Assembly: GCF_022347785.1 (NCBI RefSeq)
Contig: NZ_JAKRGA010000005.1
Location: 163,519-227,518, forward strand
Source: Psychrobium sp. MM17-31
GTDB taxonomy: Bacteria > Pseudomonadota > Gammaproteobacteria > Enterobacterales > Psychrobiaceae
Length of the DNA: 64,000 nt
Direction: 5' to 3'
Shown: piece by piece, positions 1 through 64,000 of the stretch
Position numbering within the stretch: position 1 is the first letter of the stretch
Layout: every line of letters starts with the position of its first letter
The notes under the pieces: generated by a model
What the model saw: the letters and a program-made list of their open reading frames with translations, nothing else
What the model was told of the DNA's origin: nothing
Databases searched by the model: none
Made by a program: the position numbers and the translations under genes

Positions 1-882
1 TTGCTTGGTGCCAAATGGAGGGTTAGCCAAAATTAGACTGGCTTTGGGAAGAGTTTTTCCCTCATTAGATAAGGTATCTCCGAATAAAACGCCTGCACTC
101 TCATCATCAATAGCTAAATCGTGTAGCATCAGATTCATCATCGCTAGTCGGCGAGTATCAGACACAAGCTCCATTCCATGAAAAGTCTTATGTTGATAAT
201 TGTCATAATCCTCCTCATCTAATCCTGCAACATCAAAATTGTCTTCCATATATTGATGAGCTGCGATTAGAAAGCCACCTGTTCCGGCTGTCGGATCAAC
301 TATCACATCGCCCGCTTGTTTATTTCTTTTATCTTTTGGGGTTGGCTTCATAAGCTCAACCATAATTTCTATCAATACGCGTGGGGTGAAGTATTGTCCT
401 GCACCAGATTTTTTCTCACTAGCATTAATTTCCAGCAAGCCTTCGTACATATCCCCTAAACCTTCGGCTTTGGCACTGTACCAATCAAGTTTATCTATCT
501 GAGTGACCAGTTTTTCTAAAGTGGTTGGCTTGCGAATTACAGTTGTGGCGTTAGCATAAATGGCTTTGGTGATAACGGTTCCATTAGATCCCAGATGAAT
601 CAATAACTTTTTGTATTCATCTAATCTCGAAACATTGTTATAACCTTTTAAATTTTTCCATCTATACCCTTCAGGTATGTTAGGTTCCTTTCTCTTTTCT
701 CCGTCTTTTAACTTTCGTGTTTTCTCGTGCTCTGTGCGTCCGTCCTCAGTATCAGTTTCTTCTGCCATTTTAAGAAAAATCAAATAAGTGAGTTCATTAA
801 GATATTCATGATAAGTAATACCATCATCACGTAGGAGGTTACATAGGTTCCAGAGTTTATTGATTAAATCTTGCGTACTCAT
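1..882 (-). CDS. hsdM: Type I restriction-modification DNA methyltransferase subunit HsdM, N-terminal 294 codons (gene continues beyond window start)
   Basis: The reverse complement from the ATG at 882-880 reads in frame to position 1 (MSTQDLINKLWNLCNLLRDDG...). It contains the SAM-binding motif DPTAGTGGFL and the catalytic NPPFG motif of N6-adenine methyltransferases. It is absent from the ORF track because it is open-ended. Confidence 0.85.
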   Translation of the reverse strand, partial: MSTQDLINKLWNLCNLLRDDGITYHEYLNELTYLIFLKMAEETDTEDGRTEHEKTRKLKDGEKRKEPNIPEGYRWKNLKGYNNVSRLDEYKKLLIHLGSNGTVITKAIYANATTVIRKPTTLEKLVTQIDKLDWYSAKAEGLGDMYEGLLEINASEKKSGAGQYFTPRVLIEIMVELMKPTPKDKRNKQAGDVIVDPTAGTGGFLIAAHQYMEDNFDVAGLDEEDYDNYQHKTFHGMELVSDTRRLAMMNLMLHDLAIDDESAGVLFGDTLSNEGKTLPKASLILANPPFGTKQ

Positions 883-963
883 TTAGTTTCTCTAATTTTA
901 ATTCTTTTGGGTGGATTCAGACTTTACGCTCAAACCACATAATAATGCCCTCATTATATATTG

Positions 964-3900
964 TTAGGCTGAATGCTGTTGTTCGTCTTGTAACCAAACT
1001 GCTTTGTTGAACTGGCCCAATATATCACTTACGGGTTCCTCAAATAGCTTAGTTGCTCGTTTCAAGCCGCCTAATCTCTGCTTGAAAATCCCTTCATTTA
1101 AATTGGACTCATCAACAATGATGTTGGCTTTCATTTGTGCAGCTATAGTTTCAAGCCACTCTCGTTGTGGCGTTTTCCACGGTTGGCTAGAAAGTATCTT
1201 ATCAAATGCTCTATCGACTCGTTTATCATAAGGCTCTAACGCTTCGCCAATAGCGGCTTGACGTATATGACCAATGATTCGAGCAGCGATATCTTCGTTT
1301 TTAACTTCTTTCCAAGCTTCTTTTAAGTCTTGCTCACGGAATTCATTTTTCTCTAGCTCTAAGGCCAGCTCTTTAAGGCTATCGCGTGTGAGTTCCCAAG
1401 GACGCTGAATTACGGTCTGGATGGCGACCATTCGGTTGCTGTTGGCATTCACAAAACTGGAAAAGGCTGTTAAATAATCCTCTGGCTTTTGACCGCTGCC
1501 ATAACCTGTAGATGTACCTGTGACTTCATCTTCATGAGAGGAGATCACAACGGTGTTGCCACCTCCACCTGTACCAGATACTTTCATATCAAGTAATTCA
1601 CCTAAACCAGGGTGACTCACAAACCAATCGGCAACGTCCGTCAACTTCATGCTTTTCAGCTCTTGAGCAAACTCTTTTGGTGGTTTACCAACAATGCGCT
1701 CAAAGTCTGAGTTTTGGTGCGGTGATAGATAATTCTTCTTGCTTTGTAGCTTGGCAAGGAACTGGTCTTTCGCAAGCTGTTGCAGTTTAGGATCTGAACT
1801 ACCTGTGATTTCAGTTTCTAACTCTGTGAAAGTGATATCTACCTTGGTGACAACGGGTTTCATGCTGTTGACCTTTTCTAACTGTTTGTAGATATCTACG
1901 GCATCAAAAATACGGAAACGCTCTTTGGCGATGTCATCACAACGGCGAGTTGCACGGCCAAGCATTTGTTCAAACAAAATACGGCTGTTTACTCGACGTA
2001 AAAATACAAGATTACATATAGATGGAACGTCTACTCCTGTAGTTAATAAATCTACAGTAACGGCTATATTGGGGAGTCGATCATTTTTGTAACGGCGAAT
2101 TTTTTCTAATGGCTTATCTGACGCACCCGTGATTTTTTGAATGGCATCATCTTCCACCTCACCGTGGTAGTTTTCACACGCATCTTTGAGAGCTTCGACT
2201 ACTTCATCAGCATGTTTGTCGGTTACACAGAATATCAGTGATTTTTCTGGTGAGTACGGGTTAAGCGAATCGCTTTCGATTAACCATTTACATACTTCCT
2301 TAGTAAATTCGGGGGCAATTACCTTACGGTTAAACTGAGAAACATCGAAACTAAGTTCATCTGGCGTATTTACTAAATCAATTTGCTGAGTCTGTGGATC
2401 GTATACTTGCACAGGCTCATTCATTGCGTATTTAATACCATCGGTATTCAGCTTGGTGTGAATTCGTGTCGGTGGTAAATGATCAACAAGGTGACCATCA
2501 ATAACCGCCTCAGTGTAAGAGTAGGTAAACACAGGATCACCAAAGATATCTTTGGTATGAAGTGCAGGTGTTGCAGTTAATCCTACCTTAAAGGCATCAA
2601 AATATTCGATAACCGCTCGGTACTTAGACATGTAATCTTTTTGATCACGGAATTTCACTTCGGTTTCACTTAGTTCACGATCAAGTAGGTAACCCCTATG
2701 ACATTCATCAACAACAATACAATCGTACTGACCAACACCTGGTTTAGCTCCGTTATCTGACGGGTACATAATGCGTTTTACTAAACCTTGTACGGTAGCA
2801 ACATGAACTTTGGTATCGTCTTCTGGATTAGGTTTTGGCGCTTTTTCTGGTTCGATGCCTAATACTTCAAACGTGTCGGCAAAGGTGTTGAGGTTTTCCA
2901 TACGAACCTCACCAAAATCAACAGTCGCTTGAACACCTAATGCGCTTCTATCAACTAAAAAGAGAATTCGGCGAAAACGTTCTGCTTTTAATAAGCGATA
3001 GACTAAAGCAATACAGGTTTTGGTTTTCCCTGTGCCTGTTGCCATAGCCACCATAGCTTTGTCTTTACCATCCTTAATGGCTTGTTCTACACTTAAAATC
3101 GCTTTCTTCTGGTAATCCCGAAGTTTAAGTTCGTAATCAAAGCTCATGTCATCAAGCTCTGCATTGGCTTGTTGCGGAGTTTGGCGCAAATAAGTTTTGA
3201 TTTCTTGTGGAGAATACCAGCCTTTGAGCGTCTTACGGCGATTTGTATTATCACGAACATCTAAAAACCAGATGCCGCTTTCTTGTTCTAATTGTTTTAA
3301 GTAAGCACGACCATTAGTGGCAAAAGTAAGAGGGGTATTAAACTCACCATATTGAGTTACTTCTACGTCTTCAGGGAGGTTCTCAATACCTCTGGCATAT
3401 CGTTTAGCTTGATCAATAGCGCCATATACATTTTTAGCATTCTTCTTGGCTTCAATAACCCCCACAAGAGTCATACCAATAAACAGAGCATAATCAGCAG
3501 GCCCAGATTCTGTAGGCCATTCAGCTATTGCCTTATTTTTATTTGGCTCAGGTCTAGAACCTGGTATTTTTTTACCATTAATAATTCTATCAGCATGTCT
3601 AATATTTACAGTGTCTGCTTCCCAACCTGCATCTACTAATTGCTGATCTATGATGACACGTGTTTCAGCTTCATCCATCTCAAATAAAGACTTCTCGATA
3701 CGCTTGAGTTCTGCGGCTTGTTCTTCTTTGGGTTTGGCTTGGAATGTAGCTTTATACAGAATATTTGCTTCATCCATTTTTGCTCTATATTCTGCTAGTT
3801 TAGCTTCATGCTCTTCTGCAACTCGTTCCCATGCGGCTTTATCAGCTGACATTTTCTCAGCACGCTCACGCTCTGCTTTGGCTTTTTCAGCTTCTATTTG

Positions 3901-4428
3901 GCTAAGCTGTTCCGCGATTTTAATGCGTTCAGATGTACGTTGTGATTCCGTTTTTAATTGTTCAACTTGTTCTTCAAGTGAGCGTACATACCCTGATGGA
4001 TCTTGTGGTTTTACAAATTTCTTTATTTTAAAGCCTTTGGCTGCACTACCGCCAAAAGTGATATGAAACCACATGGCTAATGCATGTCCGACCATTATTG
4101 CTTTTAACGCATCACGGTGACTGGTACTGTCAAACTTATGGGTAGCCGCGTTGCCTAATTTTCGAATTGTGTGGAAAGCATCTCTAACGTTATCATCTAG
4201 ACGTAAGTTATAATCAAGATCTCTGAGAAGGTCGATTTGTTTTATATTATTACCAAACTCTACACCGATCCGGGCTGCTATTGATTGCGCTATAGCTTCA
4301 CCTAGTTGACGTATTTTTATAAGTGAAGTGTTTGGATCTGAGGAAAAATTGAGTTCAGCACTTTCCGCTAATTTATATAACCACTCTTGATGCTTCTTTA
4401 AAAAATCGAAATTACTGATGTGTCCCAT
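964..4428 (-). CDS. hsdR: Type I restriction enzyme endonuclease/helicase subunit HsdR
   Basis: The 1154-aa ORF has an N-terminal restriction-enzyme domain, SF2 helicase Walker A (MATGTGKT) and a DEAH-like box (VVDECHRG). It lies directly upstream of hsdM on the same strand. Confidence 0.9.
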   Translation of the reverse strand: MGHISNFDFLKKHQEWLYKLAESAELNFSSDPNTSLIKIRQLGEAIAQSIAARIGVEFGNNIKQIDLLRDLDYNLRLDDNVRDAFHTIRKLGNAATHKFDSTSHRDALKAIMVGHALAMWFHITFGGSAAKGFKIKKFVKPQDPSGYVRSLEEQVEQLKTESQRTSERIKIAEQLSQIEAEKAKAERERAEKMSADKAAWERVAEEHEAKLAEYRAKMDEANILYKATFQAKPKEEQAAELKRIEKSLFEMDEAETRVIIDQQLVDAGWEADTVNIRHADRIINGKKIPGSRPEPNKNKAIAEWPTESGPADYALFIGMTLVGVIEAKKNAKNVYGAIDQAKRYARGIENLPEDVEVTQYGEFNTPLTFATNGRAYLKQLEQESGIWFLDVRDNTNRRKTLKGWYSPQEIKTYLRQTPQQANAELDDMSFDYELKLRDYQKKAILSVEQAIKDGKDKAMVAMATGTGKTKTCIALVYRLLKAERFRRILFLVDRSALGVQATVDFGEVRMENLNTFADTFEVLGIEPEKAPKPNPEDDTKVHVATVQGLVKRIMYPSDNGAKPGVGQYDCIVVDECHRGYLLDRELSETEVKFRDQKDYMSKYRAVIEYFDAFKVGLTATPALHTKDIFGDPVFTYSYTEAVIDGHLVDHLPPTRIHTKLNTDGIKYAMNEPVQVYDPQTQQIDLVNTPDELSFDVSQFNRKVIAPEFTKEVCKWLIESDSLNPYSPEKSLIFCVTDKHADEVVEALKDACENYHGEVEDDAIQKITGASDKPLEKIRRYKNDRLPNIAVTVDLLTTGVDVPSICNLVFLRRVNSRILFEQMLGRATRRCDDIAKERFRIFDAVDIYKQLEKVNSMKPVVTKVDITFTELETEITGSSDPKLQQLAKDQFLAKLQSKKNYLSPHQNSDFERIVGKPPKEFAQELKSMKLTDVADWFVSHPGLGELLDMKVSGTGGGGNTVVISSHEDEVTGTSTGYGSGQKPEDYLTAFSSFVNANSNRMVAIQTVIQRPWELTRDSLKELALELEKNEFREQDLKEAWKEVKNEDIAARIIGHIRQAAIGEALEPYDKRVDRAFDKILSSQPWKTPQREWLETIAAQMKANIIVDESNLNEGIFKQRLGGLKRATKLFEEPVSDILGQFNKAVWLQDEQQHSA

Positions 4429-4437
4429 AAACTTTCC

Positions 4438-5349
4438 TTAGCATCCTTCAAAAAACTCTTCGTCTATTTTCTTCAGGTGCAGTACCTGTTCATCTCTACT
4501 ACCGATGTTGTATCGCAACATGAGTTTTGCTAATTCGGTGCCGTTGATAAGTACAATTCTCATACCTAAATCTTGAGCTGTTTGCTGAGCAGAAGAGGTA
4601 AAGTCTGATGTAGTGATAAAAATGCCTTTTTGTGCTTTTTTCAGATTCAAAGCCCCAAAAAAGTCTCTTATATCACTCGCACCAACATTGTTGCCTAACG
4701 CATAGCGCTTTGCCTGAATGTAGATTTGGTCAACACCCAGTGGGTCTTGATCGATAACGCCATCAACACCGTTGTCCCCTGACATGCCTAACGCATGGGC
4801 AGCACCCTCGCCTGTTCCGCCATATCCCATGGCTAGTAGTAACTCAATGAGCAACTTTTCAAAGAATGCGGGTGTTACTTTGCGAGTTTTTTCTAAAATA
4901 TCTTCAGCCAATGCATTATTGATTCGCTCGTAAGCAGCGCGCAATGCTTCATCTGGGGTAATTTCTTCATCGGTTTGCTGTTGTGGTACTGACTTTTCAA
5001 TTTTGTCTTTTCCTTGTCCAACGAACTGATGAAATTCATCGAACTGCTTTAGGTAGTTAACGTTAATTACTGCATTTTTATCTTTTACAGCGTCTAAACC
5101 ACGCGGTGTTATTACGTAGTGCGCGCGCTTAGTTGTTTCTAGCAGTTGTGTTTTTGTGAGGTAAGTACGCGCCCAACCTACTCTATTTTCAAATACGGTT
5201 TGTTTGCCACTTGGTAATAGTTGCGAAAGGTCGGAATCTGTCAGTGAAAACTCTCGAATTAAATGCTGTTTGACGTCTTTAAGTTGAATTTCTCCCTGTT
5301 GCGCAAACTCTAGAAACGGGCGCATAAAATCTTGATAACTAGGTATCAT
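4438..5349 (-). CDS. mrr: Mrr-family restriction endonuclease (Mrr_N winged helix plus Mrr catalytic domain)
   Basis: The 303-aa ORF has a C-terminal PD-(D/E)xK-like core (GVDGVIDQD...IYIQAKRY...). It ends 9 nt upstream of the hsdR start. Confidence 0.75.
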   Translation of the reverse strand: MIPSYQDFMRPFLEFAQQGEIQLKDVKQHLIREFSLTDSDLSQLLPSGKQTVFENRVGWARTYLTKTQLLETTKRAHYVITPRGLDAVKDKNAVINVNYLKQFDEFHQFVGQGKDKIEKSVPQQQTDEEITPDEALRAAYERINNALAEDILEKTRKVTPAFFEKLLIELLLAMGYGGTGEGAAHALGMSGDNGVDGVIDQDPLGVDQIYIQAKRYALGNNVGASDIRDFFGALNLKKAQKGIFITTSDFTSSAQQTAQDLGMRIVLINGTELAKLMLRYNIGSRDEQVLHLKKIDEEFFEGC

Positions 5350-5365
5350 TTAACATCCTTTATAA

Positions 5366-6130
5366 CTATTCTTCTTTTGGTTGTTGCTTTGCCTCTTCAT
5401 GTGCAGCAACTATGCCTTCAACAACAAAATCGATGTATGCTTCGATTTCTTCTAAAGTAACTGAATTATCTAAACTCAACTTGTGACTTATTATTTTTTT
5501 AACTTTTCTAGATGTAAAAAAGCCGCACTCTTTGGCAAGCAAGATAATATCACTTTCAAGCTCATTTAATACGTCAGACTTAACTTTTTGCAATGTATTA
5601 TTTGGCAAGTTAGTTAAATAATCTTTCATCCAAGAATTCAGTTCGTCTGGCATCTCAACAATAGAATTAATGCTTGCCAGATGAGACTCAATTATTTTCA
5701 TCATATCTTCAAGTTTATGCTTACCTTTCAAATAAAAAGCTAATAAAGGTTTATCAGCTGCAAGCAGTAATAATTGTTCTTCATAAGGTTTAATAAGCTC
5801 TTTTGCTAAATCTTCACGCAAACAAGTTATTGACCGAGTAATTGTTAACAGTAATGTCTCTGCTACTTCAGAAGGAAGCTCCTCTTTTTGCATTTTTAAA
5901 CCACGCTTATTGAATCTTTCGATTAAAACATTCAAAAAGCGATTAACTTCTTCCTTAGGGTCAAATAGTGACGTTATTATTGAGTGTCTGATCTCTAATA
6001 AATAATAAAGAGTTTTACGCGCGCTTTTTTTCCTCTCATCATGGGCTTTGTAGAAATAAGCGAATATGCCGATTAATGCTGTACCAGTTATTGTCATTAA
6101 TGCAACAACAAACTTTATATCCACGCTCAT
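5366..6130 (-). CDS. Hypothetical protein with a single N-terminal transmembrane helix
   Basis: The 254-aa ORF has a hydrophobic N-terminus (VVALMTITGTALIGIFAYFY) and a charged, helix-rich remainder. It abuts the NYN gene (6130/6131) and lies 16 nt upstream of mrr. Confidence 0.5.
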   Translation of the reverse strand: MSVDIKFVVALMTITGTALIGIFAYFYKAHDERKKSARKTLYYLLEIRHSIITSLFDPKEEVNRFLNVLIERFNKRGLKMQKEELPSEVAETLLLTITRSITCLREDLAKELIKPYEEQLLLLAADKPLLAFYLKGKHKLEDMMKIIESHLASINSIVEMPDELNSWMKDYLTNLPNNTLQKVKSDVLNELESDIILLAKECGFFTSRKVKKIISHKLSLDNSVTLEEIEAYIDFVVEGIVAAHEEAKQQPKEE

Positions 6131-6871
6131 CTAAGCTTTCTTCCTTTGATTATCGATGCTTTTAGCTTTGAACCAAACAACTGAACCTTGTGTTTTTCTG
6201 CTCTCAAACAAACCAACGGCATAACACAAATCAACTAACTTCCCGAAGTTGTGTTGTTTCCATGGATACTGTTTCTCTTTTAAATAAGTACCGATAGCCC
6301 CCAGCCTTGCCCACGCACCTTGTTCAGCACAGGCGGTGACACTCTCAAGTAATATTGAATGTAACACTTTGTCTTGTTTAACTTTTACTTCGCGCGCATT
6401 AATGATTGGCTCAATAATTGAGATTTTCTGTTCCTTTTCAGGCTTAGCGTCTAAATAAATAAACTTTGAACAACTATTCACAAAAGGGCTGGCTGCTTTT
6501 TTCTCGCCAATTCCAATTGCCAGCCTTCCCTCAGCAAGAATACGAGTAATTAATGGAGTGAAATCTCCATCAGAGGACGCAATACAAATAACGTCAACAG
6601 ATTTGGTATGCAACGTGTCCATAACATCGATTACTATTGCTATATCGGTAGCATTTTTTCCTTTAGTAATATCAAATTGCTGGATAGGTTGAATCGCATA
6701 TTCGTGAAGCACTGCTTCCCAGTTTTTTAGATTATCGCTTTTCCAGTTACCGTAGGCTTTGCGAATATTCACTACGCCATAGCGAGCGAGTTCTGAGAGG
6801 ATGACATCTATTTTTGCGGCGGGGGCATTATCAGCATCGATAAACAATGCGATCTTTTCTTTATCTTTCAA
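6131..6871 (-). CDS. NYN-domain (LabA-like PIN-fold RNase) protein with C-terminal OST-HTH/LOTUS domain
   Basis: The 246-aa ORF has an N-terminal IALFIDADNA...SSDGDF NYN signature. Its C-terminus (GAWARLGAIGTYL...FGKLVDL) resembles the OST-HTH RNA-binding module. Confidence 0.7.
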   Translation of the reverse strand: MKDKEKIALFIDADNAPAAKIDVILSELARYGVVNIRKAYGNWKSDNLKNWEAVLHEYAIQPIQQFDITKGKNATDIAIVIDVMDTLHTKSVDVICIASSDGDFTPLITRILAEGRLAIGIGEKKAASPFVNSCSKFIYLDAKPEKEQKISIIEPIINAREVKVKQDKVLHSILLESVTACAEQGAWARLGAIGTYLKEKQYPWKQHNFGKLVDLCYAVGLFESRKTQGSVVWFKAKSIDNQRKKA

Positions 6872-7021
6872 AACTATCCGTGTTTAGTTGAGGAATCCTG
6901 AGTGTCACTATAATGAAAAGCGTTCTCGATTGAAATGCTTTAAATCGAGAAAATACTGAGTAATTGATTTAAGTAAATTTCACATGAAAATTACCAATAG
7001 CCTACAAATCTACTGGCCGTT

Positions 7022-7432
7022 CTAAAAATTCGCTAACCACGCAAAAACTGAAAAGCACAACAGTGAAATGGCTATGCCGATGAATGGTATTTTGAACCAG
7101 TACTTTTGAGCTAATAATAAATAGCTAATACTCACGATGACAGGAAATGTTGATAAGACTAATGAGCTGACGATCAATTGAAAATGCACAATGCTCAAAT
7201 ATAGGTAGATAACAGCAAAGCCAATTAGACCAAGACTATGACTGGCGTTGAAACCAATCCACGCACGCCACATATCAGTCTGTTTGGTTATTCTGGGGGA
7301 CGTAGATAACATCGCTTTTTTAACATTGATGCCGAGAGGTGCGAATTTATCGGTCAAAAATGTATAAAACAAATGAATGATTCCGAGCAATCCGAATATT
7401 GTTAGCCCTAAAGTTAGCGTTAATTTTTCCAT
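7022..7432 (-). CDS. Hypothetical polytopic membrane protein
   Basis: The 136-aa ORF is strongly hydrophobic with about four predicted helices. Confidence 0.5.
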   Translation of the reverse strand: MEKLTLTLGLTIFGLLGIIHLFYTFLTDKFAPLGINVKKAMLSTSPRITKQTDMWRAWIGFNASHSLGLIGFAVIYLYLSIVHFQLIVSSLVLSTFPVIVSISYLLLAQKYWFKIPFIGIAISLLCFSVFAWLANF

Positions 7433-7457
7433 AATTTTTTACTCACCTTTAAGCGCA

Positions 7458-7706
7458 TCAACGCACCGTTACTTTCTCAGTTAACTTTGAAGCTATTGGG
7501 GTGAAAATCAGAGTTAACGGTAGCGCGATGAGAAATACCACGATAAATGCCTTTCCCCATAGATGTAGGAAATTATCTACCAAACCGATATTAATAAAAG
7601 TCACAATTCCTGACATGCACCCGCCCATGAAAAAAGCCATAAAACTCGACATGATTAGATGATGGTATTTGTTAGATATTTTCATTTTCTCTTTTGAATT
7701 AGTCAT
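7458..7706 (-). CDS. Small membrane protein, DUF2798-like
   Basis: The 82-aa ORF has two hydrophobic helices. It is co-directional with 7022..7432 and divergent from the TetR gene. Confidence 0.5.
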   Translation of the reverse strand: MTNSKEKMKISNKYHHLIMSSFMAFFMGGCMSGIVTFINIGLVDNFLHLWGKAFIVVFLIALPLTLIFTPIASKLTEKVTVR

Positions 7707-7760
7707 TGAATAAGCTTAAATTATCCAGTACTTTTCACATTTAAAATACTCGGATTTCTG

Positions 7761-8396
7761 TTGAATACTGATACCTCATATAAGCCCCGTAAGCGCCCGT
7801 CTCAGGCACGCTCTTCTGTTACTTATAATGCTATTTTAGAGTCGGCTGCTCGGGTTTTAGTTGAGGCAGGCGTTGAATCAACTACTACAAATAAAATTGC
7901 TGAAACGGCTGGCACAAGCATTGGAACCTTGTATGAGTACTTTCCGTCAAAAGAGGCTATTTTTGCAGAGCTTATCCGCAAACTAGATCAGCAAATGGCT
8001 GATTCAGTCATCAGTGTTTTTTCTACAATGACCATTGTTAAGCCAGCCCAGTTGATCGAAGCTATTGTGAGAGCAAGAGTAAAAGAAGCCGTATCTTTTC
8101 CTGAGCTTGATAAACTATTGCGCGCCCTTGTTCCCGCGCATTTGTTCAAGCTACAAATGAAGAATACTCACAGCCGCTTTTACGATGGAATGAAGCAGTT
8201 TGTTGATTCAAATCCAACCATCGTTAGAGTAAGGAATGTTGATAAATCAATTGAACTGGGCACTCTTGTTGTCGAGTCAACCATTAGAGCAATAGCCGCT
8301 AATACTCCAGAAAGACTTCATGACGAAGATTTCATTCAAGAGCTTATCGATCTGATGTGTAGATATATTTTAGACGACCAAAGCTATTGTCCTTAG
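7761..8396 (+). CDS. TetR/AcrR-family transcriptional regulator
   Basis: It has an N-terminal HTH (YNAILESAARVLVEAGVESTTTNKIAETAGTSIGTLYEYFPSKEAI). The TTG start is per the ORF track and the true start is uncertain. Confidence 0.85.
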   Translation: MNTDTSYKPRKRPSQARSSVTYNAILESAARVLVEAGVESTTTNKIAETAGTSIGTLYEYFPSKEAIFAELIRKLDQQMADSVISVFSTMTIVKPAQLIEAIVRARVKEAVSFPELDKLLRALVPAHLFKLQMKNTHSRFYDGMKQFVDSNPTIVRVRNVDKSIELGTLVVESTIRAIAANTPERLHDEDFIQELIDLMCRYILDDQSYCP

Positions 8397-8587
8397 CTAT
8401 GAGTGCTAGTTTTCACTTGCGTACTCTCTCGCTATATCTAGTCATACATGCACAGTGTTTAACCCAACACCAAAAACCATCCTTTAGGTTGGTATAAAGT
8501 ATAAAATTAAATACTTTGTCTTATCTCAATGCTTACGCGGTTAAAATCGGATATGATTTATTTAAATTGCGTACAAATATTGATTCG

Positions 8588-11230
8588 ATGTTTAAAACAT
8601 TTTTAGTCGCTGTATTATTTTTAATCTCAATTCAATCACTTGCATCAGACACTACGTTTGACGAGTTCTTTCGTCCGTATAGTCTGCCAACGCTATTAAT
8701 CTCTCCTGACGATGGCAAGATAGTCGATGCCAATGATGCGGCGATAGTATTTTATGGTTATTCGCGCAAAGAGTTTCAAAACATCTCCATTCAAGACGTT
8801 AATTTACTTAGCGCGGAACAGGTGGCTACAGAGCGTCAAGCAGCCAAGTTAGAAAACCGTAACTACTTCATTTTTAGACATAAGATGGCTGATGGTTCGA
8901 TAAAAACTGTTCAAGTTTATTCATCGCCTATTATCGTCAAAAACCGAAAATTACTCTTTTCTACTATCCGAGATATTTCATCGCAGCGCCAATTAGAACA
9001 GGAGTTATGGCACTACCAAGACAATCTCGAAACTATGGTAGACAAACAAATTGAAGTCATTAGGGCGCAAAACAAAAAGCAATTCTTCTATCTTTTTCTC
9101 GGTATTACGCTTCTTATTATCTGTGTCACCGTATTGCTTTATTTGTTGAGCCGCAAAAAAAGCGCCGAGAATCGCATCAAAACCCTGTCACAAATTGTAG
9201 AGCAAAGTCCGATTGCCATCGCCACTATTGATGACAAAGGGCGCATTAGTTATGGCAATAGCCAATTTGAAGAGCAATATAGTGAGCGTTGCCAACAATC
9301 AATTATTAATCAACCATTTATTGATTTATACGCGGACTCGGGTGACAACGCAGACGAATTAGCCTTTTCAATGCGAGGCGGAATAAGTTGGCAAGGTGAA
9401 CTAGGTAGCGAGTTAGACACAATTTTTGAACGCTGGGAAATGCTCAATGTCTTTCCACTATCCAACGCCGCCAATAAGACTGAATACGTGGTGATTAGTC
9501 GTGATGTCAGCCTACTCAAAGAAAACGAAAAGCAGCTGCGCTTGGCCTCGACGGTTTTCCACACTGCGACTGAAGCGGTGATGATTTGTAATAACAAACA
9601 AGAAATCCTCGCTATTAATCAGGCATTTACTGAAATAACAGGCTTTAGCGAACAAGAAACCATTGGTAAGACGCCGACTATTTTGCGTTCTGGCCACCAC
9701 GACCAAGGCTTTTACAACTCGATGATTCGCGAGCTAAAACGCAATGGTAGCTGGCAAGGTGAAGTGAGTAATCGACGTAAAAGCGGCGAGCTATATTACG
9801 AGTGGCTGGCGATTACTGCGCTGTGTAATCCGCAAGGGGAAATTGAGGCTTATGTTGGGCTGTTTAGCGATATTACTAAGCGTAAGAAAGCCGAAGATAA
9901 GATTTATCATCAAGCAAATTACGATGCGCTGACCGGGCTCGCCAATCGCAATATGTTTTCAGACCGTTTAGTTCACGCGCTTGATGTAGCCAGCCACAAT
10001 CAAAGTAAGCTCGCTTTACTTTTCATCGATTTAGATGGCTTTAAGCAAGTAAACGATAACTTAGGCCATTCACAAGGTGATATCTTATTGCAGCAAGTGA
10101 GTGAGCGTATTACTGCCTGCGTGACTAGCTCGAATATGGTGTCGCGATTAGGTGGCGACGAGTTTGCGATTATTTTCACCGAGCCTGCCGAGGTCGATAC
10201 AGTGGAAGATATCACTAACGACATCATCCAAGAAATAGCGCGCCCTTATGATCTCAATGGCCACAAAGCCTATATCACGGCGAGTATTGGTATCGCAGTG
10301 TGTCCCGACGACGGCGACAATGCGGAAGAGCTGCTCACCAAAGCCGATAGCGCGATGTATAAAGCCAAGGCTAATGGCCGTAATAAATTCCAGTTCTTTA
10401 CCAAAGAAATGGATGAGGAAGCGCAAAATCGCCGTACTCTGATGGGCGAATTGCGCGAAGCGGTTCACAACGAAGATTTTGAGGTGTGGTTTCAGCCGAT
10501 TCATCACTGCCAAAGCACGCAATTGGAATATACCGAAGCCCTTGTCCGCTGGCGTCACCCAATTAAAGGTATCATAGCGCCGATTCACTTTATTCCGCTG
10601 GCCGAAGAGATGGGGTTAATAAACGCCATTGGCCATCAGGTATTAAAACAAGCTTGTCGCACTGCCGCTGACTGGCAATCGACATTAGCCTATGCGCCAG
10701 GTGTCGCGGTGAATGTGTCGTCGTTGCAGTTCCAGCAGCCAAACTTTGTTGAGCAGGTGACTGACGTATTACGCGAAACGGGCCTAGCGCCAAATAAGCT
10801 TATTTTAGAAATCACCGAAAGCTTGTTAATTGCCGACGATGAGCAAGTGTTTTCGCAGTTAACCGAGCTGCGCCGCTTGGGCATTAACATTAGCCTCGAT
10901 GATTTTGGCACCGGCTATTCGTCGCTGAGTTATCTCAAGCGCTTCCCTGTCAATAAGCTGAAAATCGACCGCAGCTTTGTCAAAGATATCGAGCCACACA
11001 ATACAGATACTCGCCTGATTAACGCGATAGTATCGATGGCTAAGAGTCTGCAAATGGAAGTGGTGGCCGAAGGTGTAGAAACCGATTTTCAGCTGCGACA
11101 ATTACACTATCTCGGCTGCGATTTAGTGCAAGGCTATGTCTATAGCAAGCCGCTTTCACCGCCAGCAATCAGTGACTATTTACAGTCGTTGCAAACGGTG
11201 AATGCAGCAGCACAGCAAAAAGATAGTTAG
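8588..11230 (+). CDS. Membrane-anchored PAS-GGDEF-EAL protein (c-di-GMP cyclase/phosphodiesterase)
   Basis: The GGDEF motif RLGGDEFAI, the EAL motif EALVRW and DDFGTGYSSLSYL are all present. A signal/TM segment is followed by a periplasmic region, a second TM and PAS repeats. The track ORF starts at a TTG at 8516. The ATG at 8588 (MFKTFLVAV...) is preferred. Confidence 0.85.
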   Translation: MFKTFLVAVLFLISIQSLASDTTFDEFFRPYSLPTLLISPDDGKIVDANDAAIVFYGYSRKEFQNISIQDVNLLSAEQVATERQAAKLENRNYFIFRHKMADGSIKTVQVYSSPIIVKNRKLLFSTIRDISSQRQLEQELWHYQDNLETMVDKQIEVIRAQNKKQFFYLFLGITLLIICVTVLLYLLSRKKSAENRIKTLSQIVEQSPIAIATIDDKGRISYGNSQFEEQYSERCQQSIINQPFIDLYADSGDNADELAFSMRGGISWQGELGSELDTIFERWEMLNVFPLSNAANKTEYVVISRDVSLLKENEKQLRLASTVFHTATEAVMICNNKQEILAINQAFTEITGFSEQETIGKTPTILRSGHHDQGFYNSMIRELKRNGSWQGEVSNRRKSGELYYEWLAITALCNPQGEIEAYVGLFSDITKRKKAEDKIYHQANYDALTGLANRNMFSDRLVHALDVASHNQSKLALLFIDLDGFKQVNDNLGHSQGDILLQQVSERITACVTSSNMVSRLGGDEFAIIFTEPAEVDTVEDITNDIIQEIARPYDLNGHKAYITASIGIAVCPDDGDNAEELLTKADSAMYKAKANGRNKFQFFTKEMDEEAQNRRTLMGELREAVHNEDFEVWFQPIHHCQSTQLEYTEALVRWRHPIKGIIAPIHFIPLAEEMGLINAIGHQVLKQACRTAADWQSTLAYAPGVAVNVSSLQFQQPNFVEQVTDVLRETGLAPNKLILEITESLLIADDEQVFSQLTELRRLGINISLDDFGTGYSSLSYLKRFPVNKLKIDRSFVKDIEPHNTDTRLINAIVSMAKSLQMEVVAEGVETDFQLRQLHYLGCDLVQGYVYSKPLSPPAISDYLQSLQTVNAAAQQKDS

Positions 11231-11232
11231 CG

Positions 11233-13383
11233 TTAAAACTGTCCCGTTAGTGTTAGGGTGTAGCGCGGCGTTCTATCGTAAGTTCGTCGCTCATATCTCG
11301 ATGGTTCATTCGCCGTAAACAGTCCCGGATAACGCACACGGTTTAGCGTTGATTTGCGCTGAAGTAAGTTCTCTGCCAGCAATCTTATTTTTAGGCTTTG
11401 ATTGATTTTATAGTCCACGGTCGCACTGGCGATGGGATCTTGCGTGCGGCTGGCTTGATAATCGAATCGCGAATACTTGTAATCACTTTGCTGACTCACC
11501 GACGCGCTCACCGATAATCCCGGCAATATGTCGTTTTGGTCGATCTTTAGATTCCAATCACTATCACTCAAGCTTTCAATCTCGGTGCTTTGTCCGGTAA
11601 ACGGATGAATCATTTGGCTATTGCGCCATGTGTGCTCAACGCTAATCACGGTATTTTTTAGGCCAATCGCATTCAAATCGAAGTTGCTATTGAGCGTTAC
11701 ACCATATTCTTTGGCATCATCGATGTTGCCAGCTCCTGAATGGGCGACGAGTGGAATCTCGGTAATTAAGTCGCTAATACGGTGATAATAAGGGGTAACG
11801 CTAATGCTGCCATTTGCCGTTTGCCATTGTTTTTCAAAGGTAAATGAGAGTTCATCACGCACTTCTGGTTTGAGATTTGGATTGGTTTCTTCAAGCCGTG
11901 TTTCTTCGCGATTAAATCCCGGCACAAAATCATCGAGATTTAGTTGGCTGACGGTTCGCTCTAAGTTAAAGCGCAGTTGATGGGTGTCGTCAAAGTCATA
12001 ACGCACATTAAAACGCGGCTTGAGATAGTTAAAGGTTCGGGTCGATTCACTGGCCACTTGGTTGCGGGTTTCTGTTTCCAACAGGTAGTTTGTCGCCACA
12101 TCCATGGTTGAGCGCTCAAACACCAGTGAGCCTTGAATATTTAGCGCTGACGAAGCGGCAAAATTGTAGTGAACAAATCCTTCATAGCGTGTCTCTTCAA
12201 TATCGTTGATCTCAGTTGAGCGATATGGCGCGTTAATCTGGCTGTCGAACTGCAGTTTTTCATCGCGACTATTTATCGCCAGTTCCAGTCCAGAATCAAA
12301 GGAGTGACGATTGTCTAGCTGATGTTTCCAGTTGCCTCGCAATACGTTTTCTTTGGCGGTGTAGTGTCGTGGCAAGGTGTAATTTGGAGATCGCGAATCG
12401 TCTTCCAAAATAAACAGCCGCGCTAAATCGTCAGTCGCCGTCAGTTCGTTGCTAATGAATAACAGTTTAAGATGATTTTTAGCATTTAACTGATGACTAA
12501 CATCACCGCTAACTTCCCACTTTTCTCTATCATTATCAAAGGCTAATACAAATTTATCGCGTTGATTAAGCGTCCACTTATCATGGGTTGATATAAACTC
12601 GGCATCGACATAGTTTTTTTCGTATAGCGCACTCACCTGCGCTGCCGTTTGCGGCGTCGCGCTGTATTCTACCTTGGCAGTTAATTGATCTTGTTGATAC
12701 CAATTGTGACGATTACCAATCTTGGTATCAGTGAGCGTTTTGTCTGGCGCGCTAAAGTAATCTTTGATCCACAGATTAGTCGGGCTCATGCTGTGATTGA
12801 GCCCTAAGCGATATTTAATATCTCCCGCAGCCGCGCTATACACCACAGAAAATTCTGGCTTGGCGCTAATTCCTTCTGCCTTGATGCCAGCCAAAGTCCA
12901 CAACACCGATGACTCAATCGTTTGTTTTAAAACAACATTAATGATTAATCCATTACTTTGCACATCGAGATCTGAACGCGTACCGCGAATAAGCTCAATG
13001 TAGTCAACATCGCGCGCTTGAATATTGCTAAGCTCCTTTTGAATGCTATTTTCTTTGCCGGAGATACGCTTGTTGTTAATCAGAATTTGGTCGCCACTAG
13101 AACCAAAACCACGGCTCTGCTCAGCATTTTTCATGGCGACGATAATGCTATTAGCACCGGGTGTTTTTTCTAACATGTCATAGAGTGTTTGCGGCGAGAA
13201 TTCATGGAAAAATTCAGCGCGATAAGTATCGATAGCGGCATTATTTTCTGTTGTATTGGTGTTGGCCTGTGCTACACCACTGCTAAGAGCCATTGCTACC
13301 AACAAACCTTTAAAAAGATTTTTGTGCTGCCTTGAGGTCATGCTTATCGGCAATGAGTTAGCTGAGTATTTTTGATTAAACAT
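11233..13383 (-). CDS. TonB-dependent outer-membrane receptor
   Basis: The 716-aa ORF has a signal peptide ending in AQA, a plug/barrel-like composition and a C-terminal aromatic residue (...LTGQF). Confidence 0.8.
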   Translation of the reverse strand: MFNQKYSANSLPISMTSRQHKNLFKGLLVAMALSSGVAQANTNTTENNAAIDTYRAEFFHEFSPQTLYDMLEKTPGANSIIVAMKNAEQSRGFGSSGDQILINNKRISGKENSIQKELSNIQARDVDYIELIRGTRSDLDVQSNGLIINVVLKQTIESSVLWTLAGIKAEGISAKPEFSVVYSAAAGDIKYRLGLNHSMSPTNLWIKDYFSAPDKTLTDTKIGNRHNWYQQDQLTAKVEYSATPQTAAQVSALYEKNYVDAEFISTHDKWTLNQRDKFVLAFDNDREKWEVSGDVSHQLNAKNHLKLLFISNELTATDDLARLFILEDDSRSPNYTLPRHYTAKENVLRGNWKHQLDNRHSFDSGLELAINSRDEKLQFDSQINAPYRSTEINDIEETRYEGFVHYNFAASSALNIQGSLVFERSTMDVATNYLLETETRNQVASESTRTFNYLKPRFNVRYDFDDTHQLRFNLERTVSQLNLDDFVPGFNREETRLEETNPNLKPEVRDELSFTFEKQWQTANGSISVTPYYHRISDLITEIPLVAHSGAGNIDDAKEYGVTLNSNFDLNAIGLKNTVISVEHTWRNSQMIHPFTGQSTEIESLSDSDWNLKIDQNDILPGLSVSASVSQQSDYKYSRFDYQASRTQDPIASATVDYKINQSLKIRLLAENLLQRKSTLNRVRYPGLFTANEPSRYERRTYDRTPRYTLTLTGQF

Positions 13384-13549
13384 CGCGTAAATCCTTTAAT
13401 TAATTCGAGTTAATCATAGGGACGACGCAATGAGGCAAGTAGACACACAACGTAAAAATAACGCCTTGAATGTTTTACAAAAGTTTACATTGGAGCGAAT
13501 AGAGTCTTTGGTATATTCTCTTTGAGTTAATGACCGGGGTTGGCAAACG

Positions 13550-14245
13550 ATGGATATAAAACCGACTATTTTAATTGTTGAAGATGAGCCTAATATTTTA
13601 CGAGGTTTAACCGATCTCTTTATTTTTCATGGTTTTAATGTAGAAAGCGAAACCGATGGCCAGAAGGGTTTAGAGCGAGCGTTAGCAGGTCAGCACGCCT
13701 GTATCATCTTAGATGTAATGCTGCCCTCAATCGATGGTTTTCAGATCTGTGACGCGATTAGACAGCACTCACAAACTCAGCCGATTCTAATGCTCACCGC
13801 CAAGAACACCGAGCAAGACGTTATCAATGGTTTAACCCTAGGCGCCGACGATTACTTAGCAAAGCCCTTTTCAACTGCAGAGTTAGTGTTGCGAGTGACC
13901 GCGTTAATCAGACGTTCGGGAATGACGGCTAATGAATCGCAGCTGGTGATTAATGAACATGTGAATATTTGCACTCAAAAGCTAACGGGCGTGTCGTATC
14001 AAAAAGCCATGAAATACACTCGCCGTGAAGTCGCCATTTTGAGCTATCTCAAGCAAAAGCAGACGCCTGTTTCCCGCGAGGAATTGCTCAAACAAGTCTG
14101 GGATTACAAATCCACCGACCATTTAGATACGCGAACCGTCGACATTCACATTGCTAAACTGAGAAAGAAAATCGAAAGCGATCCAAAATCGCCACGGCAC
14201 TTGGTGACATTTAGAGGTGAGGGGTATCAATTATTAATTGGTTAA
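13550..14245 (+). CDS. OmpR/PhoB-family response regulator
   Basis: It has a receiver domain (ILIVEDE...DVMLP) and a C-terminal winged-helix domain. Confidence 0.9.
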   Translation: MDIKPTILIVEDEPNILRGLTDLFIFHGFNVESETDGQKGLERALAGQHACIILDVMLPSIDGFQICDAIRQHSQTQPILMLTAKNTEQDVINGLTLGADDYLAKPFSTAELVLRVTALIRRSGMTANESQLVINEHVNICTQKLTGVSYQKAMKYTRREVAILSYLKQKQTPVSREELLKQVWDYKSTDHLDTRTVDIHIAKLRKKIESDPKSPRHLVTFRGEGYQLLIG

Positions 14246-14325
14246 CTCGCAATATCAAGCTGTTAGTCAATAATAAACAGCTTCTTAATTATCAACAACG
14301 AATCAAACGATTACGTATTTTAACC

Positions 14326-16005
14326 TTGGTGTTTTTCGCCTTGTTATTTACCCCTGCCTGCTTGATTTCGCTCGCTGCATACACTCAGTTTGCACAAGAG
14401 CAACTGACACAATACCAGCAGCAAAGCGACAAGATGTCGGCGGCGATTAACAAGCGACTATTCAAACGAAGAACCCTGCCCAACACCATCAGGTATAGCG
14501 AATTTAGTTACATTCAGCATATTTACAATCCACAGACCAAGCAGCTGACCCAAGAATTATCACCGCTTGCCGATCCGCAATATTATCAACACGCCGATGG
14601 ACTAGTCGGCTATTTCCAGATCGACCCCGATGTTGGCTTTAGTAGCCCAACTTGGCCCTTTGTAATTGATAGCCCCGAAGATCAACAGGCAATAACGGCA
14701 TCAACTAACGCGTCATCGAAGGCCCAACGCGAGAAAATAGCGACCTTACAACGCATCGTCAGCAGCTCGTCGAAAGTTACGCAGTTATCAGAATCTGGTG
14801 CAATGAAAGAGAAAGAATTATTTCAATTAGTCACCGATGTGCCTGATTACTTTATCTTTTATCGCATTATTAAGATGAATGAACGACTGGTAATGCAAGG
14901 CTACGTGGTGGATAAACACGCCTTTGTCAGTCCTGCAATCATCGATACCATGAATATTGCGCAGTTTGATAAGCCAATGAGCATTCTGGTGCAGGATATA
15001 CAGCAAAACCAAGGGGCATATCTTTTTTCTCGCCGCAATCAGCAAAGCGACATCGAAATTACTCTGTTAACTAGTACGGCGGAAATGGCACAGCAACAGC
15101 TCATCAAGCGCGCCAAGCTAAACTATCCCTATACCGACTTCCAGTTATCTTATATCACGTCTCAATTAGCGCCATCAGCCAACGCCAATTACGGTTTAGC
15201 GCTTATGGCGGTGTTATTGATAACGATAATCTTCGGCTGTTTCGGCTTTTATCGCATCGGCGCACAACAATTGGCGTTAGCAGAACAGCGGCTTAACTTT
15301 GTGTCATCGGTAAGTCACGAGCTAAAAACCCCCCTCACTTCAATTCGAATGTATGCAGAAATGCTAAGTATGGGCGCGGTGTTGTCCAAAGAGCACCAAG
15401 CGGAATATTACGAATTTATTCAAAGCGAAAGCGAGCGCTTGTCGCGTTTGATCGACAATATTTTACAGCTAGCGACACTAAATCAGCCCGAGCGAAGCAT
15501 CAATTTGCAATATGTTAAGGCACCGATTCTCGCCGATACCATACGCTCCAAGCTGTCGTCGCTGTTGGACAACAATCAGTTTGAATTAGTAATTTCACCG
15601 CTTACAGACAAGCTGAAAACGACTGACGTATTAGTCGATAGCGATGCATTTTCGCAAGTCATCATCAACATTGCCGACAACGCGGTTAAGTTTTTTGACC
15701 GTGAAAAAATTAATGACAAGTCGCGCCAACGCCTCGATTTTAATTTCAGTCTTATCGCTGATAACCAACTGCAACTAGAAATTCGCGATTACGGCGACGG
15801 CATTAGCGCGGAACAACAACAGAAAATCTTCGAGCTGTTCTATCGCGGCGGCAGCGAACTGACCCGCACCACCCAAGGCACAGGCATCGGCTTAGCACTA
15901 GTCAATGAACTTATGGCCGCCCAGCAAGGAAGTATTCAAGTAAAACGTATGACTCCGGGGTTGGCGATGATAATTAGCTTCAACGTAAAAACACATCAAA
16001 TGTAA
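14326..16005 (+). CDS. Sensor histidine kinase with periplasmic sensor domain
   Basis: Two TM segments flank a periplasmic region of about 270 aa. The H-box is SHELKTPLTSIRMYAEML and the HATPase G-box is GTGIGLALV. Confidence 0.85.
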   Translation: MVFFALLFTPACLISLAAYTQFAQEQLTQYQQQSDKMSAAINKRLFKRRTLPNTIRYSEFSYIQHIYNPQTKQLTQELSPLADPQYYQHADGLVGYFQIDPDVGFSSPTWPFVIDSPEDQQAITASTNASSKAQREKIATLQRIVSSSSKVTQLSESGAMKEKELFQLVTDVPDYFIFYRIIKMNERLVMQGYVVDKHAFVSPAIIDTMNIAQFDKPMSILVQDIQQNQGAYLFSRRNQQSDIEITLLTSTAEMAQQQLIKRAKLNYPYTDFQLSYITSQLAPSANANYGLALMAVLLITIIFGCFGFYRIGAQQLALAEQRLNFVSSVSHELKTPLTSIRMYAEMLSMGAVLSKEHQAEYYEFIQSESERLSRLIDNILQLATLNQPERSINLQYVKAPILADTIRSKLSSLLDNNQFELVISPLTDKLKTTDVLVDSDAFSQVIINIADNAVKFFDREKINDKSRQRLDFNFSLIADNQLQLEIRDYGDGISAEQQQKIFELFYRGGSELTRTTQGTGIGLALVNELMAAQQGSIQVKRMTPGLAMIISFNVKTHQM

Positions 16006-16114
16006 GCAATTGTAATAAAACGTAAAGAGGATTACATTCACACTACAATTCAAACACATTTTCCCGCAAACGTCCTGCGTACAATGATCTCACCTTACAA
16101 GGAAGGAGATCATT

Positions 16115-16390
16115 ATGACGATAGAAAATTCATTAAAGGCCATTCTCGCTGGCTTACTAAACCTAAATTCCAACGACTTAGGAACTGATTCGCCCCTGCT
16201 TGGGCATTATCCAGAACTTGATTCGATGGGAATCATGACGTTGCTGATGGAAATTGAGGCAGCATTTAGCATCAATATCAACAACATCGAATTAACAGCT
16301 GACAACTTCGAAAGTTTTGGCGCTTTGCTCAGCTGCGTTAAATCTTCAGCAAATGTAAGGCAGGTTGAACATGAAGTATCAATTTGCTGA
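16115..16390 (+). CDS. Acyl/aminoacyl carrier protein (phosphopantetheine-binding)
   Basis: The 91-aa ORF has the Ser attachment motif ELDSMGIMTLLMEIEAAF. A strong SD (AAGGAGAT) precedes it. Confidence 0.75.
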   Translation: MTIENSLKAILAGLLNLNSNDLGTDSPLLGHYPELDSMGIMTLLMEIEAAFSININNIELTADNFESFGALLSCVKSSANVRQVEHEVSIC

Positions 16391-17204
16391 TCTCATTATT
16401 CGATCGTTTCTATTTGTTTTAACTCGCTTTAGTCGAGCGAGTCGACAAAGGTTTATCAATGCGATTACACCGCTGATATTAAAGCTAGCCAGTAAAACCA
16501 AGCGCAGAGCATTCGATAACATTACAAATGCAATGCCCCATTTAACTGCCGAGCAAGCCGATGATTTAGTCTTAGCATCGTACAAAGTCATCGCTTACGG
16601 TGTTTTGGAGTGTTTTTGGCTTGATGAATTAGAGGTCGATATAAAATGCGACGAAAACACCCTGCGCTTATTAAATAATCCTGCAGGTGTTAGCGTAGCA
16701 ACCATGCATATGAGTTGCTACGAGTTAGCACCTTTGGCGATTAACAAAATTGTCGGTTCTGTAACTACACTTTCAAAACTGCCTAAATTTATGCCGTCAG
16801 CAGCAGCAATTTATCAAAAAGCTAATATCAGCGTGATCGATAAAAATGCCCCTAATTCGTTATTTCATCTGCTTGGTGCCGCACGTCAAGGTGCTGCGGT
16901 TTGTTTACATGCCGATCATTACTCCAAAGAAGTGGATGTCACCTTCTTTGGCAGATCCACAAAGGCACCAAGCGGCTCAGCGATCATCTCAGCTTACAGC
17001 AAAGTACCTCTACTACTGTGCTATCCAGTACTGAATGACGATGGTAAATACACGGTGTATTTTGAAACCATTGTCGATTCTTATGTCGATAACAATCCAG
17101 TCGCCATCTCACAAGCAATAAATACCATTTATCAACGCTTTGAAGCCATTATTTTAAAGCATCCGACACAGTGGTATTGGTCGTACAATCGCTGGAGGCA
17201 ATAA
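16365..17204 (+). CDS. Lysophospholipid/lipid A acyltransferase family protein (LpxL/HtrB-like)
   Basis: The 279-aa ORF has an N-terminal hydrophobic segment and a candidate HX4E motif (HMSCYE). Its start overlaps the carrier-protein gene by 26 nt. Its stop abuts the ABC gene ATG, which has a GGAGG SD. Confidence 0.6.
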   Translation: MNMKYQFADLIIRSFLFVLTRFSRASRQRFINAITPLILKLASKTKRRAFDNITNAMPHLTAEQADDLVLASYKVIAYGVLECFWLDELEVDIKCDENTLRLLNNPAGVSVATMHMSCYELAPLAINKIVGSVTTLSKLPKFMPSAAAIYQKANISVIDKNAPNSLFHLLGAARQGAAVCLHADHYSKEVDVTFFGRSTKAPSGSAIISAYSKVPLLLCYPVLNDDGKYTVYFETIVDSYVDNNPVAISQAINTIYQRFEAIILKHPTQWYWSYNRWRQ

Positions 17205-18977
17205 ATGGAACAGCAAGAACCATTACCTACGTCTCAGCGCCTCATTCGATATTTTTATCCCTATAAGGTGTTTGTTGCGATTGCGTTAATCGCCACCTTG
17301 CTATTCAGTGTGATCGACGCTGGCATGATTTATTTTGTCAAACCTTTAATTGACCAAGGACTCGCTAAAGCTGACAGTGACACACTGGTACTCGGTGCTT
17401 TTTTAGTTATCTTGATTTTTGTTCTTCGCGGTATCACGAGCATTATATCTAGCATGGCTGTCAGTTATATCAGCACTCAAATTACCTTTGTATTGCGTCA
17501 GCAGGCATTTGAAAAGCTTCAATCACTCCCTGTCAGGTTCTTTGATCAACACAATACAGGCAGTGTGATTTCGAAAATAACCTACGACACCGAACAAGTC
17601 TCTTCAGCTACATCAAATGCGATTGTAGTGATGGTTAGAGAGTTGATGATTGTATGTGTTTTATTGGCGTTGATGATTTATACCAGCTGGCAACTGTCAC
17701 TCATATTTCTAATTATTGGCCCTTCAATCGCCTATATTATTGCGCTTGCGTCGCGGCGCTTTAAAAATATCAGCAGCGCGCAACAACACTCGATGGGCGT
17801 TATCACTCAACAGGCCGAGCAAGCAATTTTGAGCCACCAAGAAGTGTTAGCCTTTAATCATGGCCATCAGCTGTCTGAACAATTTAAACAGGCCAATAAT
17901 CGCAACCGACAGCACGCATTCAAATTAGCTGCAACCAGTGCCATAAGTAATCCGATTATCCAACTGCTAGCCGCTAGTGCTATTGCCATCATCTTGTTGC
18001 TCGCCAGTATCGAACAAGTCTTGTCTACCCTTACACCCGGTACGTTCATGATGTTGCTATTTGCGATGGGATCATTACTTAGGCCACTCAAGCAACTATC
18101 ATCCATTAACCAACAGCTGCAAAAAGGGTTAGCAGGTGCAACAAGTGTATTTGCTTTTATTGATCTGGACGACGAAATAGACGTCGGAAAGCTAGCACTA
18201 ACAGGGACAACACATACAATCTCAATTAAGGATTTAACTTTCCGATATAATCTGGATAGCCCACGTCCAGCGCTCGGTGAGTTTTCGGCAACCATTGACC
18301 CAGGTAAAACAGTTGCCTTGGTCGGCAGTTCCGGCAGCGGAAAGTCAACACTCGCCAAATTATTACTCCGCTTCTACGAGCCACCACCACAGAGTATTTT
18401 CATCAATGACGTGCCAATTGAACATTATCAACTAAAGGCACTGCGTTCACAGTGTTCACTCGTTTCTCAGTCGGTGATCCTTATTGATGACACGCTAGCT
18501 AACAACATTCGTTTTGGTTGTGATTATCCAGTCACAAGAAAAGCGATTGAAGAAGCAGCACGAGCAGCAAACGTAATGGCTTTTGCCAATTCAATGGAGC
18601 ATGGCTTAGACACTTACATTGGTGAAAACGGCAAACTACTGTCCGGTGGTCAACGTCAACGAATTGCGATAGCGAGAGCGTTTTTGCGCAATGCACCTAT
18701 TGTCATTTTAGATGAAGCAACCTCGGCACTCGATACCCAATCAGAGCTGTTGATTCAACGGTCATTGTCAGAGCTAACAGCAAATAAAACAGTGCTAATC
18801 ATTGCTCATCGACTATCGACGGTAAAAGATGCAGACACAATTCTAGTCATGAATGAAGGGGCAATTGTCGAACGTGGCACACACCAAACACTCATGATGA
18901 CCAAAGGTCATTATTACGATCTTTTCCTCAATTCGACACCAGCGAATAAATCAACAGACAACGCAACAAACTATTGA
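17205..18977 (+). CDS. ABC exporter, fused permease/ATPase (MsbA-like)
   Basis: It has a six-TM N-terminal domain, Walker A (GSSGSGKST), the ABC signature LSGGQRQRIAIARA and Walker B (ILDEATSALD). Confidence 0.85.
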   Translation: MEQQEPLPTSQRLIRYFYPYKVFVAIALIATLLFSVIDAGMIYFVKPLIDQGLAKADSDTLVLGAFLVILIFVLRGITSIISSMAVSYISTQITFVLRQQAFEKLQSLPVRFFDQHNTGSVISKITYDTEQVSSATSNAIVVMVRELMIVCVLLALMIYTSWQLSLIFLIIGPSIAYIIALASRRFKNISSAQQHSMGVITQQAEQAILSHQEVLAFNHGHQLSEQFKQANNRNRQHAFKLAATSAISNPIIQLLAASAIAIILLLASIEQVLSTLTPGTFMMLLFAMGSLLRPLKQLSSINQQLQKGLAGATSVFAFIDLDDEIDVGKLALTGTTHTISIKDLTFRYNLDSPRPALGEFSATIDPGKTVALVGSSGSGKSTLAKLLLRFYEPPPQSIFINDVPIEHYQLKALRSQCSLVSQSVILIDDTLANNIRFGCDYPVTRKAIEEAARAANVMAFANSMEHGLDTYIGENGKLLSGGQRQRIAIARAFLRNAPIVILDEATSALDTQSELLIQRSLSELTANKTVLIIAHRLSTVKDADTILVMNEGAIVERGTHQTLMMTKGHYYDLFLNSTPANKSTDNATNY

Positions 18978-18985
18978 GAATAACT

Positions 18986-27374: not shown

Positions 27375-28309
27375 AAAATAGTCTCTCCTGCTAACTTTTT
27401 CTGGGCAAACTGCCCACGCTCTCTCACCGATGGTGCTGAGTCACCTACTAACTTGGTGATAAAAACTTGAGCTTCGTTTCCTAAAATATCGAGCTCGCGG
27501 ATCACTGTTTGCGCGATAACCCGACGGACAATACTCGATTTATCCTCTAGTCCCAGATGCAATAACTCAATTAGCGGTGTTTTCACTGAGATATCACGCG
27601 ACTCATAACAAGGCTCAACAATAATATTGCGATAATAATCTTTACTCACAATTAGATTAGAGCCAGAGCGCCAACGCACTTTTCGCTCTAGTAAGCAGCG
27701 ATAAGCCATAGCCCGTAGCGAAGGTACAACCGCAGACTGTGCTATTGCTAACAGCGAGTCGTCAATTGCAGTCCGCGCCATCAACTGACTCAAAATAAGA
27801 GTCTGCGGGCCACTAGTCGCGGTCGTTAAACGCTCAACAATCATAGGTAAAAACCTAACATCAGCAGCTATGTCACGGAGCAAGTTACGATCTTCATCTT
27901 CTATTCTTTGCCATGAACTCCAATGATTTAACGCATAAAACAGCGCTTCAACGACCTCTTGTGGCCGAGAACTTTCAACAACAGTAGTAATTACCTTTCT
28001 TGTCGCACAGCGTACTTGCGGTACCCAATCGTTAAGGCGGCGCAGTAATACCACCAAAAAGAATGCATTAGGTGCACCGCTATCCAAAGCCAAGATCGAC
28101 TTTTCACGTTGATAGCCACTCCATGAACACAAATTTAACCAATCTTTTTCAACCGACTCGCGACGCCAAAACTTCCAACTTGCAGCTGACTGGAGCGCAC
28201 TATCATTATCTACTTGATAACGTAGTTCACGCTCCCAATGATCGATATTATTCAGTGGTCGAGAGCCGTAAGTTGTTATGACATCACTGAGTACCCTAAC
28301 TTCACTCAT
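27371..28309 (-). CDS. Hypothetical alpha-helical repeat (HEAT/ARM-like) protein
   Basis: The 312-aa ORF is Leu/Ala-rich and amphipathic with repeat-like periodicity. It has 8-nt and 4-nt overlaps with its neighbours. Confidence 0.4.
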   Translation of the reverse strand: MSEVRVLSDVITTYGSRPLNNIDHWERELRYQVDNDSALQSAASWKFWRRESVEKDWLNLCSWSGYQREKSILALDSGAPNAFFLVVLLRRLNDWVPQVRCATRKVITTVVESSRPQEVVEALFYALNHWSSWQRIEDEDRNLLRDIAADVRFLPMIVERLTTATSGPQTLILSQLMARTAIDDSLLAIAQSAVVPSLRAMAYRCLLERKVRWRSGSNLIVSKDYYRNIIVEPCYESRDISVKTPLIELLHLGLEDKSSIVRRVIAQTVIRELDILGNEAQVFITKLVGDSAPSVRERGQFAQKKLAGETIF

Positions 28310-29138
28310 ATTTAGTAATCACCTCTCTAAACAACTGATTCAACAGATCAAAATCAGTAGTTTCATTGTGTTTAGGCGCACTAAAATCGGCGTGACGATC
28401 CAGCTCTTGCTCAATAAATCTGTTAATTACTGGCACAGCATCGATTAACTCTTTTTCGAGACTTTGGCGCTTGCGGGCAAGTAAGTCTTCGATGGCATTA
28501 TTGAGCTGGACATCATCAGCAATTAACACACGTAGCTTTTCAAACTCGATAGGCGCTGGTGAGTCGTATTGCTCCAACCAACGAATCGCCAATAGCGGTC
28601 GTAATACGTAAAAGTATTTTTTAAGCGGCACTTTAACGCCTTTCAAATACTCGCGGTAATTTCCTTTCGCCATATGCAGATAATGGTAAATTCCCTTGTG
28701 ACTCGCCACAACAGTGGGCATTAATTCGCGCACTGCGTTGGCAAAGTGTTGATCGTCGACATAAACAATAGGTGATTGAATCCATTCGATAAAAGCAGGA
28801 TTCGATTTCCAAAAGAGTTTAAGTGCCTTACGCAAATCCCAGCCATTGATATCTATTTCGTCAACAATTGGATACTCGATGACATCACGCTTGTCTTCAA
28901 CATCGAGTGACATATACCAGTCGCGTTGTTGTACATAGACAAAACGCACATCATAGTCGCTGTTTGGGCTAGAGAATCCCCATGCTCGACTGCCTGATTC
29001 TACGGCGAATAACACTTTAACGTTGTGCTCATGTTCCGCAGCGCGAATACGGCGCAAGATTTCAAAGCGTACTTCATCTGCGATGACTTCAGTTTCATTC
29101 ACCGTTAATACGTCATTTCTTTCTTCAAGTTCACTCAT
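28302..29138 (-). CDS. Pol-beta-superfamily nucleotidyltransferase
   Basis: The GS-X10-DxD motif is present (ESGSRAWGFSSPNSDYDVRF). The start overlaps the rtcA stop by 4 nt. Confidence 0.6.
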   Translation of the reverse strand: MSELEERNDVLTVNETEVIADEVRFEILRRIRAAEHEHNVKVLFAVESGSRAWGFSSPNSDYDVRFVYVQQRDWYMSLDVEDKRDVIEYPIVDEIDINGWDLRKALKLFWKSNPAFIEWIQSPIVYVDDQHFANAVRELMPTVVASHKGIYHYLHMAKGNYREYLKGVKVPLKKYFYVLRPLLAIRWLEQYDSPAPIEFEKLRVLIADDVQLNNAIEDLLARKRQSLEKELIDAVPVINRFIEQELDRHADFSAPKHNETTDFDLLNQLFREVITKYE

Positions 29139-30169
29139 GTCTGCTGCACCTCAATGTGATATAAGCTTTCGTTTTCCTGCGTTATCATAAAGTTAAGTTC
29201 TAAAAACTGCTTAATGACGTCGATATTCGTCGTTGTATGTAAACTTGGTTTAGTCGTTGTAAAACAGCCGCTTTGTGCTAATGCCAATGGCAACAAAAGT
29301 TGATCAGCTAAATGCTCCTCAACCGCCGCGTATGAAGCAATAAAATCACGAGCTCGTTTCGCGGCACCGTTAGCGACACGCTCAGCGGACACACCAACGC
29401 GACCAACTTCTTCAAACATAATGCTATTGTGTTCTGCTGCTATCGCCACTTGAAAACTATTACCAGGGGCTGGCGAGTCAACGTGTAAAAGCTCACCGTG
29501 AACATCTTGCCACGCCAAGGTTTCTTTCGCCGCAGCGATTTCTCGTACACCAATTTTATGAGCTAATTTACACATTAGCGCAGTCAGCGAACAACGCCGT
29601 TGTTGAGCGCTAAACTCAGCGCCAGCACTAGTTAGTTCAAGTGGTTTTAGTACGCGTGTCGGCTCAATAGTTATTGACCACTTGCCGCCACCAGCAGGAT
29701 AAAAACCATAGCGTTCAACACGCACTTGCGTCTTTACACCCATCTGCTCAAGCAAAGGTAAAAACGATTGCTGTAAAAAACTCAGTGACGGCGATTTACC
29801 ATTATGTGTGCCGCCTTCAAAGGTCACTGTCGAGGGTTTATCGGCGAAAGCCAGCGCCAACAAAATGGTTTGGCACACCAAGACAGTGCTGCCAGCGCTA
29901 CCAATGGCAAAATGATAGTCTCCGGCAGTAATTTTTCCCGGCACAAACTCGACGCTTTGAGAGCCAAGCTGCGCACCTGTAACTTGTCCATTAGTGATTT
30001 GCTGAGCCGCCAACACCGCAGTGAGATGTTGACGCAGTAATCCCGGCTTATTGCGCTTGGCGCGAATATTAATAAGCTTGAGTGGCTGGCCCGTCAGCAT
30101 AGCTAATGTTAGCGATGTTCTCAGTACTTGGCCGCCGCCTTCACCCATAGCGCCATCAATAGTTATCAT
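29135..30169 (-). CDS. rtcA: RNA 3'-terminal phosphate cyclase
   Basis: The 344-aa ORF begins IDGAMGEGGGQVLRTSL...KPGLLRQHLTAV and is collinear with E. coli RtcA. Confidence 0.9.
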   Translation of the reverse strand: MITIDGAMGEGGGQVLRTSLTLAMLTGQPLKLINIRAKRNKPGLLRQHLTAVLAAQQITNGQVTGAQLGSQSVEFVPGKITAGDYHFAIGSAGSTVLVCQTILLALAFADKPSTVTFEGGTHNGKSPSLSFLQQSFLPLLEQMGVKTQVRVERYGFYPAGGGKWSITIEPTRVLKPLELTSAGAEFSAQQRRCSLTALMCKLAHKIGVREIAAAKETLAWQDVHGELLHVDSPAPGNSFQVAIAAEHNSIMFEEVGRVGVSAERVANGAAKRARDFIASYAAVEEHLADQLLLPLALAQSGCFTTTKPSLHTTTNIDVIKQFLELNFMITQENESLYHIEVQQT

Positions 30170-30179
30170 CTTGATTACC

Positions 30180-31406
30180 TTATCCTTTTACACATACTAC
30201 TTGTTTTAGCGTGTAGACGACTTCCACTAAATCACTTTGCGCTGCCATCACCTTGTCGATGTCTTTATAGGCGTGAGGGATCTCATCGATAACTGCTGCG
30301 TCTTTACGACATTCGACCCCCTGCGTCGCCGCGATTTGATCATCGATGTTATAGACCTTTTTCGCCTTAGTACGCGACATTACGCGCCCAGCGCCGTGAC
30401 TACAACTGTTGAAACTCTCTGGATTTCCCAAGCCGCGAACGATAAACGAACACGCCCCCATGCTGCCGGGAATTATCCCCATTTCGCCTTTTTCTGCGCG
30501 CACTGCCCCTTTGCGAGTGACATAGCAATCTCTACCGAAATGACGCTCGCGCGAAATATAGTTATGGTGACAATTCACCGCTAATTCTGCGGCTTCAAAT
30601 GGCACAGGCATTTCTTTACGCAACGCAGCAATGGCATTCATCATCATAATTTCGCGATTTTTAGCCGCAAAGTCTTGCGCCCATTCCACCGCTTCAACGT
30701 AATCATCAAAGTATTCGCTACCTTCTTCAAGGTAGGCCAAGTCTTTGTCGGGTAAGTTGCGTTGATGACGCTCCATTTCTTTTTTGGCTAGCTCAATAAA
30801 ATAAGTTCCGATGCGGTTACCCACCCCGCGACTTCCCGAGTGCAGCATGATCCACACAGCATCGTTTTCATCTAAACAAAGCTCTAAAAAGTGATTCCCC
30901 GTCCCCATGGTCCCCAAGTGATTAACGTGATTACTCTTGCGAATTGCTGGGTGCTTTTGACAAATCAACTCGAAACGCTGCTCTAACTTTTTCCATTCGT
31001 GAGCAACAATCTCGGGAATGTTATGCCAAGCACCGCGATCACGACGGCCACCTCGCCCGCCAGTTCGGCCATGAGGAACAGCGGCCTCAAAAGCGTGACG
31101 GATCGCCGATAAATTATCTGGCAACTGACTCGCGGACAGCGTGGTTTTAGTGGCCACCATACCGCATCCAATATCGACACCAACCGCCGCTGGAATTACC
31201 GCATCTACCGACGGAATGACACTACCAATAGTTGCGCCTTTTCCTAAATGAACGTCGGGCATTACCGCAATATGCGAATGCACTATCGGCATCGACGCAA
31301 TATTGTGAAGCTGTTGCTTCGCTTCCTGCTCAAACGGCACCCCCTTGGTCCATGCCTTGATTGGCACATGGCCTTTATTTTCGATTGTGTTGTAATTTCC
31401 ACACAT
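30180..31406 (-). CDS. rtcB: RNA-splicing ligase RtcB (E. coli type)
   Basis: The 408-aa ORF is collinear with E. coli RtcB, including MPDVHLGKG, the HFGRDCYVTRKGAV motif, the HGAGR motif and the C-terminal ...LKQVVCVKG. Confidence 0.95.
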   Translation of the reverse strand: MCGNYNTIENKGHVPIKAWTKGVPFEQEAKQQLHNIASMPIVHSHIAVMPDVHLGKGATIGSVIPSVDAVIPAAVGVDIGCGMVATKTTLSASQLPDNLSAIRHAFEAAVPHGRTGGRGGRRDRGAWHNIPEIVAHEWKKLEQRFELICQKHPAIRKSNHVNHLGTMGTGNHFLELCLDENDAVWIMLHSGSRGVGNRIGTYFIELAKKEMERHQRNLPDKDLAYLEEGSEYFDDYVEAVEWAQDFAAKNREIMMMNAIAALRKEMPVPFEAAELAVNCHHNYISRERHFGRDCYVTRKGAVRAEKGEMGIIPGSMGACSFIVRGLGNPESFNSCSHGAGRVMSRTKAKKVYNIDDQIAATQGVECRKDAAVIDEIPHAYKDIDKVMAAQSDLVEVVYTLKQVVCVKG

Positions 31407-31420
31407 AATTTTTTCCTTGC

Positions 31421-32581
31421 CTAATCTGCGATTTTTACGACGTTATTCATTAATCCTTCTAGGCCGCCGTAAACCGTTAGGGAATCTATTTTGTCTGCCA
31501 CTTTTTCTAACGCTTCCAACTCTTTCAAGCGCATTAAAGTTGGGTTGTTTTCCATCACCTTAGCGGTATTGTGCAAGCTGCGCGTCGCCGATGTTTCTTC
31601 ACGGCGTTTGATGACATTGGCTTCTGCGGCTTTCTGCGCTTCTACCACCTGATTTAAAATCGCCTTCATTTCACCAGGTAAAATAATGTCTTTAACGCCA
31701 ACGCTCACCAAGCTAATGCCTAAATTGAGCAGACGCTGAGTAACCAGCTCTTTGACTGTTTCGTTGACATACAACTTATCGATTAAGATATCGTCTAGCG
31801 TTTTAGTACCTACCGCTTCACGCAATGCCAATTGCAGCGTTTTATAAACAAAGTCATCGACTTTATCGACGCTTTTCGCCGCTAAGGCTGCGTTTGTAAT
31901 ACGAATATTAGCGCTCAGATTAATGCGTAAGCTAACGCGATCTTTACTTAGAATCTCTTGGCCAGAAATATCCAATACTTGCTCACGACAATCGAATAAG
32001 CGCACGTCAATTACATCATTAAACTGCCAGTAGCCATATTGACCTGCGGTCAATTCACGCACCAATTCGCCGTTAATGTACAGCAACCCAAGATGATTGT
32101 TAGGTACGCTAATTTGTGCCACCGGCTGCACCGCAACTGTGCTATTACTGCGGATCAATCGACTCGCTATATTAGCACCCGCGCGATTAATAGCTCGCAG
32201 TGTTTTATTATCTACCGCAATGTCGTCCGTTAATGACACACGTTCAATCCGAATATCACCAGCAGCCTGCCAGAAGTAAGCATTTTCGTTTGGCGCAATT
32301 ACACCAAGCAACATATCGTTTAGATACATTAAACCCACTTCATCTTCCGCCACTTTTTGATGACCGACGTGCTGGCGAAGCAGTTCATAATCATTGTACA
32401 AACGCTCTGTGCTATTACCTGTAAAGAACACATCGTTAATGTCTGCTAATTCAAAAGTTAGTTCGTTTTTCACATCCCAAAGCGTGTGCTTGCCCGTCGC
32501 CAAAACATCAATCAACTTTTGATTTTTAAATACTAATACACGTTCATTTTCATTAATTGTTAATTTTTTTCTAAACATCAT
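31421..32581 (-). CDS. SPFH/Band-7 (stomatin/flotillin-like) domain protein, first gene of the rtc operon
   Basis: It has an SPFH-like core and a C-terminal coiled coil. The track ORF extends to 32617, but an AAGGA SD precedes the internal ATG (MMFRKK...), so the start at 32581 is preferred. No N-terminal TM is present. Confidence 0.7.
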   Translation of the reverse strand: MMFRKKLTINENERVLVFKNQKLIDVLATGKHTLWDVKNELTFELADINDVFFTGNSTERLYNDYELLRQHVGHQKVAEDEVGLMYLNDMLLGVIAPNENAYFWQAAGDIRIERVSLTDDIAVDNKTLRAINRAGANIASRLIRSNSTVAVQPVAQISVPNNHLGLLYINGELVRELTAGQYGYWQFNDVIDVRLFDCREQVLDISGQEILSKDRVSLRINLSANIRITNAALAAKSVDKVDDFVYKTLQLALREAVGTKTLDDILIDKLYVNETVKELVTQRLLNLGISLVSVGVKDIILPGEMKAILNQVVEAQKAAEANVIKRREETSATRSLHNTAKVMENNPTLMRLKELEALEKVADKIDSLTVYGGLEGLMNNVVKIAD

Positions 32582-32766
32582 TTTATTCCTTTTTCTGGCT
32601 ATCCCTTTGGATAGCATTAGTAAGGGTTAATTACTTAAATCAATCACGGCCCGTTCGTTATTGAGACTGGGGAGCGTCCTGCTTGCCAGCTTCAATCTTC
32701 GATTAGCGGTGGTTGTTTAGCGGCAACAACGGCTTACTAATTTTTTAAATGTATCTAGTAATCTAA

Positions 32767-32787
32767 TGGTGGGTATCGAACCCACAG
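32767..32787 (-). ncRNA. Isolated tRNA T-arm-like hairpin (GTGGGTTCGATACCCAC-CA), third partial tRNA-like unit
   Basis: The reverse complement reads CTGTGGGTTCGATACCCACCA. No D or anticodon arm is attached to it. Confidence 0.4.
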
Positions 32788-32815
32788 CACTTCTGCTTAC
32801 CGTTTTTAGTTTGGA

Positions 32816-32889
32816 AACTTAGAGTGGGAATCGAACCCACAACCAACGAATTAATAGTTCGCTGCTCTATCCAATTGAGCTATCTAGTT
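32816..32889 (-). ncRNA. Degenerate tRNA-like element, unit 2 (D-arm TAGCTCAATTGGATAGAGCA, T-arm GTGGGTTCGATTCCCAC)
   Basis: The reverse complement has canonical D and T arms. The acceptor stem has 2 mismatches (AACTAGA/TCTAAGT). The anticodon loop CUAUUAA would give A34, which is non-canonical. Confidence 0.5.
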
Positions 32890-32958
32890 TTAAGGAGGGA
32901 CTCGAACCCCCAACAGCCAATTCCTATAATTGGTGCTCTACCATTGAGCTACTTAATG
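32887..32958 (-). ncRNA. Degenerate tRNA-like element, unit 1 (D-arm TAGCTCAATGGTAGAGCA, T-arm GGGGGTTCGAGTCCCTCC)
   Basis: The D and T arms are canonical. The acceptor pairs at 5 of 7 positions. The anticodon loop lacks U33. The unit overlaps unit 2 by 3 nt. Confidence 0.5.
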
Positions 32959-33046
32959 TTTATCTATTGAGGCATACACAGTTGCATCGCTCAGTGCACC
33001 GAGGTGATTTTTGAATCACACTCTGATCAAATAGATACCTAGTAAT

Positions 33047-33062
33047 ATCAAGTGATGTGCCA
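33047..33062 (-). promoter_or_regulatory. Candidate sigma54 (-24/-12) promoter reading leftward into the tRNA-like elements and the rtc operon
   Basis: The minus strand reads TTGGCAC-ATCAC-TTGAT. TGGCAC is a perfect -24 element. The -12 element reads TTGA rather than TTGC. It is correctly placed relative to divergent rtcR. Confidence 0.35.
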
Positions 33063-33179
33063 ACCACATTTCAAATGTCAAAAAATCTTGTAACCAGTTG
33101 ATAATTAGATAAATAAAATATTTAAAGGCATTCATCTGCAAATTTAGATTGCACACAAAACACCATTAAAATATCCTTT

Positions 33180-33208
33180 TGGATACAATTTATTTAAAAT
33201 GGATACAA
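33180..33208 (+). promoter_or_regulatory. Direct repeat TGGATACAA x2 (20-bp periodicity) immediately upstream of the rtcR start
   Basis: Copies lie at 33180-33188 and 33200-33208. The spacing puts both sites on the same helix face. Confidence 0.3.
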
Positions 33209-33212
33209 CGGA

Positions 33213-34817
33213 ATGAATAAGAAGACGGTTGTCGTAAGCTTAATTGGAACGCAACTCGATTACGTCGGCAAAGGTAGTGCGCGCTGGTCGCGCTGGCGTC
33301 CGAATGTCAGTTTATGTAGTCAGGAAGACTTGATTGTCGACGAACTGCATCTTATTCACGACAATCGGAGTAGCCGCTTGGCTAACAATGTTGCGGTCGA
33401 TATTGAATCGGTATCGCCAGAAACGACCACCAGCCTGCATAACGTGCGATTTGAAGATCCGTGGGACTTCGAAGAGGTTTACGCCAAACTCTACGACTGG
33501 TGTCATCAACAAACTTTTGATACCGACCACAACGATTACCTGTTTCACATTACTACGGGTACTCACGTGGTACAGATCTGTAGTTATTTACTAACAGAGA
33601 GCCGCCATTTTCCGGGACGCTTAATTCAAACCTCTCCCGATCACCACAATCCGAATAGATCGATTGGCCGCACTCATATTATCGATTTAGATCTATCGAA
33701 GTATGATCAAATCGCCAGCCGATTCGACATTGAACATCAAACTGGCAAAGATTTCCTAAAAGGTGGTATTGCTACAAAAAACAAAGCTTTCAATGAGTTA
33801 ATCAGCCAAGTTGAGAAAGTTGCCATTCGTTCGACGGCACCAATATTACTCACGGGCCCAACAGGCGCCGGTAAGAGTCAGCTAGCAACGCGTATCTTTC
33901 AGCTCAAAAAAATGCGTGAATTGGTTTCAGGTTCCTTGGTTTCAGTAAACTGTGCCACTCTAAAGGGCGAAAATGCGATGGCGGCGTTATTCGGGCATAC
34001 CAAAGGCGCGTTTACCGGCGCGCAAAAAGCTCGCGACGGATTCTTATTAAGTGCCAACAACGGCGTACTGTTTCTAGATGAAATCGGCGAACTAGGCCTC
34101 GAAGAGCAAGCGATGCTGTTACACGCCATTGAAAACAAGAGTTTTTATCCGGTGGGTAGCGACGTGGCGGTGACTAGTAATTTCCAGCTGATTGCTGGTA
34201 CTAATCGCCAACTAAAACAAGAAATCGCCGCAGGTAAATTTCGCGAAGATTTATTAGCGCGGATTAACCTATGGACTTATCAGCTGCCAGCATTGCGCGA
34301 GCGCAAAGAAGATATTCCCGCTAACATCGATTACGAAATCGATTTATACGCCCAAACCAATGGCCAACGCGTCCAATTTAACAAAGAAGCACAGCAGCGT
34401 TTTCTCAAGTTCGCCCAGTCATCAGAAGCGTTGTGGACAGGCAACTTCCGCGATCTCAGTTCAGCTATTACTCGCATGTGTACGCTAGCCGATTCATCGC
34501 GTATCACCATCGATGATGTTAACGCCGAAATAGCGCGCTTAAGCCAAGCATGGCAACCTTCTGAAGTATCTAACAATAATGATATTTTGCTGAACTATTT
34601 CAATTCCGAACAAATCGCCGCTCTTGATAGTTTCGACGCTAACCAGCTAGCGTTCGTGCTACAACGCTGCCAAGACCACAATTCGATGGCCTCAGCTGGG
34701 CGAGAGCTATTTAACGTTAGTCGTACCAGCAAGGTGCAAGTTAATGATTCGAGTCGATTACAAAAATACCTGGCTAAGTTTGGCTTGAAGTGGAAAGATA
34801 TAGATGCGCGAAGATAG
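33213..34817 (+). CDS. rtcR: Sigma54-dependent transcriptional activator RtcR (CARF-AAA+-HTH)
   Basis: The 534-aa ORF is collinear with E. coli RtcR. It has N-terminal VVSLIGTQLDYVGKGSARWSRWRP, Walker A (GPTGAGKS), the GAFTGA sigma54-contact loop and a C-terminal HTH. Confidence 0.95.
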   Translation: MNKKTVVVSLIGTQLDYVGKGSARWSRWRPNVSLCSQEDLIVDELHLIHDNRSSRLANNVAVDIESVSPETTTSLHNVRFEDPWDFEEVYAKLYDWCHQQTFDTDHNDYLFHITTGTHVVQICSYLLTESRHFPGRLIQTSPDHHNPNRSIGRTHIIDLDLSKYDQIASRFDIEHQTGKDFLKGGIATKNKAFNELISQVEKVAIRSTAPILLTGPTGAGKSQLATRIFQLKKMRELVSGSLVSVNCATLKGENAMAALFGHTKGAFTGAQKARDGFLLSANNGVLFLDEIGELGLEEQAMLLHAIENKSFYPVGSDVAVTSNFQLIAGTNRQLKQEIAAGKFREDLLARINLWTYQLPALRERKEDIPANIDYEIDLYAQTNGQRVQFNKEAQQRFLKFAQSSEALWTGNFRDLSSAITRMCTLADSSRITIDDVNAEIARLSQAWQPSEVSNNNDILLNYFNSEQIAALDSFDANQLAFVLQRCQDHNSMASAGRELFNVSRTSKVQVNDSSRLQKYLAKFGLKWKDIDARR

Positions 34818-34826
34818 ACGAGCTAA

Positions 34827-34860
34827 GTTTCCGATTTGGAAACCACTAGTTGTTTATTTG
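34827..34860 (+). terminator. Rho-independent terminator candidate after rtcR (GTTTCC-gattt-GGAAAC plus T-rich tail)
   Basis: A 6-bp stem is followed by CACTAGTTGTTTATTTG, 10 nt after the rtcR stop. Confidence 0.45.
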
Positions 34861-35027
34861 CCCAGCGACTCACGCTAAACTAGCCTCATTGAAACGAATA
34901 TACCCAATTTTAGGTAACACCATGACATTAATACGAATAGTTAACTGGCAATACATCCGATATTGATCTCTTATGGCTCGTCCAAGGAGATCTTCTTTTG
35001 GGCGCGCAGCAACTATTCGACCTTCGA

Positions 35028-35056
35028 GCCCAGCACCTGTGACTGGGCTTTTTTAT
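35028..35056 (+). terminator. Rho-independent terminator (GCCCAG-N9-CTGGGC followed by TTTTTTAT)
   Basis: It lies 28 nt upstream of the ATG of the small gene at 35084. It may end an unannotated plus-strand transcript. Confidence 0.55.
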
Positions 35057-35083
35057 GCCCAATACTACGACAAGGAATAACCA

Positions 35084-35302
35084 ATGGGCATCAATACACC
35101 GATTAAACAACTCAATAGCGACGCCACCAAACTCGAAGTCATGGCACTGTTACTAAATGTCAGTAAATCTGCGGTAAGTAAGATGGGCAACAAGTCTATT
35201 GGCGACGTTAATCTCGCCAAACTAAAAGACTATGTTGAAGCGAGCGGCGGACAACTCAATCTACAAATCACCCTTGCGAATGGCGATGTGGTGTCTCTGT
35301 AA
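35084..35302 (+). CDS. Small hypothetical protein (72 aa), possible HTH DNA-binding protein
   Basis: An AAGGAA SD precedes it. A helical segment (TKLEVMALLLNVSKSAVSKM) could form an HTH. Support is weak. Confidence 0.4.
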   Translation: MGINTPIKQLNSDATKLEVMALLLNVSKSAVSKMGNKSIGDVNLAKLKDYVEASGGQLNLQITLANGDVVSL

Positions 35303-35308
35303 AACAAT

Positions 35309-35381
35309 GTAGCGAAGATACTGGGTATCGGCGGGCCTCCAAAACCTTGCCTGTAGGGTTCGAATCCCTATCGCTATGCCA
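35309..35381 (+). ncRNA. tRNA-like element or tRNA pseudogene (7-bp acceptor stem, T-arm TAGGGTTCGAATCCCTA, 3' GCCA) lacking canonical D and anticodon arms
   Basis: The acceptor stem GTAGCGA/TCGCTAT pairs perfectly apart from G-U at 1-72. A canonical T-arm is present. The interior 38 nt do not fold into D or anticodon arms. Confidence 0.4.
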
Positions 35382-35386
35382 CTTTC

Positions 35387-35463
35387 GGCCCGTTAGCATA
35401 ATTGGTTAATGCACTCGCCTCATAAGCGAGCCGATGGCAGTTCAAATCTGCCACGGGCCACCA
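35387..35463 (+). tRNA. tRNA with CAU anticodon (Met, or Ile2/lysidine type)
   Basis: The sequence is GGCCCGT...ACGGGCC-A-CCA, 77 nt. The anticodon stem-loop is CTCGC-CTCATAA-GCGAG. The T-arm is GGCAGTTCAAATCTGCC. The acceptor end resembles E. coli tRNA-Ile2. Confidence 0.85.
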
Positions 35464-35531
35464 AGATACATTGTTTTAAAAGGAATTATCGACTAATCTA
35501 ACTCACTTCTACCACTTATCACATCAAGCTT

Positions 35532-36005
35532 ATGATCCAACAAAACCAATCAATGCCAAGCGGCCAGTTAACGCAACGTATCAATGGCGAAACCATTACT
35601 CATGACGCTAATGAATTGTTTGCTAATAAAAAAGTCGCTTTGTTTGCAGTACCTGGCGCATTTACGCCGACTTGCAGCGCCTCACATTTACCGGGCTTTG
35701 TTGCCTTAGCTGACAAAATCAAGGCTAAAGGCGTCGATGCCATTATTTGTTTATCGGTAAACGACGCTTTTGTAATGGAGGCTTGGGGACAAGCCCATAA
35801 CGCCGAAGAAATCATGATGCTCGGTGACGGCGATGGCGCTTACACTAAAACGCTAGGACTAGACAAAGAAACAGGCAGTTTCGGCGGAATTCGCTCACAA
35901 CGTTATTCGATGATTATCGACAACGGCGTGATCACTCAACTGAATCTTGAACAACCAAAAGAGTTTAAAATAAGTGACGCACAAACGCTGTTAGAACAGC
36001 TATAA
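35532..36005 (+). CDS. Peroxiredoxin, Prx5-like (AhpC/TSA family)
   Basis: The VPGAFTPTCS peroxidatic-Cys motif is present. Confidence 0.85.
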   Translation: MIQQNQSMPSGQLTQRINGETITHDANELFANKKVALFAVPGAFTPTCSASHLPGFVALADKIKAKGVDAIICLSVNDAFVMEAWGQAHNAEEIMMLGDGDGAYTKTLGLDKETGSFGGIRSQRYSMIIDNGVITQLNLEQPKEFKISDAQTLLEQL

Positions 36006-36034
36006 TTCAACGAAAAGCAAGGACGCTAATTTTA

Positions 36035-37159
36035 ATGCAAAATAAAAAGCTTTTAATCTCACTGATAGTCTCTGTAATCGCAGCGGTTATAGTCGTTTGG
36101 AAATACAATAAAGAAAAACGTGTAGTGGAGAGCAATCAATTATCTCCGCTTGCCGTGCTTCATCATTCTATTCAAACCAAAACAGACATAGTAAAGACGG
36201 CACGTCAATCTTCAACTCAAGAAACGATAAGTCCCGAGTCTAGTTCCGGTTCAACTGAATTGCCAATATGTAACAATGGACTTCATCGTTCTCAGAAATT
36301 TGTAGACTTATCCGCTAGAAATAAGAAGCTGCAACAAAGTCTGCAAAATTCCAACGAAATAGAACATCAGTTTTTAGCAACACTGTTAAATAGAGAAATC
36401 AGTCAGCAGGCTAAAATAAACTCCCTATCGAGCTTATTTGAAGAATCTCCAAACAACGAAATCATTGCATACAACCTTTTAGCTCTTTGCGCTGAAGGGC
36501 AACAACTTTGCACACAAGAGTTACTAGACAAATTAATGGCAGTTCAAAAGGATAATGGGACAGCATGGGCATTAATTTCAGGTATTAGTGCTCAAAAAGA
36601 TCAAAAACAACAAGCAGTTCAAGCGTTGATAAATGCTTCTAAAGCTCCCTACTTCGAAAACTATTTAGAGCTAAACACAAAATTTATAGATAATGCTTAT
36701 CGCGACATGGGCGCTGATGACGATTTACTCCTATATGCTGCTCTAATGACCCATAGTATCTCTTCTTCACTACCAGTAATTCCCATTATTAACCTTTGTC
36801 AGCCTCCTTTATTATCAGACTCAGAAGTATTAGACGCTTGCTTTCACGCGGGCAATATATTCAGGCAAGGAACTCCTATGACCAAAATCGGTGGTGCAGC
36901 AATACAAATGTATGTTTACACCGAGCTAGATGATGAATCTTCGTTGCAAGCAGTGAAGAAAGAACTAACAGAACTCGAGAAATATGCAACACGACATGGA
37001 AAAGCCATGAATATATTGGCAAGACACAAAAGCGCAATAGTTGATTGGTTGGAACTAAAATTAGCTGGAGATGATTCTGGCAGCCAAGCATTTGTGATTG
37101 AACAATCACAAAAAATCACAGCAACTCTTAATTCAAATGCCTGTAATTTAAATTGGTAA
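36035..37159 (+). CDS. Hypothetical N-terminally membrane-anchored protein, paralogue A
   Basis: The 374-aa ORF has a TM at residues about 5-25. It shares blocks with the next ORF (IIAYNLLALCAEG.../ASKAPYFENY...). Confidence 0.5.
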   Translation: MQNKKLLISLIVSVIAAVIVVWKYNKEKRVVESNQLSPLAVLHHSIQTKTDIVKTARQSSTQETISPESSSGSTELPICNNGLHRSQKFVDLSARNKKLQQSLQNSNEIEHQFLATLLNREISQQAKINSLSSLFEESPNNEIIAYNLLALCAEGQQLCTQELLDKLMAVQKDNGTAWALISGISAQKDQKQQAVQALINASKAPYFENYLELNTKFIDNAYRDMGADDDLLLYAALMTHSISSSLPVIPIINLCQPPLLSDSEVLDACFHAGNIFRQGTPMTKIGGAAIQMYVYTELDDESSLQAVKKELTELEKYATRHGKAMNILARHKSAIVDWLELKLAGDDSGSQAFVIEQSQKITATLNSNACNLNW

Positions 37160-37196
37160 GTAAATCTCACAGAAATAGCGCAGTAAGGACACTTTT

Positions 37197-38333
37197 ATGC
37201 CATCTAAACGTTTATTAATAACAGCCGTCATAGTTGCGGTTGCTGCATTTTCCATACTTTTCTTTATAGATACGAGTCAACCAACGTCTCTTAAAGATGC
37301 CACTTCATCATCAGAAAATGAGTCACCTGTTATAGCTCACAACAACGTGCCCAAAAGCAAAATTGAACAGTCACCAACTATTGCTAACAAAACTCATCTC
37401 AATGCCATAAGCACTGACAATATAACCAAGTGTAATTCTCTTGGCGCTGAATACGATGAGAATTACGCTTTACAATCTAAGCTTGAGAATGCGAGATTAC
37501 GCGAAAATATAAAGGCTCTTAACAGTGTAGAGTCTGATTTTGTCCTCATGTTAATAGCCGACTTAACGGTAGGTGAAATAATAGAAAACACCACTTTATT
37601 GAGTGAGAAATATCCTGACAATCAACTATTAGCTTATCACCTCTTAAGCGAATGTAGCAGTAATAGCGAGCTTTGTTCTGACAGCTTAATTTCCCAAATT
37701 TCCGAGAAGCTCACCGACAATAGTGCAGTTTGGTTACTCAATGCCATCTACTATGCCGACAAGGGAAATATTGATGCGGTAGAACAAGCGATTATTGAGG
37801 CATCAAAAGCTCCAGTTTTCGACAGTTATTGGCATAGCTACGTCGCCGCGATCTCGGATGCTTATGATCAAGCGGGCGATAAAGGCACACAAATGCAAGA
37901 TGAAATTAAAATGGGATATATTTCCGCAATTGCAGTGCCTTCTTATGGCTCATTGTTTAAAGTGTGCGAGCAAGCATCGATAGAAAAACTAACACTCATT
38001 GAAGCTTGTCTTACCGCCGGAAGGTTACTCACACGTGATAGTAAAACACTCATCACAAAATCAATCGGATATTCAATGCAAGAAACCGCTTTAGTCAATC
38101 TAGATCGCGAAGATGAATTATCATTTCTAAGCACTGACAAACAGGCTCACAAAGCGCTTTACACATCACAAGCAAAAGCAGTCGACTTATTGTGGCGCAA
38201 CACCCCACTACGACATCAAATACTGCGCCAACTAATGGAACACGGCGAAATCGCCTATGCACAATTCGCCATTGAAGAAGCAATAAAGCTCTCTAATGCA
38301 CCTGATGTTGATGAGTGCCAAGTCGTCCCATAA
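37197..38333 (+). CDS. Hypothetical N-terminally membrane-anchored protein, paralogue B
   Basis: The 378-aa ORF has the same architecture and conserved blocks (LLAYHLLSECSSN.../ASKAPVFDSY...). Confidence 0.5.
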   Translation: MPSKRLLITAVIVAVAAFSILFFIDTSQPTSLKDATSSSENESPVIAHNNVPKSKIEQSPTIANKTHLNAISTDNITKCNSLGAEYDENYALQSKLENARLRENIKALNSVESDFVLMLIADLTVGEIIENTTLLSEKYPDNQLLAYHLLSECSSNSELCSDSLISQISEKLTDNSAVWLLNAIYYADKGNIDAVEQAIIEASKAPVFDSYWHSYVAAISDAYDQAGDKGTQMQDEIKMGYISAIAVPSYGSLFKVCEQASIEKLTLIEACLTAGRLLTRDSKTLITKSIGYSMQETALVNLDREDELSFLSTDKQAHKALYTSQAKAVDLLWRNTPLRHQILRQLMEHGEIAYAQFAIEEAIKLSNAPDVDECQVVP

Positions 38334-38454
38334 CGGCGCCAGACGCTCTAATCGCACGTCAGTAATATGTATAATTCTTTCTGGGAAAGGTATAAACCTG
38401 CTAGGTAAATCATCGTTATCATGGTTCCAATTCAAGTAACAATCGATGAGGTGA

Positions 38455-39387
38455 ATGATGACTAAAGCAGTTTGGACCACAGCAAATATTGGCGATCAAT
38501 CAGGTAAAGTTGTAATTGTCACTGGTAGCAATAGCGGTATCGGTAAGGAAACGGTAAAAGAATTAGCAAGCCGAGGCGCCAAGGTGATTATGGCAGTACG
38601 TAATCTAGAAAAAGGCCGCCAAGCGATGACCGATATCAAACAAAGCGCTCCCAACGCCGATATCGAAGTGCGTCAACTAGATCTAAGTGACTTAGCGTCA
38701 GTTAGAAAATTTTCGGCATCAATCAATAATGATTACAATCAATTAGACATACTAATCAACAATGCTGGCATCATGATGTGTCCGCAAGTCAGTACCGCTG
38801 ATGGCTTTGATATCCAAGTTGGCACCAATCACTTTGGCCACTTCGCGCTTACTGGATTACTGATGCCCCTGTTGCGTAAAACGGCCAATTCGCAGCTTGT
38901 AGTACTTTCTAGCATCGGCCATAAATTAGCAAAAATTAATCTCGACGATATCAACTGGCAGCATCGGAAATACGACAAATCAAAGGCTTATTATGAGAGT
39001 AAGTTAGCCAATACTTTATTTGCTTTCGAATACGTAAGACGCTACGCCAATGACCCACAAGCTCCTAAATTAACATTGGCACATCCGGGTTGGACGCAAA
39101 CAGGATTACAACAGCACGTTGGTTTCTTAACTATTCTCAATAAATTGTTTGCCCAAGATGCTCCTGCAGGCGCATTACCAACGTTAAGAGCAGCGACAGA
39201 TCATAGCGCCCGCAACGGTGACTTCTTTGGTCCATCAAAATTCTTTGAATTGCACGGTCATCCAGTGCACGTTCAAGCGAGTAAAGATGCCCATAATCAA
39301 GCCGATGGTCAGAGATTATGGCAGATTTCTGAATCGCTAACGGGCGTAGCATTCGACGCTGAAGTTTCACAAGATATCGCCTCTTAG
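38455..39387 (+). CDS. Short-chain dehydrogenase/reductase (SDR)
   Basis: It has the TGSNSGIGKET Rossmann motif and the YxxxK motif (YYESKLAN). Confidence 0.85.
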   Translation: MMTKAVWTTANIGDQSGKVVIVTGSNSGIGKETVKELASRGAKVIMAVRNLEKGRQAMTDIKQSAPNADIEVRQLDLSDLASVRKFSASINNDYNQLDILINNAGIMMCPQVSTADGFDIQVGTNHFGHFALTGLLMPLLRKTANSQLVVLSSIGHKLAKINLDDINWQHRKYDKSKAYYESKLANTLFAFEYVRRYANDPQAPKLTLAHPGWTQTGLQQHVGFLTILNKLFAQDAPAGALPTLRAATDHSARNGDFFGPSKFFELHGHPVHVQASKDAHNQADGQRLWQISESLTGVAFDAEVSQDIAS

Positions 39388-39447
39388 CAGCCGCAACAAA
39401 GCTTGCTACACTGAAAATTCCTCTTTAAATACGAGCTCGGTAACCAT

Positions 39448-40353
39448 ATGAACCAACTTTATCGTTTGACTAGTATTGCGCAAATCCACGAATGGCTAGG
39501 GCTGCCACCACCTTTGCATCCGCTGATCTCAATTTGTCAGCATACCGAAGAAATGCAGGCGAACTATCGCGATATGAGTTTTGTTACCGAGCTCTATATG
39601 GTGTCTTATAAGAAAGACCTCTGCGGTTCTTTTAACTACGGCCGCCAGTCTTACGACTTTCAACAAGGAACCCTTATTTTTACGGCGCCAGAGCAAGTGA
39701 TTAGCGCCGTTGATACCGAGTTTAACGACAATTCAGAAGGGTGGACGCTGTTATTTCACCCCGATCTTATTCGTCCTTTTGAACTTGGCCGCAACATCGA
39801 TAAGTACACTTTCTTTTCATACGAAGTGAACGAAGCGCTGCATGTGTCAGAAGCTGAAAGAAACGCCTTATTTGATTTGGTTAAACGCATAGAACACGAG
39901 CTGCAATTAAACATCGACCAACACAGCCACCGTCTTATCTCATCAACACTGGGCTTAATACTCGACTACTGCGCCCGTTTTTTCGACCGCCAATTTTGTA
40001 CCCGCCTGCACGTCAATCAAGATGTGGTGACTAAGTTCGAGAGCTTGCTCAATCAGTATTACACTAACCAACATCACCTTGAGCATGGCATTCCTACCGT
40101 GGCCTATTGCGGTAAAGAACTGGGTATATCGCCGAATTATCTTAGCGATTTACTCAAAAAAGAAACTGGAAAAAGTACGATAGAACTTATACATAATCAT
40201 ATTCTCGACAAAGCGAAAACCGCATTACTGCAAGACAATATTGCCGTAGGCCAACTGGCCTACGACTTAGGCTTTGAGTATCCGTCGCACTTTTCTAAGT
40301 TGTTTAAAAAGCTCACTGGCGAAAGCCCAAATAGCTATCGCAAGGCGCATTAA
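39448..40353 (+). CDS. AraC-family transcriptional regulator
   Basis: It has a C-terminal double HTH (...LAYDLGFEYPSHFSKLFKKLTGESPNSYRK). Confidence 0.8.
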   Translation: MNQLYRLTSIAQIHEWLGLPPPLHPLISICQHTEEMQANYRDMSFVTELYMVSYKKDLCGSFNYGRQSYDFQQGTLIFTAPEQVISAVDTEFNDNSEGWTLLFHPDLIRPFELGRNIDKYTFFSYEVNEALHVSEAERNALFDLVKRIEHELQLNIDQHSHRLISSTLGLILDYCARFFDRQFCTRLHVNQDVVTKFESLLNQYYTNQHHLEHGIPTVAYCGKELGISPNYLSDLLKKETGKSTIELIHNHILDKAKTALLQDNIAVGQLAYDLGFEYPSHFSKLFKKLTGESPNSYRKAH

Positions 40354-41282
40354 ACAAAGCGTTCAATCGCCTGCTTAGCATTATTTTGATATTGCACATT
40401 GGCTAAGTCGGCGAAGATTTCACTTTGCTCTCCTAACAATCCAGTTAAGCCTTTTTGACTGGCATAGAAGCCACCGCTTTGATACGTCTCGCTTAGCAAT
40501 CCATCGACAAAGCGCTGCGCACCAACTTCGAGTTTGTGGACTTTGCCAATCATTAACATCACTTTCATCATGCTTTTCATCACGTGCTTACGCAGCCAAG
40601 ATAAGGTTTCAAATCCTTCGGTGCCCGTTGTCGCCCCAGGGCTCATGGTTACAAATCGAATCTGTGGATAATCTCGCGCCATCGCCGACATCCACAGCGC
40701 CGCCATGTATTTGATTGGGCCATAAGGCACTGTGGCATCTTTGACGCTAGCATACACGCTACCGCTAGCAATACCCGCAAACTCATCGACCGAAGACGAA
40801 GTTAAATCAGGGCGTTTCATGCCCATTTCAGGCACGCCGCGTGCCGCTTCCGAGCCTGCATAAACCGCTGTTTTGGTGAGCTTACCCGCTTTGAGTAATT
40901 CATTCGTTAAAACAGTATGTCCTAGTAGATTCACTGCAAATATTTGCGTTACACCATCAGTATTTGTTTCATAAAACTTCTGACCGCCTGTACCACCAGC
41001 ATTCATTAACAATCCTTCAACCGGTTCTGGCAACGCGGCGACAGCAGCGCGCACCGAGTCGAGATCAGACACATCAATTTGTAATGTTTCATAGATACGA
41101 CGTCCGGTTTGTTGCTCTAATTCAGCTTTAGCTGCTAACGCCTTATCCATATTGCGACAACCTAAGTAAATCTTTTCGACACCTGCGCGCATCGCTAGTT
41201 GTTTCGCAGTTTCTTTACCTAGACCAGCATTAGCGCCAGTGATTAATACACTCTTTAACATGGTTATCCCCTCATCGGTCAA
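40350..41282 (-). CDS. SDR-family oxidoreductase
   Basis: The ITGANAGLGKETAKQLA Rossmann motif is present. It is convergent with, and overlaps, the araC-type gene's end. Confidence 0.8.
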   Translation of the reverse strand: MTDEGITMLKSVLITGANAGLGKETAKQLAMRAGVEKIYLGCRNMDKALAAKAELEQQTGRRIYETLQIDVSDLDSVRAAVAALPEPVEGLLMNAGGTGGQKFYETNTDGVTQIFAVNLLGHTVLTNELLKAGKLTKTAVYAGSEAARGVPEMGMKRPDLTSSSVDEFAGIASGSVYASVKDATVPYGPIKYMAALWMSAMARDYPQIRFVTMSPGATTGTEGFETLSWLRKHVMKSMMKVMLMIGKVHKLEVGAQRFVDGLLSETYQSGGFYASQKGLTGLLGEQSEIFADLANVQYQNNAKQAIERFV

Positions 41283-41355
41283 AATTACATTCTTCGGGCA
41301 AGCAGCTACTTGCTCGTGGTTGATGGAATAACTTTAACCAGATGTGAAATCGCAT

Positions 41356-41421
41356 TTTTGATATTTCTTGCTCTCTTGGAAAATGACCAATAATTTGGAT
41401 ATAGCAAGAAATATCAAAAAA
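41356..41421. repeat. Perfect 18-bp inverted repeat TTTTTGATATTTCTTGCT-N30-AGCAAGAAATATCAAAAA
   Basis: Read directly from the sequence. It lies in the divergent intergenic region between the SDR gene (start 41282) and the DUF4345-like gene. Coordinates are +/-1 nt. Confidence 0.6.
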
Positions 41422-41476
41422 CCAAATCTCGTGCTGGGTAACCTTGCTTCATCAATTAACCAGAAAGGTAATCATC

Positions 41477-41908
41477 ATGAATCAAACCAGCACCTTCGAG
41501 CGCAAAGCGTTTCAACTATTCACCGTTATTTTAACCATCATCTGTTTTGTGCCCGGTGGTGCCAGTGCTTTCGGCGGCATGAACGGCAGTGCCGCATTAG
41601 GAGGTGCGGAGGCAATATTCCAAGCCGACAGCATCTTGCGCGGCTTTGCCGACAACCAATATCGCTTTGGCTTCGGCGTGTTCTTCGCACAAGGTTTAGT
41701 ACTGATCTATTTCCTACGCGATATCAGCAAACACGCTAACTTGTTCCGCGTAGTAGCACTCGGACTCTTTGTTGGTGGCTTAGCGCGCATCTCAAATGTA
41801 TTGGAATTCGGCCTTGTCGACAGCCAAGTCGTGGGTCCTATTGTGATTGAAATTATCGTAGTACCACTGCTTGCGTTATGGCACAGCCGCGTCATTCGCA
41901 ATCACTAA
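41477..41908 (+). CDS. DUF4345-like small integral membrane protein
   Basis: It has four hydrophobic helices. AAAGG precedes the internal ATG (MNQTSTFERK...). The track ORF 41444 is an N-terminal extension. Confidence 0.5.
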   Translation: MNQTSTFERKAFQLFTVILTIICFVPGGASAFGGMNGSAALGGAEAIFQADSILRGFADNQYRFGFGVFFAQGLVLIYFLRDISKHANLFRVVALGLFVGGLARISNVLEFGLVDSQVVGPIVIEIIVVPLLALWHSRVIRNH

Positions 41909-41963
41909 TCTAATTGCGGCGCATTGCGTGCCGCTAAACTAAATTTATTGAGAGAACATTATC

Positions 41964-42269
41964 ATGACACTACCCGTTTTTTTACACATAGAAGCAACAC
42001 CAAACCCAAATCAACTAGCTGAATTACAAAGTTATTTGAGCAAGGTTCCTGCAATAATTTCTCATTATGGCGGCGTCCCTATCGCTACCTACGATGTAGA
42101 GCGGGCGCTAGACAATCAACCCAGCGCCAAGGTCTTTGTTGTGGTTTCGTTTCCCGACAGACAAGCCATCGATAACTTCTTTGCTGCACCGGAATATCAA
42201 GCGATTATTCCACTGCGCGATAAAGGCTTTAGCCACTTGCGATTTTACATTACCAGCGAACGAGTTTAG
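41964..42269 (+). CDS. DUF1330-family protein
   Basis: The 101-aa ORF has a composition typical of this small alpha/beta family. Confidence 0.5.
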   Translation: MTLPVFLHIEATPNPNQLAELQSYLSKVPAIISHYGGVPIATYDVERALDNQPSAKVFVVVSFPDRQAIDNFFAAPEYQAIIPLRDKGFSHLRFYITSERV

Positions 42270-42299
42270 TCTTTAACAAAGTAAATTAAGGAAATGATT

Positions 42300-43151
42300 A
42301 TGCAGCGTTTTTTCAAGAGCATAGAATTTGTAGAGCAGCATTTATACGACAAAATTTCGGTGCACGAAATTGCCGCTGCATCCCATTATTCCACCTATCA
42401 CTTTAGCCGTATCTTCAAGGCGTTGGTGGGAGATACTCCTAAAGAATATTTACGCAAGCGCCGCTTAACCGTCAGCGCCAAACGCCTACTCGAAGAAGAC
42501 ATTAGCATTCTCGATTTGGCGCTAGACTGCCAGTTTGATTCGCAAGAGGCTTTCACTCGCGCATTCAAAGACTTGTTTAAAGTGACGCCAGCGCAATATC
42601 GCAAACAAAACGATCCCTTTCGACTGCTTTATAAAGACCAATTTAGCCCGCACATGCTTCACATGTTGCAAAACGAGCTATCGATGGAGCCAGAAATCAT
42701 CACGCGGCCTGCAGTAAAACTAGTGGGTATTCGCAATAATTACGATGACAGCGATCTAAGTTTACCTAAACTATGGTCTGGCTTTCGTCCCTATCGCGAT
42801 CTCATTAAAAATCGCGCTAGCGACGAGTCATTTGGTATTTACGAATGCTACGAAGAAGATGGCGACAAGGTTAACTTTAGCTATATCTGCAGCGCCGCAG
42901 TCACCAACTTTGACGATGTACCCGAAGGCATGATTACTCGCGAATTAGCCCCACAAATGTACGCCAAGTTTATCCATAAAGGTTCAATTAGCGACCTCGA
43001 TAAAACCCTAAAATACATCTGGGGTAGCTGGTTACCTAAATCCGATTATGAATACGAAGAAAAACCCGATTTCGAGTTGTATCCACCCAACTACAACGTG
43101 ATGGATCCCAGCTGTGAAATGGCACTTCATATTCCGGTTCGAGCTAGATAA
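42300..43151 (+). CDS. AraC-family regulator with C-terminal GyrI-like effector-binding domain
   Basis: It has an N-terminal AraC HTH (HYSTYHFSRIFKALVGDTPKEYLRKRRL) and a C-terminal GyrI-like region. Confidence 0.75.
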   Translation: MQRFFKSIEFVEQHLYDKISVHEIAAASHYSTYHFSRIFKALVGDTPKEYLRKRRLTVSAKRLLEEDISILDLALDCQFDSQEAFTRAFKDLFKVTPAQYRKQNDPFRLLYKDQFSPHMLHMLQNELSMEPEIITRPAVKLVGIRNNYDDSDLSLPKLWSGFRPYRDLIKNRASDESFGIYECYEEDGDKVNFSYICSAAVTNFDDVPEGMITRELAPQMYAKFIHKGSISDLDKTLKYIWGSWLPKSDYEYEEKPDFELYPPNYNVMDPSCEMALHIPVRAR

Positions 43152-43160
43152 CCTTTATCA

Positions 43161-43754
43161 CTAACCAACAGCCACAATGTCCCCACTATTGCTCGCTTCA
43201 ATAGTGGCGGCATAAGCGGTGGCAATTTCCTTTGCTGGAATCCCTTGCGTAGGATCCATATTCATCGCGCTAAGCGTCTCACTAATCCACCCCGGTGAAA
43301 CGGCATTGATTCGCAGGTGATCTAACTCCAAGCTAAATGCGCGAATCGCCCCTTCAACTGCCGCATTTACCGCAGATACTATGCTGCTACCAGGTAATGG
43401 CGTTTGCGCTAATGTGCCAGTAGTTAAAACGATACTGCCGCCTTCATTAATGTAATCGGCACCTTCGCGGACAATATTGATTTGGCCCATCATCTTGTTA
43501 CTAATTGCAAATTGCCAGTCTTGATCAGCCATTTCCGTTAATGCTTTAAAATGTGCAATACCCGCCGTACAAATGATAGCGTCGACTTTGCCAACGGCTT
43601 TAAATAACTTAGCTAACGAGTTTTTATCTGCAATATCAACCTGATAGTCAGCACCACTGCGCGCAGCGGTAACTAAGTTAACCTGCCCAGAAAGTTGCTC
43701 GACGATTGCGTTACCCAATAACCCTGTTGCACCAATTACTAATACTTTTTTCAT
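43161..43754 (-). CDS. NAD(P)-binding short-chain dehydrogenase-like protein
   Basis: It has a GATGLLG Rossmann motif and is 197 aa long. Confidence 0.65.
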   Translation of the reverse strand: MKKVLVIGATGLLGNAIVEQLSGQVNLVTAARSGADYQVDIADKNSLAKLFKAVGKVDAIICTAGIAHFKALTEMADQDWQFAISNKMMGQINIVREGADYINEGGSIVLTTGTLAQTPLPGSSIVSAVNAAVEGAIRAFSLELDHLRINAVSPGWISETLSAMNMDPTQGIPAKEIATAYAATIEASNSGDIVAVG

Positions 43755-43845
43755 TTGTCATTCCTCATTTAAAATTTCAGATATCAATATATGCAACAAC
43801 AAAGTATTCTTGAAATGGATGAATCAGATACATCAAATCGGTTTT

Positions 43846-44742
43846 ATGAATATAAATACAACAGACTTTAATTTGCTAAAGGTGTTCGCGGCCATTTATA
43901 AAACCCGCAATGTCAGCAAAGCCGGAGAACAAATTGGCTTGGCGCAATCGTCAATGAGTAACGCCCTTGCGCGACTAAGAGATCAGTTTGACGACCCTTT
44001 GTTCCAACGTACGCCACAAGGAATGGAGCCGACACACCGCGCAGAACAACTTGCACCTAAAATAACGCAAGTGATTAATATAGTTAATGAAATGATTAAC
44101 CCTGTTGAGTTTGATCCGAAAAAAATAACGGCAAGCCTAGCCATCGCCGCATCTGATCTAACCATAACAACGCTAGCGCCAACGTTGATTTCACAACTCA
44201 ATCAACAGGCTCCCAATATTCAAGTGCGTTTTGTGCCACTCAACAAGCAAACGGTATTTAATCAACTCGATGATGAAGATATTGAAATGGCGATAGGTAC
44301 CTTTGCCAAAGTTCCCAGACGATATCACTTAAAACAACTTAATGATGAGCACTTTGTTTGCATTGCCAAACAGCAGCATCCAAAAATCCAAGAGCAGATA
44401 ACATTAAGTGATTTTACCCAGCTTCAACACGCGTTAATGACATTGAATACTGATGATCGAGGAGTCATTGATAAAGCATTGGCGAAACTCGGCCACAAAC
44501 GAGAAATAGCAATGACTTGTGCCCAATTTGCACCACTAATCGATATTGTGGCGAGTTCACAGCTCATTGCGACTATTCCTGCATCAATGACAGAGCATGC
44601 CAAACGAGGCGGCTGCGACGTTTATCCGCTGCCGTTTGCTATGCCGACTTGGCACAGCGAATTGGTAGTGTCGCAAAAATTTCTAGCATCAGATTTAGGT
44701 CGTTTTATGACAACGCAAATCCAAACAGCGAGTGGTAACTAG
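43846..44742 (+). CDS. LysR-family transcriptional regulator
   Basis: The HTH is FNLLKVFAAIYKTRNVSKAGEQIGLAQSSMSNAL. The track start is 43810 and the internal ATG at 43846 is preferred. Confidence 0.8.
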   Translation: MNINTTDFNLLKVFAAIYKTRNVSKAGEQIGLAQSSMSNALARLRDQFDDPLFQRTPQGMEPTHRAEQLAPKITQVINIVNEMINPVEFDPKKITASLAIAASDLTITTLAPTLISQLNQQAPNIQVRFVPLNKQTVFNQLDDEDIEMAIGTFAKVPRRYHLKQLNDEHFVCIAKQQHPKIQEQITLSDFTQLQHALMTLNTDDRGVIDKALAKLGHKREIAMTCAQFAPLIDIVASSQLIATIPASMTEHAKRGGCDVYPLPFAMPTWHSELVVSQKFLASDLGRFMTTQIQTASGN

Positions 44743-45758
44743 CTTAGTTTTACGACTTGTTTGCCAAAAACACCGCCGTCTAACTGTGCGTGCATAGCCT
44801 GCGTTACGTCAGCGGCATCAAAAACAATTTCTGTGATAAGTGGAACTGTTATCTCATTGTTTGATAATAAGTTTAAAAGGTGTTCCCCTTTTAAACCTAA
44901 TTTTTGCTGAGCACACATGTCACCAGATAACCACGCACCGCCAAGTGAAATAATATGCACCGTTGGCGATTGGGTGAATAGCAATCCGGCGTCACAACTC
45001 GGCAATGAATTGAGACAGGCAATTTGACCGTTAAACTTTAGCAATCGAATGTTGCGCTCTGTGCCTTTGTCTCCCATGGCGTCTATCACCGCATCTAATG
45101 GCTGCGCTTCAAATGCGGTAGTCAGCTTATCTTCAAATGCAGGATCGCGATAATCGAACACTTCATCGGCCCCTAACTTTTGCAAATATTTATGACGCGC
45201 CTTTGATGCCGTCGCATAAACGGTTAGTCCTTTGGCTTTCGCCAACTGGATTGCAAACTGCCCAACAGCACCTGCGCCAGCTTCAATAAGAATTGACTCA
45301 CCAGCACTAAGATTCAACTTGCACAATGCTTGTAGCGCCGTCATTCCAGCACAAGGCAAAGTAGCAGCGGCCATCACATCAATGCTTTCTGGTACAGCGG
45401 CAACCGCATGTGCTTCGATGACCATATACTGTGCCAATGCTCCTTGCTTAGTCAGATCGCTATGCCACATCACGCGCTTGCCAATTAAGGGACAATGTTC
45501 AGTGTAACTAGCCACCACAACACCCACGCCATCGAGGCCCGGCACATGAGGATATTGCCATTTACCATGACCACCGCGTGCCAGCTTAGTATCGACGGGA
45601 TTTAGGCCAACAGCTTCAACTTTGATCAACAATTGACGGTCACCAAGTTTTGGCAATGGCACCGATTGTTTCACTAACTCAAAATCAGCTCCCGCTTGAT
45701 TAAGTACTAAAGCATCCATTGTTTGCGGTATTTGTGTCATAACACTGTCTCTCTTCAC
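44739..45758 (-). CDS. Zinc-type alcohol dehydrogenase/quinone oxidoreductase (MDR family)
   Basis: It has a GroES-like N-terminal region and a Rossmann motif (GAGAVGQFAIQLAK). Confidence 0.8.
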   Translation of the reverse strand: MKRDSVMTQIPQTMDALVLNQAGADFELVKQSVPLPKLGDRQLLIKVEAVGLNPVDTKLARGGHGKWQYPHVPGLDGVGVVVASYTEHCPLIGKRVMWHSDLTKQGALAQYMVIEAHAVAAVPESIDVMAAATLPCAGMTALQALCKLNLSAGESILIEAGAGAVGQFAIQLAKAKGLTVYATASKARHKYLQKLGADEVFDYRDPAFEDKLTTAFEAQPLDAVIDAMGDKGTERNIRLLKFNGQIACLNSLPSCDAGLLFTQSPTVHIISLGGAWLSGDMCAQQKLGLKGEHLLNLLSNNEITVPLITEIVFDAADVTQAMHAQLDGGVFGKQVVKLS

Positions 45759-45791
45759 TGGCTGACATCAAATTATGTCAGCCCAAATCAC

Positions 45792-48700
45792 TTACTTCTT
45801 CTTACTCATCAGCATGTAGAACACAGGTGTGAATAACAAGCCGAAAATAGTAACGCCGATCATCCCAGCAAATACTGCAACGCCCATTGCTTGACGCATT
45901 TCAGCGCCTGCTCCCGATGCTAACACCAGTGGAATAACACCAGCGGTAAAGGCGATTGACGTCATTAAAATGGGACGTAAACGCAGGCGACAAGCTTCGA
46001 TAATAGCATCGAACGGCGACTGACCTTCATCCTGAATTTCTTTCGCAAATTCAACCATTAATATCGCATTCTTACAAGCCAAGGCCACCAATACTATCAA
46101 GGCAATTTGAGTAAATATATTGTTGTCACCGCCAATCATCCACACGCCTAATAAAGCCGAGAAGATGGTCATTGGAACGATTAGAATAATCGCCAGCGGT
46201 AAGCGTAAACTTTCGTACTGCGCTGCCAATACCGAAAACACCAAGATAACGACTAACGGGAAAACGTAAATCATAGTGTTACCCGCTAGAATCTGTTGGA
46301 AAGTTACCTCAGTCCATTCGTATTCCATACCAGCAGGCAAGTTATCCGCAAGTACGCGTTCAATCGCTTGTTGCGCCTGATCTGAACTATAACCCGGTGC
46401 TGGGCTGCCGTTTAGTTCGGCACTTGGATAACCGTTGTAATGCATCACGCGATCAGGGCCAGTCGTTGGTGTCACCTGCACTACAGCGCCTAATGGTACC
46501 ATTACTCCAGCAGCGTTTCTGACTTTTAAACCAAGCACTTGTGATGGATCAACACGGTAATTGGCATCTGCCTGAGCGTTAACCTGATAAGTACGGCCAA
46601 ACAAGTTAAAGTCATTGACATACAGTGAGCCTAAATACACTTGCAAAGCATCGAATACTTCATTGAGTTCAATCCCCAATACCAGTGCTTGCTCGCGATC
46701 AACCACGATGTCCATTTGCGGTGTTTGAATGCGGAAAGTCGAGTAAAGTCCCATTAGTTCTGGCTCTTTTTGACCAGCATTAATCACTGTTTGCAATGCA
46801 TCAAACAACGCATTAAAGCCAAGGTTAGCGCGATCTTCGATTTGCAATTTAAAGCCACCAGTTGAACCTAGACCTTGAATTGGCGGTGGTGGAAAAATAG
46901 CAACAAAGGCTTCATCTATTACGCTAAATGATTGATTTAATTTAGCGACAATAGCACCTGCTGAAAGATTTGGAGATTTTCGCTTATCGAAACTTTCCAA
47001 TGTCACAAACACAATGCCGCTGTTTGGGCTATTGGTAAAACCGTTTACTGACAAACCAGGAAACGAAATTGTTTGGGCGACACCATCGGTTTCTAAAGCA
47101 ATAGCTTCCATTTCACGAATAACTTCTTCGGTGCGATTCAAACTCGCCGCATCAGGTAGTTGGGCAATAGCCACCAAATACTGTTTGTCTTGCTGCGGGA
47201 TAAAGCCACCAGGCACTGCTTGAAATAAGCCGCCAGTTGCCGTAACTAAGCCAAGATACAACACTCCCACTAATAACGAGAATCGAATTAGTTTTTTCAC
47301 TAAACGCTCATAAGCATTAGCACCGCGATCAAATAGGCGATTAAAAGGCGCGAAAACAACGCGATTTAACGATTTATCCAGCACGCGAGTTAACCAATCT
47401 GGTTTGGCATCATGCCCTTTAAGTAGCAGTGCCGATAACGCTGGTGATAAGGTTAATGAGTTAAAGGCCGAAATCAGCGTCGAGATAGTGATAGTTAACG
47501 CGAATTGCTTATAAAACTGTCCAGATAAGCCAGTGATGAAAGCCGTTGGGATAAATACCGCACATAATACGAGAGCGATGGCGATAATTGGCCCAGTAAC
47601 TTCTGTCATAGCCTGACGGGTTGCTTCAAGCGGCGTCAAACCGCGGTGAATATTGCGTTCAACGTTTTCTACTACCACAATGGCATCATCAACAACAATG
47701 CCGATAGCAAGTACCAAACCGAATAACGACAGGGTATTAATCGACACACCAATCCACTGCATCACCGCAAAGGTACCAATCAGTGATACAGGTACCGCAA
47801 TTAATGGAATGATCGAAGCGCGCCACGTTTGTAGGAACAAGATCACCACCAGCACTACCAAGACAATAGCTTCTAACAGCGTTTCAATTACAGCGTCGAT
47901 AGAACCGCGGACAAAGACCGTTGGATCATAAGCGATTTCGTAAGCAACGCCTTGTGGGAAATTCTGTGACAGCGTCGCCATGGTTGCGCGCACTTGATCT
48001 GATAACTCAATTGCATTCGAACCGGGACGCTGGAAGATTGGCATAGCCACTGCAGGCTTGCCATTAAGCATCGCACGTAGGGCATAGGTATTTTGGCCGA
48101 GCTCTAAGCGAGCAACGTCTTTCAAGCGAATTAATGACCCCTGGTCACCAACTTTAATAACAATGTTTTCGAACTCTTCGATTGAACTCAAGCGTCCTTG
48201 TACATTCAATAGTACCTGAAACTCACTATCTAAATCTGTTGGCTGTGCGCCTAAAGAACCAGCCGCAACTTGGCGATTTTGAGCGCGAATCGCTTGCACC
48301 ACATCCATCGCCGTCATATTACGGGCAGCAATAGCTTCAGGGTTAAGCCAAACACGCATCGAATATTCACCGCCACCAAACAACTGCACATCACCAACGC
48401 CGTCTAAACGAGCGATCTGATCTTTAATGTTTAAGCTGGTGTAGTTAGATAAGTAGCTGATTTCACGTGACTCATCTGGCGAGTATAAATGCACCACCAT
48501 GGTGAGATCTGGCGACGCTTTTTCCGCGACAACGCCTAATCGTTGCACCGTTTGGGGTAAGCGTGGCAAAGCACTATTAACGCGATTTTGCACCTGTACC
48601 TGCGCCTTGTCTAAGTCAGTCCCTAGTGCAAAGGTTACTGTAAGAGTCATGCGCCCATCGCTAGTCGCCTGCGAAAACATATACAACATGTTTTCGGTAC

Positions 48701-48917
48701 CATTAATCTCTTGCTCTAATGGCGTTGAAACCGTCTCTGCAATGACCTTTGGATTAGCACCGGGATAATTAGCCGTTACCACAACCGTTGGCGGTACAAC
48801 TTCTGGATATTCACTCACTGGCAGTTGAAATAGAGAAATCGAACCACCAATGAGAATAAGCAGCGACAACATCGATGCAAAGATCGGTCGCTGGATAAAA
48901 AAGTGAGAAAAATTCAT
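45792..48917 (-). CDS. RND efflux transporter permease (AcrB/MexF-like)
   Basis: The 1041-aa ORF has 12-TM topology and typical RND periplasmic loops. Confidence 0.9.
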   Translation of the reverse strand: MNFSHFFIQRPIFASMLSLLILIGGSISLFQLPVSEYPEVVPPTVVVTANYPGANPKVIAETVSTPLEQEINGTENMLYMFSQATSDGRMTLTVTFALGTDLDKAQVQVQNRVNSALPRLPQTVQRLGVVAEKASPDLTMVVHLYSPDESREISYLSNYTSLNIKDQIARLDGVGDVQLFGGGEYSMRVWLNPEAIAARNMTAMDVVQAIRAQNRQVAAGSLGAQPTDLDSEFQVLLNVQGRLSSIEEFENIVIKVGDQGSLIRLKDVARLELGQNTYALRAMLNGKPAVAMPIFQRPGSNAIELSDQVRATMATLSQNFPQGVAYEIAYDPTVFVRGSIDAVIETLLEAIVLVVLVVILFLQTWRASIIPLIAVPVSLIGTFAVMQWIGVSINTLSLFGLVLAIGIVVDDAIVVVENVERNIHRGLTPLEATRQAMTEVTGPIIAIALVLCAVFIPTAFITGLSGQFYKQFALTITISTLISAFNSLTLSPALSALLLKGHDAKPDWLTRVLDKSLNRVVFAPFNRLFDRGANAYERLVKKLIRFSLLVGVLYLGLVTATGGLFQAVPGGFIPQQDKQYLVAIAQLPDAASLNRTEEVIREMEAIALETDGVAQTISFPGLSVNGFTNSPNSGIVFVTLESFDKRKSPNLSAGAIVAKLNQSFSVIDEAFVAIFPPPPIQGLGSTGGFKLQIEDRANLGFNALFDALQTVINAGQKEPELMGLYSTFRIQTPQMDIVVDREQALVLGIELNEVFDALQVYLGSLYVNDFNLFGRTYQVNAQADANYRVDPSQVLGLKVRNAAGVMVPLGAVVQVTPTTGPDRVMHYNGYPSAELNGSPAPGYSSDQAQQAIERVLADNLPAGMEYEWTEVTFQQILAGNTMIYVFPLVVILVFSVLAAQYESLRLPLAIILIVPMTIFSALLGVWMIGGDNNIFTQIALIVLVALACKNAILMVEFAKEIQDEGQSPFDAIIEACRLRLRPILMTSIAFTAGVIPLVLASGAGAEMRQAMGVAVFAGMIGVTIFGLLFTPVFYMLMSKKK

Positions 48918-48930
48918 CTTAGTTCACCTA

Positions 48931-50100
48931 TTAATCGGCTAATGCGACTGTTGTTATCGCGCCAGTCTTTTTCGGGTTTAACGCCACTTTCGAAAGATCT
49001 AAGGTCACATTGCGCGGCGAAATGGTCATACCCGGACCGACTTTCGCAGGGCCGTTAACCGCAATCACATCATTGGCTTTTAAACCGCTGTCGATGGCAC
49101 GAAATTTACCAAAACGCGCGCCGACTTTAACTTGGCGATATTCCAAGACATTATCTGGCGTAACGGTTAATACAAATTGATTCTTAAGATCGGTACCGAT
49201 AGCACGCTCTGGCACCAACACCTTCACTTGGCTGTCGTTAGCAGCGAGCTTTAAGCGAGCAAACGACCCAGCACGCAAACTATTGTCATGAGTGTTAAAG
49301 GTCGCACGCACTCGCAAGGTGCCAGTCGACGGATTAACGGTGTTATCAATAAAGTCGACATAACCACCGTATTTCTGGTCGTTGTTACCGGTTAATTCGA
49401 GAATAACTGGTAATTGATCTTGCGCGGTAACATCGTGAAACTGACCGTTCCAAGTGCGCTCATCAATGTTGAAATAAGCGTACATTTGCTCGGTTGAGAT
49501 AATGTTGGTCAACACGCTTTGATTGGCATTAACATTGTTGCCCTTGGTAATTTCAGCACGTGAAATCAAACCATCAATCGGCGATGTAATGCGGGTAAAA
49601 CTCAGGTTTAATTGCGCGGCTTCTAGCTCTGCGTTCAAGGCCAATAGATCTGCGCGACGCTGTTTGGTGTTTGCGACACGAGTTTCAATTTGTTCCACAG
49701 CTATTGCGCTAGTTTTACCGAGATTAACGGCGCGCTTCTCACTCTTGATAGCTTGCTCTAACGCAGCCTCAGCACTTTTTATCTGTGCCTTTAAACGAGT
49801 AACTTGCGCTTGAAATGGACGCGGGTCAATTTGAAACAACAAATCTCCCTCGCTAACTGACTGGCCTTCAGTAAATGCTACCTGCTCAACAATGCCAGAC
49901 ACGCGCGGCATTAGCGTAACCACTTCAGGTGACTCTAAGCGCGTCGTGTAGGTATGCCATGCTTGCACGTTTTCAACGGCCACTTTTGCGACATCAATAG
50001 CGGTGGCAACAGGCGCTGGTGCCGCAGCTTCATTTTCGCTCATGCATCCGCTTAACAAGCCAATGCTTAACAATGTAATTAACGATAGTTTCTTATTCAC
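48931..50100 (-). CDS. RND efflux periplasmic adaptor (membrane fusion protein)
   Basis: It has a lipoprotein-like signal (LLSGC) and a coiled-coil hairpin region. Confidence 0.85.
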   Translation of the reverse strand: MNKKLSLITLLSIGLLSGCMSENEAAAPAPVATAIDVAKVAVENVQAWHTYTTRLESPEVVTLMPRVSGIVEQVAFTEGQSVSEGDLLFQIDPRPFQAQVTRLKAQIKSAEAALEQAIKSEKRAVNLGKTSAIAVEQIETRVANTKQRRADLLALNAELEAAQLNLSFTRITSPIDGLISRAEITKGNNVNANQSVLTNIISTEQMYAYFNIDERTWNGQFHDVTAQDQLPVILELTGNNDQKYGGYVDFIDNTVNPSTGTLRVRATFNTHDNSLRAGSFARLKLAANDSQVKVLVPERAIGTDLKNQFVLTVTPDNVLEYRQVKVGARFGKFRAIDSGLKANDVIAVNGPAKVGPGMTISPRNVTLDLSKVALNPKKTGAITTVALAD

Positions 50101-50218
50101 AACGATAACTCCTATAAATTTGTGCTCATTGTAAGGATCGAACTATTGCCAATAAATCAGCTATTGATAAACTTAGTGTTGCCACTGTGGCACCAATGAA
50201 AAACTGAGTGAGTAAAAT

Positions 50219-51190
50219 ATGGATACGTCGAGTCGTATGTTGTTGTTTTTAGAGGTGACTGAACGAGGATCTTTTGCCAAAGCAGCCGAGCACCGTAAGG
50301 TCGACCGCTCGATGATCTCAAAACAAGTCTCAAAACTAGAAGCCGAGCTTGGTGTACGATTACTCAATAGAACCACTCGTTCACTGTCACTGACAGGCGC
50401 CGGTCACGAAGTTCTCAAACGAGCACAGCAGCTAAGAGTGTTGTTAGATGACACCTCAAGATTGGCAGAGAATTATCACTCAACCCCGACAGGAACACTG
50501 CGTATAACTGCAAGTTATTCGTTGGCCCAGCAGGTGATACAGCCAGTGATCAATAAATTTAAGCAGCGTTTTTCGGATGTCATGGTAGAGCTTTATGTTA
50601 GTGACAACGTGATGGATATTGTCGGTGACAATTTTGACTTGGCCTTCCGCGTTGGTGAACTGAAAGACTCAACACTAGTGGCTCGTTACTTGGCTCGCAA
50701 CAGGTTAGCACTATTAGCTGCACCTGAGTTTATCGAACGCTATGGCGAGCCAACTTCCCTCGCCCAATTACAACAATTGCCAGCAGCTTGTTACGCAGGC
50801 AGTAAGTTTAAAGCGGACTACGTCGATTACCGCGATAAACACAATCAAATTCAGCGCATGCCAATGAATTGCGTGTATTTTGCCAATGATGTCGACATGA
50901 TGAAAGACTTTGTTTTGAGCGGCAATGGCTACTACTTAGCACCTGTTTTTCACATTCACGACGAAGTAAAGTCCGGTCGTCTAGTACCCATAATGAAGGA
51001 CCTAAACCTCGTTGATTTTGCAGCTATTTATGCGGTTTATCCTCATCGAGATATTCCACTGCGTACTCGCCTATTTTTCGAAGCGGTCAAAGAGTATATC
51101 GGTGACGGAGCGCCAATTTGGGAACACAATATTCCAAGCTTTGAAACCATGTATGGCCATCAGCCAACCAACAATACTATTAGCTTTTAG
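50219..51190 (+). CDS. LysR-family transcriptional regulator, divergent from the RND operon
   Basis: An N-terminal HTH is present. Confidence 0.85.
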   Translation: MDTSSRMLLFLEVTERGSFAKAAEHRKVDRSMISKQVSKLEAELGVRLLNRTTRSLSLTGAGHEVLKRAQQLRVLLDDTSRLAENYHSTPTGTLRITASYSLAQQVIQPVINKFKQRFSDVMVELYVSDNVMDIVGDNFDLAFRVGELKDSTLVARYLARNRLALLAAPEFIERYGEPTSLAQLQQLPAACYAGSKFKADYVDYRDKHNQIQRMPMNCVYFANDVDMMKDFVLSGNGYYLAPVFHIHDEVKSGRLVPIMKDLNLVDFAAIYAVYPHRDIPLRTRLFFEAVKEYIGDGAPIWEHNIPSFETMYGHQPTNNTISF

Positions 51191-51279
51191 CTAAATGATT
51201 ATTAGGCCCCAGCTAATTAAAGTCAGCTCGGCTCTAAGGTTACAATGAGCCCTTTTCAAAGATATTTCGCAGGGCCACC

Positions 51280-52296
51280 ATGATTAAAGCACCAACATTT
51301 ATCGCCGCGGCAACAATGCTATTTGCTAGCTGGGCCAATGCTAACCCGCAACAACAATTGCCACAGTTGCACCAAGCTGTAATTACTGGCGATTTACAGC
51401 AAGTTAAGCAACTTATCGCCAACGGCGCCGACATTAATCAGCTCGATAGCCAAATGGGCAACGCCCCTGTCCACGTTGCAGCGCAAACCGACCACACTGA
51501 TATTCTGAAATATCTCCTCGACCAAGGCGCTTTTATCAATCTACAAACACCGCGCTCGGGGTTTACCCCACTGCACAAAGCGGCGTGGTACTCGAAAGGC
51601 GAAAATATTAAATTGTTGATGCAATACCCTGCGTTAAATATCAATCTTAAAACCCCAGGCGGCGCATTAGCAGAAAACATGGTTGGTGGCTGGGATCGCA
51701 ACATCACACCTCAAGAGCGCTCTCGTTACGATGCACTAGCACAACTATTTAGTCAGTATCGCCAACAGTTAAACAAGGTAATTGATCAACAAAAAATTCT
51801 AAACGTAATAGACGACAGCAACATTAGCCAAGTTGATAAAGTTAAGAAAATTAAAAGGTTACTAAAACAGGGACAAGACGTGAATCAACGCCGTCCGGTG
51901 CGCAGCGATCGCAATGACTGGCACACACCACTGCTTGTCGCCTCGCGTGAAGGCTACACAGATGTCGTAAAACTATTACTGGAAAACGGTGCCGATCAAA
52001 CTATTCCTGGCTACACCATGAATGCCATCCCGTTCCATAAAGCGGGTTACATGGGACACCCGGAAATTGTGAGCCTATTGCTGGCAGCCCCCAAAGCCGA
52101 CCAAGTGGTAAACGCTCAAGGCCCCAACAATGGTTATACTCCACTACACGACGCAATTTGGCACGGCAATACAGAAGCTGCAAAGCGCTTGATAGATGCG
52201 GGGGCACGCACCGATTTAAGTACATATGAGCAAGACACTCCACAGCAGCTTGCCAAGCGTTACAACTATCTGGCTATTTTGGCGTTGTTTAAATAA
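51280..52296 (+). CDS. Secreted ankyrin-repeat protein
   Basis: It has a signal peptide (...ASWANA) and multiple ANK repeats (GADINQLDSQMGNAPVHVAAQTDHTDILKYLLDQGA...). Confidence 0.8.
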   Translation: MIKAPTFIAAATMLFASWANANPQQQLPQLHQAVITGDLQQVKQLIANGADINQLDSQMGNAPVHVAAQTDHTDILKYLLDQGAFINLQTPRSGFTPLHKAAWYSKGENIKLLMQYPALNINLKTPGGALAENMVGGWDRNITPQERSRYDALAQLFSQYRQQLNKVIDQQKILNVIDDSNISQVDKVKKIKRLLKQGQDVNQRRPVRSDRNDWHTPLLVASREGYTDVVKLLLENGADQTIPGYTMNAIPFHKAGYMGHPEIVSLLLAAPKADQVVNAQGPNNGYTPLHDAIWHGNTEAAKRLIDAGARTDLSTYEQDTPQQLAKRYNYLAILALFK

Positions 52297-52317
52297 ACCT
52301 GAGCTGGCAACGGCCTT

Positions 52318-53205
52318 TTACAACTCGATACGCTCGGCAAAGAACGCTAAAAACGCGCTAATGCGGGAAGAGATTGCCGAGTGTTTGTAATACACCGCGT
52401 GCACCTCTTCGCGCGGATTCGGTGATTGTACTTGCTCAGGTAACACCTCTATTAATCTCCCCTGAGCAAGGTCTTCGCGGATCATGAAATGCGATAACAA
52501 CGCCAAGCCATTGCCACTCAGCGCCAACTGGCGCACAGTTTCACCATTACTCGCCAACATGGTCGGCGCGATTGAGCTACCATCCTTCAAATACCAATTG
52601 TTGAGCTTGGGGTTGTCGGCGAAACCGATGATTTGATGGCCATGTAGCTCGTTGCATTGCTGCGGCACACCACACTTAGCCAGATATTCCGGACTAGCAA
52701 CGATTCGCAATCGACTATTTCCCAACTTTTTAGCGTGTAGATTAGAGTCTGAAAGCTGCCCTACTCGAATGGCAACGTCCGTCTTTTTCTCAATTAAATC
52801 AATAATATTTTCGTTAGAAATTAATGATAACTCTATCTCTGGATAACGCTGATTAAAGGCGCTGATGTGCGGCACTATTTGATGAAATAAAAACGGACTT
52901 ACGGCATCGATGCGCAATCGACCACGCGGCTCACCTTGGCGAGCCATCAACTCTTCTTCCCCTTGAGCCAACAAGTTTAAGCTGTCGCGAACACAACGGG
53001 CGAAATCGCGCCCCTCTGCTGTTAATTCAATGCGTCTTGTGGTGCGATTAAACAAGGTCACTGCAAGTGCAGATTCCAAACGAGCTACATTGCGAGAAAC
53101 TTTGGCGACCTGCATATCTAATGCAATTGCTGCGCTACTAAAACTGCCACTGTCGATAACCGTTAAAAAACACTGTAAATCTTCAATCTTCGATTTTATA
53201 TCCAT
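52318..53205 (-). CDS. LysR-family transcriptional regulator
   Basis: The HTH is present. The start is reassigned to the internal ATG (MDIKSK...), which GAGGAAGG precedes. The track ORF extends to 53250. Confidence 0.8.
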   Translation of the reverse strand: MDIKSKIEDLQCFLTVIDSGSFSSAAIALDMQVAKVSRNVARLESALAVTLFNRTTRRIELTAEGRDFARCVRDSLNLLAQGEEELMARQGEPRGRLRIDAVSPFLFHQIVPHISAFNQRYPEIELSLISNENIIDLIEKKTDVAIRVGQLSDSNLHAKKLGNSRLRIVASPEYLAKCGVPQQCNELHGHQIIGFADNPKLNNWYLKDGSSIAPTMLASNGETVRQLALSGNGLALLSHFMIREDLAQGRLIEVLPEQVQSPNPREEVHAVYYKHSAISSRISAFLAFFAERIEL

Positions 53206-53333
53206 CTCGCCTTCCTCAATGTAACAGCCCCACTTTATCAAAATTGACAAAATTAATTTGTAATTTTTGCTATTTTTGCAAATTTAAACCACGGGTAGAG
53301 TAGCGCCTTTCATTAATTGAAGGAGTTTTTATT

Positions 53334-54526
53334 ATGCCAATTGCGTTACTCGCACTGACGCTCAGTGCCTTTGCTATTGGAACAACCGAATTTGTTATCG
53401 TTGGCTTGGTACCGACAATTGCACAAGATCTTGGAATTTCGCTGCCATCGGCGGGACTATTGGTTAGTCTCTACGCCCTTGGGGTCGCCGTTGGTGCGCC
53501 GGTGCTAACCGCCTTGACAGGTCGCTGGAACAGAAAATTAGTGCTATTGGCGTTAATGGCGCTATTTGTGGTCGGCAATCTTATCGCTTGGCAGGCGCCG
53601 AGTTATGAAACGTTGATCATCGCCCGAATTGTCACTGGTTTAGCCCATGGCGTATTTTTCTCAATTGGCTCTACCATTGCCACAGGTTTGGTAGCCAAGG
53701 AAAAAGAAGCTAGTGCCATTGCCATCATGTTCACTGGTTTAACTGTCGCACTAGTGACAGGCGTTCCCTTGGGCACCTTTATCGGCCAAGAGTTTGGCTG
53801 GCGCGCCACTTTCTTAGTCGTTTCAATGCTCGGCTTAATCGCCTTAATCGGCAGCGCATTCCTCGTACCATCGAATTTAAAGCAGCCTAAAGCCGCTAAA
53901 ATATCTGAGCAATTAAAAGTGCTGACCCAGCCGCGCTTACTATTGATATACGCCATGACAGCTGTTGGCTATGGCGGGACTTTCACAGCCTTTACTTATT
54001 TAGCACCAATCTTGGAACAAGAATCGGGTTTCGCTTCCAGTACTATTGGCCTCATTATGCTGGTGTACGGTGTTTCAGTCGCCATTGGCAATATTTGGGG
54101 TGGTAAGCTGGCTGATAACATGGGGCCAATCAAGGCGTTACATATTATTTTTACCGCTTTAGCCCTTGTGTTCTTGTGTTATTGGCGTTTACCTTTACCG
54201 CGGGTAGTCAAATTGGCGCCGTGCTAACTGTGTTAATTTGGGGAGCATTCGCCTTCGGTAATGTGCCGGGATTACAAGTATACGTCGTTCAATTAGCGCA
54301 AAAATACACGCCAAACGCAGTGGATGTTGCATCGGGCTTAAACATTGCGGCATTTAATATAGGTATTGCCTTTGGCTCTATCGTCGGCGGCATTATCGTT
54401 GAAGAAATGACTCTGATGGATACACCGTGGATTGGTGCGTTAATCGTTGGCTTTGCCATAGTATTAACAAGGGCTTCAGGCTTTTTGGACAACCGCGATC
54501 AACAAGGACTGGCCACCACTCGCTAG
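53334..54526 (+). pseudogene. MFS transporter interrupted by a -1 frameshift near 54176-54227
   Basis: ORFs 53334..54227 and 54176..54526 together make one 12-TM MFS protein. The frames are offset by 1 nt in the overlap. Confidence 0.55.
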
Positions 54527-54530
54527 TGGC

Positions 54531-55430
54531 TTAAGAGGCTAATTCTTCAAGTAAGAAATCGATTAACACCCTGACTCGCTTCGCTTTTTGAGTATTGCGA
54601 TGAAAATACACATACAACGGCGAATAGGGATACCAGTAATCCTTTAAAATTGGCATTAGCTGCCCATCTTCGAGATAAGGTTCGATGATGGGCGCAACCA
54701 TTCTACCGATCCCTAATCCTTGCAACGCTGCGTCTAACATCACGTCAGTATCGTTAACGACCAAGGCATTTGGCACATCAACTGTTAAGGTTTCGCCATT
54801 GTTATTAAGTAATAATGGCGCAATTTGATTGGAAGTAATAAAGCGATATTGAATAAGTTTGTGTTGCTCTAGTTCATTCGGAGTCTGGGGTACGCCATGT
54901 TCTTTTATGTATTGCGGTGACGCAAAATAAGCTTCCACCATAGGTTTAGTTAACTGTCTCGCCACCATTTCAGGTTCGACGCGATCACCAAAGCGAATGC
55001 CCAAATCGAAACCATCTTTGAGGATATCGATGGCGGCATCACTAACGGATATTTCCAGTTCAATGTTGGGATAACGACGACAAAACTTACCGTAAATGGG
55101 CTTTAGCATGTGCTGATATACAAACTTAGGCACAGTTAACCGTACTTTGCCGGAGGGCACCTTACTTAAATCGCCAATACTTTCCACAGCAAAATTGAGC
55201 TCATTGACGCTAGCTAAAGTGCGCTCATATAACAAAGCCCCTGCTTCTGTTAATTCGATACGCCGTGTTGTTCGCGTAAACAGCGGCAAACCGAGCTCTT
55301 TCTCTAGCGCTTTTAAAGCATTACTCACCGACGGCGGTGCCATTTCAAGTTTTTGCGCCGCTTTACTGACGCTATTTTCATTGGCGATGGCGTGGAAAAT
55401 GATTAGCTGATTGTAGGTAGTTCCATTCAT
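54531..55430 (-). CDS. LysR-family transcriptional regulator
   Basis: An N-terminal HTH is present. Confidence 0.85.
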   Translation of the reverse strand: MNGTTYNQLIIFHAIANENSVSKAAQKLEMAPPSVSNALKALEKELGLPLFTRTTRRIELTEAGALLYERTLASVNELNFAVESIGDLSKVPSGKVRLTVPKFVYQHMLKPIYGKFCRRYPNIELEISVSDAAIDILKDGFDLGIRFGDRVEPEMVARQLTKPMVEAYFASPQYIKEHGVPQTPNELEQHKLIQYRFITSNQIAPLLLNNNGETLTVDVPNALVVNDTDVMLDAALQGLGIGRMVAPIIEPYLEDGQLMPILKDYWYPYSPLYVYFHRNTQKAKRVRVLIDFLLEELAS

Positions 55431-55553
55431 AGCAAGCTCAATAACACTATTATTAGTTACAGGCTAACAGTAATTTAGCTAAGCATCATCTAATTTTAAA
55501 TAATTAAATCTCATAAACTATGGCTCATTAATCAATTGAAATGAGGTCATAAC

Positions 55554-56108
55554 ATGAAAGCATTGCTACTGACATTAAGCATATTGACGATGACGGCGAC
55601 GATTGCTCATGCCGATAACATCCAACAAATTGCAGACGCTAAAGCCATTAATCAGCAACAACTATGGCCAAAACCAGCTAATCCAATTGCCAAGGGTTCA
55701 GAAAATAGCGCGGCACTCAAAGTAGTACAAAACTTCTTTGCCGCCTATGGCAAAGGAGATCTTAACGAAATTAAAAAGTATGTTGCCGACGATGTTGAGT
55801 GGCATATTCCCGGTCGCCATCCCCTTGCTGGCACCAAGCGCGGCATTAAAGAGTTCAGTGATTTCTTTGCGTTACTCGGCCGCGCAGCATTTAAGGCCGA
55901 AGTGATGATTTTAGCGGCCAATGACACCTATATTATTGATGTGCATAGAGGATTTAGCAACCTACAAGGTGAAAACATCGACCTTAATTGGATTCTGCTG
56001 TACCAAGTGGAAGACGGAAAAATCAAACGAGTACAAAACTTCTCAGGCGACCTTTATGCCTCAGACGCTTTCTTTAACCAATTTGCCAAATCATTAGGAG
56101 CGAAATAA
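55554..56108 (+). CDS. Secreted NTF2-like (SnoaL/ketosteroid-isomerase fold) protein
   Basis: It has a signal peptide (...AHA) and an NTF2-like core. Confidence 0.55.
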   Translation: MKALLLTLSILTMTATIAHADNIQQIADAKAINQQQLWPKPANPIAKGSENSAALKVVQNFFAAYGKGDLNEIKKYVADDVEWHIPGRHPLAGTKRGIKEFSDFFALLGRAAFKAEVMILAANDTYIIDVHRGFSNLQGENIDLNWILLYQVEDGKIKRVQNFSGDLYASDAFFNQFAKSLGAK

Positions 56109-57070
56109 TGAGCAAAGTATTAGTAATTTCAGGCCACCCTAACTTGGCTCAATCAAACACCAACACCGTTATTTTAAATACGCTAAGTACTGAGCTTAAC
56201 GATGTGAGTATTAGACGTCTCGATGCATTATATCCAGACTATCAAATCGACATCGCCGCCGAACAACAAGCACTAATTGAAGCGCAGGTGGTCGTGTTAC
56301 AGTTCCCATTTTATTGGTATTCAGTGCCAGCATTACTCAAAAAGTGGATCGACGACGTATTCGCCTATGATTTTGCTTACGGCGCTAACGGTGACAAACT
56401 CAAAGACAAAGAGCTAATACTTTCATTTACCGTTGGCGGCCCAGCAGAGTCTTATACGCCGTTAAATTACAATCATTTCCCAATTGCCGAGTTGATTAAA
56501 CCACTACAACAAACCGCGTATTTGGCTGGGATGCGAGTTGCCGAGCCTATCTTTACTCATGGCATGGTTTACATCGAAGGGGTTTACAACAAACTCAGCG
56601 ACGTTCAAGCCAAGGCACAAGATCACGCCGAACGCTTAATCACTAGCATTAGCCATCTCATCGACTCGCCAGAAGCCAAACTCCAAAGGTTTGTGGCGCA
56701 GTGGTTTGAAAAGTTTGACGTGCTGGCACCAGACAGCGAGCAATTTACCAAGCATCTTGCATCGGATATTAGATTGGTGATGCCAGAGGGTGAGTTTAAC
56801 GGTCACGCCGGCTTTAAGGATTGGTATCAGGGGGCACGAGTCACGTTCAAGCCTAACTGCGACCACGATGTCGAGCAAATGCAAGTAAAAGCGCTATCAG
56901 ATGATCGCTTTGAAGTAGAGCTGCGTATAAGGTTAACAGCTGAGACTTTCGCTGAGTCAGCCTTTGGTGGTGAAGCGGTGAATATTTTAGTTAATGAACT
57001 ATGGCAGGTGTCGTTTGACGAGAACGACAATGCGATAATTCATGAATACCTCGTGGAAGTGGTTAGTTAG
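56108..57070 (+). CDS. Flavodoxin-fold NAD(P)H:quinone oxidoreductase-like domain fused to C-terminal NTF2-like domain
   Basis: The N-terminus (KVLVISGHPNLAQSNTN...FPFYWY) is typical of the MdaB/KefF family. The C-terminal 130 aa are NTF2-like. Confidence 0.65.
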   Translation: MSKVLVISGHPNLAQSNTNTVILNTLSTELNDVSIRRLDALYPDYQIDIAAEQQALIEAQVVVLQFPFYWYSVPALLKKWIDDVFAYDFAYGANGDKLKDKELILSFTVGGPAESYTPLNYNHFPIAELIKPLQQTAYLAGMRVAEPIFTHGMVYIEGVYNKLSDVQAKAQDHAERLITSISHLIDSPEAKLQRFVAQWFEKFDVLAPDSEQFTKHLASDIRLVMPEGEFNGHAGFKDWYQGARVTFKPNCDHDVEQMQVKALSDDRFEVELRIRLTAETFAESAFGGEAVNILVNELWQVSFDENDNAIIHEYLVEVVS

Positions 57071-57093
57071 CACGTGACTAACCCCTCGTTTTC

Positions 57094-57126
57094 GGCTCCT
57101 ACAGAAAATGGTAGGAGCCTTTTTTA
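57094..57126. terminator. Strong rho-independent terminator (9-bp stem GGCTCCTAC/GTAGGAGCC plus TTTTTTAT)
   Basis: It lies between convergent genes. The T-run overlaps the stop of the minus-strand araC-type gene. Confidence 0.7.
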
Positions 57127-58065
57127 TGTCTCCAGCGACTTAACGTATTGTCCCGGTGTTTGCGAAAATTGACCTTTAAAAGCGCGAGTAAAATGTGATT
57201 GATCGTTAAATCCCAAACTCAGTGCTACGTCAGTAATGTTGGGCGACTTGGTAGTTAGCAGATGTTTAGCTTGTTGCAGTCGTTTAAGCAGCAAATATTG
57301 ATAAGGGGTTGAGCCAGTTATCTTCTTAAACTCTCGTAAAAAGTGAAACTTGCTACAATTAACCAAGGCTGCTAAATCTTCCACCGTAATTTGCTGCCCC
57401 AAATGTTCACTAATATAACTATCAATTTTTTCAATATGCTGTTGACCGAATCGCGACGTCTGCTGCGCGCTGTCTTTAAGATCGAGATAATTTGAATAGT
57501 TGTGAATGTAATGAGTGCTGAGCAGTGCCACTAAATTGTTTTTGTAACTAACCCCATTGCTGGCGCGCCCTTGTAATTCAAGCGTAAAGAGTTCGAGAAT
57601 ACCTTGGATAGTTTTATCTAACACATTGTAGTTATTTAAGAAAACCAGCTTATTAGCATCAATATCTAACGGGCAATGGCGCATAAATTCTTGCTCTTCA
57701 ATTGCTAAAATCAAGAAGTAGCACGGCTCTGAAATATCGTGAGTAAAAGGCGTGTTAGGCGGATTGATCCAAATGTTGCCCGGCGTAGTGGTTATATTGG
57801 TAAGCTTGCCATCTTTAATCGCCTGCCAATGGAGATCTTCATCCAACGCCAACGCAAAGTAGAAATAAGGCGTGTAAACATTATTAGGATAGAAGTGCGG
57901 CGAACTGCCCTGCTCTAAAATCACCCCTGACCACGGCGTCTCGCTGCTAGACAGCTCAATATCTAACACCTCTCCGCAATTAGAAAGCTGGTTATCGCTG
58001 TGATTATAAAATTTTAACTGCGAGCGCATATCACCCCATTGTTCGTTTTGTACAAAACCGAGCAA
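57124..58065 (-). CDS. AraC-family transcriptional regulator with N-terminal ligand-binding domain
   Basis: A C-terminal double HTH is present. The start may be the internal ATG at 58029. Confidence 0.8.
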   Translation of the reverse strand: MLGFVQNEQWGDMRSQLKFYNHSDNQLSNCGEVLDIELSSSETPWSGVILEQGSSPHFYPNNVYTPYFYFALALDEDLHWQAIKDGKLTNITTTPGNIWINPPNTPFTHDISEPCYFLILAIEEQEFMRHCPLDIDANKLVFLNNYNVLDKTIQGILELFTLELQGRASNGVSYKNNLVALLSTHYIHNYSNYLDLKDSAQQTSRFGQQHIEKIDSYISEHLGQQITVEDLAALVNCSKFHFLREFKKITGSTPYQYLLLKRLQQAKHLLTTKSPNITDVALSLGFNDQSHFTRAFKGQFSQTPGQYVKSLET

Positions 58066-58157
58066 TTATCTTCCATCAACTGAGCACTAATTTGCAATAA
58101 CTGATTGGCACTACTCGCTATTATTTTCAACATCGAAAACACACAGGAGCAAGACTC

Positions 58158-59111
58158 ATGTTGAAAAAACTCATAATTCCAGCAATGGCCGCCATCCTAG
58201 GCACATCAGCTAACGCAACGCCAACTACGCAATTAGTGGAAAAGAAAATGCAAGCAATTGAATTAAATACTGAAGTAGGAAAACTAGCAGCAAACCTTTA
58301 TTTGCCAAAAGGCGTTAAAAAACCACCTGTTGTCATTGTTACTGGAGCCTGGACGACGGTTAAAGAACAAATGCCAGCCAATTATGCCCAAGCGTTAGCG
58401 GATAAGGGTTACGCAGCTATCACTTTCGATTTTCGCGGCTGGGGTCAATCGAAAGACGCAACGCCATATTTAGAAGATCCAACTCGTAAAACCCGTGACA
58501 TTAGCGCTGTGATCAACGCCGTTAGCAAGCTAGATCAAATCAATGGCGATAAAATTGCTGGTCTTGGGATCTGTGCATCTTCTGGCTACATGCTAGATGC
58601 CGCAAACGGTAACGGCAAGATTAGCTCAGTTGCAGTTGTAGCGCCATGGCTCCACGATAAAGCGATGGCAACAGCAATTTACGGCGGTGAAGAAAGCGTG
58701 AAAAATCTATTAGCAGTGGCAGACAAAGCACAACACAGTAGCGAACCTATGGTTATCGAAGCCGCCAGTCTGACCAACAAAGACGCGCTAATGTATCAAG
58801 CACCGTACTACACGGAAACCGACCGCGGTTTAATCAAAGAATACGACAACAAATACAATCTAGCGTCTTGGGATGGCTGGTTAAACTACGATGCTCAACA
58901 AGGCGCGAAATCACAAGACAAGCCAGTATTGTTAGTTGCTTCAGAAGCAATGGCTCTGCCAGCAGGCGCTCATCAGTATCTAGATGCAGCAGGCGACAAT
59001 GTAACAAGTGTGTGGTTTGACGGCGTATCGCAGTTCGATTTTTACGACCAACCAAAGGCTATCAGCGATGCAGTTGATGCGGTAACCGCCTTCTTCAACA
59101 AAACACTTTAA
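58158..59111 (+). CDS. Secreted alpha/beta hydrolase (dienelactone-hydrolase-like)
   Basis: It has a signal peptide and a GxSxG-like nucleophile elbow (LGICASSGY). Confidence 0.65.
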   Translation: MLKKLIIPAMAAILGTSANATPTTQLVEKKMQAIELNTEVGKLAANLYLPKGVKKPPVVIVTGAWTTVKEQMPANYAQALADKGYAAITFDFRGWGQSKDATPYLEDPTRKTRDISAVINAVSKLDQINGDKIAGLGICASSGYMLDAANGNGKISSVAVVAPWLHDKAMATAIYGGEESVKNLLAVADKAQHSSEPMVIEAASLTNKDALMYQAPYYTETDRGLIKEYDNKYNLASWDGWLNYDAQQGAKSQDKPVLLVASEAMALPAGAHQYLDAAGDNVTSVWFDGVSQFDFYDQPKAISDAVDAVTAFFNKTL

Positions 59112-59173
59112 TTAGCGATTATCGGCAGGTGCTTATATCAAGCGTTTGCCGACAATTCCGCGAGGAAAATCTC

Positions 59174-59734
59174 ATGAAGTTTAAGTTTTTATTATCTATT
59201 TGGGTGACCCTAATGATCAGCACAACAAACGCAAAAACTCATAGCCCAATGAGCCAAGACGAAGCCAAAATTCGTTCGACTATTTACAGCTTTTCTGCCT
59301 TGGCAGATCAAAATGCTTTTGCTCACCTCGGACGATTATTTGCACCGACTATCACCCTAGACTACCGCGCCATTTTCGGCGGTGAGCCAAGCGTAGCGAC
59401 ACCGCAATCATTAATGCAGCAATGGGCAGGATTTCTACCGGGCTTCGATACCACTTATCACGAGCTATCGAATCTCAATGTGGTTACTAAAGACGATAGC
59501 GCCATGGTTGGCGTTGATTTTATCGCTCGCCATTGGCACGGCGATAACGGCTTTTGGGCAGTCTCTGGACGCTATCATTTTGCGCTAGAAAAAGTCGCCG
59601 ACAACTGGCTCATCAATAGGTTAACAGTAAGCAATGTCAGCGAAAGTGGCAGCCGTGATGTCCTAGGCACCGTGGGAAAAGACGCAATAGCGAACTTAAA
59701 AGCTCGCGACAAGCGATTGGTTGTTGTTGAGTAA
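59174..59734 (+). CDS. Secreted NTF2-like (SnoaL-like) protein
   Basis: GAGGAAAA precedes the ATG (MKFKFLL...). A signal peptide is present. The track ORF begins at 59129. Confidence 0.55.
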   Translation: MKFKFLLSIWVTLMISTTNAKTHSPMSQDEAKIRSTIYSFSALADQNAFAHLGRLFAPTITLDYRAIFGGEPSVATPQSLMQQWAGFLPGFDTTYHELSNLNVVTKDDSAMVGVDFIARHWHGDNGFWAVSGRYHFALEKVADNWLINRLTVSNVSESGSRDVLGTVGKDAIANLKARDKRLVVVE

Positions 59735-60211
59735 ATGAAAAAAGGCTCTTATCAAAATCACTAATCAACCTTGGATATAAAAAACATACAGCGCGGATAA
59801 TTCCCGCTGTTTAGCGTCTTAAATTAGAAATTGACCAAAGCAAAAATCAGGGATGATTTTTGAGCATTTGCCGCATGGATGCGGATCAAATACGGCTTTG
59901 ATAAGTCAATTTATCATTTAAGAATAATCGCTAAACCTCGGGTCGCCTTTCTTTTGGTTACTTTTCTTTGTAAGTCTCGTCCTGAGACTTATCGCTACGC
60001 GACCTGCTAACGCAGTCCAAGAATACTCCAGATATTCTAGTGGCGACGCACAAATTTGTTTGGAACAAATTTGAATAGCCGAAGGCTATCCATAGGGGGA
60101 AATACACGGAGGTATTTCATTAAAGAAAAGTAACTGGTGTGCTATCGATTATTTCAATAAAGCATTCAAATTTAATAAGCACACCAAACATTCTGAATAC
60201 CTAAGTTTGGT

Positions 60212-62926
60212 CTATTTAGTTTTTTGCATCTTGTTAGGGAAAATTTCGCTATTCAATCGGCTTTTGATTTCATCCACACATCGCTGTGGCTCAGTTAGCC
60301 ACAAGCCATAACTAATAGGCAAAATCTCAATCCCTGCCCGTTGTAGCACCTTATAAGTATTAAGCTCAAAGAAATCTGCCCATGGGCCGGGATAACCAAT
60401 GAGATCTAACGCCAGATACTTACCATTGAAGCGACATAGTAAATCCACTTCAACACCAGCGACGTGATAGCCGGGCCAAGATTCGATATCATCGCGCGCT
60501 AATTGCGCCATCAGCGCTTGCTGAAAGGCGTCAATCGACGCATTTTGACTGTGGTTCACTTCGAACTGACCAGTAGCCATTAAGTATTTTCGCAGTAAAT
60601 TCGAATCAGGTAATAATTGCTCATCGATGGACACAAATAGCTGCTGTCGCTGCCTTGCACGAGTGATACAAACGTTAAATACATCCGCTTTATTGAGATA
60701 AGCCGCGGCGCGAGTGCTGTTGTTATCAACACTAAAGGCAATGAGCATAATATCGCGCTCTTCCCCCTGAAAACCGAACGGCGTGGCAGCACGTAAGTTA
60801 TGAATCGCGATTTGCTGTTCATCAAAAGTCGTTTCTATTGCCTTAGCAATATGTTCTGCCTGATGTCTAAACGGCGAAACTACGCCGATACTGTGATTAA
60901 TTCCCGCCGCTTCGTCGCTAGCAATTTGCTGCTTAATCGCGACAATTACCGCGTTAGTTTCTGCTTGGTTGATACCCTTGGCATCGCGCTCACCGTTAAC
61001 ACGCACAACGTCCAAATAGCCGCTATTAGTGCATGGGCGATGTTGCATGATTTTGAGTTTGTTTTGGTAAAACTGCTGGTTGCTAAAATCGATCAATTCG
61101 GGCTTGCTACGAAAATGTTCATCTAGCATCGCTACTTGTTGCTGACAATTGAGGGCCTGCAATGACAAATCTAAGATTGAATTGTCACGATAGCTTACAA
61201 CGCCACTTTGAAAATCGGTCAACTGATGCTTAGTCAGTAACTGACTTTCCTTGGATTTAGCCAAAAACGAGTAGTGACGTAGCTGTTTGGTATCCCCAAC
61301 AATTAAAGCTCGCTTTGCGCGATATAACGCTGGTAAGCAGCTGCTGATATTACATTGCGTAGCCTCATCAATGATGACCACATCGAACATTTCTTTATGC
61401 AATGGCAAAATGCGATAGAGTGAGTTGAGGCTCATTAGCCACACTGGAAAGGCTTTAAACAACGCCGTAAACTCAATGTCTTCGAACATCTCAGCTTGAC
61501 GTTTTGAGGTGCGACTGCGAATCGCTTGATTAAAGGCTTGTAATGATTGGCGATCATTTTTAAGTAGCGACAACAAATTACTATTTTTTACGGCACTTAA
61601 AAATTCGGCTGCAGCCAGCTCGCGCTTAACACTCAAATCATTGATTTGCCCCAACGCTTGCCATTGCTCAGCCAAGCCACCAATTTTGCTGCCAACAAAG
61701 AACAGATAAAATTTATACAGCCAATCACTATCCCGCTCGCTCAATTGGTGCAGCCGCTGGCCGCGCTTAATGGCTTTTTTACAGAACTTTATAAAGCGCT
61801 GCTCAAGTGCGGTTAGCGAGTGATTTAATTCCAGCAACTCCTTTTCACACACCTCGCTACCATTGAGTTTATCGTCCGTTAGATAACCAGCGAGTAAATC
61901 GGCAATATAGCTCTTAAGCTGTTTTAAAAACTCCTTTTTACCAGCACGAACAGACACACCACCTAAGCCAAAATTTTGTTCGAGCTTGTCACCAATCACG
62001 TCCAATGCAGCGTCATTATTAGCGATTATTAACACCGATTCTCCACGCGCCATATGCTCAGCCGCCACCGCTGCAATGGTGTAACTCTTACCTGTCCCCG
62101 GTGGCCCTGAAACACAACCCAACTGCGCATTAGCAGCGATAGAAATCACCTTTTGTTGCGGTGTTGATAACAGCCCCGGCAAATAACCGTATTTGAGTTT
62201 TTTATTGGCTTTGAATTGCTGCTTGTTGTCAGAGAACAGCTCCACCAAAGGCGCGGATACACTATTGAGTTCGGCGATACTTTCCAGTTCATGCAACACG
62301 CCGCGGCTACTGCTAGCACGCTCAACAAACGCCAACATCGAAACAGGCAATATAGAGAGCGTTTTACGGCGCAGCCCCTTTTTCACATCCTCTTGCGTCA
62401 TCAATTGAGGAAAATTAAGTAATTCGAGGGCATTAATATTGTGAGGAGAATTCGCCAGCAATGACGTCCACAAAGATGGCGCCTGCAGGTTATCTTCGTC
62501 TTGCAACAGCTGATGAATATCGACTTCGGGTAGCAATAACTCAACTAAGGTCTCATTTAGCTCAGGCTGTTGATTTACTGTAGAAAAACAGAAACCCTGC
62601 TCATCGTTTTCAATCGCAGCTTCGTTGAATAATAAAGGGGCGGCAATCTGTTTGCGCTCTCCTTTGAGCTCTACCGTGCCAACCACCATAAAACTAACAT
62701 AGAGCAGAATACGCTCTCTTTGGTAAGTTTCCACCCGCCCTTGCATGGTTTGCGCAAACTCGGTCGGCAATGGTAAACGAGGTAAAAAACCACTGCCTAG
62801 GTCATCACGCCCCTGCAAATACCAAACATCTTCCGCCTTTAATTTTTGCAACATCCACAAATTTAAATCGGCGCTATCTTCTTGATAGCAATCCCTGTAG
62901 TACGACAAGATGTTTGAATAATTCAC
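60212..62926 (-). CDS. Upf1-like superfamily-1 helicase fused to C-terminal PD-(D/E)xK/Vsr-DUF559-like endonuclease domain, with N-terminal unknown domain
   Basis: It has Walker A (GPPGTGKSYTIAAVAAEH), the Walker B/motif II (VIIDEATQ), and a C-terminal block (GYHVAGVEVDLLCRFNGKYLALDLIGYP...AGIEILPISYGLW). Confidence 0.7.
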   Translation of the reverse strand: MNYSNILSYYRDCYQEDSADLNLWMLQKLKAEDVWYLQGRDDLGSGFLPRLPLPTEFAQTMQGRVETYQRERILLYVSFMVVGTVELKGERKQIAAPLLFNEAAIENDEQGFCFSTVNQQPELNETLVELLLPEVDIHQLLQDEDNLQAPSLWTSLLANSPHNINALELLNFPQLMTQEDVKKGLRRKTLSILPVSMLAFVERASSSRGVLHELESIAELNSVSAPLVELFSDNKQQFKANKKLKYGYLPGLLSTPQQKVISIAANAQLGCVSGPPGTGKSYTIAAVAAEHMARGESVLIIANNDAALDVIGDKLEQNFGLGGVSVRAGKKEFLKQLKSYIADLLAGYLTDDKLNGSEVCEKELLELNHSLTALEQRFIKFCKKAIKRGQRLHQLSERDSDWLYKFYLFFVGSKIGGLAEQWQALGQINDLSVKRELAAAEFLSAVKNSNLLSLLKNDRQSLQAFNQAIRSRTSKRQAEMFEDIEFTALFKAFPVWLMSLNSLYRILPLHKEMFDVVIIDEATQCNISSCLPALYRAKRALIVGDTKQLRHYSFLAKSKESQLLTKHQLTDFQSGVVSYRDNSILDLSLQALNCQQQVAMLDEHFRSKPELIDFSNQQFYQNKLKIMQHRPCTNSGYLDVVRVNGERDAKGINQAETNAVIVAIKQQIASDEAAGINHSIGVVSPFRHQAEHIAKAIETTFDEQQIAIHNLRAATPFGFQGEERDIMLIAFSVDNNSTRAAAYLNKADVFNVCITRARQRQQLFVSIDEQLLPDSNLLRKYLMATGQFEVNHSQNASIDAFQQALMAQLARDDIESWPGYHVAGVEVDLLCRFNGKYLALDLIGYPGPWADFFELNTYKVLQRAGIEILPISYGLWLTEPQRCVDEIKSRLNSEIFPNKMQKTK

Positions 62927-62990
62927 TAAATGGCATCCACGCTATTTCACAATTGGCTACAAAGTGTAACCCGATTCCTTAGAACTTTCC

Positions 62991-63019
62991 GAACAAAAAA
63001 GCCCTTCCGAAGAAGGGCT
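62991..63019 (-). terminator. Rho-independent terminator for the 63039..63827 gene (AAGCCCTTC-cgaa-GAAGGGCTT followed by a U-run on the minus strand)
   Basis: The plus strand has the A-run AACAAAAAAG upstream of the hairpin. This becomes a U-run after the hairpin on the minus strand. Confidence 0.6.
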
Positions 63020-63038
63020 TAAGTATTAACAACTCGAA

Positions 63039-63827
63039 TTACGACGAGACTTTTCGCCAACCTTCGACATGTGACGTTTGCCAGAATAAGACCAATAATC
63101 GCGTTGCCAATCCTAGCAATAACGCGATTACGATAGCAAAACCAACGCCAGTGTCGGCGTGACTGTTAGCGCTAAAGTACGAAAAGTCCATAAGTTTAAT
63201 TGCGCCACCAATTACGACGAAAATCGCAGCGGTTACGGCAAAGCGGTTGATATTTTTACGTAGAACGCCAAAGCCGCGGATCAAGGCTTTTTTCTCGCGA
63301 GCGACTGTAAAGTTCAGTGCAAAGCTAAACCACGATAGGCTAAATAGCCACGCAATAACTAGCAATGCCCACATCAGCTTCTTAACTGTACCGTCGGTCA
63401 TAGTGACTAACGCAGCGGTGATACCACAAAAGATAACTGGCACTAAGATCCAGCGCAGGAACAAGCCAAGGGCTGGGAATAAATTACATCCAGCGTGCGA
63501 TAGCCACACTGATAATTTCAGTTCGCCATCTTGAGCACTAGCCATAGTGCCAGCCGCGAGTGCAATTTTGCTCAAAAACAGCAATGGCAAACTCAGCAGT
63601 AATACTAAGATACCGTACACAAAGGCTGGATTATTGCTAATGGCGTCAATTAATAAGGTGACGTGCTCGGTAGAACCCACTGGGGTTACTGCCAAGTTTA
63701 CCGCCAAACTCTTTTCGCCAAAACGATAGAACACAAAGTACGCCGGCAGCAAAATAAGTGCTTCGATAAACAATGTAGCAACGGCAATCCATTTCATGCG
63801 CCACATTAGAGATAGTGTATTTTTCAT
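63039..63827 (-). CDS. Hypothetical polytopic membrane protein
   Basis: The 262-aa ORF has 6-7 hydrophobic helices. Confidence 0.5.
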   Translation of the reverse strand: MKNTLSLMWRMKWIAVATLFIEALILLPAYFVFYRFGEKSLAVNLAVTPVGSTEHVTLLIDAISNNPAFVYGILVLLLSLPLLFLSKIALAAGTMASAQDGELKLSVWLSHAGCNLFPALGLFLRWILVPVIFCGITAALVTMTDGTVKKLMWALLVIAWLFSLSWFSFALNFTVAREKKALIRGFGVLRKNINRFAVTAAIFVVIGGAIKLMDFSYFSANSHADTGVGFAIVIALLLGLATRLLVLFWQTSHVEGWRKVSS

Positions 63828-63836
63828 AGCAGACTC

Positions 63837-64000
63837 CTAAAGTGGCAACGCAATGCTAAACGCATGCTGAATGTTTTGTAGTAACGAAATAGCCCAACGC
63901 CAAGATTCATTACTCTTCTTACCAAGACGCTTAGTGTTATTTGAAAAATCTTTATCTAACAACACCTTAAACTTTGGATCGATCATCACTTCTACTAGTT
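63837..64000 (-). CDS. C-terminal 54 codons of an unidentified protein (gene continues beyond window end)
   Basis: The open frame reads ...LVEVMIDPKFKVLLDKDFSNNTKRLGKKSNESWRWAISLLQNIQHAFSIALPL*. The stop lies 10 nt upstream of the next gene. A GGAG SD for that downstream gene sits in the gap. Confidence 0.4.
   Translation of the reverse strand, partial: LVEVMIDPKFKVLLDKDFSNNTKRLGKKSNESWRWAISLLQNIQHAFSIALPL

Follow-up and report, generated by a model that had tools for sequence, protein, structure and literature searches.

Fused tRNA-like RNA modules upstream of a Band-7/SPFH gene in an RNA repair operon of Psychrobium sp. MM17-31

tRNA-shaped RNAs of RtcB operons

RtcB operons are widespread, and the locus analysed here bears on the question of how they recognise and process damaged tRNA. 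The closest described relative of the RNA analysed below is b7a-tRNA ('band-7-associated tRNA'), a predicted non-coding RNA (ncRNA) that is strongly tRNA-like and is encoded beside a Band-7 protein and RtcB, as summarised in a preprint (Wang et al., bioRxiv 10.1101/312249) that cites the original prediction (Burroughs and Aravind 2016, Nucleic Acids Res 2016;44:8525). According to the same preprint, b7a-tRNA occasionally lies next to Rsr instead, is likely redundant with YrlA, and was an unvalidated prediction as of 2018; this 2018 preprint was all that our literature search for later work on the class returned.

The locus described here lies in a 64,000-nucleotide stretch of the Psychrobium sp. 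MM17-31 genome (hereafter, the window) and consists of a slipin-RtcB-RtcA-RlaP operon with a divergent gene for RtcR and, in front of the slipin gene, two tRNA-like units (Table 1). The traits published for b7a-tRNA recur in it: the units resemble tRNA (46 and 55 bits against the Rfam tRNA family, with cloverleaf covariation), they are adjacent to a Band-7/SPFH gene, as in nearly all of 80 related loci, and they belong to an RtcB-centred RNA repair cluster. By these traits the units are members of the class predicted by Burroughs and Aravind (2016), an assignment made to the published description rather than to the authors' alignment; Rfam has no family for b7a-tRNA. All three elements of that description, a predicted tRNA-like ncRNA, a place next to Band-7 and RtcB, and the proposed redundancy with YrlA, apply here. 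Unlike the class as described, the window has a fused dimer and a stray T-arm, flanked on the 5' side by a near-universal three-way junction and on the 3' side by a domain specific to one clade, a comparison for which the flanks of the 2016 examples are known second-hand. The literature searched, in which the 2016 paper is represented second-hand, yielded no description of the flanking 5' and 3' modules, the fused-dimer form or the vault-like build of the slipin. The novelty of the locus is in such details (flanking modules, fused dimer, neutrally evolving loop, vault-like slipin) and not in kind.

Three other systems offer partial parallels. With YrlA and Ro60 (Rsr) of the rsr-yrlBA-rtcBA operons (RF02553), the locus shares a mimic of the tRNA elbow, formed by D-arm and T-arm, whose acceptor end is disabled and which is set in an RtcR-controlled RNA repair operon beside a putative scaffold protein. 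The order of YrlA is, however, permuted (T-arm, closed acceptor-like hairpin, D-arm) within a long Ro60-binding 5'/3' stem, whereas the units of the window are complete, unpermuted cloverleaves, with no such stem and no Ro60 gene nearby. The 'L-arrays', tRNA arrays that in cyanobacteria share their regulation with rtcB and a slipin gene (PMC8421152, PMC10272220), likewise yield tRNA-shaped transcripts, whose induction accompanies that of RtcB when translation or tRNA is under stress, and such arrays lie directly upstream of the b7a-type RNA in some relatives of the window; their members are mostly canonical, CCA-ended and aminoacylated, in contrast to the degenerate units of the window, which could not be matured into two normal tRNAs. 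Finally, the slipin, as modelled, resembles the vault particle in its soluble SPFH fold, N-terminal beta repeats and long C-terminal helix, with a small structured RNA encoded beside it. This likeness to the putative partner protein is structural and modest, and vault RNAs are not tRNA-like cloverleaves.

The leader and genes of the rtc operon

Table 1. Features of the rtc locus, in window coordinates
Feature	Position	Strand	Evidence or description
RtcR, sigma54 activator with CARF domain, divergent	33213..34817	+	Pfam RtcR 4.1e-80, Sigma54_activat 6.4e-47
sigma54 -24/-12 promoter TTGGCACATCACTTGA	33048..33063	-	sequence motif; expected transcription start about 33037
5' RNA module, three-way junction	32961..33037	-	alignment, RNAalifold, pair counts, model R2
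5' module, helix P0	33037-33027 with 32970-32961	-	closing helix
5' module, hairpin Pa	33019-33004	-	
5' module, hairpin Pb	32999-32974	-	invariant G.U pairs
tRNA-like unit 1	32890..32956	-	5-bp acceptor stem, anticodon loop UAUAGGA with A33, D-arm and T-arm intact
tRNA-like unit 2, slipin-proximal type	32816..32889	-	acceptor stem with 5/7 pairs, loop CUAUUAA, 'anticodon' AUU, without CCA
Strain-level insertion, about 45 nt, with lone T-arm (32785-32769)	about 32747..32790	-	alignment with near relatives
3' structured domain, 126 nt	32616..32741	-	RNAalifold and pair counts (alignment A2)
3' domain, closing helix P1	32741-32729 with 32627-16	-	
3' domain, apical hairpin	32691-32665	-	near-invariant GCAAGCNGGAYGCUCCC
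Small variable hairpin before the ribosome-binding site	32598..32615	-	without terminator after it
Ribosome-binding site AAGGA	32591-32587	-	
Soluble Band-7/SPFH (slipin) protein, 386 aa, first operon gene	31421..32581	-	Pfam Band_7 3.6e-28
RtcB RNA ligase	30180..31406	-	Pfam RtcB 7.8e-127
RtcA RNA 3'-phosphate cyclase	29135..30169	-	Pfam RTC 3.7e-80
RlaP nucleotidyltransferase	28302..29138	-	Pfam RlaP 1.5e-88
Two ORFs, 312 and 279 aa, overlapping the operon end	27371-28309; 26535-27374	-	no Pfam or NCBIfam match

An earlier, sequence-only reading of the window had reported tandem degenerate tRNA-like elements between rtcR and the rtc operon, and this observation is confirmed with small corrections. 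The minus strand contains the D-arms and T-arms, which read as it gave them. Searched over the whole 64-kb window, unit 1 scores 46.3 bits (E=1e-6) and unit 2 scores 55.3 bits (E=3.5e-9) against the Rfam tRNA family (RF00005, threshold 29 bits); ARAGORN reports the two as 'tRNA-Leu tag' (32958-32887) and 'tRNA-Asn att' (32890-32812), and unit 2 reaches 77.1 bits against R1, a covariance model that we built from 62 units of related loci. The units are directly fused with no spacer, neither is followed by CCA, and the end of unit 2 is separated from the start of the Band_7 gene by 235 nt. Imperfect acceptor stems, another element of that reading, were borne out, with 5 of 7 pairs in each unit. 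Its description of both anticodon loops as lacking U33 and carrying A34 needs amending: U33 is missing from unit 1, which has A33, but present in unit 2, and A34 is found in unit 2.

A third, isolated T-arm ending in CCA had been counted as half a unit of the array. The T-arm exists, and is a copy of that of unit 2 (16/17 identical), but the apparent CCA is the final C of the T-stem plus CA, and the acceptor stem is absent. The insertion that carries it is found in the window and in one (L082) of three near relatives recovered from metagenomes and is missing from the other two (L081 and L083), so that this stretch is not conserved. We therefore rule out a conserved half unit, the T-arm being an indel among near-identical strains.

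As had been proposed, the units sit between the sigma54 promoter and the first operon gene and are predicted to be transcribed as part of the operon leader: the promoter abuts the 5' module, and no terminator was found between the RNA and the slipin gene. The leader, of about 450 nt, comprises in order the sigma54/RtcR promoter, the 5' module, the two fused units, the T-arm insertion and the 3' domain, followed by the Band-7/SPFH gene. In 29 of the 31 loci that share the window's gene order, the sigma54 motif precedes the 5' module by about 20-30 nt; L009 and L010, which our regular expression missed, carry GTGGCAC.

The two modules flanking the units match no Rfam family. The 5' module, with the consensus (A)GCGG-hairpin-CYGGYGCRC...GYGUAURCC, has 95% of its cells paired compared to 77% in shuffles, with U-A/C-G swaps of 25:16 (alignment A4, RNAalifold). 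Its helix P0 occupies a fixed position, is formed by many different sequences and covaries in relatives, which rules out the long-range helix that the single-sequence fold had offered between the transcript's 5' end and the stretch following the T-arm insertion. A covariance model of the module (R2) finds exactly one match per locus in 76 of the 80 loci and in the window, on the correct strand and just before the units, and since the matches include operons in which the module follows rtcA, it is best read as RNA and not as promoter DNA. The 3' domain shows double changes at 28 of 31 pairs, a value reached by none of 500 shuffles, and is reproduced by the single-sequence fold; its model (R3) matches only in 30 gammaproteobacterial loci and in the window. 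About 25 nt separate the end of this domain from the ribosome-binding site, which is unpaired in the predicted fold. This and the lack of a terminator weakly disfavour a translational riboswitch or attenuator.

The first operon gene, unrecognised as Band-7 in the sequence-only reading, encodes a slipin in which no transmembrane segment is predicted. Its AlphaFold model (AF2, pLDDT 75.5) consists of N-terminal beta-strand repeats, an SPFH domain and a long helix. In Foldseek, the model matches stomatin, prohibitin and HflK/C with E-values of 1e-13 to 1e-9, and its longest alignments are those with the major vault protein (445-469 columns, TM 0.44-0.48), which is its best match when the full length is considered, from the beta repeats through the SPFH shoulder to the long helix. 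All characterised SPFH proteins assemble into large ring or cage oligomers, and it is therefore plausible that this slipin acts as an RNA-carrying scaffold.

Several further observations concern other genes of the window. The nucleotidyltransferase of the operon is RlaP, an enzyme that extends damaged RNA ends by one or two nucleotides (PMC12776372). Only one of the two ORFs overlapping the operon end (27371-28309) has a detectable relative, in a single locus (L007, 41%). A second RtcB paralogue (22943-24106, plus strand) is followed by a 206-aa protein with an RF-1 domain (24106-24726, plus strand), which together look like an RtcB-PrfH ribosome rescue and repair pair, so that the window holds two separate RNA repair modules, with about 2 kb between them. 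A 193-aa ORF (25042-25623, plus strand) with a weak match to Proteasome-subunit (PF00227) occupies the interval from the PrfH-like gene to the rtc operon's end. Just past the 3' end of rtcR, a canonical tRNA-Met gene (CAT, 67.6 bits; 35387-35463, plus strand) is found, and tRNA-Met occupies the same relative position in two Pseudoalteromonas loci (L003 1528-1604, L014 1438-1514); this tRNA gene may mark an insertion site of the rtc cluster.

Linkage to the slipin gene and selection on the units

An alignment of slipin homologues gave 80 species-level genomic loci, which were thus picked through the protein, from Alteromonadales, Vibrionales, other Gammaproteobacteria, Betaproteobacteria and single MAGs of Myxococcota, Binatia and Eisenbacteria. 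ARAGORN detects same-strand tRNA-like genes just 5' of slipin in 62 of these loci, many of them with 2- or 4-nt 'anticodons', and the covariance model finds tRNA-like units upstream of slipin in nearly all 80. In 76 of the 80 genomes, the 5' module and 1-3 tRNA-like units directly precede the Band-7/slipin gene, with one T-arm between module and gene in 31 loci, two in 39 and three in 6. Because the arrangement recurs in these 76 genomes with strong covariation, it is not a chance match, and the tRNA look-alikes are, on this comparative evidence, true and conserved modules of a predicted ncRNA.

Gene orders were established by tblastn with the window's proteins. The order RtcR<>RNA-slipin-RtcB-RtcA prevails in L001-L031 and the order RtcR<>RtcB-RtcA-RNA-slipin in L037, L040-42, L044, L056 and L080, while 24 of the 80 loci have no RtcB or RtcR within 4 kb. 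Directly 5' of slipin is where the RNA lies in every gene order, including all 24 loci with no nearby rtcB or rtcR. These gene orders show that the invariant pair is the RNA plus slipin, with a genetic tie to the SPFH gene and not to the promoter or rtcB. The sequence-only reading had named the HEAT-like protein, the nucleotidyltransferase and RtcB as candidate partners, none of which is favoured by synteny; as the RNA precedes slipin wherever rtcB and rtcR lie, the partner that it missed is likely to be the first operon gene. Synteny of this kind speaks to linkage, and a physical interaction between RNA and slipin would be a separate matter.

The census also brought several observations on individual loci. 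L073 (5194-6321), which has no rtcB or rtcR within 4 kb, carries a gene for an AAA-type ATPase after slipin. In the Pseudoalteromonas luteoviolacea group (L018-L024 and L029), the slipin gene has a 5' extension of about 150 codons, and a single tRNA-like unit is present, with an identical stem, an anticodon loop of 5-9 nt depending on the strain, and ACCA at its end. The 5' module is immediately preceded, on its own strand, by an array of 5-17 canonical tRNA genes with encoded CCA in L049, L054, L064, L068, L077, L078, L032 and L072, and a further array is found in L107 (reverse complement, 868-3083); in some loci, the array is placed between rtcB and the RNA. With His, Asn, Asp, Lys, Glu and Arg anticodons common among them, these arrays resemble the rtcB-linked L-arrays of cyanobacteria. 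No slipin relatives were found in viral contigs. A reverse census of metagenomes by DNA pattern used a pattern that was too loose, with one of the 80 loci returned being a true 5' module.

A covariation analysis, which the earlier reading had called for, strongly supports the cloverleaf and the conservation of its D-arm and T-arm features. Across the 62 aligned units, 92.8% of cells are paired compared to 68% in shuffles and 33-45% with a slid partner, and double-change cells number 328 against 92 expected. Invariant or nearly so are the nucleotides that make up the elbow and core of a tRNA, among them U8, A14, G18/G19 and G46 and, in the T-loop, U54, U55, C56 and A58. The acceptor end behaves otherwise, with pair 1:72 unpaired in 29 of 61 units and pair 2:71 in 16 of 62. 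At the loci with upstream arrays, the true tRNAs provide an internal reference: a 7-bp acceptor stem is found in 14 of 87 slipin-proximal units as against 31 of 37 array tRNAs, an encoded CCA in 17 of 87 as against 33 of 37, and a 7-nt loop with U33 and R37 in 31 of 87 as against 31 of 37. Loop lengths of the slipin-proximal units range from 5 to 10 nt.

Comparison with one of the near relatives (L083) separates the parts of the unit more finely. Between the two loci, divergence amounts to 50% at silent sites and to 30% in the leader outside the units, whereas the unit bodies differ at 2/66 and 2/64 positions (about 3%) and the unit-2 anticodon loop at 3/7. The unit-2 'anticodon' triplet differs even between strains whose slipin proteins are 96-97% identical. 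The divergence pattern shows a unit body held by strong purifying selection and an anticodon loop free to drift at an approximately neutral rate. Diversifying selection on the loop is unsupported, as 3/7 differences are in line with the silent-site divergence of 26-50%. With a constrained body and a loop evolving at about the neutral rate, decoding is excluded.

Against the canonical standard, both units exceed the tRNA gathering score, but neither has a 7-bp acceptor stem or processable ends, or a 7-nt loop that combines U33, a purine at 37 and a conserved anticodon. Genuine tRNAs are ruled out by the acceptor stems, the loops, the spacing and the non-conserved anticodons, and these features show the units to be tRNA mimics that, judged by their predicted folds, could not act as normal tRNAs; on this point the sequence-only reading was right.

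Its suggestion of a Y-RNA-like leader of the YrlA type did not hold up. Of the Rfam comparisons that it proposed, that with tRNA places both units above the gathering score, whereas the YrlA model (RF02553), in a permissive search, gives 31.2 bits against a gathering threshold of 69 over 32936-32837 (E=9e-5 in a 661-nt search). The match covers the T-arm of unit 1 and the D-arm of unit 2 and includes a long stem with many non-canonical pairs; the long 5'/3' stem that encloses the T-arm, closed hairpin and D-arm of YrlA is lacking, each anticodon arm forming its own hairpin. Chen et al. 2014 (PMC4201824) take a position within about 4 kb of a Ro60 gene as a criterion for YrlA and warn that dimeric tRNAs give YrlA false positives. 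No Ro60 (TROVE) gene lies within about 4 kb of the units, and none is found among the 14 neighbouring ORFs scanned from 22.9 to 38.3 kb, four of which have no Pfam match, in agreement with the absence of Ro60 noted earlier. As the sub-threshold match is this known artefact of two adjacent tRNAs, the units are not YrlA, and membership in that family is ruled out.

Candidate functions of the tRNA mimics

In the model that we favour, and consider somewhat more probable than all others together, the RNA would be a ribonucleoprotein cofactor for Rtc repair, with the conserved tRNA elbow as the part that is read. Damage to tRNA would activate RtcR, so that the RNA is made together with the SPFH protein. 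The RNA, perhaps cut out of the leader, would bind the SPFH protein to form a ribonucleoprotein scaffold, on which its tRNA-shaped modules could dock the repair enzymes RtcB, RtcA and RlaP, or broken tRNAs. A comparable pairing in other rtc operons would be that of Ro60 with YrlA, itself a tRNA-like RNA. The neutral loop and the conserved elbow indicate where on the mimic recognition probably takes place. A more specific form of the proposal, drawn from the modelled slipin, is doubtful though conceivable: the composite RNA of about 450 nt and the soluble, vault-like SPFH protein might form a cage-like ribonucleoprotein dedicated to tRNA repair, which, if true, would give bacteria a counterpart of vault/vault-RNA or Ro/Y-RNA particles.

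The rival that fares best, although we regard it as unlikely, is a purely cis-acting leader, in which the folds are signals for RNase P/RNase Z processing or for stabilisation, the flanks are regulatory, and the whole sets the maturation, stability or translation of the slipin mRNA with no RNA acting in trans. It would account for the position of the RNA, which always occupies the 5' UTR or the intercistronic space directly before slipin, with no terminator and with the 3' domain ending close to the ribosome-binding site, and it has a precedent in the M. smegmatis YrlA, which is cleavable by RNase P (PMC4201824). The unpaired state of the ribosome-binding site in the predicted fold nonetheless argues against translational control, and the conservation of tertiary-core nucleotides and of 1-3 whole cloverleaves across phyla, with about 3% divergence, exceeds what a processing signal would need. 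Acceptor stems of 5 bp, moreover, are poor RNase P substrates. It also fits poorly that the 3' domain is clade-specific, yet the 5' module and the units are near-universal.

Rather improbable as well is a decoy or sensor, in which the mimics soak up tRNA-cutting toxins, or their cut fragments, ending in cyclic phosphate, boost induction via the CARF domain of RtcR. tRNA fragments with a cyclic phosphate end do activate RtcR, and a role as competitive nuclease inhibitor has been proposed for YrlA (PMC7790460); a sponge role has likewise been proposed for tRNA-array transcripts co-regulated with rtcB (PMC8421152). The RNA is predicted to lie within an RtcR-controlled transcript, and its anticodon triplet varies widely on an otherwise conserved body, as a decoy might. 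The loop, however, diverges at the neutral rate and not above it, and with 31 of 87 loops canonical and lengths of 5 to 10 nt, the units are a poor fit to nucleases with specificity for particular anticodon loops. A sensor that belongs to the very operon it induces would be scarce before induction, and neither role would account for why the RNA is so strictly linked to the SPFH gene or why its 5' module is conserved.

It is very improbable that the units function as tRNA genes (Leu-UAG and Asn-AUU) and supply spare tRNAs when the repair operon is induced: both ARAGORN and Rfam call them tRNAs above threshold, and genuine arrays lie upstream of the same RNA in some relatives, but the mismatches at 1:72 and 2:71, the missing discriminator, CCA and inter-unit spacer, the A33 of unit 1 and A34 of unit 2, the 'anticodons' that change between close strains, and the strong class-wide contrast to neighbouring true tRNAs all speak against it. 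Equally improbable is a Y RNA of the YrlA type whose Ro60 partner is encoded away from the locus. It has in its favour the weak model match and an rtc operon setting like that of Salmonella, and is opposed by the sub-threshold score with its non-canonical long stem, the known dimeric-tRNA artefact, the local anticodon hairpins that leave no 5'/3' Ro-binding stem, and the lack of a TROVE gene among the neighbours scanned.

In the abstract of their 2016 paper, Burroughs and Aravind reportedly list SPFH/Band-7 and 'a novel tRNA-like molecule' together with Ro/Y RNA as pairings of a scaffold and an RNA. Ro60 and Band-7 are unrelated scaffold proteins, each with its own tRNA-shaped RNA in RtcB operons, a pattern suggesting that bacterial RNA repair generally requires a tRNA mimic. 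The Psychrobium locus offers a compact, sigma54-inducible example with defined RNA boundaries, a covariance model for each module and a clear candidate protein partner, through which the long-standing b7a-tRNA prediction becomes directly testable.

What the first reader, a model, noticed from the sequence alone, without database searches (positions are those of the whole stretch)
60212..62926. Single-gene helicase-nuclease (Upf1-like SF1 helicase plus C-terminal restriction-endonuclease-like domain), a candidate Hhe-like defence protein
**Seen in the sequence.** The 904-aa minus-strand ORF has an N-terminal domain of about 250 aa with no recognisable motif. A Upf1/DNA2-type helicase core follows (GPPGTGKSYT, VIIDEATQ). 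The C-terminal 130 aa fit a PD-(D/E)xK/Vsr-like fold (...VDLLCRF...LALDLIGYP...AGIEILPISYGLW). It is preceded by an unusually long (477-bp), hairpin-rich convergent intergenic spacer, and its own terminator is absent.

**Established knowledge.** Single-protein helicase-Vsr/DUF559 fusions (Hhe) have been reported as anti-phage systems.

**Inference.** This could be such a defence gene or a related uncharacterised variant with a novel N-terminal sensor domain.
Basis: partly seen in the sequence, partly recalled or inferred. Interest (0 to 1): 0.6.

Follow-up and report, generated by a model that had tools for sequence, protein, structure and literature searches.

The report
Compact Hhe-related helicase, doubtful nuclease domain
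This is a real, strongly conserved 904-residue helicase gene that is a half-sized distant cousin of the anti-phage protein Hhe, but it sits in ordinary chromosomal surroundings, its "nuclease" domain has lost most catalytic residues, and nothing here shows that it defends against phages.

Summary
The ORF 60212..62926 (-) is real, and NCBI already annotates it generically as an "AAA domain-containing protein" of Psychrobium sp. MM17-31. It has three parts:
- An N-terminal domain (residues 1-252) found only in this family.
- An intact Upf1/Sen1/Dna2-type SF1B helicase core with a coiled-coil insert.
- A C-terminal Vsr/MTES_1575-type restriction-endonuclease fold (hhalign 95.8 %, E 8e-9).

The Hhe assignment is not: Hhe, PDC-S37, Mokosh and ProA models match only the helicase core, far below their cut-offs. 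The protein is half their size, lacks DUF3320, and shows only a faint DUF4011-like motif.

In the C-domain only two of five canonical active-site positions survive (D828, D841). The helix-1 Glu, the second acid and the His are lost.

The family is small: 497 of 1.84 billion representative proteins, almost always 880-940 aa. It is essentially absent from plasmids (1 of 72,556), phages and viral contigs. It has no conserved partner gene, and its neighbours are ordinary metabolic and regulatory genes, not defence genes.

Most likely it is a stand-alone chromosomal nucleic-acid translocase with a remodelled or DNA-binding REase domain. A defence role is possible but unsupported. The 477-bp spacer is truly structured and holds a borderline TwoAYGGAY RNA hit and a candidate terminator.

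The parts
60212..62926 (-). Complete gene: 904-aa stand-alone SF1B helicase with flanking domains (stop codon 60212-60214)
   Evidence: ORF list. There are 531 homologues, full-length at 46-79 % identity in Alteromonadales. The identical NCBI protein is WP_239440317.1. Gene GC is 0.448 against 0.435 for the window.
62171..62926 (-). N-terminal family-specific domain (residues 1-252): a long four-stranded sheet plus helices
60617..62170 (-). Upf1/Sen1/Dna2-type SF1B helicase core (residues ~253-770), RecA1 + RecA2
   Evidence: Pfam AAA_11 at residues 255-549 and AAA_12 at 593-760. The PDB profile search hits Sen1, IGHMBP2, Upf1 and Dna2. Foldseek hits SETX, Upf1 and Sen1 at E 1e-23 to 1e-17.
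62084..62107 (-). Walker A / motif I, GPPGTGKS (residues 274-281)
   Evidence: Invariant in 36 homologues.
61355..61369 (-). Motif II DEATQ (residues 520-524)
   Evidence: D520, E521, A522 and Q524 are invariant.
61556..61858 (-). Long antiparallel coiled-coil insertion in RecA1 (residues ~357-457), in the position of the Upf1-like stalk/1C accessory element
   Evidence: AF2 secondary structure gives helices H357-397 and H401-457. The equivalence to the Upf1 stalk is an inference.
60251..60544 (-). C-terminal Vsr/MTES_1575-type REase-fold domain (residues ~795-892) with a reduced active site. D828 is at 60443-60445 and D841 at 60404-60406.
   Evidence: Topology is alpha-beta-beta-beta-alpha-beta. 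Sub-threshold Pfam MTES_1575 hits occur in 13 of 36 members and reach E 1.9e-7 in divergent members. hhalign against 5 genuine MTES_1575 domains gives 95.8 %, E 7.9e-9. D828 is kept in 79/79 and D841 in 78/79. The helix-1 Glu aligns to position 802, which is variable and mostly Q. The second acid aligns to I/V843. The His is absent.
62927..62998 (-). Probable promoter / 5' UTR region of the gene. It is monocistronic.
   Evidence: A strong terminator of the upstream membrane-protein gene lies at 63020..62999 (9-bp stem followed by TTTTTTG). No LexA box is present. The promoter itself is not identified; this is an inference.
60072..60092 (-). Candidate intrinsic terminator of the helicase gene, about 120 nt past the stop codon
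   Evidence: Terminator scan finds TGGATAGCCTTCGGCTATTCA followed by AAATTTGTTCC. An adjacent palindrome lies at 60051-60073.

Best explanation
**What it is (shown).** The gene encodes a stand-alone, chromosomally inherited SF1B helicase. It belongs to a small family with a fixed architecture, about 500 clusters at 50 % identity, almost always 880-940 aa. The architecture has three parts:
- A family-specific N-terminal domain with no solved structural relative and at most a faint DUF4011-like core.
- A catalytically intact Upf1/Sen1/Dna2-type motor with a coiled-coil insert.
- A C-terminal Vsr/MTES_1575-type restriction-endonuclease fold.

It is a compact, distant cousin of the roughly 1,500-2,000-aa DUF4011-helicase-MTES_1575-DUF3320 proteins (Hhe, PDC-S37). 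It is not a member of any of them.

**How it works (inferred).** The motor hydrolyses ATP and translocates 5'->3' along single-stranded DNA or RNA, as SF1B enzymes do. The C-domain keeps the two invariant metal-binding aspartates (D828, D841). It has lost the helix-1 Glu, the second beta3 acid and the His of canonical Vsr/MTES_1575 sites. It therefore most likely acts as a metal-dependent DNA-binding or structure-recognition module, or as a remodelled weak nickase, rather than a canonical nuclease effector. The N-domain probably provides substrate or partner specificity.

**Cellular role (inferred).** The protein is strongly conserved along its whole length and is absent from plasmids, phages and defence islands. 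Its location is stable within clades in ordinary neighbourhoods. The most likely role is therefore resident nucleic-acid surveillance or processing: genome maintenance, or removal of aberrant DNA or RNA-DNA structures. A mobile immune function is less likely.
For: **Helicase identity and intact motifs.**

**C-domain.** Homology to MTES_1575 rests.

**N-domain.** It is unique and always N-terminal in proteins of about 900 aa: 497 hits in 1.84e9 representatives. It has no structural neighbour.

**Not Hhe, PDC-S37, Mokosh or ProA.** Hits are partial and cover only the core, far below cut-offs. Genuine comparators score 1152 and 521 bits and carry DUF4011 at 146 bits, MTES_1575 at 117 bits, and DUF3320.

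**Chromosomal and not mobile.**
- One full-length hit in 72,556 plasmids, on an 859-kb replicon.
- None in 50,697 phage records.
- None in 2.9 M viral contigs.
- Gene GC equals window GC.

**Genomic context.**
- No partner gene is conserved in more than 12 of 80 loci.
- Among 148 non-redundant nearest neighbours, each PADLOC family is hit by at most one protein.
- The neighbours are GGDEF, MFS, LysR, hydrolases, TonB receptors, RdgC and Tag, with only 2 transposases.
- Synteny is stable within clades.
- There are 302 allelic variants in the Shewanella algae group, in a decarboxylase / permease / porin / radical-SAM context.

**Precedent.** A large DUF4011 helicase gene is a core gene present in every P. 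aeruginosa isolate (PMC10250203).
Against: - All the closest characterised bacterial relatives by HMM (PDC-S37, MkoC/MkoA, Hhe, ProA) are anti-phage proteins.
- The gene's location differs between genera. The identity tree shows horizontal transfer: S. gelidii is 78 % identical to Colwellia, but at most about 64 % to other Shewanella. There are scattered full-length members in Bacteroidota, Acidobacteriota, Planctomycetota and Clostridia MAGs. This is an accessory-gene-like pattern.
- In Pseudomonas and Motilimonas the gene is translationally coupled to a PLD-type nuclease. That domain pairing recalls Mokosh.
- The strict invariance of D828 and D841 argues that the C-domain site is functional and could still cut DNA.
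- No experiment, expression data or fitness data were available. No SOS box or other regulatory clue was found.
Confidence: 0.55

Rival explanations
1. The protein is a single-gene Hhe-like anti-phage system. The helicase senses phage DNA-metabolism intermediates. The C-terminal Vsr-like nuclease then degrades phage or host DNA, and the N-domain acts as the sensor.
For: - The helicase plus REase module is collinearly homologous to Hhe/PDC-S37-type proteins.
- One such relative sits next to brxL on an Acinetobacter plasmid.
- The two metal-binding Asp residues are invariant.
- There is some horizontal transfer, and genomic location varies between genera.
- Hhe is described as a single helicase-nuclease gene triggered by phage DNA-metabolism genes (bioRxiv 10.1101/2024.10.10.617714).
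Against: - It fails every curated model cut-off by more than 10-fold.
- It lacks a DUF4011 hit at threshold, lacks DUF3320, and is missing about 1,000 aa.
- Three of the five canonical REase active-site positions are lost across the family.
- There is no defence-gene or mobile-element enrichment among 148 neighbours.
- It is essentially absent from plasmids, phages and viral contigs.
- It shows high full-length conservation (65 % mean column identity) and clade-stable synteny.
Confidence: 0.22
2. The protein is a Mokosh-like RNA/DNA-targeting module. It acts as the helicase partner of a PLD-family nuclease encoded elsewhere, as in the PLD-HEL pairs of Pseudomonas and Motilimonas. Its own REase-like domain is non-catalytic.
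For: - The best PADLOC helicase-core matches include MkoC and MkoA.
- In about 10-12 loci a PLDc_2 protein sits immediately upstream with a -1 nt overlap. That protein hits DrmC at 2.5e-11 and the PLD region of MkoC at 2e-8.
- It lies within a block of flotillin-like gene, DUF3686 AAA ATPase, rhomboid, PLD and HEL.
Against: - The PLD partner is present in only about 12 of 80 loci and is not in this window.
- The MkoA and MkoC matches cover only the helicase core, at 110-156 bits.
- The block lies beside recJ in a conserved chromosomal context.
- No PADLOC system model matches the DUF3686 protein.
Confidence: 0.08
3. The protein is a fully active helicase-nuclease for DNA repair or recombination, analogous to Dna2 or AddAB. 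The C-domain uses a rebuilt active site (D828, D841, E854, K859, Y858) to cleave displaced strands.
For: - D828 and D841 are invariant. Y858 and R863 are invariant. E854 is E or D in 63 of 79 members, and K859 is K or R in 62 of 79.
- The helicase core is Dna2/Sen1-like.
- The context is chromosomal and stable.
- Some neighbours are DNA-repair genes, such as RdgC, Tag and recJ, though each appears only once.
Against: - There is no LexA box.
- E854 and K859 are not universally conserved.
- No repair gene is a consistent neighbour.
- His is essential in Vsr itself (established knowledge of Vsr), and it is missing here.
Confidence: 0.15

Closest known systems
Hhe (HheA; Gao et al. 2020 single-gene helicase + Vsr-like nuclease defence protein; NCBIfam NF042953, PADLOC PDLC02194)
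   Same: Both are single polypeptides with an SF1B Upf1-like helicase followed by a Vsr/MTES_1575-type REase fold. The homology is collinear from the second half of the helicase into the REase domain. A faint DUF4011-like motif lies in the N-domain.
   Different: This protein is 904 aa, against about 1,800-1,900 aa. It scores 120 bits against a cut-off of 2000. It has no DUF4011 hit at threshold and no DUF3320/wHTH tail. The REase active site is reduced to 2 of 5 positions. It is not in defence islands or on mobile elements.
PDC-S37 (PADLOC phage-defence candidate; e.g. Paracoccus yeei WP_099650739.1, 1,968 aa)
   Same: This is the best PADLOC hit (2e-49). It has the same type of helicase core and REase.
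   Different: The match covers only profile positions 918-1269 of 1550, at 166 bits. The genuine member scores 1152 bits over positions 9-1529. The genuine member also has DUF4011 at 146 bits, MTES_1575 at 117 bits, and DUF3320.
Mokosh MkoA / MkoC (Upf1-like helicase with PLD nuclease)
   Same: Both have a Upf1-like helicase core (156 and 110 bits). Some relatives of this gene are paired with a PLD nuclease.
   Different: There is no PLD domain in the protein and no PLD gene in this window. A REase fold takes the place of PLD. The N-terminal regions are unrelated.
Eukaryotic SF1B helicases Sen1/SETX, Upf1, IGHMBP2, Dna2
   Same: These are the closest solved structures for the motor, with the same motif set and accessory insertions in RecA1.
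   Different: Identity is only 14-16 %. The N- and C-terminal domains are different. In Dna2 the nuclease is N-terminal and belongs to a different PD-(D/E)xK family.
MTES_1575 REase (Pfam PF18741; 'novel Vsr-REase', Anantharaman et al. 2013, PMC3710099) / DUF559 / Vsr
   Same: The fold is the same and homology is demonstrable (hhalign 95.8 %, E 7.9e-9). The beta2 Asp and the first beta3 acid are conserved.
   Different: It scores below the Pfam gathering threshold in every member tested (13-31 bits against 38.2). The helix-1 Glu, the second acid of 'ECDG' and the His of 'YH' are lost.
Core 'large DUF4011 gene' flanking defence hotspot cDHS1 in Pseudomonas aeruginosa (PMC10250203)
   Same: It is a helicase of the same broad architecture class that behaves as a conserved chromosomal core gene rather than as a mobile defence gene.
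   Different: It has a canonical DUF4011 and is much larger. Orthology was not tested here.

Membership tests
Hhe (HheA) | Full-length match to the curated Hhe model at its cut-off (NCBIfam NF042953, 2000 bits; PADLOC Hhe) | tested here: not met
   NCBIfam scores 119.7 bits, matching residues 488-830 only. PADLOC Hhe scores 76.9 bits. For comparison, a PDC-S37/Hhe-type protein scores 521 bits.
Hhe (HheA) | N-terminal DUF4011 domain | tested here: inconclusive
   There is no DUF4011 hit in the window protein, and it is not among the recurrent families in 36 members. Weak hits occur in 2 divergent members: E 0.011 and 0.075, against a cut-off of 22.2 bits. hhalign against one genuine DUF4011 gives E 1.4e-3 at 18 % probability, covering residues 62-134 only. 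AFDB comparison was not available.
Hhe (HheA) | SF1 Upf1/Dna2-type helicase core with intact ATPase motifs | tested here: met
   AAA_11 and AAA_12 are present. The Walker A, DEATQ, QGxExD and TRAR motifs are invariant.
Hhe (HheA) | Vsr-like (MTES_1575/DUF559) nuclease domain after the helicase | tested here: met
   Fold and homology are shown by hhalign at 95.8 %, E 7.9e-9. Divergent members reach Pfam E 1.9e-7 over the full profile. Topology agrees. Every member scores below Pfam's gathering score.
Hhe (HheA) | Canonical catalytic residues of the Vsr/MTES_1575 site: helix-1 Glu, beta2 Asp, beta3 Glu-x-Asp, His | tested here: not met
   Only D828 (79/79) and D841 (78/79) are retained. Position 802 is Q44/L7/R7/E5/G5. 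Position 843 is I71/V8. The His position is gapped or Pro.
Hhe (HheA) | C-terminal DUF3320 / wHTH region | tested here: not met
   The protein ends about 12 residues after the REase domain, and there is no DUF3320 hit. The genuine comparator has DUF3320 at 62 bits.
Hhe (HheA) | Anti-phage activity | not testable with these tools
   This needs plaque or infection assays.
Anti-phage defence genes in general | Enrichment next to known defence genes or mobile elements (defence-island criterion) | tested here: not met
   148 non-redundant neighbours (two genes on each side) were scanned. Each PADLOC family is hit by at most 1 protein, and there are 2 transposases. One of 72,556 plasmids carries a full-length copy; no phage record or viral contig does. 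This is a sample of about 46 loci, not a genome-wide statistic.
PDC-S37 (PADLOC) | Full-length coverage of the 1,550-position model | tested here: not met
   It scores 166 bits over profile positions 918-1269. The genuine member scores 1152 bits over positions 9-1529.
Mokosh (MkoA+MkoB / MkoC) | Upf1-like helicase combined with a PLD nuclease, fused or adjacent | tested here: not met
   There is no PLD domain in the protein and no PLD gene among the window neighbours. A PLD neighbour is present only in the Pseudomonas and Motilimonas relatives.
Upf1-like SF1B helicase superfamily | RecA1/RecA2 core with motifs I, II, III, V and VI, and structural similarity to Upf1/Sen1/IGHMBP2 | tested here: met
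Upf1-like SF1B helicase superfamily | 5'->3' translocation polarity | not testable with these tools
   This is inferred from the established behaviour of SF1B enzymes.
TwoAYGGAY RNA (RF01731), in the spacer and not part of the gene | Covariance-model score at or above the gathering score, with two hairpins bearing AYGGAY loops | tested here: inconclusive
   It scores 43.6 bits against a gathering score of 43, but only with permissive filters. It is not reported in gathering mode. The loops are CAGGGAUG and CAUGGAUG.

The most novel reading that the evidence does not exclude
The family could be a minimal, domesticated Hhe-type immune or surveillance protein. In this reading the structurally novel N-domain is a new nucleic-acid or phage-factor sensor. 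The remodelled two-aspartate REase site is a new catalytic variant of the Vsr fold, activated only on sensing. That would make it a roughly 900-aa single-chain sensor-motor-effector, resident in the core chromosome of marine Gammaproteobacteria. In Pseudomonas and Motilimonas it would be wired to a PLD nuclease, a DUF3686 AAA ATPase, a rhomboid and a flotillin-like protein in a so far undescribed multi-gene system.
Probability: 0.2. Interest if true: 0.6.

Novelty: new variant of a known kind. Interest (0 to 1): 0.35.

Why it matters
If the reading is right, this is a cautionary example. The helicase + Vsr-REase architecture is often taken as a signature of the Hhe anti-phage system. Here it also exists as a compact, conserved chromosomal family with a degenerate nuclease site and no defence-island signature. 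Domain composition alone therefore should not be used to call defence genes.

The analysis also defines a small uncharacterised family of about 500 clusters. Its N-terminal fold is confidently predicted yet matches no solved structure. Its two-aspartate Vsr-fold site is unusual and biochemically testable.

The recurrent block of PLD, rhomboid, DUF3686 ATPase and flotillin-like genes around the Pseudomonas and Motilimonas orthologues is an undescribed module that may reveal the pathway in which the helicase works.

Tried and rejected
- **C-domain profile against PDB sequences.** No hit even at E <= 10.
- **C-domain profile against the 5.8-billion-protein word index.** It returned only C-terminal fragments of the same family.
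- **afdb50 Foldseek for the N-domain.** This would have exposed DUF4011 models, but the library was unavailable.
- **More DUF4011 templates from plasmid hits.** The roughly 1,500-aa Variovorax, Microvirga, Ralstonia and Acinetobacter proteins lack a canonical DUF4011, so only one template was usable.
- **LexA/SOS box upstream.** There was one chance-level match in 80 loci.
- **Spacer as a repeated REP/MITE-like element, or conserved in relatives.** No copies were found in the window or in the loci.
- **Longer family variants (about 1,075-1,090 aa).** They have the same REase-like domain plus a helical tail without a Pfam match, which gave no functional clue.
- **Literature.** Nothing was found on DUF3686. 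Only four papers mention MTES_1575. No mechanistic paper on Hhe was found.
- **Pseudogene or relic reading.** Rejected, because all domains are under strong conservation (65 % mean column identity).
- **Recent horizontal acquisition in this genome.** Rejected on composition: gene GC is 0.448 against 0.435 for the window. The neighbouring membrane-protein gene is also shared with the closest relative, L001.


Full report
**Observation.**

The window contains a 904-codon ORF on the minus strand at 60212..62926, starting with GTG. The identical 904-aa protein is deposited for Psychrobium sp. MM17-31 as an "AAA domain-containing protein / DEAD/DEAH box helicase", along with an 898-aa version from a downstream start. 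Homologues begin at the position of the GTG start.

GPPGTGKSYT lies at residues 274-283 and VIIDEATQ at 517-524. Both are invariant in an alignment of 36 full-length homologues of 46-79 % identity. Pfam places AAA_11 at 255-549 and AAA_12 at 593-760, and nothing at threshold in residues 1-250 or 770-904.

The intergenic spacer 59735..60211 is 477 bp and convergent. As minus-strand RNA it folds far better than shuffled controls: -146.9 against -103.5 +/- 6.1 kcal/mol, z = -7.1. The one detail that does not hold is "terminator absent". A 9-bp GC-rich hairpin followed by a T-rich tract lies on the minus strand at 60092..60072, about 120 nt after the stop codon.

**Anatomy.**

An AlphaFold2 model built on the 36-sequence alignment is confident, with mean pLDDT 81 and pTM 0.72. 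It shows four elements:
- An N-terminal domain (1-252) built around very long beta-strands (72-87, 90-108, 111-116, 190-202) with flanking helices.
- RecA1 (about 269-550), interrupted by a roughly 100-residue antiparallel coiled coil (357-457).
- RecA2 (about 590-770).
- A C-terminal alpha-beta-beta-beta-alpha-beta-alpha domain (800-892).

Foldseek with the whole model against the PDB returns SETX, Upf1, Sen1, IGHMBP2, Aquarius, Dna2 and ZNFX1, at E 1e-23 to 1e-14. A sequence profile against the PDB gives the same set. The motor is therefore a Upf1-like SF1B helicase with every ATPase and helicase motif intact. Translocation in the 5'->3' direction follows from established knowledge of SF1B enzymes and is inferred here.

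**C-terminal domain.**

The window protein gives only a sub-threshold hit to Pfam REase_MTES_1575, though it spans the full profile (E 0.087). The same hit recurs in 13 of 36 members. It strengthens in the most divergent full-length relatives: E 1.9e-7 over profile positions 1-96 of 96 in a Marinilabiliaceae MAG, with others at 6e-4 to 0.03.

A tblastn search of plasmids retrieved genuine proteins of this class. One is a Paracoccus yeei 1,968-aa protein with DUF4011 (146 bits), MTES_1575 (117 bits) and DUF3320. Another is an Acinetobacter 1,576-aa protein beside brxL.

A profile of 79 family C-domains aligns to five genuine MTES_1575 domains with 95.8 % probability and E 7.9e-9 over 94 columns. 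MTES_1575 was defined as a "novel Vsr-family REase" fused to SF-I helicases (PMC3710099).

The residue map, however, is unfavourable for a canonical nuclease. The genuine domains share ES.FE in helix 1, RID in beta2, and ECDGxxYH in beta3.

| Canonical MTES_1575 position | Position in this family | State across 79 members |
|---|---|---|
| beta2 Asp of RID | D828 | kept in 79/79 |
| first beta3 acid of ECDG | D841 | kept in 78/79 |
| helix-1 Glu of FE | 802 | variable: Q44, L7, R7, E5, G5 |
| second acid of ECDG | 843 | Ile or Val in all 79 |
| His of YH | gapped / P846 | absent |

Possible substitutes are E854 (E or D in 63 of 79) and K859 (K or R in 62 of 79), but neither is universal. The site is thus either remodelled or reduced to metal-dependent DNA binding. 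That cannot be decided computationally.

**N-terminal domain.**

An exhaustive HMMER search of 1.84 billion representative proteins with the N-domain profile finds only 497 proteins at E <= 1e-3, and 372 at E <= 1e-10. In the best 150, the domain always starts at residue 1. Complete proteins are almost always 880-940 aa. A few are about 1,075-1,090 aa; these carry the same REase-like domain plus a helical tail.

There is a faint link to DUF4011:
- Two divergent members give sub-threshold Pfam hits to the last third of DUF4011, at E 0.011 and 0.075.
- The family profile aligns residues 62-134 to the same part of the Paracoccus DUF4011, at E 1.4e-3 but only 18 % probability. The motif correspondence is plausible...APLL..EA...IN..L..LL.

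I regard this as suggestive, not established. The AFDB library that could have settled it was unavailable.

**Relationship to known defence proteins.**

| Model | Score of this protein | Region matched | Comparison |
|---|---|---|---|
| PADLOC PDC-S37 | 166 bits | profile 918-1269 of 1550 | genuine Paracoccus protein: 1152 bits |
| PADLOC MkoC | 156 bits | helicase core | - |
| PADLOC MkoA | 110 bits | helicase core | - |
| PADLOC Hhe | 77 bits | helicase core | genuine Paracoccus protein: 521 bits |
| NCBIfam ProA | 170 bits | helicase core | cut-off 1500 |
| NCBIfam Hhe | 120 bits | residues 488-830 | cut-off 2000 |

The window protein is about half the length of those proteins and lacks DUF3320. 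It is therefore a distant, compact cousin of the DUF4011-SF1-MTES_1575 class, not a member of Hhe, PDC-S37, Mokosh or ProA.

**Distribution and context.**

Full-length relatives occur throughout Alteromonadales at 45-79 % identity: Colwellia, Thalassotalea, Pseudoalteromonas, Shewanella, Psychromonas and the Alteromonadaceae. At 33-39 % they occur in the Pseudomonas mendocina and straminea groups, Photobacterium, Microbulbifer, Motilimonas and Endozoicomonas. Scattered members appear in Bacteroidota and in other-phylum MAGs.

I clustered the ORFs flanking the gene in 80 genome loci. No neighbouring gene family is shared by more than 12 loci, so there is no family-wide partner gene. Synteny is conserved only within narrow clades, such as the S. 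cutis / decolorationis / hafniensis group, the S. indica / chilikensis / algae group, pairs of Psychromonas and Photobacterium species, and the Pseudomonas groups.

I then took 148 non-redundant nearest neighbours, two genes on each side, from about 46 loci:
- No PADLOC family is hit by more than one protein.
- The Pfam content is GGDEF, MFS, LysR, hydrolases, TonB receptors, beta-lactamase-fold proteins, EamA, RdgC, Tag, Syd and similar, with only two transposases.

In the window itself the neighbours are a membrane protein, SnoaL-like proteins, an alpha/beta hydrolase, AraC and LysR regulators, a flavodoxin-like reductase and an MFS transporter. The upstream membrane-protein gene ends in a strong terminator, so the helicase gene is monocistronic. 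Gene GC (0.448) matches the window (0.435).

Evidence on mobility:
- One of 72,556 plasmids carries a full-length member, an 859-kb Persicobacter replicon at 28 % identity.
- No phage record does.
- None of 2.9 million viral contigs does.

The best-sampled cluster holds 302 sequence variants at 90 % identity or more, from Shewanella algae and S. chilikensis. It lies in a decarboxylase / permease / porin - HEL - radical-SAM context. That is what a species-wide resident gene looks like.

Against purely vertical descent, the identity tree makes Shewanella and Pseudoalteromonas polyphyletic. S. gelidii is 78 % identical to Colwellia, while other Shewanella are at most about 64 % identical to it. 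Some horizontal transfer has therefore occurred.

For comparison, a large DUF4011 gene is reported as a core gene present in every P. aeruginosa isolate, where it flanks a defence hotspot without being part of it (PMC10250203).

**Interpretation.**

What is shown:
- An intact SF1B motor.
- A Vsr/MTES_1575-fold C-domain with two invariant aspartates but without three canonical residues.
- A family-specific N-domain of unknown fold.
- A small family with a fixed architecture.
- Chromosomal residence in ordinary neighbourhoods.
- No membership of any curated defence family.

What is inferred is that the protein is a resident nucleic-acid translocase. Its C-domain would recognise, and perhaps weakly nick, a DNA structure. 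Its N-domain would confer specificity. It would work in genome maintenance or surveillance rather than as a mobile immune gene. I put about 0.55 on this package.

The Hhe-like defence reading keeps about 0.2. The nearest characterised bacterial relatives are all anti-phage proteins, Hhe's own mechanism is still unknown, the two aspartates are invariant, and the gene does move between lineages. A fully active repair nuclease-helicase gets about 0.15. A Mokosh-like role with a PLD partner gets about 0.08.

**Novelty and value.**

The gene is already annotated generically, but the family is uncharacterised. It is best described as a new compact variant of a known kind, the helicase + Vsr-REase proteins. 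The result lowers the original interest, because the defence call rested on domain composition that does not survive the membership, catalytic-residue and context tests. It leaves three concrete curiosities: the N-domain fold, the two-aspartate Vsr site, and the Pseudomonas/Motilimonas module of PLD, rhomboid, DUF3686 ATPase and flotillin-like genes.

Noticed in passing
window 59812-59928 (+), inside the 477-bp spacer: There is a borderline match to the Rfam family TwoAYGGAY RNA (RF01731): 43.6 bits against a gathering score of 43, E 4e-6. It has two adjacent hairpins with loops CAGGGAUG and CAUGGAUG inside an outer stem. It is found only with permissive filters and not in gathering mode. It would be an element independent of the helicase gene, and it explains part of the long, structured spacer.
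   Followed up: partly
window 59930-60211 (both strands): The rest of the spacer contains several strong hairpins, for example GTAAGTCTCGTCCTGAGACTTAC near 59970-59992, GGATAGCCTTCGGCTATTC at 60072-60092, and the palindrome CAAATTTGTT/AACAAATTTG at 60051-60073. Overall z is -7.1. The sequence is not repeated elsewhere in the window and is not conserved in related loci.
   Followed up: partly
L043 1373-10691, and equivalents in L045, L048, L050, L057, L058, L060, L062, L066, L073: In the Pseudomonas mendocina/oleovorans group and in Motilimonas, the orthologue is the last gene of a recurrent block. The block is a flotillin-like protein, then a 1,786-aa DUF3686 + DUF7902 + AAA_5 ATPase, then a rhomboid, then a PLDc_2 nuclease, then the helicase. 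The last junction overlaps by 1 nt. In Pseudomonas the block lies beside recJ. No literature on DUF3686 was found.
   Followed up: partly
window 53334-54526 (+): An MFS-type transporter appears split into two overlapping ORFs, 53334..54227 and 54176..54526. This suggests a frameshift, a pseudogene or a sequencing error.
   Followed up: no
L063 and L064: Contigs binned as a Blastocatellia MAG and a Clostridia MAG carry helicases 64 % identical to each other. They also share the same flanking gene clusters (c141, c142, c143, c37). This suggests that at least one bin assignment is wrong, or that a block was transferred recently.
   Followed up: no
L093 8802-11162, and PMC10250203: In the Shewanella algae group the helicase is convergent with a YgiQ-type radical SAM gene. 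The core 'large DUF4011 gene' of P. aeruginosa is also described as adjacent to a radical SAM gene. This may be coincidence and was not tested.
   Followed up: no
window 32816-32956 (-) and 35387-35460 (+): Three tRNA genes are the only Rfam matches at gathering stringency in the whole window.
   Followed up: no
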